DNA from: Centroscyllium fabricii
Lineage: Eukaryota
Reading direction: 5' to 3'
Assembly: GCA_051313645.2 (NCBI GenBank)
Contig: JBNRSN020000024.1
Coordinates: forward strand, 30,752,001 to 30,816,000
Length of the DNA: 64,000 nucleotides
In this document: one piece after another, positions 1 through 64,000 of the stretch
Numbering within the stretch: the stretch's first letter is position 1
Layout of the letters: each line of letters starts with the position of its first letter
Notes under the pieces: model-generated
What the model was told of the DNA's origin: nothing
Seen by the model: the letters and a program-made list of their open reading frames with translations, nothing else
The model's database searches: none
Made by a program: the position numbers and the translations under genes

Positions 1-1010
1 TCAGCCACAAATGAAAGTCACAAATGACATTTTCTGTGACTGCGATCATTGTGCATTATCTCTAGTCAACCTATGCAGCCTTTGACAGTCGAACACCATC
101 CTTGTCTAATGGCCCTCCTGTATTTTTCAGCTTAGTGGGATTACCCTCACTTGGGGTCACTCTTACCTATCTGATCATAGCCAAAGTACCTCCAACAATG
201 GCTTCTCTACCCACCCCTATACCATTACCTCCGGAGTCCCGCAAAGATCTATCCTTGGCCTCTTCTCTTGGTGACATGATCTGCAGTTATGAGGTCAGCT
301 TTTACATACATGCTCTACCTCTCGACCACCTGTCTCAACCCCTCCTCTGCCTCAGTTGTCTGACTGCTGATCCAACATCCAGTCTTAAATGAGCCACAGT
401 TTCCTCCAGTTAAACATTGGGAAAACCACTGCCATTGTCATCGAGCCCACAAACTCCATAAACTTATCACTGGTTCAGTCTGGGACGGGGATGGAACCGA
501 ACAGCTCAGGGCACTGAGGTTGTGAACAAAGTTTCTAACCCCATATACACTCCATCACAAGGACCTCCTACTTCCATCTCCGTAACATTGCCTGCCGCCA
601 CCCCTGCCTCAGCCCATCTGCTGCTGAAATCCTCATCCATACCTTTGTCACCTCCAGACTCGACTATTCCAGTGCTCTCCTGGCCAGCCTCCCATCCTCC
701 TTCCTCCATAAACTTCAGGTCATCCAAAACTCTGCTGCTTGTATCCTATCCCACACCAAGTCCCACGCACCCATCACCTAAACCCCCTCCCTTCATAGCC
801 ATGCCTTCAACTGCCAAGGCCCCACACTCTAGAATTTCCTCCTTAAACCCCTCCTCCTCCCTCTCCTCCATTAAGACCCTTCTTAAAATCCACCTCTTCG
901 ACCAAGCTGTTCGTCTCTCTACTTTGGCTTAGTATTCAAATTTTTTTCTTACATCTCTGTGGGACATTTTTCCTATATTAAAAGGTGCTATATAAATGCA
1001 ATTTTCTGTT
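1..1010 (+). mobile_element. Degenerate L2 LINE, 3' part
   Basis: RT remnants (AAFD..H, PQGSILG-like) and 3' tail aaaggtgctatataaatgcaa; similar to the L2 at 56186-57860. Confidence 0.75.
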
Positions 1011-1191
1011 GTATATGCACAATACAGCCAGCACACGGTTTGTACAATAAAGGCACGGTGTGCGTGCACATACGACATTAGTTAAAGGCGGTACGTTCTG
1101 CAGGTGACAAACACAGCGAGAGTATTCAGATAGATGGAATTTTAACTCTGCCTCTGAAACAGTTTACAACTTTGCAAGAAGTGGCACTCAC

Positions 1192-1303
1192 TTTCCAGGG
1201 TCTGGCATCTGGCTGCAGACAGCTCGGAGTGATTGGAAGCTGTTCCTGATTGAGTGAATGTTCGCCATTCCCATGAACATCACTTCACAGTTTGGATAAT
1301 ACT
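1192..1303 (-). CDS. MTMR4: MTMR4 coding exon, 112 nt (gene continues beyond position 1)
   Basis: (E)YYPNCEVMFMGMANIHSIRNSFQSLRAVCSQMPDPG(N); acceptor ttgcag, donor gtgag; phase 1/2. Confidence 0.95.
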
Positions 1304-2861
1304 CTGCAATAAAGAATCAGCTAATCAGGGTGTAAGAAGGCAGCAATATCGGTGATTCTGTCTAGGATTAGGATTCAGAGAACTTTCACACACTGCGTGT
1401 AATGGATATCACAGTGCAGATCATATCTATGTCTTCAGAAAAGACTTACAGCCAAACCCCGGTAACAGTCATGCAAACCAGGAGATTACAGTTCACAAAG
1501 TACAGATGGAGGGAGGCCCTTCGGCCCATCAAGTTCATTCTTTCATAAAAGCCTATGGTCCCCACTACCACAACATCTAAATCCGCTTCAATGATTCCAC
1601 TACTCTACATAGATGGTAATTCCAGGGATTAATCTGTGTGTGAACAAATCCTGCCTTATAGAAACATAGAAGATAGGAGCAGGAGTCGGTCATTCGGCCC
1701 CTCGAGCCTGCTCCGCCATTCAATGCTATCATGGCTGAGCTGATCTTCCCTTTAACTAGTTTGTGATATAAAATATAACCTGGGCCGCGAAGTTCGCATT
1801 TGGTTCTAGTTTGTCACAATTTAAGACAAGCAAAATAATCCATTAATCCCATTCACAGCACCATTACAGATGAGGGAGCCATGTGGCCCATCTTAATTCA
1901 TTAATCCAGAATGACCCTGAAGATTCCCATTACAGCATCCAATTGATTCTTAAACGATTCCAGAGATTTTGCTTCCAATGCTCTTTCCGGGAGACCATTC
2001 TAGGATTTGATCATTATTTGTGTGAACAGAAACTTTTTGACATTAGTCTGAAATTTGCAATTTTTTTTTACTGGTTTAAGACCTGCAATCCCACCGTCAT
2101 CATTTAGTGTCATTTTAGTGGGCATGAGACGTTGCAACATTACCCAAATTTAACAACTGTGATAAACAAAAACAAAAATTAAGCATTTTAAAATACTTTT
2201 TTTTCCAAATTTCATTCACACCCTCCTCCCCCAAACTACAACCCAAAATCACAAAGCCAATACATATCAAAGTTACGCACTCCAACCCGTATCCGCCTAA
2301 GAATCCACATTTTCATTTAGGGCACTCGAGGAGAAATCACAGATTCAAGCTTACTTGCTGCCTTATGAGACACAGTACAAACTCACAACAATAAATAACT
2401 AAAGGTTATAATTCAATTATTTATTACATTTAAACAATTCATATATTCAATACATTCCAACAAATGCGACACACACAGGATATAGGTTTCAGATATGCTT
2501 CTTTTAGCTCATATGCTTCAAACTGTGATCCCAGGAGTCTGGTCATCTGCAGGAGGATCTTAAGGAGCCCTCTAACTTGGGTCTGTCCGTCCACTGGTTT
2601 CTGTATTGATGGCTTCCTAGCGTGTTATTTCTGTTGCTATATATTAGTAAAACATGCATGCTGAATGTCAACACTGCTCCTCTCTCGATAGCTAACACAG
2701 TCTTTAGGAGAGGAGTCCTCCGAGCATGCGGGGGTTGTTTCAGTTTGAAAACCACTTCTTTAGGTGGTTTAATTGCTGAAAAAGTAACTTCAGAATGGTT
2801 GAAAGTCCTGTAACCTGAATTGGCATGATGCTGTTTTGGGATGCTCCCAGGAAGGGGAGTC

Positions 2862-4310
2862 AAGAGTCATAATGGCACAGAAGGAGGCCATTCGGTCCAT
2901 TGAGTCCGTGCCGGCTCTCTGTAGGGCAATCCAGTCAGTCCCATTGCCCCGCTCTATCCCCGTAGCCCTGCAAGTTTATTTCCCTCAAGTGCCTATCCAG
3001 TCTCCCCTTGAAAATACTGAGCGTCTCCGCTTCCACCACTACCGTCGGCAGCAAGTTCCAGGTCCTCACCACTCGCTGCATAAAAAGTTTTTCCTCACAT
3101 CCCCCCTGTATCTCTTGCCCAAAATCTTAAATCTGTGTCCCCTAGTCAGTGTACCATCAACTAGCGGGAACAGCCTTTCCCAACCCGTCATAAACTTGCA
3201 CACCTCTGTCAAATCACCCCTCAACGTCCTTTGCTCCAATGAAAACAAATCCAGCTTCTCCAACCTGTTCTTGTAGGTAAGATCCCTCATCCCTGGAACC
3301 ATTCTGGTAAATCTCCTCTGCACCCTCCCAAGGGCCTTCACATCCTTCCTAAAGTGTGGTGACCAGAACTGGACGCAATACTCCAGTTGTGGCCTAACCA
3401 GCATAACTTCTCTACTTTTGTACTCAATACATCTATTAATGAAGCCCAAGATCCCATAAGCTTTGCTAACCACTCTCTCAATATGTCCCACTACCTTCAG
3501 GGACCTAGGCACCTTAATCCCCAGGTCCCTCTGTCCCTGCACACTCTTTAAACTGGGCCGTTAAGTGTATTTTGCCTCGCCCTGTTCCTTCTGCCAAAAT
3601 GCATCACCTCACACTTCTCTGTATTAAATGCCCATTCTGCCATCCTTTCTATGGCCTGTTGCAGTCAATTGGTATCATCTGTACTATTTGCCACACCCCC
3701 AAGATTGGTGTCATCAGCAAATTTAGAAATTCTACTCTGTATTCCAATATCCAGATCATTTATATATATATCAAAACAAGCAGTGGCCCCAGCACTGACC
3801 CTTGGGGAACACCACTGTCTACCATGCTCCAGTCTGAAAAATAGCCATTTACCACAACTCGCTGTTTTCTATCATAAAGCCAATTCCTTATCCAAGCTGC
3901 CACTGACTCACCTATTCCATGAGCCTTAATTTTGTTAACCAGCCTTCTATGTGGTACTTTGTCAAACGCCTTCCTAAAATCCATGTAAACAGCATCTATT
4001 GCATTCACTTCATCAATCCTCCATTACTTTATCAAAAAATTCAATTAGATTAGTCAAACACAATCTGCCTTTTACAAATCAGTGTTAGCTCTCCTTAATT
4101 AGCTTAAACCTCTCCAAGTGCCCATTGATTTTTTTCCTTGATTATTGTTTAAAAAGCTTTATCCACGACTAATGTTAAACTGACCGGCCTGTAGTTACTA
4201 GGATTGTCCTTGCACCCTTTCTTGAACAATGGTGTCAGATTTGCCACTTTCCAATCCTTAGGCACGACTCCCCGCATCTAGGGAAGATTGGAAAATTATG
4301 GCAAGCCAAA
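2862..4310 (-). mobile_element. CR1 LINE, 5'-truncated (RT and 3' UTR)
   Basis: YMDFRKAFDKVPH, GVPQGSVLGPLL, RPQLEYCVQFWSP, TRGHRFK motifs. Confidence 0.9.
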
Positions 4311-4733
4311 TTATGGGATTCTCAGACCTGACTATTGCTGGCTCTGGTTTGAAGACTTGATTGGACAGGTCACCTACTGAGTCTGTTATCCAGTCTCTGA
4401 AAGGTATTCAGTAGACCCCACGGTTGCTTGCATCTTTGTGCCTCCCTGCAGATGGGTGGACAGGTTAACAGGAATACTTCTCTATGTAATGAGACACATA
4501 CAGTAACCTCCCCCTCCCCGTGCTATTTGGAGAGTTACATCCTGACACTGCTCGCTCTGGCCTATTACCCTTGCTGTGTACATGGGCAAACAAAAATGCT
4601 CCTTCCACAATCCACTCCAGGGTTGTTCAGTATCTACTGACTGGGGCAGAGGATTCGAGATAACTCCGTCTTGGGGATGCAATTTGGGTTCAGGAGCACA
4701 TGCTCTGCCAGTGTGCCATTGTACAATGCATAC

Positions 4734-4862
4734 CTTCACACTCACAACCGCCACCCTTCGCTCGGTTGGCTACAGCTGCTGTGTATGATCTTGCATCCAA
4801 AATAAGCAACTTCTGTGGTGTCCCTCCACTCTCTGCTACAGATCCTGAGGTTATGGATGAAT
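4734..4862 (-). CDS. MTMR4: MTMR4 coding exon, 129 nt
   Basis: (D)SSITSGSVAESGGTPQKLLILDARSYTAAVANRAKGGGCECE; acceptor ttctag, donor gtatg; phase 1/1. Confidence 0.95.
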
Positions 4863-5339
4863 CTAGAACAAGAAATTGTTACATTTGAATTCACAACTTT
4901 AGTGCTGTGAGCAGCTTGATCCTTAATGGATAGTGATATCAGTTACCTTAACTCACAAAGGCAAACAATTTAACCGTAAAAAATATACAGACCTTTGCAA
5001 GGAGGCAGAATTGTGGCTGGGCAGGACATGCGTCTACCGCGACAGCCCCGTGCCCCTAATCCTGGTGACAGGGTTATTTAAATATTTGGATAAGATGCTT
5101 CCCTCCTCCCTGCGCCAGAGGCACCTGTTCCACTGAAGGGACTGAATTCGGAGTGGCATGCTGGTCTTCCAAGGTCAAAGACTGAAAGCCAAAAAGTAAT
5201 TTCATGCACGACAGGGAACTGATGGGCAGCAATCTTAAGGTAATCAATCTTTTGGGAATTAATAACCTTTGGGTTCTTTATTGTTGGGGACTTCAGAAGA
5301 CTAAGAATGGAATGGTAACTGCTCTCAGCAGGGTTGATT

Positions 5340-5716
5340 CATAGAAACATAGAAACTAGGAGCAGGAGTAGGCCATTCGAGCCTGCTCCGCCATTCAATG
5401 AGATCATGGCTGATCATCCAAACCCAGTACCCTGTCCCTGCTTTCTCCCCATATCCCTCGATCCCTAATCGACACATATCCCACCCTATCCCCGTAACCC
5501 CACATATTTAATCCCCCTAACACCAAGGGTCAATTTATCCTGGCCAATCAACCTAACCCGCACATCTTTGGACTGTGGGAGGAAACCGGAGCACCCGGAG
5601 GAAACCCACGCAGACACGGGGAGAATGTGCAAACTCCACACAGATAGTACCCGAGGCTGGATTTGAACCCGGGTCTCCAGTGCTGTGAGACAACAGTGCT
5701 AACCACCGTGCCGCCC
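5340..5716 (-). mobile_element. tRNA-derived V-SINE (HE1-like) with long CR1 tail
   Basis: A box and B box (GGTTCAAATCC), V-domain GGAGTTTGCACATTCTCCCCGTGTCTGCGTGGGTTTCCTCCGGGTGCTCCGG, (TTTCTATG)n tail. Confidence 0.9.
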
Positions 5717-6182
5717 ATGATCTATCCCTGGGTTGAATCCGTGGGGTTGCCCTTGAATGCGCCCAGGGACATAATGGGGGAAGGCCAAAAGTATACTTTC
5801 ACCTAGTGCATAATTTCTGGGAGTTTTTAATGTGGGTCGTAAACATGGTGGATCTGGGTTCTGCCCTATTTTTTCGCTTCCGCAAGAAATGCATTGAAGT
5901 TCCACCCCCTGACTGGTATTCCTAGCCTTTTGCTCTTTATAGGATCAAGCTGCCTCTGTTTGTCCCCTCAATCTTTGCTGTCAACAGACTGTGCACCAGA
6001 TATAGTTGGTGGTGGGGTGTTAGGAGGAAGGGATTTGGCGTGAAGGCTTATTTCCAGGCCACTGGCTTTTCAGATCTGATCAAGCGTGGCAGCTGACTGC
6101 TTCAGCTATCTCCCCCTTTCTGCAAAAAAACACCCGGGTTTTACTCAGTGATGTAGCTGGGACATATTGCTGCACTGGTGAA

Positions 6183-6680
6183 GACATAAGAAGTAGGAGC
6201 AGGAGTAGGCCAAACAGCCCCTCGGGCCTGCTCCGCCAGTCAATAGGATCATGGCTGATCCGAACTTAGACTCACGTCCACTTCCCTGCCCTCTCCCCGT
6301 AACCCCTTACTCCCCTATCAGTTAGGAAACTGTCTATCTCCGTTTTAAGTTTATTTAATGTCGCAGCTCCCACAGCTCTCTGGTAGTAAATTCCATAGAT
6401 TTACTACCCTGAGTGAAGAAGTTTCTCCTCATCTCAGTTTTGAAAAGGCAGCCCCGTATTCTCAGATTATGCCCCCTAGTTCTAGTCTCACCCATCAGTG
6501 GAAACATCCTCACCGCATCCACCCGATCAAGCCCCCTCACAATATTATATGTTTTGATAAGATCGCCTCTCATTCTTCTGAATTGCAGTGAGTAGAGGCC
6601 CAACCTACTCAACCTTTCCTAAGTTAACCCCCTCATCTCCGGAATCAACCGAGTGAACCTTCTCTGAACTGCCTCGAGAG
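6183..6680 (-). mobile_element. CR1 LINE 3' fragment
   Basis: LGLYSL.FRRMRGDLI...TRGHNLRI and CR1 3' UTR. Confidence 0.85.
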
Positions 6681-7285
6681 CATGGGCATGAAGCGGTATT
6701 CCATCAGTCAATGGCACTGCTCTCTGGTAAACCAAATTTCTAACCTGCCTTGGCTAACTTTTTTTGCATTTAAAAAAAATTCAATTTTTTAAGATTTCCT
6801 ATTCCCCTGTACAGTTGGTGGAGAGTGAGAAGACACTCTGGACCTCATCTCTAGTGCAGCTGCCCATCAAAATTCAAAGCAAACAGCCCTGTTGTGGGGC
6901 CAAAATTCTGAATAGTTGGGTTGAAAAACCAGTGGTGCATGCACAATTAGACTCATTTTACATCTTTGGGCTTGGGAGGTGAAGGAACAAAAATAAATCA
7001 AGATTCTGCTCCTTGTCACTATCTAGTGACGTCTGCTGGGAAGTGCATGTGTGAACATTGGCGAGAATAAGACTGAGTTTGGCTGTGACTCCCCAACAGT
7101 TGAATTTCACTGTCTAGGCTCATGTATGTTGAATGGCTACTTGAGCGAGGTGCTCGAGGGCATCCATGTTTTATTCCAGCATGAATTAGCACCCTCAGAA
7201 GAGGAGATGGGAAGAAATCTGGATAATAAATAACTCTCGAGCTTCCCAATTCGGTATAAGGGAGCTTTCCAGTCTGCCTTCTCAC

Positions 7286-7470
7286 CAAAGTCTGTGTCGG
7301 ACAGATCAGTTCCCTCATTCTTGCTCTTTCCACCCAGATTGGCTCCTCGGTCTAAGATGCAGGCTTTGGCAATGGACGTCACCAGATATTCATCATCTGC
7401 GTTCCGCCAGCCCCACCAGCTGATTTCCGGCTGACTGCAGCGTGATATCACAGCACCATTCCGCAGATGT
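7286..7470 (-). CDS. MTMR4: MTMR4 coding exon, 185 nt
   Basis: HLRNGAVISRCSQPEISWWGWRNADDEYLVTSIAKACILDRGANLGGKSKNEGTDLSDTDF; acceptor ccccag, donor gtgag; phase 2/1. Confidence 0.95.
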
Positions 7471-8214
7471 CTGGGGAAAACACCACACACGGTTAGTCAG
7501 CGCACACATTGTAACCAGGACACCACATAGCATGGAATATGTGTGTTTTTTCATTCTCAATATTTAAACCTGTTGAGTTCAGTTAAATGTCACACATTCA
7601 ATCATGTGGAGCGCTCCCTGGGTCACTCCGTAGGAACGGAGATCATTATGCTGCATTGTAGTGATATATCCTGATTGATGATATATCACTTCTTTTGTGG
7701 TGGAATGCAAGGAAACTTAACTTTTAAAACCAGAATTTGGAAACTAAGAACTGACTGAGATTAAAAGGATATAATTCCACTTGTGCATCCTGGTGTGGAG
7801 CCTCACCTACTAAGGAGTGCATATTGAGTAACTGTGTATACATGCAGTCTACAATTTTAAGAACATAAGAAATAGGAGCAGGAGTAGGCCAATCCGCCCC
7901 TCGAGCCTGCTCTGCCACCCAACAAGATCATGGCCGATCTGATATTTCTGTTCATTTATTTCTGAAAACAGAAAATTTACCCTCAAGTGTTTACCTCAGA
8001 ATTATCTGTCAACACAAACATTTTTTGTTTTTTCACTCCTTTTTTAAAATTCTCTCTCCTCCACTCCTGAAATTACTTGCGCTTGCTGTGGCATTGTTGC
8101 ACAGATGCCAGTCAGCCTCTGGTACCGTGCTTAAGTGGCCATTCTTAATGTATGAGCCTAGATGCTGCTAACGAGTGAATCGATTCAAACAGCAAGAATG
8201 TTCAAAGTAAACTA

Positions 8215-8580
8215 CAGGTTGAACACCGTTAATCCGGCAGGGTCGGGACCAGCATCCTACCGGATTGTGAAAGCGCCAAATGATTGAAGTCATGGCGGCG
8301 CATGCACACAGCATTCAAAATGGGCGCCACAAAATTTTGAATGATCTGCGCATGCGCCGCCGAACGGTGGTGAGCGCATGCGCAGATCATTCAAAATGGC
8401 TGCTGGAAGTTTTGAATGGTCTGCGCATGCGCTCGCCATTCGGCGGCGCATGCACAGACCATTCGCCGAAGCATCAATCGTGGCAGCCATTTTGCACATG
8501 CACAGGGCAGTTGGGGCAATTTATGCCGGATGACTGAAGCTGCCGGTTTTTCGGGTAACGGATTAACGGTGTTCAACCTG
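8215..8580. mobile_element. Tc1/mariner (pogo/Tigger-like) MITE
   Basis: Perfect 22-bp TIR CAGGTTGAACACCGTTAATCCG, TA on both sides; palindromic CpG-rich interior. Confidence 0.9.
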
Positions 8581-8817
8581 TAGTTGCAAAAGCAGTGAAC
8601 TACAATTTTTTTAAAAACACCCAAAGCAAGTGTTTTGCCACTGGCGCACATTACTGAAATGAAAGGGCAAGGATTAATGCTTTTGCGCACTGAATGTCTT
8701 TTGGAAGCAGCACATTGGTCAACAACCAAAAGTGATTTTTCTTTACAATGTTTACATGTTGGCAGAATACTCAACCACAGGGCATCATAGCCAAGCACAA
8801 CACTCTCTTCACCTACA

Positions 8818-9320
8818 TAGAATGAATGAAACAGCACAGGAGACAGCCATTTGGCCCATCATGCCTGTGCCAGCTCTTTGGAAGAGCTATCTGATTAATC
8901 CCACTCACATGCTCTTTCCCCATAGCCCTGTAATTGTTTTACCCATCAAATATTTATACAATTCTCTTTTGAATGTTACCACTGAATCTGCTTCCACCAC
9001 ACTTTCAGGCAGTGCACTGCGGATCACAACAACTTTCTGCGTAAAAATGCTTCATGTCGCCTCTGGTTCTTTTGCCAGTCACCTTAAATCTATGTCCTCT
9101 GGTTACCGACACTTTTGCCACTGGAAACAGTTTCTCCTTATTTACTCTATCAAAACCCTTCATGATTTTGAACACCTCTATCAAATCTCCTCTTAACCTT
9201 CTTTGCTCCAAGGAGAAAAACCTCAGCTTCTCCAGTCTCTCCAGGTAACTGGATTCCCTCATCCCGGCTAACATGCTAGTAAATCTCTTCTGCATCCTCT
9301 CTAAGGCCTTGACATCCTAC
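8818..9320 (-). mobile_element. CR1 LINE 3' fragment
   Basis: RLEKL.FFSLEQRRLRGDLIEVFKIM...TRGHRFK. Confidence 0.85.
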
Positions 9321-9420
9321 ACACACACTTTCCAACAGGGGCCACTGGATAATGTTCAGGAGCAGAAAGTTTAATCTATCCCAGTGACACGGAGGCAAAA
9401 TGTGGTATAAGACGGCTCCT

Positions 9421-9720
9421 GCATAGAAGAAGATAGCAGCAGGAGTAGGCCATTCGGCCCCTCGAGTCTGCTCCGCCATTCGATGAGATCATGGCTGATC
9501 ATCCAAACTCAGTACCCCATACCCGCCTTCTCTCCATATCCCTTTAGCTCCAAGAACTATATCTAACTCCCTCTTGAATATATTTAATGACTTGGTCTCA
9601 ACTACATTCTCTGGTAGAGAATTCCATAGGTTCACCACTCTCTGGGTGAAGAAATTCTTCCTCATCTCTGTCCTAAATGGCTTACCCCTTATCCTTAGCG
9701 GCCTATCCCTTATCCTTAGA
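9421..9720 (-). mobile_element. CR1 3' end
   Basis: NFFTQRVVNLWNSLP plus CR1 tail identical in type to the V-SINE tail. Confidence 0.8.
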
Positions 9721-9721
9721 G

Positions 9722-11430
9722 ATTTTTCTTTTTAATGTATTTGTTTTTATGGGATGTGGGCATCGCTGGAAAGGCCAGCATTTATTGCCCATCTCTAATT
9801 ACCCTCGAGAAGGTGGTGGTAAGCCATCTTCTTGGACCGCTGCAGTCCGTGTGGTGAAGGTACTCCCACAGTGCTGTTAGGGAGGGAGTTCCAGGATTTT
9901 GACCCAGCGACGATGAAGGATCTGCTATATACTTCTACGTCAGGATTGTGTATGACTTGGAAGGGAACTTGGAGGTGGTGGTGTTCCCCTGCGCCTGCTG
10001 CCCTTGTCCTTCTAGGTGGAAGAGGTCGTGGGTTTGGGAGGTGCTGCCGAAGAAGCCTTGGCGAGTTGCTGCAGTGCATCTTGTAGATGGTACACACTGC
10101 AGCCACGGTACGCCGGTGGTGGTGGAAGTGAAATTTTAAGGTTGTGGATGGGGTGCCAATCAAGCGGGCTGCTTTGTCCTGGATGGTGTCGAGCTTCTTG
10201 CGTGTTGTTGGAGCTGCACTCATCCAAGCAAGTGGCGAGTACTCCATCACACTCCTTACTTGTGCCTTGTAGATGGTGGGAAGGCTTTGGGGAATCAAGA
10301 CATGAGACATTCACCGCAGAATACCTAGCCTCTGACCTGCTCTTGTTGCCACAGTATTTATGTGGCTGGTCCAGTTAAGTTTCTGGTAAATGGTGACCCC
10401 CCAGGATGTTGATGGTGGGGGATTCGGCGATGGTAATGCCGCTGAATGTCATAGTGCAGTGACCAGACTCTCGCTTATTGGAGATGGTCATTGCCTGGCA
10501 CCTCTGTGGAGGCGGTGGCGCAGTGGTTATGTCACTAGACTAGTAAGCCAGAGGTTTAGTCAAATGCTCTGAGGATATGGGTTCAAATCCCACCACGGCA
10601 GCTGGTGGAATTTAAATTCAATTCAAATTAATTCTGGAATTAAATGTTAGTCTTAGTAATGGCGACCATGATACCATTGTCGATTGTTGCAAAAACCCAT
10701 CTGGTTCACTAATGTCCTTTAGAGAAGGAAATCTGCCGTCCTTACCTGGTCTGGCCTACATGTGACTCCAGACCCACAGCAATGTGGTTGACTCTTAATG
10801 CCCTCTGAAATGGCCTAGCAAGCCACTCAGTTGTAAACAACCACTACGCAACATTGTGGGTGTACCTACACCATATGGACTGCAGCGGTTCAAGAAGGCG
10901 GCTCACCACCATCTTCTCAAGGGCAATTAGGGATGGGCACTAAATGCAGGCCTAGCCAGCCAGCGACGCCCACATCCCATCAACAAATTTTTTTTAAATA
11001 AAAAAATGTTATTGCCACTTATCAGCCCAAGCCTGAATGTCATCCAGGTCTTGTTGCATTTGGGCATGGACTGCTTCAGTATCTGAGGAGTTGTGAATAG
11101 CGCTGAACACCCTGCATCAGCAAACATCCCCATTTCTAACCTTATGTTGGAGGGAAGGTCCTGAGGAACTCCTGCAGCGATGTCCTGGGGCTGTGATGAT
11201 TGACCTTCAACCACCACAACTATCTTCCTTTGTGCTCGATATGACTCCAGCCAGTGGAGTTTACCCCCCAATTCCCATTGATTTCAGTTTTACTAGGGCT
11301 CCTTGATGCCACACTTAGTCAAATGCTGCCTTGATGTCAAGGGTAGTCACTCTCACCTCACCTCTGAAATTCAGCTCCTTTGTCCATGTTTGGACCAAGG
11401 CTGGAATGAGGTCTGGAGCCGAGTGGGTTT
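9722..11430 (-). mobile_element. Non-LTR retrotransposon 3' fragment (CR1-group, distinct from the canonical CR1s; exact clade uncertain), split by a SINE
   Basis: TLDIKAAFD.VWH, AGVPQ, MFAD, YKAQVRSVMEYSPLAWMSA motifs; A-rich tail near 9722. Confidence 0.8.
10508..11007 (+). mobile_element. tRNA-derived SINE whose 3' tail matches the surrounding LINE
   Basis: A box TGGCGCAGTGG, B box GGTTCAAATCC; last ~150 nt match the LINE 3' end at 9740-9880; A-rich tail. Confidence 0.85.
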
Positions 11431-11710
11431 TCGGGTTAGGGTTTAAATCTGGGCCCTTTAATCTGCGAGACTCAGTACTACATTGAGCAGTGCCTTTCCC
11501 CTCAGCTATCGTGGAAAGTCTGCCCTCTCATACATGTATCTGCACAGTCCCCCTTCAGCATTCTGCCTACAGAACACCTTCTGCACTCCAAAAATAATTC
11601 ACAATGTGAAGCGCTTCATGATACTTCAGCAATGCAATAAAGTATTTAAATGCAGTTTATCTTTAATTTTCTGTGTGATCATATCTCTTGTATGTAAACT
11701 AACAGAAACA

Positions 11711-12072
11711 TGACACTTGTTGGTAACCTCCACAATAAAGTGGATAACCCTGTGGTAAACCTCTAATACTGTTTACCACTGTTATACTGTTCCAGTTATA
11801 TAGTTGCTCACTGTTGTCCTGTTATATGGTTCTGTCGATAAAGTTGCACTGTTCTGTATATAGTTACCTCTTGTCCACCACTGTATCTACCTGGGATGTC
11901 TCTGCCGGCTCCGCCCCGGGCTCCACCCACAGGTTGTGGTATAAAGGTGGCAGCCCTGCTGACCCCTGACATTCCAGGAGCAGATAGTGTTGAGACGTGT
12001 GCTTCAGATCTTTTGTTAATAAAAGCCTTGATTACCTAATTCTGTCGATTAACAGTAACTGATCGTGCATCA
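11711..12072 (+). mobile_element. Probable solo LTR
   Basis: TG...CA ends, GC box, TATAAA near 11940, AATAAA near 12018; TSD not clean, so the left boundary is uncertain. Confidence 0.5.
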
Positions 12073-13053
12073 AACCCTTCACCATGTTAGATAGTGTGTT
12101 GGGAGGTAGGCTTTAGGGCCATGGTAACAGTTTCAGGGCACTGACATGGGTGGTGTGGGGTAGTATGGTGTGTGCAAGTGCTCATTTTTAATGTTGGCAA
12201 ATGCTGTAGGGTGGCTGCAGCTGCAGTTCAAATTATGAGGATGTCTATTTTAACCCAAGCTGTGTGCAGTTTATAAACGGTTAGAGGGACTCTACCAGAC
12301 ATGGGGCAGGTTGTTGAAAAAGGTGCCATGTTTAAATTAGCTTATACTGTCTGTTTTCCTCGTGACTTATTTCACAACTTCATTACCCTTTAGGTTAACA
12401 GAATATTTACCTTTTTACTCATAACTTACGAATTTAACTTATGAACCATGGTATTTGAACCTTCAGTGAAAGGCCGGAATGCAGCAACGGCAGTAACACA
12501 GGCTCCTTTCCAGGAGTTTAGCTTGGTGAGCAGAAAAAGCAATATAATCTGAAAGTGCACTTCAAATCTCAGGAATACTTAAAAATAAAGTTAGTCTTTT
12601 AAAAAGGTGAAATATTCAGCCGTTTTCCCAGTGTCCTGGTCAACATTCCTCCCTCAAACAACAAAGAACAGATTAATGGGTCATTTATTAATTGGCTGTT
12701 TCTGGGACCGTGCTGTGCAGTTTGGCTGCCACATTAAGAATTTGTTGGCTTTGAGGAACTTTGGATTATCATGAGGAACTATATAAACACAAGTTTTTCC
12801 TATTTTAAATCATGGATGTTTCAGCAATGACTGCGAGCGGATATGCTCACACCACATCCCTAAATGTCACGGAAGCACGAATAATCATTAACATCCTTTG
12901 ACAATATTATGAGAAAACTTGCGTTTATATAGTGCTTTGTTGTGTCTCTGGGAAACATATCAACATCATATACAATGAATTACTCAAGAATTATGATTAT
13001 ATAGGTAAACATGGCAGCACAGTAAGGTCCCACAGCAGTAATGAGATCAATGA

Positions 13054-14566
13054 ATAAAGGATATCTTCCCCCTACGGCCGCAAACCTCATAGTTCCCCAA
13101 CCCCGCTTCTACCTCCTTCCCAAGATCCACAAACAGGACTACCCTGGTAGACCCATCGTTTCAGCCTGTTCTTGCCCCACGGAACTTATCTGTTCCTATC
13201 TCGACTCTTTTTTCTCCCCTTGTCCAGTCTCTTCCCACCTACAACCGCGACTCTTCCGACGCACTCCGCCACTTTAACAGTTTACAGTTTCCCGGCCCCA
13301 ACTGCCTCCTTTTCACTATGGATGTACAATCCATCTACACCTCCATCCCCCACCAGGTTTCTTCCTTGAACAGAGACCCAACCAGTCTCCATCCACCACC
13401 ACCCTCCTCCGCCTGGCTGAACTTGTTCTCACATTGAAAAACTTCTCCCTTGACTCCGCTCATTTTCTGCAAATCAAAGGTGTTGCTATGGGTACCCGCA
13501 TGGGTCCTAGCTATGCCTGCCTTTTCATGGGATATGTGGAACACCTTTTGTTCCAGTCCTACTCGGGTCCCCTCCCTCACCTCTTTTTCCGGTACATTAA
13601 TGACTGTATCGGTGCCGTTTCCTGCTCTCGCCCTGAACTAGAAAATTTCATTTCACTTTGCTTCCAATTTCCACCCTTCCCTCACCTTCACATGGTCCAT
13701 CTCCGACTCTTCCCTTCCTCGACTTCTCCGTCTCCATCTCGGGGGACAGTTTATTGACCAACATTCACGACAAGCCCACTGACTCCCATAGCTACCTGGA
13801 CCGCACCTCCTCCCACCCCACCTCCTGTAAGGACTATTCCATTCTCCCAGTTTCTCCGTCTCCGCCGCATCTGCTCTGACGATGTCACCTTCCACACCAG
13901 TGCTTCCAACATGTCTTCCTTTTTCCTCAACCAAGGATTCCCCTCTACTGTGATTGACACGGCCCTCGACCGTGTCCATTCTATCTCCTGCACTTCTGCC
14001 CTCACCCCTGCCCCTCCCTCCTGGAACCACAATAGAGTTCCCTTGTCCTCACCCATCAACCCACCAGCCTCCACATTCAACGGATCATCCTCCGCCATTT
14101 CCGCCACCTCCAGCGTGATCCCAGCACCAAATGCATCTTCCCATCACCTCCCCTTTCAGCATTCTGTAGGGACCGCTCACTCCGCGACACCCTAGTCCAC
14201 TCCTCTACCACCCCCAGCACCCCTTCCCCTTTGCCCGGCACCTTCCCGTGCAAGCGCAGGAGATGCAACACATGCCCATATATCCTGTGTTCCTTGAATT
14301 TCTCCTAATGTCTCTTATCTCCCCCGCCTTCTAGCCTGTCGCTGATCTTTCCTTTGTTCTTTCAGCCCCCCTCCCCCTTTCCTCAGCCCCTACTTGCTTT
14401 AAAATCTATCCCCCCTCCCGGTTTCTCCAGTTCTGAAGAAAGGTCATCGACCTGAAACGTTAACTCTGCTCCTCTCTCCACTGATGCTGCCTGGCCTGCT
14501 GAGTTTCTCCAGCGTTTTCTGTAGCTATTTTGGATTTCCAGCATCCACAGTATTTTGCTATCACAT
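13054..14566 (+). mobile_element. Penelope-like element (Neptune-type), decayed, GIY-YIG deleted, with pLTR
   Basis: [48 protein letters not shown] motifs; C-X4-C-X2-C (CKRRRCNTC); 15-bp TSD-like flanks. Confidence 0.9.
14429..14465 (+). ncRNA. Minimal type I hammerhead ribozyme motif (Penelope pLTR)
   Basis: AGTT-CTGAAGA-A-AGGTC/ATC/GACCT-GAAA-CG-TT-AACT; palindromic stem III AACGTT. Confidence 0.75.
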
Positions 14567-14980
14567 TAATGCGATCAATGAGCTGTTTAATCTGTTCTGC
14601 ATTTGACGGAGGAAGAAATGTTGGCCAGGACACTTGGAGAACTTCACTGCACTTCAAAATAGTTGCAATGGAATATTTGGCTTGTAGATTGGACCCGAAA
14701 TAGACTCTAGCTCCCTGTGAACCATGAATTTCTGAACAAACTATGCTGACCTTTATTAATCCCCTCTAGTTTCCACAAGGAAAGAGGTTTTCAATCAGTT
14801 CTTTATTCAATTACTCACTGTACCAGTCATTAAATGGACCTCATTAATAATGTGTTTTCTTGCACAAGGTAGGAAACGGAGAAATCCACTTATCTGGTCG
14901 TTTTGCAACATAGAAACCTCCAATAGGAGCTCAGCATTGAAACTGAAGAAGTCATAATAATCAAAATTTTAAAACTTCAC

Positions 14981-15094
14981 CTGTAAACAACCACAGGAAT
15001 CCTTTTCCAAGACCTGAAGGTCCCAACACTCTCCAATTCTTTATCCGTGATCCACACTGGAACTAGCAGCTTTTGGGGATAACTGGCACACATC
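14981..15094 (-). CDS. MTMR4: MTMR4 coding exon (myotubularin phosphatase domain), 114 nt
   Basis: MCASYPQKLLVPVWITDKELESVGTFRSWKRIPVVVY(R); YPQKLLVPVW and RIPVVVYR are MTMR4-type rather than MTMR3-type; acceptor ttgcag, donor gtgaa; phase 2/2; preceded by a 33.4-kb intron. Confidence 0.95.
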
Positions 15095-15357
15095 CTGCAA
15101 AGCCAAATGCAACAAGGTATTAAAAAGGTGAGTTCAGTCCAAAGCCACCTTATGCCAAGAGATACAGACAATAAGGGGTCAATATGAAGGCACAAAACAA
15201 CTTGACAACACAGATGTAGGCAACAACTGTTAAATTCCATCAACTTAATCCAAGACCTTACATTGAGACACAGGCAGCACGGTGTCTATACATTATATTA
15301 CACATACCGTGATTCCAGAGCCTACGCATACATTGCAGACAAGTTACAGTTCTGGGG

Positions 15358-15850
15358 TGAAGTAGAATATTAAAAATTGAGCACATAGAGGGCAAGTATC
15401 AAGATTTATTTGTAGGAAAAGCAGGTCCATAGCAGATGAACTCACAAAGGGTTACAGACTGGAACATGCCAACAGCCTTATGTTTGACTTGCAGAACAGA
15501 GGAAACAAAACTTACAAGCTCTGATGAGTTTCTGCAGAAAACAAAACTTACTGGACAAGATGTTGAGATCACTATGTTATCTATGTGTGTCAGGAGCCAC
15601 TACCGGATAAGTGATTAATGTATAACTCTTTAAATTGATTGGATCTCTGAGGAGGTAGTGCAGCTATTTTGTGTATAAATGTGTGTTTTTTAACGGCTCA
15701 CCGGAGTTGGCTTCATGTAGGGATGTGAAGGGACTCCCCAGGCCTGAAATAAACCGTTGTGACTTCAATCATTGGGTCTGTCTTTCTTTCAACAAGCCAG
15801 TGTCATTGACCTTGCATATCACTTGGTCCGCACTTTGGGGGCTTACTTCA
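15358..15850 (+). repeat. ERV 5' LTR (493 bp)
   Basis: Direct repeat of 22850-23340; TATAAA 15674-15679, AATAAA 15748-15753. Confidence 0.95.
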
Positions 15851-15852
15851 TT

Positions 15853-15870
15853 TGGCGACAAGAATGGGAT
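15853..15870 (+). promoter_or_regulatory. Primer binding site, tRNA-Ser(GCU)
   Basis: TGGCGACAAGAATGGGAT versus TGGCGACGAGGATGGGAT, the complement of the vertebrate tRNA-Ser(GCU) 3' end as I recall it: 16/18 match, 2 nt after the LTR. Confidence 0.8.
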
Positions 15871-16237
15871 GCGCGATCTGAACAAAACTCTCGGACAACG
15901 ATAACCTAAGACCGGTGAGCATGTTTAGATTACCACCTGTAAAATTAGAGGTTAATCGCTGGTGAGAGGCTAAGTAAGATCAACACATAAAAGAACTACA
16001 AAAAAGAGACACCTTTGATTGAAGGCGGTTAAAAGTTACTGGACCGCGGGACCAGAAAACAAAGTAGTTAAAACAGTGTGTTTTAATACTAGAAAGGAGA
16101 AAGAGCCCTTCTTTCAAAAAAAATAATAAAAAAATTTTTTTTTTTTTTAAATCAGTACGGGGTGGGCAGCCCCGGAGTCGAGAAGCAGAAAAAGTAGCCC
16201 GGTCGACAAGGGGCGGGGAGCCTTGGAGTCAGAAGAA

Positions 16238-16575
16238 AGCCGGTAGGCAGCGAATCCGAGAGTGGGAAAACCTGAGCGCCGGTAGGTGGCGAACCCGAGA
16301 GGCAGGAAAACCTCAGAGCCGTGAAGCAACGAACCCAAGAAGCGGGAAAACCTCAGAGCCAGGAAGCAGCGAACCAGAGGCGGGAAAACCTCAGAACCGG
16401 TAGGCGGCAAACCCGAGAGGCGGGAAAACCGCAGAGCCAGTAGGTGGTGAACTCGAGAGGTGGGAAAACGTCAGAGCCAGGAGCGGCGAACCAGAGAGGT
16501 GGGGAAACCTCAGCCGGTAGGCGACGAATCCGAGAGGCGGGGAAACCTCAGAGCTGGGAGGCGGCGAACCCGGGA
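16238..16575 (+). repeat. ~39-bp CpG-rich tandem array in the ERV leader (~9 units)
   Basis: Unit ~CGGTAGGCGGCGAACCCGAGAGGCGGGAAAACCTCAGAGC. Confidence 0.9.
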
Positions 16576-19375
16576 CTGAGTGAATGATTGTACAATCGGG
16601 AGTGAATGAAATAACTCAATAGGCACAAGAAGGTTAAAACCAAAAACCTCGTGACTAAAGGGTTGGTGCGTGTGTTTAACGAAATGCAGTGATTGACAGG
16701 AAGTAAGAGACTAACCAAGTTAACCCTGTAGTGACAAGCAACAGAGTACAAACCTAATTTACCGACAATGTGAATTAAGTGCTAACATAACATTTGGATA
16801 TGACTAAGCAAATGGAGGAAGGACCCTTTGGAGAAATTGGAGGGGGACCCGGGTCCTGTAACATGATATGTCTTTGATAAGGACAAAAGGTTAATAGAGA
16901 AAATGAAAAAAGGGTGGAATCCCAAAGACTGCAGAGAGTCAAAGGGCTTGGTGGAGGGGACAACCCAAAGATAAAAGAGGGAAAAGGGGGAAGGGTAATC
17001 TGAGCTTGTTACCAGAGACAATGTAAGGAATTGAAACGGAAGGAAGAGATAAAGGAAAAAAAAGATCGAATTTGCAGGCTAACCAATCTGAAAACTCAGC
17101 AAAGGAAGGGAAATCAGGGATTTGGAAAGCCAGGAATATCTGCTGAGATACTGATTTAAAAAGAGAAACAAAAGAGAAATTTAAAGCTTTACCGACATGG
17201 AAGTTATTAAAATCTGTGGCAAGGCAAATAAAACGCAAGATTTGCTGAGTGAAAGGAACCTTAAAAAATGCTGGAATTTTACTGTGTGTTAAAAGTGTGA
17301 AAGGTTTTCCTGACTATATTCCTTTCTCGGACAGAGAAAAAAAAATGTCTGCTGTGTGTTTCAGCTCCACCCACTTTTCTGTGTTAAAAAAAACATTTAG
17401 CCCTTTTGTCTTGTTTTGGATTTTGGAAGTTTTAAGAAGGTGCGAATAAGATTGTGCCCCAGAATGAAAAAAACTTTGAACTACAATTTAAGTTAAGCTG
17501 GTGTGTAAAAACTGAAGAATAAAAAAGTTTGTTCAACAAAAGATTAAGTTTCAGTCTAAGATTTAACCTTGGAGCAGTTGCTACGGTGAACTCTTTCAAA
17601 GCAGTTTGATTTGATTTGCTTAAATGTGAAAAACTAATTTTTCTCCAGTTATATTCAATGGTTTACAGTATTTTGGAAAGACATCTGAAGGACAATAAAA
17701 AATGACAATTTATTGTTTTCTGCAAGAATATGCTATTTTGTTTTGTTTTGTCTGTTCATTATTTTACAAAGCTAAGCTTCAGCCTTGAAGTTAGTTGCCA
17801 GTGTGCCTGGAAGAAAATAAATTTGAATGTGAATGTTTACAATTTTCCAAGTAATACTAGTTAGTTAAAAAAATTGATCCGGATTAAATTGGAGTTATGA
17901 GGCTAATTAACCTATTAAAACTAGACTTTTATTGTGGCCACAGAGACATTCTGGTTGGTGTAAATTTGTGTGGACTGCATTGAATAAGATAACCCCACCC
18001 CGCAGAACATCCGATAGTGGCAGGTCCCTTTACAATATTTAATTGACTACGGTACTGGGAGCCCAACATAATGCGGGACTAAAGGTAAACCCTAGAAAGG
18101 TACAGGTAGGGAAGGACAAAGTAATCTCCTTGGATACATAATAACACAAGGGAAGAGACGAATGCCCGATGACAGATGGGAGGGGCATTAGGACCCAGAG
18201 GAGCAGCACCAACCTCTGACTGCGTGCTTTGATTTCTCACAATCCCAAACAGCTAGAAATGGCGGCAGGAAGGAACCGAGCCAGAGAGGGTAGGGGTTAA
18301 GGCAGGTACTAATGTTTTGCTCCACCTTCTTAAAGCCTGCAGAGGAGTTAACCCTTTCCACTGACAGCTGCTTAAGTTCACCAAGCAACAACTTTAGTAT
18401 GAAATTTAAAGATATTGGATATTATTAAATTTAAGTTCTTAATTTTAAGTTAATATTTCCCCACAGTGATGGAGGAAAATTATGATTTGATAAATTAACC
18501 ACTTCGGCTCTAAGCAGTCATAATGGAGTATCTTTTTTTTGTTATATAGAAGTTATCTTGTAAACTAATTGCAGCACCATCTCAAACGGTGGGAAGGCTG
18601 CTTGGGAGACTGTCCTGGTACCCAGAGATCGATCTATAGATAGTTCGAAATATGGGGCAGAATCCAGCCTCCATGATGATCATGGGAGGGGAGGATCACC
18701 AATGTATGAATGAGGAAGAGTCAGAAAATGACAGAGTTAAAATAAAAGAAATACCCCTGGCTGAAGCACACTTGGAGTTATATGTAGATGGGTCCCGAAA
18801 ATCTGTACAGGGAAAGCCGAGGACAGGCTGGGCGGTGGTGACTGGGGATGGAACGATGCTACAAGCCGGAACTCTCCCCAGGGATAAATCCATTCAAGTA
18901 GCGGAATTGACAGCCCTGACGGAAGCCCTGAGGATAGCCGCTGGAAAAAGGGCCAATATTTATATGAACAGCCACTATGCCTTCGGAATAGTGCACGATT
19001 ACATGGCCCCCTGGAGCAGGAGGAGATATATCACCTCAGGGGGAACCTCCCATACAACATATAGACATAGCAAAATCATTGGTGGAAGCCGCGCAGGGGC
19101 CAACAGAGGTGGCTGTAATAAAGGTAAAAGCACACACCAAGGGAAAGAAACCTCAGGAACAAGGTAATAGGGCAGCAGATTTAGCCGCCAAGGCCATGAT
19201 TTAAGTACCATATGCCAGCGCAAAAACAATTGGAGGAACCCCAGTACCCCTTGAGCCCCTTGAGTATAATATTGTCAAATTGCATCAAGAAACACCAGAA
19301 GCCGAGTTAAAAATCTGGGAGGAAAAGGGGCACGGTCAAGGGATGGGGTATGGAGAAAAGGTGGTCGGATATGTG

Positions 19376-19675
19376 GCATAGTGGTTAGCACTGTTGCCTT
19401 ACAGCACTAGAGACCCGGGTTCAAATCCAGCCTCGGGTGACTATCTGTGTGGAGTTTGCACATTCTCCCCGTGTCTGCGTGAGTTTCCTCCGGGTGCTCC
19501 GGTTTCCTCCCATAGTCCAAAGATGTGCGGGTTAGGTTGATTGGCCAGGATAAATTGACCCTTAGTGTTAGGGGGATTGAATATGTGGGGTTACGGGGAT
19601 AGGGTGGGATATGTGTCGGTGCGGGCTCGATAGGCCGAAATGGCCTCTATCTGCACTGTAGGGATTCTATGATTC
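19376..19675 (+). mobile_element. V-SINE (HE1-like) with short GATTCTAT tail, inserted in ERV integrase
   Basis: TSD TATGTG; removing it restores GRICAPSCIQEELMRLYH. Confidence 0.92.
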
Positions 19676-20601
19676 TATGTGCACCCAGCTGTATTCAAGA
19701 AGAACTAATGAGATTATACCACAGGTGGGCTCACACCGGGGCCAGCCACATGATAGATAATTTAGGCCGATGTAGGTGGTGGCCCGGACTATCAAATAGT
19801 GTGAGGAAGTATTGCAAGGCTTGCCACATTTGTGCGCAATGCAATACTGGGAGGCCGGTGAAGGTAAAGTGGGGCAGACAGCCAAGACCACAGGGACCCT
19901 GGGATAAAATACAAATTGACTTCACAGGGCCCATAGTGAAGAGCAAAGGAAAAATATATTGTTTGGTGATAATTGACCAGTTTACCCGGTGGGTGGAGGC
20001 TTTCACCACCTGAAACTGTACCGCGGGCAGAAGAAATAATATCCAGGTGGGGAGTCACCTTACAAATCGACTCAGATAATGGGACACACTTTACGGGGAA
20101 GGCAATGAAGGAAGCATGTGCCCTACGAGGGGTAAAACAAAGGTTCCATATACCGTAGCACCCGGAGAGTTCGGGCATAGTAGAGAGGATGAACCGGACA
20201 TTAAAACGATCCCTCACTAAAGCAATCATAGAAACAGGACAAGGCTGGGCAAAATTATTGCCCACAATTCTGATGAGGCAGAGAGCCACACCAAATAGGA
20301 CAACTGGACTAACCCCTTTTGAGCTAATGACGGGAAGGGCCATGGCACTCCCCGAAGGAATAGTCACAAGAGGGGAGGACGTAGAGCCTTTAAAAGACAG
20401 ACTTGGTAGGTTTGTGAAGCAATTATGTACAGAACTACACGGGTTAAGGTAGGAAGCCCGAGACCAATGTATGTTCTATGTTCTATGTTCTATAATCAGG
20501 GACTTGGAAAAAGACACAGAGGAACACCTGGGGTGGGAAGCCAGGTAATGTCCAGAATCGTACCAGTGAAACTGGGACTGCGGCCCCGGTGGGAAGGACC
20601 A

Positions 20602-21003
20602 TATAGAAACATAGAAGACAGGAGCAGGAGTAGGCCATTCGGCCCTTCGAGCCTGCTCCGCCATTCAATGAGATCATGGCTGATCATCCAAACCCAGTAC
20701 CCCGCCCCTGCCCTCTCCCCAATCCCTCGATCCCTATCGAGCCTACACCGACACATAGCCCACCCTATCCCCGTATCCCCACATATTCAATCCCCCTAAC
20801 ACTAAGGGTCAATTTATCCTGGCCAATCAACCTAACTCGCACATCTTTGGACTGTGGGAGGAAACCGGAGCATCCGGAGGAAACCCACGCAGACACGGGG
20901 AGAATGTGCAAACTCCACACAGATAGTCACCCGAGGCTGGATTTGAACCCGGGTCTCCAGTGCTGTGAGGCAACAGTGCTAACCACTGTGCCACCGTGCC
21001 GCC
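20602..21003 (-). mobile_element. V-SINE with long CR1 tail, inserted in the ERV integrase GPY motif
   Basis: Splits RWEGPY from EVLMTSD; A/B boxes and V-domain present. Confidence 0.92.
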
Positions 21004-21105
21004 CTTATGAGGTGTTAATGACCAGTGATACCTGTGCATGTGTAGACACACACGGCACAGGAAGGTGGAAACACTGGACACAGCTGAAATTATATAAGAA
21101 TTCCA

Positions 21106-21372
21106 ATGAGTAGTCCTGAAATTATACCTTCCATGGAGAGCGAGGATTACTTGTGCAGGGTCCAGCAGGAAAGGGAGGACCTCGTGCTCGTGCTAATAAC
21201 ATTATGCTGCATGGTGCTAGTAGTATCCTTTGTAGTTTGTATATTTAAATACATCTGGGAAAGCAGCCAGGAGGGAAGGGGCATGCACCCACCAGTGAAT
21301 CAACCAAGCGAAATGATCGAATTAGTAAGGATAAATTGGAAACCAGAATTAGTATGTATTTGTATAATCTGA
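21106..21372 (+). CDS. Putative ERV accessory ORF, 88 aa, one transmembrane segment
   Basis: ATG overlaps the pol stop; hydrophobic LVLVLITLCCMVLVVSFVVCIF; no internal stops. Confidence 0.45.
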   Translation: MSSPEIIPSMESEDYLCRVQQEREDLVLVLITLCCMVLVVSFVVCIFKYIWESSQEGRGMHPPVNQPSEMIELVRINWKPELVCICII

Positions 21373-21701
21373 ATGACTGTGATTAATGTATACATACATA
21401 TTAGAAAAGATGGCAGGATAGAATGAGGGCACGGGATGACATTGGGCCCGAAATGATAGCAGTAAGATTGGACTAATCAATCGCTGGTGACAACCAGCCT
21501 TGTATTTCCACAGAACAGGCCAAAGGAGGAACTGAACGACGAAGACAGCCGACAGGCAACAAACAGAATGATTAAGTATTTGTTTGTATGTGGCCTTCTA
21601 GGCCTGAGTGCACTCGGTAATGAGGAAGGAAAACCCAAAAGGATAGGGAATAGTTATCTGTACATGTCATGGAAGTATGCAAGTCAGCGAAATCTCAAGC
21701 T

Positions 21702-21881
21702 AAGAACCGAAAATGCTGGAAAAACTCAGCAGGCCAGGCAGCATCGGTGGAGAAATACAGAGTCGACGTTTCGGGTTGGGACCCTTTATCAAAACTAAAG
21801 CTGGGGAATGAAACACAAGCAGGAAGGCGGGGGGAGGTGGGAGGGAACAAAGAGCAGACAGTACAAAGAGAAAAGACTTGG
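21702..21881 (-). mobile_element. Short Penelope pLTR fragment inserted in env
   Basis: Reverse complement matches the pLTR at 14430-14520; bounded by AGCT on both sides. Confidence 0.8.
21761..21796 (-). ncRNA. Minimal hammerhead ribozyme variant (U3/A8 core)
   Basis: AGTT-TTGATAA-A-GGGT/CCCA/ACCC-GAAA-CG-TC-GACT. Confidence 0.55.
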
Positions 21882-22837
21882 AGCTGTTGGGTTTGCACCA
21901 GGGTCCCAACACACAAGGGAAGGGATCCCCCATGGTGGCAGGCTAGGGGATATGAATACCCCGAAATGGTCGAATGGTTGGTAAAACAGAACACCAGCCA
22001 TGGTAACTATTCATGGGTAAAGAAAATGTGGACGAGGATGTGGAGGTCAGCCGGGTACCCGATGCAACCAGGCCACCTCCCTCGTCAACACTGATGGGAG
22101 AGCACAGGGGAACATGGTGTCTTAACAAAACCAGAAGCAAGGGGCAGTTGATGGGGTGGAGCACCTGTGATAACTTCATTGAAGTAGAGGTAGATTTAAT
22201 AGTCAAAAATGGTGTAGTCGTTCCATCAGGGGTCAGGATGGTTGGGGGCATTGGGTGCCTCAGTGATACAATGCATAATGATATTCCTCGTGATTGATAT
22301 TGCAATATACCGTGTATTTTTGCTGATCAAGTGCCTCTGTACTAGAATGAGTAAAACTGCTGTGACAGAAGCCGGAAATAAGGAGGTTGAGAAGTTAAGT
22401 ATGGGAAACTCCTTTACCTCACCAACGCAAATGGTGCAGGACTTGATTCGAAGCCCCGAAATTACAAGGGATTAATCGGATATGGTAATTAATGACCGGG
22501 CAGGCCGGTCATAAGACAGGGGTGGCAGAAGAGGGAGTGATGTGTGATGACGGTCACGGAAGGACACGTCACACACCCACCGAGAGAGTGAATGACGAGC
22601 TGGAAACAGAAGCTCGAGCCATTAATGCAGGGCCTAAGGATCCCGGGAATGGCCACAACGGAATCGAGGAGAGGAAAACAGGAAGACCACCATACCGTGG
22701 AAGTCGGCCTCCAAATTGGTAGTTTAGGGACACATGTATAACCTCGACTGGTAAAAGACCGGGCATGTGCACCTCTGGCAGACACTACGACATGGAAATA
22801 CATGTTGACCTATATTGGAACAATTGTCCAAAAGGTC

Positions 22838-22848
22838 AAAAGGGGGGA
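22838..22848 (+). promoter_or_regulatory. Polypurine tract
   Basis: AAAAGGGGGGA just before the 3' LTR. Confidence 0.9.
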
Positions 22849-22849
22849 C

Positions 22850-23340
22850 TGAAGTATAATATCAAAAATAGAACATACAGGGCAAGTATCAATATTTATT
22901 TGTAGGAAAAGCAGGTCCATAGCAGATGAACTCACAAAGTGTTAGACTGGAACATGCTAACAGCCTTATGCTTGACTTGCAGAACAGAGGAAACAAAACT
23001 TACAAGCTCTGACGAGTTTCTGCAGAAAACAAAACTTACTAGACAAGATATTGAGATCACTATGTTATCTATATGTGTCAGGAGCCACTCCCGGATAAGT
23101 GATTAATGTATAACTCTTTAAATTGGTTGGATCTACGAGGAGGTAGTGCAGCTATTTTGTGTATAAATGTATGTGTTTTTTAACGGCTCACCAGAGTTGG
23201 CTTCATGTAGGGATGTGAAGGGACTCCCCAGGCCTGAAATAAACCGTTGTGATTTCAATCATTGGGTCGGTCTTTCTTTCAACAAGCCAGTGTTGTCGAC
23301 CTTGTATATCACTTGGTCTGCACTTTGGGGACTTACTTCA
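22850..23340 (+). repeat. ERV 3' LTR (491 bp)
   Basis: About 25 substitutions and 3 small indels versus the 5' LTR, counted by eye. Confidence 0.95.
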
Positions 23341-23849
23341 TGGGGCTATATATGCATTACACTACACACACATTGTAGTCCCAGTACCCCGTGTATGCAT
23401 TATATTACATGCAATGTGGTTCCAGTGTCGCTGTGTATACATTGTATTGCCCACATATTGCAGGTGCAGAGCCCCACATATACATTATATTACAGAAGCA
23501 GTGGTTCTGGGGTGCCCAGTATACACATTGTATTATAAACAGCATGGTTTCGGGGTCGCTTATGTAAAAATTATACGATACAAATAGAATTAATTCCATG
23601 GCCCATCATGCATACATTATATTACACACACGCAGTGGTTTCAGGTTCCTTGCACATGTATACACACTGTGGTAAGTTGCCCCATGTGTACACATATTAC
23701 ACTATACATACCTAATGAATCCAGTTCCTCGTGTATACATATTATACATACAAAGTGATTCTGGGACCCCATATATATATATTACACACACTCGGGGTTT
23801 CTGTAGGTTTTATAGTACACACGCTGCGGCTCAGATTTATGTACATATT

Positions 23850-24796
23850 GGGCCAAATTTGATGAAAAAAATAACAGCATGTGAATGTGCAAATCAGCCA
23901 GCAATATGTAGCAAGGAAAACATTCTCCATGAATTGCAAATTGCCACAAGTTGCTGGATAATTTGCGGTGCTCCGCTCCATCTCGCCTTTAACTTTCCCA
24001 TGAGTTTCATGAAGTTGCTGCATTTGCACATTAATTGCCCATTAAAATTGCCACACAGTTAAGTTTTGTAATCAGTACAATAAGTACCCTTTTAACAACA
24101 TGATACAGGAAACTCTCTTTTAACCGGCATCTAAATATCTGGAAATCTCTCAAGCGGCAAAATTCAGGGGTAGGTTCAGGTAAGTTTAACTATTAGTGGC
24201 CGTGTAACCCGGGTTTCTGGATCTGTGGCCGTGTAACCGGGTCTCCTGCACAAGTGCCGTGTAACCGAGGCTCCTACACCTGTGGCCGTGTACGGGGCTC
24301 TCGTACCTTGCTAAGTATACCTCTCTGTAATCCGGACTTTTTGATCAACTGGCACCACGCCGGTCCCGTCAGTGCCGGATAAAAATAGAGTTCCCTGTAA
24401 TTGATAATTACTGCTAATCAATCTCTCTGGCCCAGAAAGGGAACAATTTAATGTGGAGGTGGCAAAATTGTTCTTAAAAAAAAATTTACGTCCATTTTTT
24501 TCTTTCTTAATCCAATCTTTCTTTCCATCTCTATTTCTCTCTGTACCTGATTTAACATTGAATTCACCCTCCTTCTCGGTCCTTCCTCTGTTTATTCCTC
24601 AATCCTTAAATCTCACTGGTTAAGGAAATACACAGTTTGTCCCATTGTTCACTAAAGTCCTAGATGCCCTGCTGTCCTCACCAAGCTGTACTTCCAGCAA
24701 CTTAAATGGCAAAACATTTTTGAGCTGAAGGGTGCAGGCAAACGTTTAACTAACCAGGCACGCTGCGATATGCTCTGCTCCAGCAAATTCCAGCCC
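23850..24796. mobile_element. Non-autonomous DNA transposon (PIF/Harbinger-like)
   Basis: Imperfect TIRs GGGCCAAATTTG / CAAATTCCAGCCC; 3-bp TSD ATT; minisatellite resumes after it. Confidence 0.6.
24106..24397. mobile_element. Tc1/mariner-type MITE nested in the above
   Basis: TIR CAGGAAACTCT...AGAGTTCCCTG, TA TSD, internal ~32-bp repeats gtggccgtgtaacc. Confidence 0.85.
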
Positions 24797-25519
24797 ATTA
24801 TATCTCTCACACTGTGGCTCAGAGTTCCTTTATGTACATATTATATCTCACACACACTGGTTCCAGTGCTGCTCATGTATATATTACATTATACACGTCA
24901 TGGTCCCGGGTCCCTTGTGTAAATACTACATTACACACACCCTATGGTTCCAATGCCAGTCGTGTAAATTTCACATTGGTGGCTTCAGTAGGGATGTTGT
25001 CTCCACCAGCTATCCCTCTGAACTGCTGGCCCTTTTTGTGACAGGAAGTTTAAAGTGGAGGGATGATTTCCAAAAGTAGGAACACCCTTTCATTATTCCA
25101 CACCTGATGCTCAAGAACATTTAATAGGAACAGGAGTAGGCCATTCAGCCATTCAAGCCTGTACTGCCATTCAATGAGATAATGGCGGAACTGTACCTCC
25201 GCTCCATTTACCTGCCTTGGTCCGTATCTCTCAATACCCTTACCCAACAGAAATCTATCGATCTGACTGTGACTAGCTGAACAGTGTTTGTACAGTGCAG
25301 CTGACTCTCAGTATCTTGTAGAGTGAGACACAGGGAACTGTAGAGGGTGGGGAGCAGCCAGTGAGTGGCAGAGGGTAGAGCAGGGGGGACTGGGGTGTGG
25401 AAAATTTTAGGGAGCAGGGTGCAGCCAGTGACTGGTAGAGCATGGAGTAGCAGGCTTGAGGGAGCGAGGTGTAGAAAGTGACTTGCACAGCATGCAGTAG
25501 GGGACGGTGGGGAGTTGAC

Positions 25520-25945
25520 CATTCAGCCCCTCAAACCTATCCGGCCATTCAGCCCCTCGGACTTATTGTGCCACTCAATTAGAATATCTACCTGCACTTG
25601 TAACCCTTCATAACCTTGCCTAACAAAAATCTAATCTCAGTTTCGAAATTTTCAATTGACCTAGCTTCAACAGCTTTTTGGGGAAGAGTGTTCCAGATTT
25701 CTACTACCCTATGTGTGAAGAAGTGCTTCCTGACATCACCCCTCAAACAGCCTAGCTCTAATTTTAAGGTAATACCCCCTTGTTCTGGACTTCCCCACCA
25801 GAGGAAATAGTTTCTCTGTCCTATCAAATCTTTTAATCGTAAACACCTCAATTAGATCACCCCCCAAGTCTTCTATATGTAAGGGAACATAAGCCTTATG
25901 CAACTTATCATAATTTGACCCTTTTAGTCCCGGTATCATTATGCA
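25520..25945 (-). mobile_element. CR1 3' fragment
   Basis: GDVRKHFFTHRVVEIWNTLP. Confidence 0.8.
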
Positions 25946-25982
25946 ACTCAAAAATTTGAAAAAGTCAAAATGATAATCATGA

Positions 25983-26375
25983 CATAGAAACATAGAAACT
26001 AGGAGCAGGAGTAGGCCATTCGGCCCTTCGAGCCTGCTCCGCCATTCAATGAGATCATGGCTGATCATCCAAACCCAGTACCCCGCCCCTGCCCTCTCCC
26101 CATATCCCTCGATCCCTATCGAGCCTCCATCAACACATATCTCACCCCATCCCCGTAACCCCACCTATTTAATCCCCCTAACACTAAGGGTCAATTTATC
26201 ATGGCCAATCAACCTAACCCCGCACATCTTTGGACTGTGGGAGGAAACCGGAGCACCCGGAGGAAACCCACGCAGACACGGGGAGAATGTGCAAACTCCA
26301 CACAGATAGGACCCGAGGCTGGATTTGAACCCGGGTCTCCAGTGCTGTGAGGCAACAGTGCTATCCACTGTGCCA
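25983..26375 (-). mobile_element. V-SINE with long CR1 tail
   Basis: Near-identical to 20602-21003. Confidence 0.9.
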
Positions 26376-26676
26376 CTGTGACACATGCATAAACTATATA
26401 AGAATGCATTAAAAGGACATTCATTACTGATGTTGAAAAGTAGCTCAAGCCTATTCAGTTGCAAACTAAATGGTAATTAAAGTCTTTAAATATATTCTGC
26501 TGTACACATGGGTCTTAGGAAGGAATTCTGTGGTAATGTGCAGGCAAGGGGTTCTACCCTGATCATCATACTGACAGACAGCCCATACACCACTTAAATG
26601 AAATCTAAATGGGTTTGGACCCTGATCCAATTCTAGCAGGCAATCAGCGTCCACAATGGGGTGTCCATTCAAAATA

Positions 26677-27019
26677 CAGGAAACTCTTGTTTTAACGGCA
26701 CCTAAATATCCAGAATTCTCTATTAACCGGCAAAACTCTCATCCGAAAACAGCACCTCAATAACCAGCAATGTTTCAGAGTCCGAGTCTCCTGTGGTGGT
26801 GGAGTTAATCAGTGGGGGTAGTTCTCCAAACTGCCACAATCCACATCCATTTAACACAACATTCTGTAGGGGAGTACCCAATTACTGTATACTGCACATG
26901 TCTTGATTTTTTTTATTTTTCTTTGTTTAAAAATAGCCTCAGTAGATAACCCTCTCCGTTATCCAGAAATTTTTGATAAACTGGCAACACGCCGGTCCCG
27001 GATATCAAAGAGTTTACTG
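26677..27019. mobile_element. Tc1/mariner-type MITE (same TIR family as 24106)
   Basis: CAGGAAACTCTT...AAGAGTTTACTG, TA TSD. Confidence 0.8.
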
Positions 27020-27228
27020 TACACAAGTGCTTTGTAAAAACCAATCACGCTCATCCATTTTATCCACAGAAACAAAATATAAACAGAATGGATGTCATGG
27101 ACTCTTCTGACTAGGGAGTAGTCATGACTGTCAAGTTATTGATGCTGTGTAGAAGACACTTCCAACTTGCTGATGGGGTAAAAAGCCAATACTATAAGTT
27201 ATGAAAAGCAAACCAACTCCACTTTATA

Positions 27229-29692
27229 TTCAATTCAATTTTTATTGTCATTGCAGAGTACTAGCACAATACAACGAGACGAAGACTCGACTCTCCCGAG
27301 AGTAGTGCAAATAAATTACATGCAAATTGCATACAGTAAAGTACATTATCAGGCGTGCAGGTACCGGAGTTTATTTTTTTTAAATTTTTTTAAGAGTTCA
27401 GGAGGCTGACAGCCCTGGGGAAGAAGCTGTTCTGAAATCGAGTCGTGCGGGTGCGAATTGCTCTGTAGCGTCTCCCGGAGGGCAGGGGGGTGAACAGACT
27501 GTGGCTGGGGTGTGTGGGGTCTTTAATAATATTCAGAGACCTCCGTAAGCAGCGTTTGAGGTAGATGCCTTCCATTGACGGTAGCTGGGTACCGGTGATT
27601 CGTTGGGCAGTTTTGACTACCCGCTGCAGGGTTTTCCGGTCCAAGATAGTGCAATTTCCATACCAGACAGTGATGCAGCTTGTCAGTATGCTTTCTATTG
27701 TGCAGCGGTAGAAGTTGGAGAGGATGCCGGATGACAGCCTGGCTTTCTTCAGCTTCCTTAGGAAGTACAGGCGCTGTTGGGCCTTCTTAACCAGAGAGGA
27801 GGTATTTAGTGACCAGGAGAGATCTTCTGAGATGTGGAGCCCGAGGAACTTGAAGCTGGACACCCTTTCCACCTCAGCCCCTTGGATGAAGATGGGGGTG
27901 TGTCTTCTGCTTCCAGTCCTCCGGAAGTCCACTATGATCTCCTTAGTTTTCTTGGTGTTCAGTGCCAGGTTGTTGTCGGCACACCAACCCACAAGGCGCT
28001 GGATCTCATCCCTGTAGGCTGACTCGTCGTTGTTGGTGATCTGGCCAACCACCGTGGTGTCATCCGCAAACTTGATGATCGTGTTGGAGCCATGGACAGC
28101 CGCACAGTCGTGAGTGAAGAGGGAGTAGAGGAGGGGGCTCAGCACACAACCTTGTGGGGCCCCCATGTTCAGGGTAAGGCGGGGGAGGTGAGGTTGCCTA
28201 ACTTCACAGACTGTGGTCTGTTGGTTAGGAAGTCCAGGGTCCAGTTGCAGAGGGAGGTGTTCAGGCCGAGGGTGAGGAGTTTGGTAGACAATTTGCTGGG
28301 GACGATGGTGTTGAATGCTGAGCTGTAGTCAATAAACAGCATTCTGATATACGTATCTTTGCTATCCAGGTGGTTTAGTGCAGAGTGAAGAGCCGTAGTG
28401 ATAGCATCTTCTGTAGATCTTTTCCCACGGTAGGCGAACTGGTATTGGTCCAGGGCGGCGGGGATGCTGGCTTTGATGTGGGCCAGGACCAGCCGCTCGA
28501 AACACTTCATGATAATGGATGTAAGTGCGACAGGGCGGTAGTCGTTCAGGCACGTCACGGCCGTTTTCTTGGGCACAGTGATGATGGTGGCGGTCTTGAA
28601 GCAGATAGGGACAGCTGCCTTCGCCAGTGACAGGTTGAAGATGTCAGTGAAGACTTCAGCCAGTTGGTTGGCACATTCTTTGAGTGCCCGGCCGGGGATG
28701 CCATCAGGACACGCGGCCTTCCGTGCGTTCACTCTACGTAGAGCACCTCTAACGTCGGAGCAGGACAGTGTTAATGGCTGGTCTTCTGGGGATTGCAGGA
28801 CTTTGGTGGCTGGCTCCCTGTTGTCCCTGTCGAAGCGAGCGTAGAAGTTGTTGAGTTCCTCCGGTAGGGAAGCATCGCCGGTCGGGGGGCTGGTGTTTCT
28901 GCACTTGTAGTCTGTGATGGACTGTATGCCTTGCCACATACGTCGAGGGTCCGAGTTGTTGTGAAAGTGTTCCTCTATCTTCAGTGTCTGATTTTGTTTG
29001 GCAGACCTGATACCCCTCTTTAGGTTGGCCCTGGCTATGCTGTAAGCCGCCACATCCCCAGATTTTAAAGCTGTGTCACGCGCCTTCAGCAGCGAGCGGT
29101 CCTCCCCGTTCATCCAGGGTTTCTGGTTGGGGAATGTCTTGATGGTTTTTTGGGTAGTGACCACCTCGACACAGCTGTTGATGTAAAAAAGCACTGTGGA
29201 TGCGTATTCCTCGATGTCCGTGTGAGCGAACATGCTCCATTCAGTGCGTTCAAAGCAGTCTTGTAGCTCCGAGACTGCCCCTTCTGGCCATACCATGACT
29301 GTTTTGGTTGAAGCTTTCACCCTTTTGATGAGTGGTTTGTATGCTGGGGCGAGGAACAGTGAAAGGTGGTCGGAATTCCCGAGGTGGGGGCACGGGATGG
29401 CTTTGTAAGCCTCTGCAATGTTGGTGTAGACTTGGTCTAGTGTGTTCTCGCCCCTCGTGGGGCAGGAGACATTCTTGTGAAATTTTGGTAGCACCGATTT
29501 GAGGTTAGCGTGGTTGAAGTCCCCCGCCACGATAAAGGCTCCCTCAGGATGCTCGGTCTGCTGCTCGCTGATGGCCCTGTGGAGATCTTTGAGTGCCAGT
29601 TTGGTATGTAGACCGCAGTGAAGATGACGGCCGTAAATTCCCGAGGCAGGTAGAAGGGTCTGCACTTTACAGTGAGGAATTCCAGATCGGCG
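27229..29692 (-). mobile_element. Rex1/Babar-clade LINE, 5'-truncated, young
   Basis: 498-aa and 258-aa ORFs: AGDFN, TLDQVY, SDH endonuclease end; DYSSAFNTI, GAPQGCVLSPLLYSL, KFADD; KKAQQRLYFLRKL; (TTGAA)n tail; TATA flanks. Confidence 0.92.
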
Positions 29693-30984
29693 TATAATGG
29701 AGGAACCACCTCAGTTTAGACACTTAAAGCAGGAGTAACATAAACAAAATGACCATTGAGTTTCCTGACTATATGTTCCCCTCACCAGAGGTTACTCTCA
29801 TTCGCATAAACGTCTGTGACATTCTTTTTTAAATGAATTTGTTCAAATGTTACTGAATGTTGGGTCATCTCTTGTAATTGCTTCCATTGCATGGAGTCAA
29901 TATTATGGACAGTCACCTACACCTTTCAAAACAGCAACAGAAAGGTTTAAATCTTTAATATGATCAATATCTAACAGATCCCACTGGTGGACCAGCACTA
30001 TAAACCGAGATTAAACTAATCACTGGATATTAGGAGGTTTTAGAATTCCAGCCCTTTTATCATTAGCCAACAGACCTTCCTACTTTCTACATTTTCCCAC
30101 ATATTTACATTCAATTCCCCCATTTCCTAATACCGCCCTCTGTTCCTCTTTTGGTTGTTATGAATGTTCTGTTACAGAATCACAAACCACCACTCCCCAG
30201 GTTAGGTGATAACATGGATTAAGCGTTGACCATAACGCTTGCACCTCTCAACCATTTACATTTAATGGGATATCCCAGCATTACACATCATCACTGAGAA
30301 GAACAGTGGTGTGCAAGGCTCCCAAGCAACCAAAACCAGCTGAATTGCTAGTTCTACAGAGTGCTAGCACTCCCGCCTGAAGCACTGACCTGAATTCCAG
30401 CCTTTCAACACATTATAGATTGAAGCATGGTTACACTAATTGTTTCAGATTTCAGCATGGAGTGGATTTAATTTTTAAACACATTCCATTCAACCATCTC
30501 CCTGGATTTAGTAGGTTGTGAACACAGCCTCGCTGATTCAGCAGTACAGAAATACATGTAGTAAAGGTATTTTCTGTCATGAACATTTGTCCATTTAGGA
30601 CTGATGTAAAGGCAGTGATGACAGAACCTGATCTTGGGAACTGAAAAGTACTGAAGATTTGGACAGGTCCTTCACAATGCCCCTGTTCCATATATACTTC
30701 AAGGTCGTGCTTCACCTTGAGCTTTTCTGCTTTGCTATCATTTAATTACAGAAAATGCAGCATATTCCAGTGCATACCCATCTGTTGCTGCATAATCGTT
30801 CCAACTACTTAGTACAAGATGGAGGAAAATGGGACAGGGTGGGTAAATGTGATAAGGACTATTCGCATGAAGAGCGAACACTGACTGGTTGGGCCAAATG
30901 GCCTATTGCCGTGTTGTAATTTGTATGCACGAGAATCTTAACACACAGGTTGGTCCATCTGCATCTCCTTACGAGCTTTCTTGT

Positions 30985-31275
30985 ACAGAGGGAAAAAATA
31001 TTCCCTCTGGCGAGTGGGTCAATAACTAGAGGTCATGGATTCAAAATCATTAGAAACAGATCTAGAGGGGAGATGCAGAGAAATGTTTTCAGAGAGTTGT
31101 CGGGAACTGGAACTCTCTACCTGAAAAGGTGGTGGAGGCGGATTCCATAAATAATTTTAAAACGGTACTTGAGGATGAGGAACTTACAGGGTTACAGACA
31201 ACAAGCGGGAATGTAGGACGAAGAACTGGCACAACGGGTTAAATGGCCTCCTTCTGTGCTATAGGTTTCTATAAT
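30985..31275 (+). mobile_element. CR1 3' fragment
   Basis: FPLASGSITRGHGFK and ttctat tail. Confidence 0.75.
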
Positions 31276-31754
31276 TCTACATCAGATGGTTTAACAATGT
31301 GAAACAAGGACAAGATGTCTCTCAAAGTTGACCCTGTTTTTTGTTTGGGGAACAGAAAGATGTAGTGGAAGATGGAACGAAGTACAACAGGCAAGTCAGA
31401 GCTCTCTCTCGAAGCAGCTCAATTTCAAATGAAGAATTAACAAGAGTTCCAGGTGATAGGGCTGTCTGGGTCTGTGCTCTGAAAAGCAGGCAGATATGAT
31501 GGGTGGAGGTTCTTCTGCTAAAAAACCATAAAAACTTCTTACAATGTTACAGAATGCTGAGGTGCAGCAACGTCCTGGAATTAAGTCAGAAGTGTGAGAA
31601 ACTCTTGCGCCTTTCTGGACAACATCTAGCCACACCTGTACGATACTTGACAAGATGGGTATGGTGTCATCCAATCCCTCTGGTTTTAATAGCTTTCAAT
31701 TTTACCAAATTAAGGAGTAAGCAACGGATTTCTTTTGTATCCTTCCAAACATGG

Positions 31755-32350
31755 CTACAGCCAGAGAAGAACAGGGCCACTAGACACAGACACCACCACA
31801 TAGCTAAAGTGCAAAGACATTGTACAGATACAATAGAGTGAGAGGTGTTCAGGATCATCATGCAAGGATGCTGCACAGCCAGAGCAAGGAGGGGCCACAA
31901 TACAAATACTGTACAGCTGGAGAAGGGTGGTTCAGTGTATACAGATATTGCAGAGCCAGAGATTTAAGATGGGTGGGGGGGGAAAAAAAAATCACTATAT
32001 AGATATCGCATAGCCAGAGGATCGTTGACCAGAACAGAATGGGGTCACTTTCTGTGGACACTGTGCAGCTAAAGGATGAGGCCATTGTATAAGGATAGTA
32101 TTCAGCCAGAGAAAGGAGAAGTCATTGTACACATATATTGCACTGTAGAACACACAGGTGGCAGCGGTCACTAGGACTGAACCCTTCAAGAACAACTGCT
32201 TCTAAAGATGTACAATATCGGTGTACTGTACAGTACCCACTTCTACATCTGTACAGCATCAGTGTACACAGCTCTGCTGCAATTATGCACAATGACTCCC
32301 CTCTACCTCTGTAGTTTTGGTGTGCAGTGATGCCTGCTACAGCTGCACTA
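31755..32350. repeat. Highly degenerate ~38-40-bp minisatellite
   Basis: Recurrent cact.tacagata.tgcacagccagag units. Confidence 0.55.
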
Positions 32351-33107
32351 TACTTCCAATCTTTCCTGATACATTTTAAATATTGCATTTTACTTTTGTG
32401 CTAGTTAATTTAAAACTTTATCATTTGGATCTGTCCGTGGGTATCAACCTTCCAGTTGCACTGTGTAAAATGTTGTCATATTCACTTGATTCAACAACCG
32501 CCAATCTGAAGCAATCACTGCAAGGCTAACCTGAAGGCAGCCATTTGATCAAAGTTTCAGGATATAATGGCTAATGCTTATCCTTCTTTAAAACTATGAA
32601 GGATTCTGCCTCCTTCTGCTTTGACACAGAAGATCAGTGACCTATGGCAATTGCATTGGCCTGTCTGGCATTTCAAAAATATGAACACATAATATCACTG
32701 GTGTACAAGGTCACCATGAAATCTGCATGCTGTTGCAGAATCTGTTCTTGCTGGCAAGTGTGATCCTCTTGAAATGGTCTGACTTTGGAATACAGACAGC
32801 TGTTTACGTGCTTGTTTGCAAGGATGAGAAGTACTACCTGGCACTTGCATTAAGGACCCCTTCTATTTCACCCTGTACTGTATTTAGTGACTTTCATCTC
32901 AACTGCAACAGGTTAACTCCAAAATCTGTGTTCACCTAATGGATATCCAGCTGTTATTCAAAATGAGATTTAGTGAATGACATGTAATCCAAAACCAAAT
33001 TTGAAATGTTGCTATTTATACATCATCATTCATTCAAGAAGTATGGAAAATATATTGAGAATCAACAAGGGATGTGCGGGTACTGCAGTGCAAGTTTAAT
33101 ATACAGA

Positions 33108-33547
33108 AAGAAAAAAGGACGTGCATTTATATAGCACCTTTCACAACCTCAGGCTATCCTAAAATGCTTTACAACAAATTAAGGACTTTTGAAGTGTAGT
33201 CACTGTTGTAGTGTAGGAAACGAGGCAGCAAGCTCCTTAAAACAGTAATGGCCAAATTATTTGTTTTTAAATGTTGTTTGCGGGATAAAAATTGGCCAGG
33301 ACTCCAGGAAGAACGCCCCTGATCTTCTTCAAATAGAACCGTGGGTTCTTTTATGTTCACCTGAGAAGATGGGGCCTCGGTTTAACATCTCATCTGAAAG
33401 ACAGCATCTCCAACAGTGCAGCATTCCCTCAATACTGCACTGGAGTGGCAGCTTAGGTTCTGTGCTCAAGTCTCCAGAGTGGGGCTTGAACCCACAACCC
33501 TCTGACCCAGACAAGAGTGTGCTACCCACTGAGCCACAGCTGACACT
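33108..33547 (-). mobile_element. Deu-domain SINE (SacSINE1/AmnSINE-like) with L2-type tail
   Basis: tRNA head (GGTTCAAGCCC), Deu core TTTCAGATGAGATGTTAAACCGAGGCCCC, tail aaaggtgctatataaatgca. Confidence 0.85.
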
Positions 33548-35634
33548 AGTGCAGAGTGCAGTGGCAATGCTCCCTGCAATTGCTGTGGTTGACATAATTG
33601 CTCGGCTTAGTGCTGTGAACATCAGTTATGCAGTGCAGTTGGTGTGCTTGGTACAGTTGCTTTTGTTTCTTCATCACTCACGTGTACAGTTCAGGTTTTA
33701 AGGACAGATTGGAGCGATCTTCAGGTATTTTTGATAAGTGACCAGACCCTTGGAATATTGGGGCACATATGGAGGTATCACTCATTACATCATCCTTTTT
33801 AACACTTGGTTAAAGGATTTATAATCAGAGTATTTTTGTGGTCCTTGCTGAGTGTTTCATCATTTCAAGATCACAAAAGGCGCTTGGACAGTTTATCGCT
33901 GCATCATTTGTGTCACAAAGAGCAGAATCAGCAATGATGGCACCTGTAACAAATTATCCAACAGCAGCTGATGTTTGGAACAATCACTGGCTGCAATGAA
34001 ATTTCACAGCAAGATTGATTATGGCTCTATCCCTTAAATCATTTTCAGCTCTGTTAAGTCCTTCATCTGTCCGGTCCACCTATTTCCTAGCATTGGCATG
34101 AGGTTGATCCAACATTATATACACATTCTGTAGTAATGCTACAGAAGCAGCAGTGCCACTTTATACCCAAAGGACACTGTACCCTTAGCGCACACATTTT
34201 CCCAACTCAACTTCTCTATTTCGGGGATAAAAGTTCCGACAGTCTCCACCCAAAACATTCAGACGTTGACCACACAATGTGTTCAAAACATTCCACTTTT
34301 ATTTATACAAATTGAACTGAAGTTAACTAATTAACTCACAGCACACTGCCGACTCTCACTCTTTGTAGCCCACATCCATCCCATCAAGGTAGCCCAGATT
34401 TTGCAAGGCCGAAGACTGCGTACGCAACACTGTATGCCATCGCAAGCTCTCAGAATGGCCCCGCAAGTTCCAGGTTTCAGCATGCGCGATAACCTGCAAC
34501 TTGCCATCCGTCAAGGTTCGCCTTGACAGATCATTCGCACGCACCCCAAAAACATTGCTGGCGCAGAATTGGACTATTTTCCCAACTACTGCCCACGAAA
34601 CCTATACGCCTGGAAAAATCAGGTGTAAGGCCTGCTTTTACCAGTGTAAGAGTTCAAATAAATGTTAAATAAAAATTTATAAAATGATTAAAACATAAAA
34701 ACATTTAAAATTAGTTCATGTCAATTTTGGACCTGATTAAAAGTTATTATTTCAAAAAAATTTTTTTTTATTTTAAATGCTTAATCAAAGGGACTTAATT
34801 CATTTTGAACATGGGAATATTTTTTATTAGAATTGCGCTTTTTTTTTTATTTGGGGATTTCTCATAAGCTTATGGAGATTCCGTTCGTAAATGAAATTCC
34901 CCTATAAGCTCATGAGGAATCGCCCTTTCTAATTGGCTGGCCTGGCCCACATGATCCCAGGGACACTTCTGAACCGCCTGTGTCCCTGGGCCTTTACACA
35001 GGCGTACACCTGGAGGCCCAGGACCTGAAGACTCCAAAGCCTGCAAGTAGGTTCGGATATTTTTCCCTCCTGGGTCGGAGGCGTACCTCCGGAGTTACGC
35101 CTCCGACCGCAAATTTCAGTCCATTATTTTATTTGCCACATTCCTGGGACTGGAGCAGCCCTGTCTTTAAGCGAACACACTTCGGAACGGAGAAGACAGC
35201 AAGGTTAATTCGGCACTCTCCGCAGAAAACTGCAATTGCAGAGAGTGCGGGTCGGAGTATGGTGCGCTGACCGCAAGTGCAAAAATAACTACTATCTGCC
35301 ATGTGGACTAAACGTGGCCTGTGAAGTACTGAATGTCAAAAACAGTTCCTACCCACAGCATTTAAATCCATTTACTTTGGTCACATTTTTAATCACGATA
35401 TACAAATGACACATTATGGGGAAAAGGCTAAAATCCAGTTTATTCACAGAGTGAGGAATTCCAAAGGTCTACAATTGAAACAAAAGATCAACTTTTTCTC
35501 CTTAGGCACTGAATCTTTCTGCAGCAGTTTCACTGGCACTTACACGGTCAGATACCGGTACCTCACTCAAGTGAGTGATTCATTATCTGTGATCTTAGAC
35601 TGTAACCGTCCAGCAGGTCGTTCAACTGGTAGTA

Positions 35635-36390
35635 CAGGTTCACAATCCCTTATCCCAAACCCTTGGGGCCAGATGGGTTTCGGATTTTGGAATTTTTCGG
35701 AACGGTAGCAGTTTGGTTTGCATGCGAGGCCTCGGGTTGCCGCCCACAGCCAGCCAGATCGAGACACTGCAACAGTCGGCCGCACAGAAGGAGGAGGGAG
35801 GAATCACGGGGATTTCAGTATCGGCCGCAGAAGCAAGGGGTCTGAGGACGATCACGGGCCGGGAAGCGGTCACAGAAGCACAGGGTGAGGCTCTAAATTA
35901 ATTTTAGGGTTATTACCATTCTTGTGCATGGTTTAGATATCATAATTAAAGCTTCCAGTAGGAAATAATTCTTCATTCAACCCATTCCCCAAACTATGCA
36001 TAATGCACTCACCAAAGCATTAAGAATTTAAATTAAAACAAGATAGCTATACATATGACGATGCAATTCCCTTTGCCCTGCATTCTCCGCTCAAGTAATT
36101 CTCTCCTTCCTCCTTACACTCTAAGCACCCCTTCTAGTCCAAAACGGTGGGTAGATGACCGATTCTCACACCTCTGCTCTTCCCACTCTCAATTCTTCTT
36201 TTAAATAACCACTATTTTCCTTTAGCTCCCCTTCATCCAAATTTCTAAACTTGACTGCTGTTCTCTAGTCTTTCCCTTTCTTGGGCTGAGATTCTCTCTT
36301 TTCTCCACACTCCAACTCGGGTCACGAAAAAACCTTCGGTTTTCGGAGCTTTTCGGTTTTCGGAATTGCGGATAAGGGATTGTGTATCTG
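35635..36390. mobile_element. Tc1/mariner (Tigger-like) non-autonomous element
   Basis: TIR CAGGTTCACAATCCCTTATCC / GGATAAGGGATTGTGTATCTG, TA TSD, subterminal TTTTCGG repeats. Confidence 0.88.
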
Positions 36391-36682
36391 TACAGCCGAG
36401 CTTCATTATGTTTTCATTGGACATCTACAAACGTGCTTTATAGACAGCAACACTGAATAGAGATCGGGGATTTCTGTCCGACAACTTTTCCCTGCCATAG
36501 CCACCAAGTGTTGAGACCAAATACAGCATTCCATCTGCTGCTCCAGCTGAGGTCAGCCAACGCAGCACCAACACAGGATCGTGCCTGAAACCTTGGTGCT
36601 TCATTTACTTCCGAGGGCAAAAATGCCTTAATGCTACCCAGAGAAAGACAGTATGACCAGACTTACCTAAACAACAGAAGCT

Positions 36683-37116
36683 AAAAAAGAAAAAAAAAGA
36701 CTTGCAGTTATATATCACCTTTCACGATCTCAGGACGTTCCAAAGTGCTCAACAGCAAATGAAGTACTTAGGAAGTGTAATCACTGTTGCAATCACTGTT
36801 GTAATGTCGGAAACGCAGTAGCAAATTTGCGCACAGCAAGGTCCCACAAATAGCAATGTAATAATGACCAGATAATCTGTTTTGGTGATGTTGGTTGAGG
36901 GATAAATATTGGCCAGGATACCAGGAAGAATTCCCCTGCTCTTCTTCGAAACAATGCCATGGGATCGTTTATGTCCACCAAAAGGGAAGACGGGGCTTCA
37001 ATTTAACATCTCATCCGAAAGATGGTACCTCCAACAGCGCAGCACTCCCTCAGCACTGCACTGGAGTGTCAGCCTAGCTTTTGTACTCCAGTCTCTGGAG
37101 TGGGACTTGATCCCAC

Positions 37117-37147
<31 letters not shown>

Positions 37148-37167
37148 ATTGAGCCACAGCGGACACC
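36683..37167 (-). mobile_element. Deu-domain SINE
   Basis: Colinear with 33108-33547. Confidence 0.85.
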
Positions 37168-37319
37168 CAAAACAAATTGAGCAGGCTGGGAGAGTAACCT
37201 ACTACAATATAAGGGGCTGCAGAGTAAAGGTTTAAGACTGCGTGTTGAACAATACCTAGAATATCAACTCGCTGACAAATCTATTTTGAAAACAAATACT
37301 TTGGACTGATCCTTGCACA

Positions 37320-38015
37320 TAAACAGAGAGCTGATGTGCTTGGTCAGGCCACACTTGGAATACTGTGTCCAGTTTTGATGATCTCACATGGTGGATGATG
37401 GGCTTTGGAAAGGGTGCAGAGGAGAGCCTCAAGGCTAATTCCCAGTCTAAAGCATCTCAGTTATCAAGATAGGATAAAAGAGAGTTGGGACTCTACTCTT
37501 GAAGCATAGACTTAGGGGGATCTGAGTAAGGTTTAGAAGATGGAGGGAATAGATTGTGTTCAGTTGACAGTTTGTTCCAATAGGTTAGGGAGGACCAGGA
37601 GTCACAATTTTAAGTTGTACAAGGCCAGATCTCAGTTAGATGTCAAGAGATGGTTCTCTTCCCAGAGAATAGTGGACCTCTGGAACAGGCTGCCATCTTG
37701 TGCAGTGGATGCCAATATGCTGATTTCCTTCAACCGTGAGCTGGACCTGTTTCTGGCTGGGGCGGAGATCACCTCTTACAAAATGTAGATACTGCAGGGA
37801 ATTCAGGGCCAGAGAGCGATGTCCTGAACTTGTTTTGGTTGCCTAGATGGGTCGGAGAGGAATTTCCCAGACTTTTTCACCCAAATTGGCCTGGTTTTTG
37901 TATCTGGATTTTCCCTCTCCCAGGAGATCACATGGTTTTGGGTCGGGGGAGCATATATTGTGTGGAATAGGTTGAATGGACCAGAGGATCTTTACCCGTC
38001 TATTGTTCATATGTT
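37320..38015 (+). mobile_element. Older CR1 3' fragment
   Basis: LVRPHLEYCVQF, TRSHNFKL, RIVDLWNRLP. Confidence 0.75.
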
Positions 38016-38467
38016 GGTAAAATTCTATCAAATCATTTCTCATGGCTTGGAATTCCTGAGACAGGTTTACATCAGAGCCCATATTTAAAGAAACCCCTGA
38101 AACATACAGGTTTTCAAAGCATGCATCAGGGATTATGGGAATATTCCCTGATCATACCGGAATACAGCAGATCCATTATTCATCGCCTGCTGCGCATGGT
38201 TTTAATAATTTACATTATTGTAACTCGTAGAGACAGTATCTCAGAGCACTTTACAAAACAATGGGACTCGGAGAGAAAACGGAGAAAGAATTAGGGGGGT
38301 GGGGAAGTACAAGCAGAAAAGTTTCAGGAGGCTTTTTAAAAGCAGGAAGGGAGGTGGGGAGACGAGGGCAATTTGGGAAGATTGGTGTCAATAATAGGCG
38401 ATTTTGGGAAGGATGGTGGCAACAATGAGGGACTTTCAGAGCAAGTCCAAGGATGGGTATAGCAAAT

Positions 38468-39900
38468 ACAACAACTTGTATTTATATACAAGTTGAAGTT
38501 CATTAATTCGGCACCCGAAAAACCGGCAACTTCGAACGTCCGGCAATAATTTCCCTGACTGCCCGGCGCATGCGGAAAATGGCCACCGTGATCGATGCTT
38601 TGGCGAATGATCTGCGCATGCGCCGCCGAACGGCAAGCGCATGCGCAGATCATTCACAATGGCCGAACCGATCCCGAGCCTGGCCGCTGCGAGCTTCCCC
38701 GAGCCTGGCCACTGCGAGCTTCCCCGAGCCTGGCCGCTGCGAGTCTCCCCCGAGCCTGGCCGCTGCGAGTCTCCCCCGAGCCTGGCCGCTCAGCGCATGC
38801 GCAGACCACTCAAAATGGCCACCGGCCTTTCGCGGGGGCCATTTTGAATGGTCTGCGCATGCGCTCGCCGAAACTTCAATCGTTCGGGATTTTCACTTGT
38901 CCGGTACGGGCCTGGTCATGCCCGTGCCGGATTAACGAGCTTCAGCCTGAAGCACCTTTAACATAGTAAAACGTCCCAAGGTGCTTCACAGGGTTATTGT
39001 AAGACAAAAAATTTGACACTAAGCCACATAAGGAGAGATTACGGCCGATGGCCAAAAGCTTGGTCAAAGAGGTAGGTTTTAAGGAGCGTCTGGAAGGAAG
39101 AGAGAGGTTTAGGCAAGGAATTCCAGAGTTTAGGGCCTAGGCAACAGAAGGCACGGCCACCGATGGTTGAGCGATTAAAACAGGGATGCTCAAGAGAGCA
39201 GAATTAGAGGAGCGCAGATATCTCGGGGGTTGTGGAACTAAAGGAGATTACAGGGAGGGGCGAGGCCATGGAGGGATTTGAAAACAAGTTTGAAAATTTT
39301 GAAATCGAGGCATTGCTTAACCGGGAGCCAATGTAGGTCAGCAAGCACAGGGGCGATGGGGGAACGGGACTGGCGCGAGTTGGGACACAGGCAACTGAGT
39401 TTTGGATGACCTCAAGCTTACGCAGGTTAGAACGTGGGAGGCCAGCCAGGAGTGCATTGGAATAGTCCAAGTCTAGAGGCAACAAAGGCATGGATCAGGA
39501 TTTCAGCAGCTGAGCTGAGGCAAGCAAGGGTGGAGATGGGCGACGTTACGGAGGTGGAAATAGGCAGGCTTGGTTATTCCGCACATATATGGTCAGAAGC
39601 TCATTCCCGGGTCAAATATGAAACCAAGGTTGTGAACAGTGTGGTTCAGCCTCAGACACATGTTAGGGAGATGGATGGAGTCAGTGGTTAGGGAACAGAA
39701 TTTGTGGCAGGGACCGAAAACAATAGCTTCAGTCTTCCCAATATTTAATTGGGAGAATATTTCTGCTCGCTAGATTTGAGGGAACGAGGGACAGTACCTG
39801 AGGAGAGAGAACCGTTAACAATGTCAGCAACATGTGAGTAAGAAAAGGAAGTTGGGTGATCAGCAGTATGGTAGGAATAGGGAGCAGGAAGTGGTTCTCG
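38468..39900 (-). mobile_element. L2 LINE 3' fragment interrupted by a MITE
   Basis: LDYSNALLAGLP..LRKLEVIQNS; (TTG)n tail. Confidence 0.8.
38489..38949. mobile_element. MITE related to 8215-8580, with internal 25-26-bp tandem repeats
   Basis: Imperfect TIRs CAAGTTGAAGTTCATTAATTCGGCAC / GTGCCGGATTAACGAGCTTCAGCCTG; inserted at a TA in the L2 tail. Confidence 0.85.
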
Positions 39901-40397
39901 GAGTCAGAGTCATTCGGCCCATCGAGTCCGTGCCGGCTCTCTGTAGAGCACTCTAGTCAAACCATTACCCTGCTCTATCCCCATAGCCCTGCAGGTTTAT
40001 TTCCCTCAAGTGCCCCCTTGAAAACATCGAGTGTCTCCACGTCCGTCGGCAGCGAGTTCCAGGTTCTCGCCACTCGCTGCGCAAGAATGCTTTTCCTCAC
40101 ATCCCTGCTGTATCTCTTGCCCAAAACCTTAAATCTGTGTCCCCTAGTCCTTGTACATTCAACTACGGAGAACAACCTTTCCCTGTCTAGCCTATCCAAA
40201 CCCATCATAATCTTGTACACCTCTATCAAATCACCCCTCAACCTCCTTCTCTCAAATGAAAACAAATCCAGCTTCTCCAACCTGTCTTTGTAGCCAAGAT
40301 CCTCCATCCCCGGAACCATTCTGGTAAATGTCCTCTGCACCCTCTCAAGGACCTTCACATCCTTCATAAAATGTTACCACCAGAACTGGACGCAATA

Positions 40398-41266
40398 CGG
40401 ATACACAATCCCTTATCCGCAACTCCGAAAACCGAAATGCTCCAAAAACCGAATGTTTTTTCGGAGCGTCACATGACCTGATTTGCACCAAAATAACGTA
40501 ATCTTTTTTCTCAGCTGGGGATATTGTGCTGTTTTCTGGATCTGAAGTAGCTGGAAATTGGGTATTGTCATCTGTCCCTGCTAGCCAGGATGGTTAGAAT
40601 CCGAACGTTGAAAGTTTTCATCCGCCTCCTCCTCCTCAAGGAGCCGAGGTTCATTTTCGCGGCGATGCTGCTGGCCACCGACATCCTGGCCGCCAAGATG
40701 ACTGCTGGAGCTGGCCCGGTAATGGTTGCTAGGGGAGCGGACGCTGCTGGAGCTGGTCCGGTGACAGTTGCTAGGGGAGCGGACGCTGCTGGAGCTGGCC
40801 CGGTGACGGTTGCTAGGGGAGCGGACGCTGCTGGAGCTGGCCCGGTGATGGTTGCTTGGGGAGCGGACGTTGCTGGAGCTGGTCCGGTGACGGTTGTTAG
40901 GGGAGCGGACACTGCTGGAGCTGGCCCGGTGACGGTTGCTAGGGGAGCGGACGCTGCTGGAGCTGGTCCGGTGACGGTTGCTAGGGGAGCGGATGCTGCT
41001 GGTGCTGGTCCGGTGACGGTTGCTAGGAGCTGCGGACGCTGCTGGAACTGGTCCGGTGACGGTTGCTAGGGGAGCGGACGCTGCTGGAGCTGGTCCGGTG
41101 ACGGTTGCTAGGGGAGCGGACGCTGCTGGAGCTGGCCCGGTGACGGTTGCTAGTTTCAGTGCGTAATTCAACACATGCGCACTGGGCACCAACCCAAAAA
41201 CCGAAATTATCCGAAAACCGAAGACCGCCCAGTCCCGAGGTCTTCAGATAAACGATTGTGTACCTG
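40398..41266. mobile_element. Tigger-like non-autonomous element (TIR family of 35635) carrying a minisatellite
   Basis: TIR CGGATACACAATCCCTTATCC / GATAAACGATTGTGTACCTG, TA TSD. Confidence 0.88.
40700..41153. repeat. 42-bp GC-rich minisatellite, ~11 units
   Basis: GACGCTGCTGGAGCTGGYCCGGTGACGGTTGCTAGGGGAGCG. Confidence 0.95.
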
Positions 41267-42156
41267 TACTACAGTTGTGGCCTAACCAGTGATTTATAAA
41301 GGTTCAGCATACTTTCTCTACTTTTGTACTCAATACCTCTATTTATGAAGCCCAAGATCCCATATGCTCTGTTAACCACTCTCCCAATATGTCCCACCAC
41401 CTTCAGGGACCTATGTACATTAACTCCCAGGTCCCTCTGTCCCTGCACACTCTTTAAATCTGGGCCATTAAGTGTATTTTGCCTCTCCCTGTTCCTTCTA
41501 CCAAAATGCATAACCTCACACTTCTCTGTATTAAATTCCATCTACCACGTGTCTGTCAATTATGCTAGACTTTCTATGTCCTGTTGCAGTCGATTGGTAT
41601 CATCCTCACTGATTGCCACACCCCCAAGATTGGTGTCATTGGCAAATTTAGAAATTCTCCTCTGTATTCCAATATCCAGGTCATTATATATATATATATA
41701 TATATATCAAAACAAGCAGTGACCCCAGCACTGACCCTTGAGGAACACCACTGTCTACCATCCCCCAGTCTGAAAAACAGCCATTTACCACAACTCACTG
41801 TTTTCTATCCTTAAGCCAATTCCTTATCCAAGGTGTCACTGACCCACCTATTCCATGAGCCTCAATTTTGTTAACCAGCCTTCTGTGTAATACTTTGTCA
41901 AACGTCTTCAGAAAATCCATGTGGACAACATCCATTGTATTCACTTAATCAATCCTCCCTGTTATTTCATCAAAAAATTCAATTCGATTAGTCAAACACG
42001 ATCTGCCTTTTACAAATCCATGTGGGCTCTCCTTAATTAGCTTAAACCTCTCTGAGTGCCCATTGATTTTTTTCCTTGAGTATTGTTTCGAAAACTTTAC
42101 CCACAACTAATGTTAAACTGACCGGCCTGTACTTACTTGGATTGTCCTTACACCCA

Positions 42157-43575
42157 GACTCTGGAACAGTTCCCATGGATTGGAGGGTAGCAAATGTAAC
42201 CCCACCAAAAGATGGTAGAGAGTAAACGGGGAATTATAGACCGGTAAGCCTGACATCGGTAGTGGGGAAAATGCTAGAGTCCATCATAAAAGATGTTATA
42301 GCAGAGCACTTGGAAAACAGTGACAGGATCGGACAAAGTCAACATGGTAAATCTTGCTTGACTAATCTACTGGAATTTCTTGAGGATGTAACTGGTAGAA
42401 TAGATAAGGGAGAACCAGTGGATGTGGTGTATTTGGACTTTCAGAAGGCTTTCGATAAGGTCCCGCATAAGAGATTAGCATGTAAAGTTAAAGCACATGG
42501 GATTGGGGGTAAGGGGCCGACTTGGGTAGAGAACTGGTTGGTAGACAGGAAGCAAAGAGTTGGTATAAATGGGTCTTTTGCTGAGTGGCAGGCAGTGACT
42601 ACTGGGGTACCGCAGGGATCAGTCCTAGGACCCCAGCTATTCACAATATATATATTAATGATCTAGACGAGGGAACTAGATGTAATAGCTCCAAGTTTGC
42701 AGACACAAAGCTGAGTGGGCGTGTGTGCTGTGAGGAGGATGCCGAGAAACTCCAGTATGATTTGGACAGGTTGGGTGATTATACTGCATCTGCCCAATGT
42801 GGATAAATGCGAGGTTATCCACTTTGGTAGCAAAAACAGGAAGGCAGATTATTATCTAAATGGCAATAGTTTGGGAGAAGGGGAAGTGCAACGAGACCTG
42901 GGTGTCCTTGTGCACCAGTCGCTGAAGGTAAGCATGCAGGTGCAGCAGGCGATTAAGAAGGCAAATGGTATGTTGTCCTTCATAGCAAGAGGATTTGAGT
43001 ACAGGAGCAAGGATGTCTTGCTGCAGTTGTACAGGGTCTTGGTGAGACCACACCTGGAGTATTGTGTGCAGTTTTGGTCGCCTTATCTGAGGAAGGATGT
43101 TCTTGCCATGGAGGGAGTGCAGCGAAGATTCACCAGACTGATACCTAGGATGGCAGGAATGATACATGAGGAGAGATTTGGTCGATTGGGCTTTAACTCG
43201 CTGGAGTTTAGAAGAGAGGAGATCTCATTGAAACTTATAAAATTCTAACAGGACTAGACAGACTAGATGCAGGAAGGATGTTCCCGATGGCGGGGGAGTC
43301 CAGAACTAGTGGTCACAGTCTAAAGATAATGGGTAAGCCATTTAGGACAGAGATGAGGAGGAAGTTCTTCATCCAGAGAATGGTGAACCTGTGGAATTCT
43401 CTACCACAAAAGGCAGTTGAGGTCAATTCATTAAATATATTCAAGAAGGAGATAGATATATTTTTTAAGGCTAAAAGGATCAAGGGATATGGGGAGAAAG
43501 CAGGGACAGGGTACTGAATTTCGATGATCAGCTATGATCTCATTAAATGGCGGAGCAGGCTCGAGGGGCTGAATG
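42157..43575 (+). mobile_element. CR1 LINE, 5'-truncated
   Basis: DWRVANVTP, YLDFQKAFDKVPH, GVPQGSVLGPQLF, RPHLEYCVQFWSP; 3' UTR matches the long V-SINE tail. Confidence 0.92.
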
Positions 43576-43649
43576 TTTCTAGCCAGGTCTTCACACTAAA
43601 AGAAATGGGGGTTGTTATGCCCACCAGTGAGGTGGTTGGGGACTGTTCC

Positions 43650-45590
43650 CATGCACTGGAGAAGCTACATATGATCATATTTAAGAAGAGGATCACGTCA
43701 GATCCTGGAAATTATAGGCCAATTAAATAGAACTCAATCATAGGCTAGGTGCTGGATGGAATTATTAGAGACGTGCTGTGCGATCATTTGGGCAGGGCAG
43801 AGGATATTGGGGAAGCCCTACATGGCTTTTGGAAATGGAGGTCTCATGTCACCAATGTGTTTGCTTTTTTTTGATGAGTTAACAAACCTGTTGAAATTGT
43901 GCATTTTGATTTTCAAAAAGCCTACAATAAAGTTCTGCATAGAAGGAAGTTAGGTAAGGTTGCATCCTATGGCATTGGCAGTCAAGATGAAAAGTGAAAT
44001 AGTTGCATTCATGCAAGCAGAGATATTAATTGTGGCAGTTATACGTAGGTTCAGGTCACGAGTGGAACCCTGCAGTGATCCGTATTACGACTGCTGCGCT
44101 TTGCGATCTGGATCAATGATTTGGTATATTTCTTAAATTTGCTAGGTGTGTGTGTGGGGTTAGGACAGTGGACAAAATAGATAGTCTGCAGGCCGATCTA
44201 GATCCACTGGGAGAATAGGTCCGGTGTGGCAGATGCTCTCCAATGTGGATAAATGCAGTGTGTTACATAAGAACATAAGAAGTAGGAGCAGGAATAGGCC
44301 ATACGTTCCTGCTCCGCCATTTAATAGGATGATGGCTGATCCGAACTTAGATTCACATCCACTTCCCTGCCCGCTCCCCGTAACCCCTTATTCCCTGGGA
44401 GTTGTCTATTTCCGATTTAAATTTATTTAATGTCCCAGCTTCTACAGCTCGCTGAGGCAGCACATTCCACAGACTCACCACCCTCTGAGTGAAGAAATTC
44501 CTCCTTATCTCAGTTTTGAAAAGGCAGCCCCTTATTCTCAGATTATGCCCCCTAGTTCTAGTCTTACCCATCAGTGGAAACATCCTCACTGCATCCACCC
44601 GATCAAGCCCCCTCACAATCTTATGTTTCAATAAGTTCCAGCTGGGTGGTGGTAATTCATGGCATGTGTCACCATTCAGGGTCACCACGTAAAGCTGCAG
44701 AGCAGGAGGGGGATCTGGGGGTTGGAGTTCATGAAACACTGTCACAAGGCGACAGAGTGGCATCTACAGCCAAGACAGTTAAATACAAAATTAGAAATAC
44801 AACACTTACCCTAGACAGTTTGAGCACCGGTAATCCGGCACCCGATGGTCCAGCAGCTTCAGTGGTTCGGCACGATTGGAAACCGGCACTCTTCATTTTG
44901 CAGAGCAGCCGCTTGGCGGCACCACCATTTCCTGCAAAGGGTGAGCCAGCGCCAAAGGCGTCGGACGTTTGGGTTGCTGTTATTTTAGGTCTTGTAAGTG
45001 TTCTATCCCCGGGCTCCCTCCCGGGGAGTGTTCTACCCGCGCGCTCCGGGCCCCAGCGAGTGTTCTACCGTGCGCTCCGGGCCCCGGGGAGTGTTCTACC
45101 GCGCGCTCCCCCCGAACCATCAGTGGTTCGGAATTTTCAGTGGCCCAGCACCGGCCTGGTCCAGAGGGTGCTGGATTAACGGTGCTCAACCTGTACAAGA
45201 TCTTGGTACAGCCAAATCTAGTTTTGGTCCCCGCACAGAGAGGAACATTGAAGCTCTGGAGAAGGTCGGGAGGATGGCCAACCAAATTATAACTAGTCTT
45301 GGGGCTCTTGGTTATCAGGTAACTGTATTTTTTAGCACCGAAGAAATGTAGGTATAATTGAGCTTTATGTCTCATTGGATAGGTTACTGCAGTCTCCTGG
45401 AGCTTGTTTGATTGCCTTTGGGGATTGGAGAAGAATTTTCCAGAGTTTTTTCCGAAATTGCCCAGAGGCGTTTTTCGCCTCACATGAGATTATGTGACTG
45501 TCTGGGAGGGGGATAATGCCCCATGTCTGGATGGGACAGATTTGATGGACCAGTTGGTCTTTTATTGTCCTTTTTTGTCTGTTATGTTTC
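43650..45590 (+). mobile_element. Old CR1 interrupted by a younger CR1 3' end (44266-44630, minus) and a MITE
   Basis: DPGNYRPI, VDKCSVLH, EGDLGVGVH, LYKILV.P.L remnants in order. Confidence 0.65.
44816..45193. mobile_element. MITE (TIR family of 8215) with ~30-bp tandem repeats
   Basis: CAGTTTGAGCACCGGTAATCCGGCACC / GGTGCTGGATTAACGGTGCTCAACCTG; unit gagtgttctaccgcgcgctccgggcccc. Confidence 0.85.
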
Positions 45591-45599
45591 ACATGTTGA

Positions 45600-46440
45600 A
45601 TATTGCACAGGAGAGGGTACTGGCAGTGTTCAAACCAATGGTTTCACTGGCACACATGTGGAAGTTTCTGCTGCCCATGGATGATGGTGTCAAGAGGCAG
45701 CCTGTAAATAATGAAATAGAGCAGACTGTAGATGGAGCCCTGGATGTGATGAGGTGGACAAGGGCTGGGTGGAGATGGGAAAAAATTGGAGTCAGGATCT
45801 TGGTTGGGAGAAGGAGTGATGTCAAAAGGGGAATAGCCTTGATGTTGGACATGAAGTCCAGAAGTTCCTAACATTCAGTGTGAGTTGTGGAAGGGGGACG
45901 TAAAAGCATATAATGATAGAGCAGATTAGCGATGGGAGTGAAGGAGTTTGGTAAGCTATGCAGGCTGATCTTTATGGATTTGGTCGTACAGAGGAAGCAA
46001 CAGTAGTCAAGTAGAGAAGTAGTCAAGTCAAATCTGGCGGCAGACGGTCAAGATATTCTCTCTCATGCATATTCAAGCTTGCAGCCCATAGATCTGAAGC
46101 CACAGATGTGGATGTTATACTGAGTGAGCAGTGGCAATGGGAGATTGTCCTGTAGCTGGTAGGGTTGACGGTGGAGGGGAAATAAATTGTGAATAAGACT
46201 GATGGAGTAGGGGGGGGGTCGACTAGAGATGGGGAAGTCTGGTGTTTTAGAGCATATTGTGAGGAAGTTGGGGGTTGCAGTTTTTTAAAATAAGGAAGTG
46301 AGAGTAAAGGGGTATGGGATGGGCAAGTGATGTGTCAGAGGAAGTGACAGAAGACTTTGGAGTTCTTGAGGATATGTGTAGTGACAGGTGAAGGTGGCGG
46401 TCAGGTCTGTGGGTGGGTGAGTCAAACTGGAGTGAGTCAC
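45600..46440 (-). mobile_element. Degenerate L2 ORF2 fragment
   Basis: Pyrimidine-rich minus strand with PLDTII-like motif, homologous in style to 56250-56300. Confidence 0.45.
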
Positions 46441-46834
46441 ATTTGGAGATTTTTAACTATTTTCCAAGGAAGGAATTTGGGGATTAATTTATATGATGTT
46501 GCTGCAATTAAATTAAATTAAGTTCACGAGGTGGTCAGAAACATACAAGTTACCTATGATGCCACTTTAGATAACAAATTAAGCTGTCTACCAGCCATCT
46601 CAAAATTGTGTTAATTTACATATCAGATTAGCTTAATTAACAGGGATCACCCACCACCACTTAGAGATATAACTGTGATGCAAGAATGGCTTTGATTCAC
46701 TGAGCACGGCAGGGGTCTCAGCTAGCCAGGCACTGTAGGTGCCATGGCACACTCACCAAATGGGAACAGTTCCTCATTCAAGGTGGTAATTTTCATTGGC
46801 AGCTCAGCATGCCAATCATTGACAGAGTGTGATA

Positions 46835-47236
46835 GGCACGGTGGCATAGTGGTTAGCATTGTTGCCTTACAGCACTAGAGACCCGGGTTCAAATCCAGCC
46901 TCGGGTACTATCTGTGTGGAGTTTGCACATTCTCCCCGTGTCTGCGTGGGTTTCCTCCGGGTGCTCCGGTTTCCTCCCACAGTCCAAAGATGTGTGGGTT
47001 AGGTTGATTGGCCAGGATAAATTGACCCTTAGTGTTAGGGGGATTAAATATGTGGGGTTGCGGGTATAGGGTGGGATATGTGTCGGTGCAGGCTCGAGAG
47101 AGATCGAGGGGTATGGTGAGGGGGCAGGGGTGGGTGCTGGGTTTGGATGATCAGCCATGATCTCATTGAATGGCGGAGCAGGCTCGAAGGGCTGAATGGC
47201 CTACTCCTGCTCCTATCTTCTATGTTTCTATGTTTC
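46835..47236 (+). mobile_element. V-SINE with long CR1 tail
   Basis: A/B boxes, V-domain, (TTTCTATG)n. Confidence 0.92.
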
Positions 47237-48502
47237 CCTGCCCCCCACTCTTCGCCATCACCCTCTCTCTACGTTTCTATCTGAAACAAATGAGACAGAA
47301 AAGTCTTGCTTTCTAACATTCGTGCTAATCAGCTAGGAATACTGGCATGTAAAATGAAATAGGCACATGTCAAATGCAAAGTTTCCATAATGTATTATTT
47401 TGATGTTAAGAGGACTGACAGGAATTGGGTAAAACTCAGTGAAAACTGCATTTGTTTATTCATGTAAAAAAGTTTCTTGGAATGGCTGGGGACATCGAAC
47501 CAAAAATAAATATCTAGTGCTGATCTGAATTTTGTAACGGAAAGGTTGAGAAAGATTAGGAAGGCAAGTAAGTCAGGGGAGGATATTTAGTTTAGATAGT
47601 AGAGATTAAGGTCACCGAGAGCAAGTTGTTGGTCTGAACAGAGATATTGAGGGGATAATTAGGAGAAGATTCAAATGAAGTAATAACCTTGAAGGGAGAC
47701 TGCGAGTTCACTGGGGAGCCGTTAAGGGGAGACTTACTGAGGGCCCGGATTGGAAACAAGAGCGGGGATGGAGGAGGAGGTCAGAGAAATTTACTCCACA
47801 GGAGCAAGATAGTGGAGGATAAACCAATATTGGGAAGAAAGCAGTTTGGGTGACTTGCCAGTAGCATGTGATATGAGCTAAACGATGCCCAGTTTGAGGT
47901 CTGTTCAGGAGAGGAGATCTTGGAACCGTGGAGGGAAAGGCAATGGGAGACCATCGGGGAAGACCAGGTGCAATAGCAGGCAGTGACCACGGAGGAGGCG
48001 CTAACGCGCGGTCAAAAAGCAGACCGTTAACCGGTCTGTTAAAAACTCCATCCACCACTTCGAAAGAAGATACGACAAGAAGAAGAAGAGGTAGAGGGGG
48101 TGGGATTGGGGGAATTGGGTGAGCAAAGAATGATTTGCTTGGCGGGGATGGAGAATGAAAGACGCAGACACATGGATGGAAGGTGTGAAGCAGGAAAGGG
48201 AAAGTTGGGCAGCGGAGTTCAATTTCCAGCAGTATCCATCTGTGCATAAGCAGAATCGAGCAAGAGAGTTTCGAGGAGGTTAGGGCTGCTGTGGTTGGTG
48301 CAAGCTTCGGAGTAATTCAGTCCCACAATCCTGCAGTGCAAGTGTTCTTGCCCCATCACCTCTCAACCTCGAGTGACTCAACCACCATCCTGGCCTCAAG
48401 TGTTTAGTCCGGTCATGTGCTAATTAGAGTGCAGCAGCCATGTCATGAACCAGTCCAAGTAACCATTTTCACCTTGTTGTTTAGCCATAAGAATGAACTC
48501 AC

Positions 48503-48599
48503 TTGTAATTGCTGTTGACTTCACTAACTCTCCAGACATTTTGCAGATCAAAACGCATTCTTTCCACCTCCATCTCAAACCGGTGGCAAACATGATCTC
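48503..48599 (-). CDS. MTMR4: MTMR4 coding exon, 97 nt
   Basis: (G)DHVCHRFEMEVERMRFDLQNVWRVSEVNSNY(K); acceptor cttcag, donor gtgag; phase 1/2. Confidence 0.93.
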
Positions 48600-48747
48600 C
48601 TGAAGAAACACAAGAGGAAATGACACAGTCATGGTGAACTATAATACAACACAGCAAATAAATATTAAAAGACTGTTTATTTTGACACTTCCTTTGGCTT
48701 CATAGTTGTGCATAGTTCCCTTCATTAGCCAGGACAGCAGTACAAGC

Positions 48748-48974
48748 TGTTGTGTATGTGCCTTTAAGTTGTTATACTGGGCACTACTTTATGTGGTGCC
48801 GTGATACTGTAGTACTTAGGCCAACCACTAGTGTATATATAAGTTTGTGCATGGAGCGATATGCTCAGTTTCAGTTTACGTTCCATACTCTGTAGTTGAA
48901 GAATAAACACCTCTTTGTTTTACACCCTGGAGTCGAGTCCGTTGTTATAGGAGACACATAGCACGGACTTAACA
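48748..48974 (+). mobile_element. Solo LTR (227 bp)
   Basis: TGTT...AACA ends, 5-bp TSD CAAGC, TATATATAA and AATAAA. Confidence 0.85.
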
Positions 48975-49182
48975 CAAGCGAGACCACACAACCCACTTCA
49001 TTTGGCAGAAGTTATCTACTCAATGTGATAGCAAAGACACAAAAATGATTCTTAGGTGGCATACCAAGAACTGCCAAAAATCAAACAACAGGCTCTCTCT
49101 CCCCAGTACATGTCACAGCCCTCCTACCCATCATTCCCTCCCCGGCTCATCATTTACTGGTTACCATTACTTTTCAACTCAC

Positions 49183-49349
49183 CTGGACGACAGAGGTGCA
49201 CATGCTGATCTTCCTCGTCTGCACAGATTCCCAGGCACCAGGCATGATACGCAAAGGCAAACAAATCTTCCAGTCTGGTCGGGTGGGCAATCACTTTGTT
49301 TAATCTCTTCAGCCATTCCTGACATTGTTTAAATGTAGAAAAATGGCAC
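49183..49349 (-). CDS. MTMR4: MTMR4 coding exon, 167 nt
   Basis: CHFSTFKQCQEWLKRLNKVIAHPTRLEDLFAFAYHAWCLGICADEEDQHVHLCRP; acceptor ccacag, donor gtgag; phase 2/1. Confidence 0.94.
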
Positions 49350-50967
49350 CTGTGGAATAGCACACACAGGTGTTGAGAACAGAGCACACCCAACAACAAA
49401 ATATTTATGTATTCTACAGTGCTAACGGCCAGGTCTATGTGAATAGTTCTACTCAACCTTTGTGGTAAATGTTCATTATTATTTTGATTTACAACTTAAT
49501 TAATAAAGTACAAGTCTTTACCTGTCTGACATATTCAGCTGTTCATTTGAATGTCAGAGGAGAGACATTTGCACTCTGATCTCTTAGTTAGAAGTAAATA
49601 TGGTGAAGTGCAACTTAATTTGTGACATCCGTCACAAACTTGGTCATATTAACAAGAAGGATTACTGTATTCAGACATTCACACGCAACAAGAGACCATA
49701 GATAATCACAGCCAACTCTTCAATAACAACCCATTTTACTTGGAGGAAATGCTTTAGAAACACATCCCATCAGCACCCAAATATCCATTTATCTGCTTCA
49801 GGTAAGACTTGGTTATTTTTTATTTTTCCTTTTACTCTTATTATAAAACAACATTACAGCCCTCATGCCTACACAGCAGGGGTCAAGAGACTTGGTTATT
49901 GTTTACAAGAAATCAAATTGTCAATCAACGAAACAAGCCATTAAGAATTTATGAGAGGCCAGGAGACGCACTGCTGTCTGCTCCAGTAGTTTCATCATCT
50001 GCTTAGTGTTAACCACATACTAATTTCTGACTATAGCTGGAGACTGTGGAGTGGGCAGTCAAATGTGAGTGGATTGTTCATGTACAACCTTCATCCATAT
50101 GCTGGGTAAGACAGTGCACATATGGAATATCCTTGGTGACAAAAATATCCTAGTCCATGTGTTGCACCACTTCTCAGAAGGAAATGTTGGACAGGAAACA
50201 TTCCACATATTTCGTCAGCAAGAGGCAGGTGACCAGAAAGGCAATATGCAGCTACAGGAACCATTTTGATGCTGGCCATCCAATCTGATCAGGACTCCAC
50301 TGCTAAAGTTGAACTAATTTTCCCAAAGGCCTTTGCTGTAGTAACAGACCCTGCAAATGCAAGGTTAGCAGAATATCCACGAACTGATCAGTTTCTTCCT
50401 CAGCTGTTGCCTGTGGTTGAGTCTGCGGCCGACAGGCAATCTTGTATTATCCAACAACTTGCATTTATATGGTGCCTTCAACATAGAACAACACTCCAAA
50501 GCACAGATGCATAATCAAAAAAACACCAATCCAAGGAAGGACATATCAGGAGGGGTGACCAAAACATAGGTTAAAGAGGTGGATTTAAAGAAGGTCTTAA
50601 AGGAGGAGAGGAAAGTGGAGGCAGAAAGGGGTTAAGGAGACAATTCCAGAGTATGGGGCCTACGTGCCTCAAGGTACAACTACCAATGCTGAGAAGGGAG
50701 GAGGGATGAACAAAAGGTCAGAGTTAGAAGGAGAGAATTCGGAGGGGAGGGTTACAAAGAGCGGAACGAAGAGCAAATGTAGTTCAGCAAGAAAAGGAGG
50801 ATGGGCAAGTGAGATAGGATACAAGCAGTTGGAAGTTTATGATGGGTGAAGGAATGGGAGGCCGGCCTCACATTGGAACAGTCAAAACTGGAGGTGAAAA
50901 AGACATGGATAAGGATTTCAGTGGCAGAGGGGTGGAGACATCATTGGTGAGAATGGTGATTAAAAAC

Positions 50968-51335
50968 AAACACAGAAGATAGGAGCAGGAGTAGGCCATT
51001 CGGCCCTTTGAGCCTGCTCCGCCATTTTGATGAGAACATGGCTGATTATTCAAACCCAGCACCCCCCTCCTACCCTCTCCCCATATCCCCCGACACCCCC
51101 AACTCTAAGAACTATATCTCTCACACATACTCATGGGCAATTTTTAGTGTCTCCAATTCACCTAACCTGCATGTCTTTGGGTGGTGGGAGGAAACCGGAG
51201 TACCCGGAGGAAACCCACACGAACACGGGGAGAACATGCAAACTCCACGCAGAGGTCCCCGGGCCAAGCAGGATTCGAACCCAGGAGCTCCTTATTGCAA
51301 GGCAGCAGTGCTAACCACCACGTCGTCCTCTACCT
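50968..51335 (-). mobile_element. Divergent V-SINE subfamily with CR1 tail
   Basis: Different head (GGTTCGAATCC), V-domain, same CR1 tail; inserted in an old L2 (50445-50960). Confidence 0.8.
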
Positions 51336-52213
51336 ACCCATAGTGCAAAGAACATCTTCAAACTATGTACAGCAGCTGACAGGAGACAGGTATGAATGTG
51401 AAGAGGAGGATGTGGTTGGAAGCTCAGCTCTCGGACAAATAGGATGCTGAGGTTGTGAACAGTCTACACCTCTAAATTCAAAGTCACTTAAATTATCGAA
51501 TAATTAAATTTTTTGAAGCACTAAATTCCAACTTTACTTTGCTGTTTATGTTTCTTAATTCAAATTATTGGATCACTCAGTTTTTTTTTTATAGCACAAG
51601 AACTGACTGGATCAAGGTGCGTGTTGTGTATTCTACCAGAGATGTTCGACTGAGACCCGAGGGAACTCCTGGAATCAAAGCTCTTCCCCTTCTTGGATTG
51701 TAAACAAGCAACAAAGCACAAACAATAAAAACAAATGGAAAGAGACAATAGTATAAATCAGGGCAAGTTGAATGCCGATGATTAACTGTTTCACAGCATT
51801 ATCTGGAGATAAGCACAGGCTGCAGAAAACCTAGAGTTTTCTCCATGAACCAGTTCAGACCATGGACGCATGGAGAGAGATTCAAAAGGAAAAAATTAGA
51901 TCCACTGATGCTGGGGTTTCTACTGTAGCAAGTAAAACACATCCCTCCCCAGTATTTCTTGCAAATACCCTCAAGAAAAGAAAACCTGATTCCAAGAACA
52001 CTGAGGTGAGGGAGCTCAAGAACAATAATTCTATTTCTTTCATTTAACCGATATGTGTCCTACCTGTTATTTGTATTAACTATCAAATAGCAAAGCTTTA
52101 TTAAAAAAATGCTCCTCTAGCAAAACAGACATTTGCCACCACAGTGAAGTTTTCTGCTTTGAAGGAATGCTTACTATGCCAAGTAACTTGCACACAAGTT
52201 CAAATCAATGTGT

Positions 52214-53060
52214 TGTGGAACCAGTGGGGTTTTAGCCTAGATTGTATGGGCATCTGCTGCCACCTACTGGCCTTTGTAATGTATTGGTACCAGTGTGTTT
52301 GTAGCCTAGATTTATGGGCTTCTGCTGCCACCTACTGGTCTATGCAATTAGCTGACCTTTCTTTGGAATTAGCTGACCTTTGAGATGCAAAGAGGAAGTG
52401 ATGCACAAGAATTAGCTGACCTTTGTAAGGTACACAGGAAGTAGTTCTTCCTGCAAGGGTTTCAGAGCAAGCTGTGTGTCAAAACGCTACACACAATCCT
52501 CTGCCATCCGTGCCTTCAAAGTCCACAAAACGGCTTAATCCGAAAGTTTATTTGTTAGTTATAGTTATATCTGCATGTTCATGATAATATTTCTGAGTTT
52601 TATGCATTTTTGATAGAGTTTGTAAGTTAAGAGTCAATAAGCCACGTGGGCCTCGATATTTAGGTGAATGGTGTTCAATATAGCTACCAAAGCCTATCTA
52701 AAATACCTACCTCCATGTAATTACCTTTACGTATACCTGTTGTTGGTAATCATATTTCAGTCGGTTACTTGGCCATGTTAATAGTCCATGTCTAGCTGTG
52801 AAATGCTTTATCTTTACAATCGATGTATGCTTGAGTTATTATCTGTACTTACAAAGATGCTTACCTGTTTTTTTTGGCGTCTTTTCTGTATAGTTTTACA
52901 AATATAAATTCTCCTTCAACAAGAAATAAATTCTCTTGTTAAAACCTTGCCTATTGCAACGCTGCATCCGTTACTTGGAAGATTGGGAGAAGAAGTGTTA
53001 AGCTAGCTGTATAACTGAAAAACGTTGCCAGGCAACCACTTTTAGTGAGGACAGCATACA
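52214..53060 (+). mobile_element. Probable solo LTR with internal direct repeats
   Basis: TG...CA, flanks ATGTGT/ATGTAT, AATAAA at 52925, duplicated ~68-bp unit; boundaries uncertain. Confidence 0.5.
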
Positions 53061-53518
53061 ATGTATGGGAGCTTTTAGAGACGAGGAGTGCACAATGCTT
53101 ACAGCGGTCTAGTCTCCCCTCTACATGGTACATTCGCAGAAGTCTCATTACCCCACTCCTCAAATACACCCAGAATACACCTCATTACCTCTCCCCTCCA
53201 CAATCTCGCTTCTGTCTGGTGCACCATGTTTACATCTCAATAGCATCCCGCCCATAGGATTCAATCTGATTGAAAGGGCATCAATGTTCGGTGCCACTGG
53301 TTTCAGAATGGGAGCTCAGGATTATAATGGTGAGGGCTTGAATTTGTTTAGCCACATTTGGAGATTGTAACCTGGAATAGATTATGCTCCTTTGAGTTCA
53401 GAATTCTGCATGATCTTGTGAAGGTCTGACAGGCTGAAGAGGCAACAGCTTAATGCTCATTTTTAATGCTCTGGCACAACCGTCTGGGTTCCATATCACT
53501 TAACAGGACACAGCATAC

Positions 53519-53601
53519 CTGACCACTTTGGAATCTTTGCAGACGATGTGAAGCTGGAACATGTCCCGACTCTCAACACCTTCAATAAGCCGTACAGGCA
53601 C
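53519..53601 (-). CDS. MTMR4: MTMR4 coding exon (PH-GRAM), 83 nt
   Basis: Translates VPVRLIEGVESRDMFQLHIVCKDSKVV(R); acceptor ttacag, donor gtatg; phase 0/2; missed by the ORF track. Confidence 0.93.
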
Positions 53602-54559
53602 CTGTAACAACAAGACAAATGTATGTCAGTCACAACAACAACAACTTGTATTTATATAGCGCCTTTAACGTAGTAAAACGTCCCAAGGCACTTCACAAGG
53701 TCACCAGAAAAACCTGTAATCAACACAATCAAGAAACATCACTTTTAATAGAAGCTCTAACCAGGAATTACACAAATACTATAGCAACAAATATCATTGC
53801 AGTCGAGTAGTGTTACTTCAAACAAGCTGGAATAATGGGGTTTAGTTTGGCAGTGTAGTCATTATAGTAAGCCCACATGGAACACCTTCCAAATTATGCA
53901 ACACTAAACATTGAACTCCCAATGCTCTGCTGAAAATGATGCAACCTCATTTACAACAGTAAAGCAGGAGCCGAATTGAGCTACAATTCAGCTCGTTAGC
54001 CAATATCAATGGCGTGTTTCTAAATATGACAAATTTTCAAGAGCCCACCTTTTTAGGTTTTCCAAAGTCACAGGTGTGAATGCAAATTATCAAATTCCTT
54101 CTCCCACCACTGTAAATGGGCATTCAATAGATAAATATAGCCACCAACAAACTGCTTGCTGACCAGAGCCCTTCTCTTTCCTACAAAGCTGCTAGCAGTG
54201 TGGCATTCAACTCGCATTGTGCTTCTTCAAGGTGAGAAGGCTTGGTGTTGGGATAGATAAAGAAGGTTGCCCAAACACAAATATGATAAAACCCCTCCCT
54301 GTCCTGCAGAACACTTCGAAGAGGCTGCAATAGGGACACGCAAGGAGAATACTAGCTCTGGAGAGAAGCCAAGTCTCATTCCAGTCAGATTTTATTTGTG
54401 CTCTGCTGAGTAAAGTTGCTATGATCTGAAACTTAACTCGAGTTGACACCATTGTATTTTTTGCCAGAGCTGTGTCCAGTGAAAATTACATGACTTTCTA
54501 CATTAGCTCTAGCCACCTAAACACTAATTTCTTGCTATGCATTTTCTGATTTTATTGCA

Positions 54560-54682
54560 AGTCTGACAAAGGGCCTGAAACAAAAACGCAAACCTGTCCT
54601 TTTCAGATGTTGATGGAACTGCGTGCACTTCCAGCATTGCCTGTTTATATTACAGATTTTCAGCATTTGCAGTTTTTCTTGT
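54560..54682 (+). mobile_element. Decayed Penelope pLTR fragment
   Basis: ctgacaa-agggcc-tgaaac followed by the ccagcatt...gatttt cagcat.tgcagt motif as at 14510-14555. Confidence 0.5.
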
Positions 54683-55857
54683 CATCTCTGTAGGAATTAT
54701 TTCTCTTACAACATAGATAATAATGACACTTCTGAAGACGACAAAATAGTGTCAACTCTTGTGACCGACACCCAAGCATGAAACTGACCTTGTTCCAGTT
54801 ATTAAACATCTTAAGAAACACCATTGAGAAGCCAAGCACAGATATTGAAAGTGGGTTACAGTGCAGCACACCAAATCATGCAGGTTAGGCTGATACTCTT
54901 GATGCTGTGATACTCTAAATGATGCTGCATTTTCTGCCAATGCTTGATAACAAAACACGGCTGCTGCTCTGGCTTCCTACTGGCCAACTTTACCCAATGC
55001 TCTGCTCAACAGCTCCAGGCACACGTTGGGATCAGACCACTCCTAATGAGTACCCATCTCATGAGTTACATCTAATGAGTATCAGCAAACTGCCTAGTTA
55101 GTGCCAACCTGCGAGTTTGTGAATAAAAGAATGTGAGGGAGTGAAGATGTGAGAGGGCAGTGTTGGAAGCACTGAGCTCCTGTTTGTATATTCACTGGCA
55201 TAGCACCTGCATGACACATCTGTCTGTTCGTCCAATATAGGGAGGAGGACAAAGATGTGCACACTTGCAAAGTTTCTTTATGTTGTGTTGTCCACACTTT
55301 ACTCCTCGTGTACTTTGTGACACAGCATTGTAGCGAAACCATAAAAGACCACCTCTTTGACTAAGACTGTATGCACACAAGCTGTGCTGGATACACCGTT
55401 GTATGCGTAACCAGCAGTGAAGTACACACACACACAGTACTTACTGAGATGTCACCGTCCACACCCTGCAGAAAGGTCTAAAACAGAACAAAAGGAAAGA
55501 GAAGGGGAAAATGAAATCAAAATAACAGATGTGAGAAAGGCAGGAACCGTATACACTGAAAACACTTGCAGCGTTCTAATGTCAAGGTACCGGAGACAAC
55601 ACACAACCTAATCAGAACTAGAACAAGCTAAAGATACTGCATACCAACCAACATCCACTACTTGGTGCCAAGTCTACTGTACACCACCCTCAACCCACAA
55701 CCTATAGCCCAGAGGCTGCATGTCAACGTGTACCTATTGCAACAGAAGAAAATCATAGTAATTTCAATAAAGAATCAAATTTTCCTCTTTATCCCTGCAA
55801 AATACATCTAAAATAGAGACAGAGCTGTTGTTACTTTGACTTCATTCATACTCAGAA

Positions 55858-57958
55858 ATAAAGAACTTGCATTTCTATAGCGCCTTCAATGACCTCAGGA
55901 TGTGCCAAAGCATTTTACAGGCGATGAGGTATTTTTGACATGTAGTCACTGTTGTAATGTAGGAAACATGGCAGCCAATTTGCGCACAGCAAGCTCCCAA
56001 AATCAGCAATCAAATAAATGACCAGATCTCTTGGGTGTCGGTTGAGGGATAAATATTGACCAGGAAACCGTTCGAACTCCGCTGCTTTTCTTTCAGTGCG
56101 GTGGGATCTTGCACATCCGGACAGTTTCACGTCTCATCCAAAAGACCACACCTCAAATAGCGCAGTATTGAGGGAGTGCTGCACGGTCTCGAGTTTATCA
56201 ATCTCCGCTCATGCCCTCTCCGAGCTCATCTAGTCCACGAGATCCACCTCCTGCTTGCTCGACCCTATTCCCACTAAACTGCTGACCACCCAACTTCCCT
56301 TCCTGGCCCCCATGCTAGCTGATATGGTTAACTGTTCCCTCTCCTCTGGTACTGTCCCCCTCTCTTTCAAATCTGCAGTCATCACCCCCTCCTCAAAAAA
56401 TTCACCCTTGACCCCCCCTCAATCCTTGCAAACTACCGCCCCATCTCCAACCTCCTTTTCCTCTCCAAAGTCCTTGAACGAGTTGTTGCCTCCCAAATCT
56501 GTGCCCATCTTTCCCGCAACTCCATGTTTGAACCTTTCCAATCAGGTTTCTGCCCCTGCTACAGCACTGAAACGGCCCTCATCAAAGTTACAAATGATAT
56601 CCTATTTGACGGTGGCCATGGTGCACTATCCCTCCACATCCTTTCCGACCTGTCTGCAGCTTTTGACACGTTGACCACACCACCCTCCTCCAAATGCCTC
56701 GCCTCCGTTATCCAGCTGAATGCAACTGCCCTTGCCTGGTTCCATTCTTATCTGTCTAGCCAGAGAATCTCCTGAAATGCCTTCTCGTACTGCTCCCACA
56801 CAGTGACCCCTCTGGAGTCTCCCCTCCCCTCCCCTCCCCCGCCCCCGCAAGGATCTATCCTTGGCCTCCCTTCTATTTCTCATCTACATGCTGCCCTGAG
56901 TCAACATCTTCTGAAAACATGTCAGATTCCACATGTACGTCGACAGTACAAAACTCTACCTGACCACCACCTCTCGACCTCTCCAATGCATCTGAATGGT
57001 TACGCTGCTTATCCGACATCCAGTATTGAACGAGCAAACATTTCCTCCAATTAAATATTGGGAAAACCGAAGCCATCGCCTTAGCCACCACAAACTCCAT
57101 TTTCTAGCCACCAATTCCATCCCTCTCCCTGACCACTACCTTGAGACTAAACCAGACTGTTCGCAACCTCGGCTTCCTATCTGATCCTGAGCTAAGCTTC
57201 CAACCCCATATTTTCTCCATCACCAAGATCACCTACTTCCATCTCCGTAATATTGCCAGCCTTCATCCCGGTCTCAGCCCATCTATTGCTAAAACCCTCA
57301 TCCCTGCTTTTTTACCTCACGTCGACCATTCCAATACTCTTCTGGCCGGATTCCCATCTCCCGCCCTTCGTAAACTTGAGCTCATCCAAAATTCTATTGT
57401 CCGTATTCTAGCTCTCACCAAGTCCCGTTCACCCATCACCCCGCGCTCACTGACTTATATTGGTTGCCAGTCCAGCAACACTTTAATTTTAAAATTCTCA
57501 TCCTTGTTTTCAAATCCCTCCATAGCCTAGCTCCTCCCCATCTCTAATCTCCTCCAGTCCTACAACCCTCCGTGAACTCTGCGTTTTGGCCTCGTGCAGC
57601 CCAGATTTCCTTTGCCCCATCATTGGCGGCCATGCCTTCAGTTGCCTAGGCCCTAAACTCTGGAATTCCCTCCCTAAACCTCCCTCTCCTCCTTTAAGAT
57701 GCTCCTTGAAACTTACCTCTTCAACCAAGCTTTGGGTCACCTGTCCTAATGTCTCCTTATGTGGCCTAGTGTCAAATGTTCACCGATAACGCTCCTGTGA
57801 AGCACTTTGGATGTTTTATTGTGTTAAAGGCGCAACAGAAATACAAATTGTTGTTGTTGTCCACCTAGATTATGTGCTCAAGTCTCTGGAGTGGGGCTTG
57901 AATGCACAACCTTCCGACTCAGAGGCGAGAGTGATCCCACTGAGCCAAGGCTGACACC
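55858..57958 (-). mobile_element. Deu-domain SINE split by an L2 insertion
   Basis: Tail and core at 55858-56185, tRNA head at 57861-57958. Confidence 0.8.
56186..57860 (+). mobile_element. L2 LINE, 5'-truncated
   Basis: LDPIPT.LL, FKSAVITP, FQSGF.P.YSTETALIKVTND, DLSAAFDT, PQGSILG; (TTG)n tail. Confidence 0.9.
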
Positions 57959-59685
57959 AAAGTAGCTCGAGTCATCTCGTCAGCATGAATAACTGGACTC
58001 CCTACACCAGAGCCACTCTCAGTGGGTGCAATTACACAGATATGTAAGCAAACCAATACCCTGTACCAATCTAGAGCGAGATGCTACTCTATGCCAGTAG
58101 CAAATTTGCTATCTGTATCATTTAAATAAGAAACTGAATTAGAAATCAGCAGCTGTAGTCTCTTCAGTTTACAGTGATGAGATATCAATATCTTCATAAT
58201 TAGAAACAATTCCCATCAGATAAACAGGTGGCAGTGTTTCCTCATCCCAGACTGTTGGCTTTTATTGAATGTACTTGAATATTCTGGTCTTTTATCTGCC
58301 AATCCAAAAAGTGGCAAATAGAACAGATTCAAAAGCAAATGCAATAGCTCTTTTAGTACCAACTAAAATATTTATATAAAAATGTTGCCTGCCCATTTCC
58401 AGTTATGCGATTGCTGTGTGGCAACGATGATCACTTGGTTACTACGACCAAATCTATGATATGCGAGCATGATGTCATTCTGCAACCAGTTTCCCCACTC
58501 CATCCCAGACCAATTGCTGAAAGATCAAGGCCATCTGGTGCAACTTGGGCCCATTTAATGCTTAACAAATGACACATTGTGTTGACTAGTTCAAAAAAGT
58601 CAATGTTGCCTAACAGCCTCACTTTATAACACTGATTATCATTGCCATCTATACAGCTACTGAGTCTAGTGAATAGATAATCAACACTTGGTTTAGTTTG
58701 TTAAATACATTCCTTAGTTTGACAACTTGGTCCTCATCATATAAGCCTATAGAAGTGTTTGTGCATAACTTCATAAAGGAGGACAAAGTGCAATTATAGA
58801 TTTTTGTTTAATTGGAAAATTAACAGATGTAAACAAATAAACGTGGTGCAATGTTTATTCAAAAGGACATTTTTGGTGAGTTATGAATGAGAGGCCCCAG
58901 GAAGTGAGCAGTGTGCCAGAACCTCAGAGGGTAGAGTGGGGCTGGCACCTTGGGAGCAGCAGCGAGGTCAGGGTACGGGAGTGACGAATTCTGTGCTTAG
59001 CAAAAGGTCAGAGTGGACACTGCTTCTAGGCCTTGTTGGGTGAGAAGGAGGAGGCAGACAGTAAGGGAAAGAATGAGCAGCATATAGAGAGACAAATAAG
59101 AAGTGCGTAAGTCATATAGAAATAGTGGGGAATAAAGATGGGCCAAGAGTAAAGAAAAACCAAAATAAACAAGGACAGGGGGGGGGGGGGGGCGGGGGAG
59201 AACACCACAAATGAGAGAGAGACACACACACACACACAAGCAGATCAATAGATACAGGAAAATACATGATTTTGATCCATGACAATGCCACAAGAGATCA
59301 ACTCATTAGATGTATTACTAAACTGTAACTTGATCTAAATGAAATGATAAATTTAATACCATTTTCATGAAGAAATTCGTCCACTTAAATGATTTGGCTT
59401 GCCTTCTTTAATTAAGGAATTTCCCTCCCCTTCCTCCCCTCTTTCCTCCCTAGCTCTTTACCTTTCAGTAAATGGTTGCATTAATAAATGCTCTATGAAG
59501 AAGAGTCTGATCCCTTTTCTTGCCAAATGAATTAACAGAAGGGTGGTGCCTGCAGACAGAAAACTAACAGCTCAGTTTGATAGTCGGTAATTCCATCTGA
59601 TCCACTTACAAAATTCTAAACACCTTTCAAGTTAAGTTGTTACAAGGTTCTGATTTAGGATGGCATCCAATAAAGTACTGCTTAC

Positions 59686-59802
59686 ATTGATTAAAGAATC
59701 TTTGTATTTAATGTGCAGCCTGTAATTAGAGATAGCGATTACAGCATCATCTGCGCGGCCCAAGTATTCCACACCTTCACCCTGGAGTACCGGAAAAGGC
59801 AC
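59686..59802 (-). CDS. MTMR4: MTMR4 coding exon (PH-GRAM N-terminal part), 117 nt
   Basis: Translates VPFPVLQGEGVEYLGRADDAVIAISNYRLHIKYKDSLIN; acceptor ttacag, donor gtaag; phase 0/0. Confidence 0.93.
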
Positions 59803-60230
59803 CTGTAAATGACAACAACAGAAAGTTAAAATTGCACAACTCATTTACTGTACAACATACTTTTATTCAATACTGAGATAAGAACAGAGGCCAATGCAGG
59901 ATCACAGCTGCATTGTTTGGTGGAACCAGCAATAACTCCACCTTCTCATGCATTCCACAGGACGGTCCTGCTCTGCACCAAATTTGCTCCTCGCTACCTA
60001 TCCTAACTCCAAACTAATGCCGCTTCGTTACTCATTAATATCGGATATTGACGATCTTGTGATAGTTTTTCAAAATCAGGAATTCCCACTGGCAGTGGGT
60101 GGCAGGATCAGAGTCACACATTGTTGACAGCATGTAAATGTCCTTGCGCTCTGATACAACGGAGTGCTCAAAAAGCTGTAACTGCACTGATTTATTTAAC
60201 ATAAGAATGTAAGACGTAGGAGCAGGAGTA

Positions 60231-60394
60231 GCGAGCGGGGAGGGGGCGGAGGAGAGCGCGCGGGGAGAGGGCGGAGGAGAGCGCGCGGGGAGGGGGCGGA
60301 GGAGAGAGAGCGGGGAGGGGGCGGAGGAGAGAGAGCGGGGAGGGGGCGGAGGAGAGAGAGCGGGGAGGGGGCGGAGGAGAGAGAGAGCGGGGAG
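60231..60394. repeat. ~25-bp purine-rich minisatellite
   Basis: GCGGGGAGGGGGCGGAGGAGAGAGA, ~6.5 units. Confidence 0.9.
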
Positions 60395-61149
60395 TTTTTA
60401 CTTTTGTAATTACTACGCTACTTGGAGGAAACAAAGTTCGAGGATGCATGGGGATAAATATTTTAAAAGTGTGAGAGGTTCCACCAATAGCGTTGGCCCC
60501 TGTGTACGCCTGGTCTCTCGGCCCTGATAATGTGTAAAATGCCTTGTTTATGTTGTTCTCCAAATTTTGTAGCAATTGGAACAGAAAATCTATGTGCAGT
60601 TGGTTTTAAGTTGCTGATCCATGACTTAGTTTTGGCCTGTACTTTTCCCAATGGGGTAGCCAGCACAAAAGGGCTTTGCTGGCTGCACAGGTAACCAAGA
60701 AACGTGGCTGCCTGTTTACATTCCTGTAATTCGTGGGTGCCTCCAGAGCCAGCACTACACAATCATCTCTTTTGCCCAGCAGATATGCCTGGGAGGAAAT
60801 ATAATGCACCAGAAGTAGGACATGATTTCTCACCCATGATTAATTTCCTATTTGGAAGGCTCTATGAAGGAGGTGAACAGCAGATGCCAAAGAAATGGGA
60901 GAAATACTGATTAAAATTCAAGTTACGGTGTAACAGGCAAGGTTAATGCAACTAATATGGCTTTCAACCACACTGGTCATGGATCTAATCACCCCTCAGT
61001 TTTATAAATAAGGCACAAAAATGAGAGTTGTCCTTGGAATTCAGAGGTATCTCCCATCAATTTATGCAGGAGATAATTAATTACAAAATGTGCAGAGAAT
61101 AAAACTTGGTTTGTAACCAGGTAAACCCAAGGCCCGTATCAATCTATCA

Positions 61150-61400
61150 CATAGAAACATAGACATAGAAACTAGGAGCAGGAGTAGGCTATTCGGCCCT
61201 TCGAGCCTGCTCCGCCATTCAATGAGATCATGGCTGATCATCCAAACCCAGTACCCTGTCCCTGCCCTCTCCCCTTATCCCTCGATCCCTATCGAGCCTG
61301 CATCGACACATATCCCATCCTATCCCCATAACCCCACATATTCAATCCTCCTAACAATAAGGCTCAATTTATCATGGCCAATCAACCTAACCCGCACATC
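61150..61400 (-). mobile_element. 5'-truncated V-SINE
   Basis: Long CR1 tail and 3' body only. Confidence 0.85.
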
Positions 61401-62577
61401 ACAGCCGCCTTTTATTTGCCCAGTCGTGAGTACAACAATCCCTCCTTACCTTTAAGCAGCTTTTACCATATTTTATAACCTTCTCACTGGGGTTATCTAT
61501 AGGTGTCTATTAAAAATTTCAGAACACCCTTGCAAACTCCCAAATTACATGTAAACTTGATCATTTTTATTGAAAGGAGGACACAATTTCAAAAGCAACC
61601 CAGTTCGTCATTTTAAGAGGTAATTCGTTAGTAGATACCATCAACTAAAAGGAAACATTTAAGTTTGGTCATCAGTAAATGTACTGGTTTGCTGTTGTAG
61701 CATAGAAAAGCTTAATAATTGCTTTGTTCTGTTCCAATCTTCCTGCTGAGTCTGATCCTGATGCACAGACCTCACAGCAGCTCAGTCGTGATTTGTTTTG
61801 CCAGCACTGCTGCATTTCGGTTTCTGGAAGTCTCGATGCTTTTTGCAATCTTATGCCATCAGACAGGCATCCTCCTAACTTGAGTTGCTGCTGCAGTGAA
61901 GCTCCCGCAGTCCCGGCTGTCATTTTTACTAAAGTGTGGTCAACTTCCTTGTGACACCCTGGTGAAGACGCTCCAGTCCCATATGGGAAGCATTCACATC
62001 ACAATGAAAACATGTCCATGCCACTGGCTCATCTCATCTCTCACATGGTCATCTCATCACATTTACAAGAGACAACTCAACTAAGTACATCAAATGAGAT
62101 CAGAGTGCTTCTTTTATGCATCTCTCCACGGATGCCATGTCTTGCAGTCTGAAATCAAGCTTAAGAGCACCTGGCTGCAGTAGACCCTTATCATTGTTGA
62201 GCTGGTCAGGTAATGCAAGTGTTCAATTTAGACTAAGCCCCGGGAACTCGTCGGACAGTCCAGTACTGCCTTTGTTCAGCCATCTTTGTTGCAGATTTCT
62301 CCACAAACTGATTAAGTCAGCCAGCCTTTCATGTTTAAAAGTTACTACTGGAAGTGTGGCAGGGTACTCGGCCACCCACCCAAATTAATGTGAATCCCGG
62401 TAATATCTGGATAATTAAGGAATTCTATACAGAGGATCATATTTTCCGTGCATGCATTTACTGCCTATTCAGAATGGTTTTTCCAATGATAATGTGGAGG
62501 TGCCGGTGTTGGACTGGGGTGGACAAATGCAAAAAGTCACACAACACCAGGTTTATAGTCCAACGTTTTATTTTAAA

Positions 62578-62614
62578 TCACAAGCTTTCGGAGCGCTGCT
62601 CCTTCCTCAGGTGA
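62578..62614 (-). ncRNA. Minimal type I hammerhead ribozyme
   Basis: TCAC-CTGAGGA-A-GGAGC/AGC/GCTCC-GAAA-GC-TT-GTGA; all core nucleotides intact; palindromic stem III AAGCTT. Confidence 0.85.
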
Positions 62615-62960
62615 CAGACAGAAGAGACTGATTTAAAGATCACACATATCAGAGGAAGGGAGAAATCCGACCTCTTCCCCTAGAGCACACAAGCATATTA
62701 GCATACCTTAACACCTCAATCTGCGAACAATGGGGCACAATTGCAAGGGTGGTCACATGCTCAAAACACACAATGATTTTTTCCCCCCTTTTTAAAGCAA
62801 AAAAAAAACACATCAAAGGGGTGCAGTCACAGGGCCTAACGCTAGTCTGCTGTAAGTCCCACAGTATTACTTTTTTTATAAAAACCATGATTTTTCTTAC
62901 TCAAAATTGCAGAGCAAGCCAAAGATGGTTCGGGTCTGGACGACTCCACGCCAGGCGGGG

Positions 62961-64000
62961 TCACATGTAGCGTGACATAAACCCAATATCACGGTTGAGG
63001 CCGTGCTCATGGGTGCGGAACTTGGCAATCAGCCTCTGCTCGACGATTTTGCGTTGTCGTGTATCTTGAAGGCCACCCTGGAGAATGCTCACCCGAAGAT
63101 CGGAAGCTGAATGTCCTTGACCGCTGAAATGTTCCCCGACTGGGAGGGAACATTCCTGCCTGGCGATTGTTGCGCGGTGCCCGTTCATCCGTTGTCGTAG
63201 TGTCTGCATGGTCTCGCCGATGTACCATGCGCCGGGGCATCCTTTCCTGCAACGTATGAGGTAGACAACATTGGTCGAGTTACATGAGTATGTACCATGT
63301 ACCTGGTGTGTTGTGTCCTCACGTGTGATGATTGTATCTGTGCTGATGATTTGGCACGTTTTGCAGAGGTTGCTGTGGCAGGGTTGTGTGGTGTCGTGGT
63401 TGCTGTTCTCCTGAAAGCTGGGTAATTTGCTGCGAACTATAGTCTGTTTGAGGTTAGGTGGCTGTTTGAAGGCGAGTAGTGGAGGCGCGGGGATGGCCTT
63501 AGCGAGGTGTTCGTCATCATCAATGACATGCTGAAGGCTGCGAAGAACATGGCGTAGTTTCTCCGCTCCGGGGAAGTACTGGACGACAAAGGGTACTCTG
63601 TTGGTTGTGTCCCGTGTTTGTCTTCTGAGGAGATCTACGCGATTTTTCGTTGTGGCCCGTCGGAACTGTCGATCGATGAGTCGAGTGTCATACCCCGTTC
63701 TTACGAGGGCGTCTTTCAGTGTCTGTAGGTGTCTGTCGCGTTCCTCCTCATCTGAGCAGATCCTGTGTATTCGCAGGGCTTGTCCATAGGGGATGGCTTC
63801 TTTAACGTGGTTCGGGTGGAAGCTGGAGTAGTGGAGCATCCTGAGGTTGTCCGTGGGTTTGCGGTAGAGGGAAGTGCTGAGGCATCCGTTTTTGATAGAG
63901 ATTCGTGTGTCCAAGAATGAAACCGATTCTGAGGAGTAGTCCATGGTGAGTTTGATGGTGGGATGGAACTTGTTTATGTTATCGTGTAGTCTTTTCAGTG
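62961..64000 (-). CDS. Penelope RT/GIY-YIG endonuclease ORF (partial, uninterrupted)
   Basis: Frame open to the window edge; FLDTRI, LYRKPTD, VVYLIRC...YIGET...LRQRMNGH, EQRLIAKF.T...GLN. Confidence 0.9.
   Translation of the reverse strand, partial: LKRLHDNINKFHPTIKLTMDYSSESVSFLDTRISIKNGCLSTSLYRKPTDNLRMLHYSSFHPNHVKEAIPYGQALRIHRICSDEEERDRHLQTLKDALVRTGYDTRLIDRQFRRATTKNRVDLLRRQTRDTTNRVPFVVQYFPGAEKLRHVLRSLQHVIDDDEHLAKAIPAPPLLAFKQPPNLKQTIVRSKLPSFQENSNHDTTQPCHSNLCKTCQIISTDTIITREDTTHQVHGTYSCNSTNVVYLIRCRKGCPGAWYIGETMQTLRQRMNGHRATIARQECSLPVGEHFSGQGHSASDLRVSILQGGLQDTRQRKIVEQRLIAKFRTHEHGLNRDIGFMSRYM

Follow-up and report, generated by a model that had tools for sequence, protein, structure and literature searches.

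A conserved small gene between pol and env in an endogenous retrovirus family of the shark Centroscyllium fabricii

What kind of retrovirus left the provirus described here, and do the open stretches on either side of its env gene hold genes of their own? The provirus lies in a window of 64,000 nucleotides from Centroscyllium fabricii (assembly GCA_051313645.2, contig JBNRSN020000024.1, positions 30,752,001 to 30,816,000 of the forward strand; positions below count from the first letter of the window). An earlier note on this DNA had read it as a complex-looking retrovirus, of a class III-like rather than gamma or epsilon type, with extra coding space both before and after a gamma-type env. 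This study found that the space between pol and env contains a real gene, here called X, which is conserved and under purifying selection.

Most of the anatomy given in the earlier note was recovered (Table 1). The LTRs, judged by eye to be about 5% diverged, differ at 25 of 489 aligned sites (5.3%; K2P 0.053) and have TG...CA termini. The 5-bp target-site duplication (TSD) proved to be a family trait: 20 sites were examined, 4 of them provirus ends, and the remaining 16 sites of solo-LTR type comprised 8 perfect and 5 one-mismatch 5-bp duplications, one site that fits 4 bp and two that are ambiguous. Of the 18 positions in the primer-binding site (PBS) assigned to tRNA-Ser(GCU), 16 agree with the 3' end of the host's tRNA-Ser(GCT) genes (17 for one variant), and in three sister copies all 18 do. 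The splice donor, the env acceptor, the polypurine tract and the CWVC motif of the gamma-type env were all located; five of six sister leaders have a donor-like site at the equivalent place, and the integrase reads, as had been reported, PWDKIQIDFTGP. The provirus had also been placed antisense to MTMR4, 263 nt from an acceptor. A myotubularin-family exon does lie antisense beside it, with 263 nt from its acceptor to the LTR; the gene is presumably MTMR4.

Table 1. Features of the provirus and its flanks in the window
Feature	Position	Strand	Remarks
Host myotubularin-family exon beside insertion	14977-15095	-	Pfam PF06602, E 2e-11
TSD	left 15353-15357, right 23341-23345	.	TGGGG
5' LTR	15358-15850	+	493 nt; TATA-like 15674, AATAAA 15748
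PBS, tRNA-Ser(GCU)	15853-15870	+	16-17/18 to host tRNA genes
Major splice donor (predicted)	15915-15920	+	CG/GTGAG, slash marking the cut
Tandem repeat in leader	16238-16572	+	40-nt unit, 8.5 copies
AT-rich non-coding filler replacing gag, protease and RT	16600-18600	+	no codon periodicity
RNase H remnant	18640-19204	+	two frames; Pfam PF00075
Inserted SINE-like repeat 1	19376-19675	-	missing in at least 17 of 20 sister copies; inverted match to repeat 2
Integrase remnant	19684-21113	+	HX3HX29C zinc finger, IQIDFTGP; pol stop 21111-21113
Inserted SINE-like repeat 2	20605-21002	+	
Accessory gene X	21106-21336	+	77 codons; window copy open on to 21372
Donor-like GTAAGG under V-R codons, end of X	21325-21330	+	predicted from sequence
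Env splice acceptor (predicted)	21498-21513	+	AG ends 21513; conserved 3' of X in five lineages
Gamma-type env remnant	21568-22475	+	signal peptide, CWVC, membrane anchor, tail
Inserted repeat 3, within env	21702-21881	.	
Post-env spacer	22476-22840	+	76-codon frame 22492-22719, no coding signal
Polypurine tract	22841-22849	+	
3' LTR	22850-23340	+	491 nt

The window copy is dead, an ordinary insertion. It has no gag, protease or RT, and the AT-rich filler is common to other defective copies. Three repeat insertions break pol and env, the integrase remnant being disrupted by stops and one frameshift as well as by repeat 2, and env has lost about 690 nt near 22186-22236, and with them its furin site, ISD and CX6CC motif. 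Intact relatives likely copied this provirus in trans; today it is inert. The 146-codon frame at 21654-22094 is env joined to an inserted repeat.

The pol trees, proposed as the check on classification, place the family outside a gamma+epsilon clade of support 100, and the AU test rejects a position inside it (p 4.6e-5 and 0.0014), which excludes class I membership. Foamy virus membership was rejected by the concatenated AU test (p 0.034; RT alone does not reject it, p 0.45), the zinc knuckles and the gamma-type env. A sister position to snakehead retrovirus (SnRV) is absent from the best trees and is not rejected (p 0.18); grouping of the family with the frog group alone was rejected (p 0.03), and with the wider set it was not (p 0.31). 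RT as sister to all other retroviruses, the position of lokiretroviruses, is not the best tree and is not rejected (p 0.34 and 0.17), in a reference set without named ERV-L, ERV-S or lokiretrovirus sequences. In pairwise comparison with references of named type, RT scores best with the snakehead type (236 bits vs 209 for the MLV type), and for the tether, RNase H and integrase, class I references outscore those of snakehead and foamy type (for RNase H, 85-112 bits to class I vs 31-45 to foamy). Because of these latter scores, the D..GP motif, offered earlier as a class marker, cannot decide the class, and a PDB match of the integrase to foamy virus was set aside as non-diagnostic. In the pol trees the family falls among basal fish retroviruses, outside gamma/epsilon and foamy. 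The rejection of gamma/epsilon in the earlier note is upheld; class III membership, its other half, is unproven.

The dUTPase, the gag without zinc finger and the YIDD motif that mark ERV-S/ERV-L were not found in the family: a Pfam scan of one open family-2 pol gave no dUTPase, family-1 gag has two zf-CCHC domains, and the catalytic motif is YVDD. The combination of non-class-I pol, gamma-type env, Ser PBS and 5-bp TSD is a published one, described for XtERV-S (PMC8278194). XtERV-S and ERV-S/ERV-L also resemble the window family in the details of env (CXXC near the SU start, ISD, CX6CC) and in a TGA between in-frame gag and pol (PMC8278194); the stop is TGA in all three family-2 copies checked, and the family-1 copy L029 has an in-frame stop. 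In the window copy the gag-pol junction region is deleted. The window family departs from XtERV-S in its pair of CCHC zinc knuckles, its YVDD and its LTR ends (TGA...TCA), in giving no dUTPase match, and in carrying a transmembrane gene between pol and env, whereas env of XtERV-S overlaps the pol stop (PMC8278194). The primer is a labile trait because sister families 2 and 3 use others than tRNA-Ser. SnRV and SnRV-like ERVs are described, like the window family, as basal fish retroviruses with complex genomes and coiled-coil gag (PMC4422223, PMC12193657); however, pol identity to SnRV is only 32%, PBS and env differ, and the 3' ORF is absent here. The SnRV-like CmiERV lineage I of elephant shark was compared by description only (PMC4422223, PMC12193657). 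Gamma-type env on epsilon-related or SnRV-related pol is reported for anamniote ERVs, and ERVs with gamma-type Env for six cartilaginous fish (10.1101/2021.11.23.469661). The same source states that epsilon-related anamniote ERVs carry no accessory gene, and its available part names none for the SnRV-related ones (10.1101/2021.11.23.469661). If the window family belongs with the epsilon-related ERVs, the former statement would be qualified.

X encodes 68-77 residues across lineages, with one transmembrane helix, and its start overlaps the pol stop. The window protein has 119 matches in this genome and a lineage-4 protein at least 150. Six lineages carry X, with 27-67% identity over 55 residues; all six keep the ATG at the end of pol, and stop codons are common to the copies within lineages. 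In a DNA-only alignment of three lineages, each of the 19 gaps inside X measures 6 or 9 nt. Upper bounds of dN/dS are 0.33-0.37 in the X frame vs point values of 0.61-1.75 in the other two forward frames, synonymous change between lineages being saturated. Within family 1, dN/dS is 0.35 (0.23-0.52) for X, 0.24 for integrase and 0.32 for env TM, and 0.60-0.86 for the non-coding controls. An outside homologue (P0279, E 1e-14) occupies the same position at the end of pol and ends in ExxxMV. Most copies of X were chosen for their resemblance to it, a choice that favours intact frames; of 20 family-1 loci chosen by integrase, only three keep X at full length. Subfamily 1B has a broken X, and family 2, a young sister family, has none. 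In lineage 4 the envelope gene that follows X is an unrelated one, probably of F type. Envelopes of two unrelated kinds thus go with X, which is therefore not bound to a single Env.

A word-based homologue search with X, a first viral-contig scan and a comparison with the SnRV-type contig L105 gave no match, and no description of X was found in the literature searched. A second outside match, P0278, was a tandem-repeat artefact. Contigs from three organisms span the lineage-3 X region without a splice joint, which has no bearing on expression.

In the window copy, the helix of X covers about residues 26-47, and ExxxLV stands at 69-74. Across lineages, the hydrophobic 19-mer scores 2.5-3.6, and net charge runs from -3 to -5 before the helix and from 0 to +4 after it. 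An AlphaFold model has a long helix at 8-59 and a short one at 68-76. The C-terminus is ExxxLV, the motif used by Vpu, in four of six lineages. In four lineages ExxxL[LIV] is present in 16/20, 9/14, 5/7 and 8/9 copies, where shuffled tails lead one to expect 0.11-0.5; this motif stays C-terminal although the linker loses 2-9 residues, and the differences in its codons are synonymous. It is found in only one of six lineage-4 copies and is absent from the single lineage-7 copy. Because the X lineages share one ancestor, the motif arose once.

The explanation that we favour, and hold to be a little more probable than its opposite, is that the window copy is a decayed member of a basal fish-type gag-pol-X-env family in which X would act through clathrin adaptors as an accessory protein in the style of Vpu or S2. 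X may be translated from a spliced mRNA or by reinitiation at the overlapping pol stop; in lineages 1A and 3, the 700 nt before X contain no acceptor that is both strong and conserved. Its charge bias points to an N-out/C-in orientation, in which the C-terminal ExxxLV is predicted to recruit clathrin adaptors, and X would thereby clear the cell surface of a host membrane protein. Tetherin, SERINC and the entry receptor are candidate targets, by analogy only.

Mammalian retroviruses are known to hijack clathrin adaptors with small accessory proteins (Vpu, Nef, S2, glycoGag); S2 of EIAV sits between pol and env. HIV-1 Vpu is, like X, a product of about 80 residues with a single span, encoded just 5' of env, and accessory (PMC3315493, PMC4576185); its ExxxLV, likewise in a C-terminal helix, is functional (PMC3315493). 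X differs in its 25-residue ectodomain, in a helix that is central rather than N-terminal, and in lacking both DSGxxS and any kinship to Vpu by sequence (the one Pfam match, in 1 of 16, has E 0.12). EIAV S2 and Nef are dispensable retroviral accessory proteins whose ExxxLL directs a host membrane protein into endosomes, and both are soluble and carry a myristoyl group (PMC11788155). X, by contrast, is predicted to be an integral membrane protein. No lineage of X has Gly2.

The V-R codons that close X double as a donor-like GT[AG]AG, which could explain part of the conservation. X might then be an upstream coding exon, spliced from this donor to the env acceptor, and yield either an X-Env leader with two spans, cleaved like a stable signal peptide, or X with another tail from a bicistronic X/env mRNA. 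The donor-like site is in phase 0 in 14/20, 12/13, 4/7 and 8/9 copies of four lineages, lineages 1A and 4 are open in that phase from the env acceptor into the env signal peptide, and subfamily 1B, with its broken X, lacks the phase. However, fusion is impossible in lineages 3, 5 and 6 because the phase stops there after 6-15 codons; V-R codon bias alone yields GTRAG 43% of the time, position -1 is free to vary, and the shared stop codons of X also speak against an exon. We regard this alternative as unlikely, although it is the best of those considered.

A viroporin or release factor like influenza M2 or coronavirus E, which would oligomerise through its helix and aid budding or protect Env in the secretory path, its tail motif setting location only, would share the size of X, its central helix and its short ectodomain. 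The language-model neighbours of X include M2 (0.88) and coronavirus E (0.87), both below the 0.9 line for a lead. The helix of X is almost wholly hydrophobic, with no conserved polar pore-lining residue, and a fold search in the viral library gave no structural match, which makes this identity rather improbable. Lower still we place a small fusogen for cell-to-cell spread, like FAST or sORF2. Such proteins are of the same size class, X shares with them a predicted N-out/C-in helix, conserved cysteines and an amphipathic end, and in lineages 3 and 4 there are 4-5 basic residues (K/R) after the helix; ORFs of this kind are described in LTR retrotransposons, some 3' of pol (PMC11952523). Yet in every lineage X lacks the N-terminal glycine that myristoylation requires, lineage 1A has just 2-3 basic residues, and the viruses with X retain env, whereas the described carriers of sORF2/FAST do without. 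Finally, that X makes no protein, its frame arising incidentally from an RNA element in the pol-env interval, as the borderline codon periodicity in family 1 alone (P 0.058) and the state of X in 1B and family 2 might suggest, is largely refuted and very improbable, given amino-acid identity despite saturated synonymous change, frame-keeping indels only, the ATG kept at the end of pol and the outside homologue.

If X is the accessory protein that we favour, a wider history may be proposed tentatively, as possible rather than probable: an undescribed clade of complex fish retroviruses, between snakehead-like viruses and class I, would have evolved its own Vpu-like gene, for a small membrane protein that used an acidic dileucine motif against a shark restriction factor, kept it through a swap of gamma-type and F-type env, and dropped it after settling in the germ line. 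This would be the deepest-branching retroviral example of Vpu-like counter-defence. A gene of this build, conserved and under selection in proviruses of sharks, would indicate that cartilaginous fish went through the same arms race over restriction factors at the cell surface, and X offers a 70-residue probe for finding the host target. Domain-based annotation misses genes such as X.

The lineage-4 envelope is probably F-type. A language-model comparison puts it closest to baculovirus/paramyxovirus F clusters (0.96, at low recognition); it has no Pfam or PDB match, and its fold model (pLDDT 34) is unusable. Lokiretroviruses have an F-type envelope with RXKR-type cleavage, as lineage 4 probably does, and share a dual RNase H with the family (PMC7947760). 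In contrast to them, most lineages here have a gamma-type env, and RNase H of the window family is class I-like, not foamy-like (PMC7947760). The host classes listed in the available part of that account do not include cartilaginous fish (PMC7947760).

The claim of extra coding space thus stands before env, where X makes the lineage complex by one real accessory gene; it fails after env, where no coding signal was found. The candidate post-env gene was rejected, its dN/dS of 0.55 (0.34-0.88) and 0.44 (0.26-0.86) overlapping the non-coding baseline. Codon periodicity is absent (P 0.21 and 0.15), also in net subfamily divergence, and towards the end of the candidate gene the subfamilies go out of frame with each other. 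A 76-codon post-env gene limited to family 1 is possible. The internal stop of this frame is TAG or TAA at 23 of the 31 sites read, the remainder being scattered single changes, and in lineage 3 about 50 nt separate env from the polypurine tract.

The earlier note had pointed to extra ORF space before env; in this study, dN/dS and frame-keeping gaps indicated that this space holds X, a small frame that is very probably a real gene. Searches of the probable shark genome holding the window (7.2 Gb) revealed 119 matches with the window protein and at least 150 with a diverged member, and 60 of the matched copies were taken for comparison. X falls into six lineages of 68-77 residues, with 27-67% identity across the first 55 residues, and the pol stop mostly lies 5 or 14 bases downstream of its ATG. 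In a 20-copy subset, 18 copies start with ATG at the pol end, one start was lost by insertion, and one is unassigned. When 38 copies drawn from three lineages were aligned on DNA alone, every gap inside the X frame was of 6 or 9 nt, divergence was highest at third positions, and the upper bounds of dN/dS were 0.33-0.37 for the X frame versus 0.61-1.75 for the other forward frames; dN/dS is low too in the reverse frame that has its third positions in common with X, which is the expected outcome. In family 1, to which the window provirus belongs, integrase has a dN/dS of 0.24, env TM 0.32, X 0.35 and the non-coding controls 0.60-0.86, and the periodicity of X in this family taken alone is borderline (P 0.058). 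X has no match in Pfam, the viral fold library or reference viruses; a profile run against 1.84 billion representatives yielded two matches, of which one is a repeat artefact and the other, P0279, is an unnamed protein positioned at a pol end as X is.

The X protein begins with an acidic part of 25 residues; a single hydrophobic helix follows, in which cysteines are conserved, and beyond it come a neutral-to-basic stretch and, at the C-terminus, a short helix. The charge layout around the hydrophobic helix predicts an N-out/C-in topology. The terminal helix carries ExxxL[LIV] in 16/20, 9/14, 5/7 and 8/9 copies of four lineages (shuffled tails, 0.11-0.5), in one of six lineage 4 copies, and not in the lone lineage 7 copy. 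This motif stays terminal despite changes in linker length, and its codons vary synonymously. According to the available text of PMC3315493, ExxxLV is required by Vpu to clear tetherin, and ExxxLL acts for Nef and EIAV S2 against SERINC5 (PMC11788155, available part). By analogy, X would recruit clathrin adaptors, thereby removing a host membrane protein from the cell surface; this putative adaptor hijack is the reading that we slightly favor. Alternatively, the Val-Arg codons at the end of X, which spell a donor-like site, may serve to splice X onto Env. Such a fusion is possible in lineages 1A and 4 but impossible in lineages 3, 5 and 6. The site itself would arise from codon bias alone in 43% of cases. 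The env acceptor is conserved downstream of X, and no strong conserved acceptor was found upstream of it in lineages 1A and 3. A FAST/sORF2-like protein (PMC11952523, available part) and a viroporin are weaker readings of X.

X is an accessory gene. It is retained at full length in 3 of 20 family 1 loci chosen by integrase; in most of the remaining loci X is broken by a common frameshift and deletion, while env TM is still under selection. No traces of X were present in five loci of family 2, the youngest family. In a quick tree, family 2 pairs with family 3, which bears X, and family 1, also X-bearing, branches outside both; this suggests two separate losses of X. Family 2 (L041-L050), which lacks X, is a young sister family (LTR K2P 0.003-0.015 in three copies); some of its members keep gag, pol and env open, and it uses primer tRNAs different from those of family 1. 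Its gag stop at L045:6469-6477 reads CAG TGA CAA, a context that favours readthrough.

In lineage 4 (L089:4267-5884, L092:4060-5772, L093:4466-6138, L226, L227), whose pol type is that of the other X lineages, X precedes an envelope unrelated to the gamma type, suggesting acquisition by an envelope swap. From its sequence this envelope looks F-type: a language model scored it 0.96 against baculovirus-F clusters, with low recognition, and Pfam, PDB and folding gave the F-type reading no support. Elsewhere, F-type env is known from lokiretroviruses (PMC7947760, available part).

The pol trees covered RT (84 rows) and RT, RNase H and integrase together (54 rows), with references from a viral contig collection lacking ERV-L, ERV-S and loki references. 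The virus references other than contig L105 bear names presumed from genome length and tree position. L105 was treated as snakehead retrovirus (SnRV), as its 10,688 nt and 205-codon 3' ORF agree with the available part of PMC12193657. In both trees, family 1 falls outside the gamma+epsilon clade, together with its shark sister families and with cyprinid sequences, and the window integrase piece is placed with family 1. Among named sequences, the closest pol relatives come from Mustelus asterias and Heterodontus francisci, which makes the host a probable shark. AU tests on a 35-row subset rejected grouping with epsilon-like (p 4.6e-5), gamma+epsilon (p 0.0014) and foamy (p 0.034) viruses, and rejected neither a place sister to SnRV (p 0.18) nor a basal one (p 0.17); RT-only data left all deep positions without resolution. 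RT scores best with SnRV, and the tether, RNase H and integrase with class I references. Among these references, pol places family 1 with the basal fish retroviruses, at a position between the SnRV-like viruses and class I. Of the note's placement in class III rather than gamma/epsilon, the exclusion of gamma/epsilon stands, and class III membership is left neither proven nor rejected.

The combination picked out in the note, of a non-class-I pol with a gamma-type env, Ser PBS and 5-bp TSD, is already in print for XtERV-S (PMC8278194), SnRV-like ERVs are known in elephant shark (PMC4422223), and gamma-type Env on SnRV-related pol is known in anamniotes (10.1101/2021.11.23.469661), each according to the available part of the source. 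No X-like gene in shark ERVs was found described in the mostly non-subscription literature, which also took in the available parts of PMC10435555, PMC6001957, PMC4977317, PMC8672886, 10.1101/2023.10.26.564294 and 10.1101/2024.03.25.586437; supplements of 10.1101/2021.11.23.469661, PMC4422223 and PMC7947760 could annotate one. The window ERV is of a known element type and has an accessory gene that apparently is not yet described.

Features of the window provirus
Feature	Position	Remark
5' LTR	15358-15850	flank TGGGG
3' LTR	22850-23340	flank TGGGG
gene X start	21106	ATG overlaps pol end; 77-codon frame, window copy runs to 88
insertion 1	19376-19675	basis: 20-copy comparison
insertion 2	20605-21002	basis: 20-copy comparison
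insertion 3	21702-21881	basis: 20-copy comparison

Several other structural claims of the note held. The LTRs, put at about 5% divergence, differ at 25 of 489 sites (K2P 0.053), and a 5-bp duplication borders their outer ends. By t = d/2u, the insertion dates to ~12 million years with a mammalian rate or ~120 with the tenfold slower rate assumed in the available part of PMC4422223; dating is therefore loose. Among 20 LTR matches in the family, 4 were provirus ends; the other 16 comprised 8 perfect 5-bp TSDs, 5 with one mismatch, 1 fitting 4 bp, and 2 unassigned. The Ser PBS of the window copy agrees with host tRNA-Ser(GCT) genes in 16-17 of its 18 bases; in three sister copies the agreement is full. 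The antisense host-gene position holds for a myotubularin exon 263 nt away. A degenerate 40-43-nt tandem repeat surrounds the provirus on both flanks (window 15275-15320, 23350-24970), and a LINE ORF2 remnant with open frames of 513 and 312 codons lies in the same host gene region (27390-29710, - strand).

The extra ORF space claimed after env gained no support as a gene: the 375-nt spacer holds a 76-codon frame, then a stop common to copies, but this frame shows no periodicity, has dN/dS overlapping the non-coding baseline, shifts between subfamilies, and lacks a counterpart in lineage 3.

In the window copy, only remnants of RNase H and integrase score in Pfam, and no counterpart was found in it to the gag, protease and RT that a sister family carries. 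Compared with 20 family copies chosen by integrase score, its env has lost ~690 nt. AT-rich non-coding filler (window 16600-18600; also L001, L011, L015, L019, L027, L031, L051, L053, L179) takes the place of gag/RT, as in other defective copies. Many copies across different pol lineages carry it, which points to a non-autonomous backbone recombined between families. The window copy was likely mobilised in trans. Other family 1 copies retain protease, an RT bearing YVDD, a gag that encodes two zinc knuckles, and a gamma-type env that includes the furin site, ISD and CX6CC, from which the family plan reads gag-stop-pol-env. A leader tandem repeat (40 nt x 8.5, window 16238-16572) has no match in 20 compared sister copies. 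Nested gypsy-type and LINE insertions, often several per copy, occur in sister proviruses L005, L033, L035, L049, L055, L081 and L090. One family 1 provirus end occurs as four near-identical tandem copies on contig C667 of this genome (101.42-101.74 Mb; L192, L201), likely a segmental duplication.
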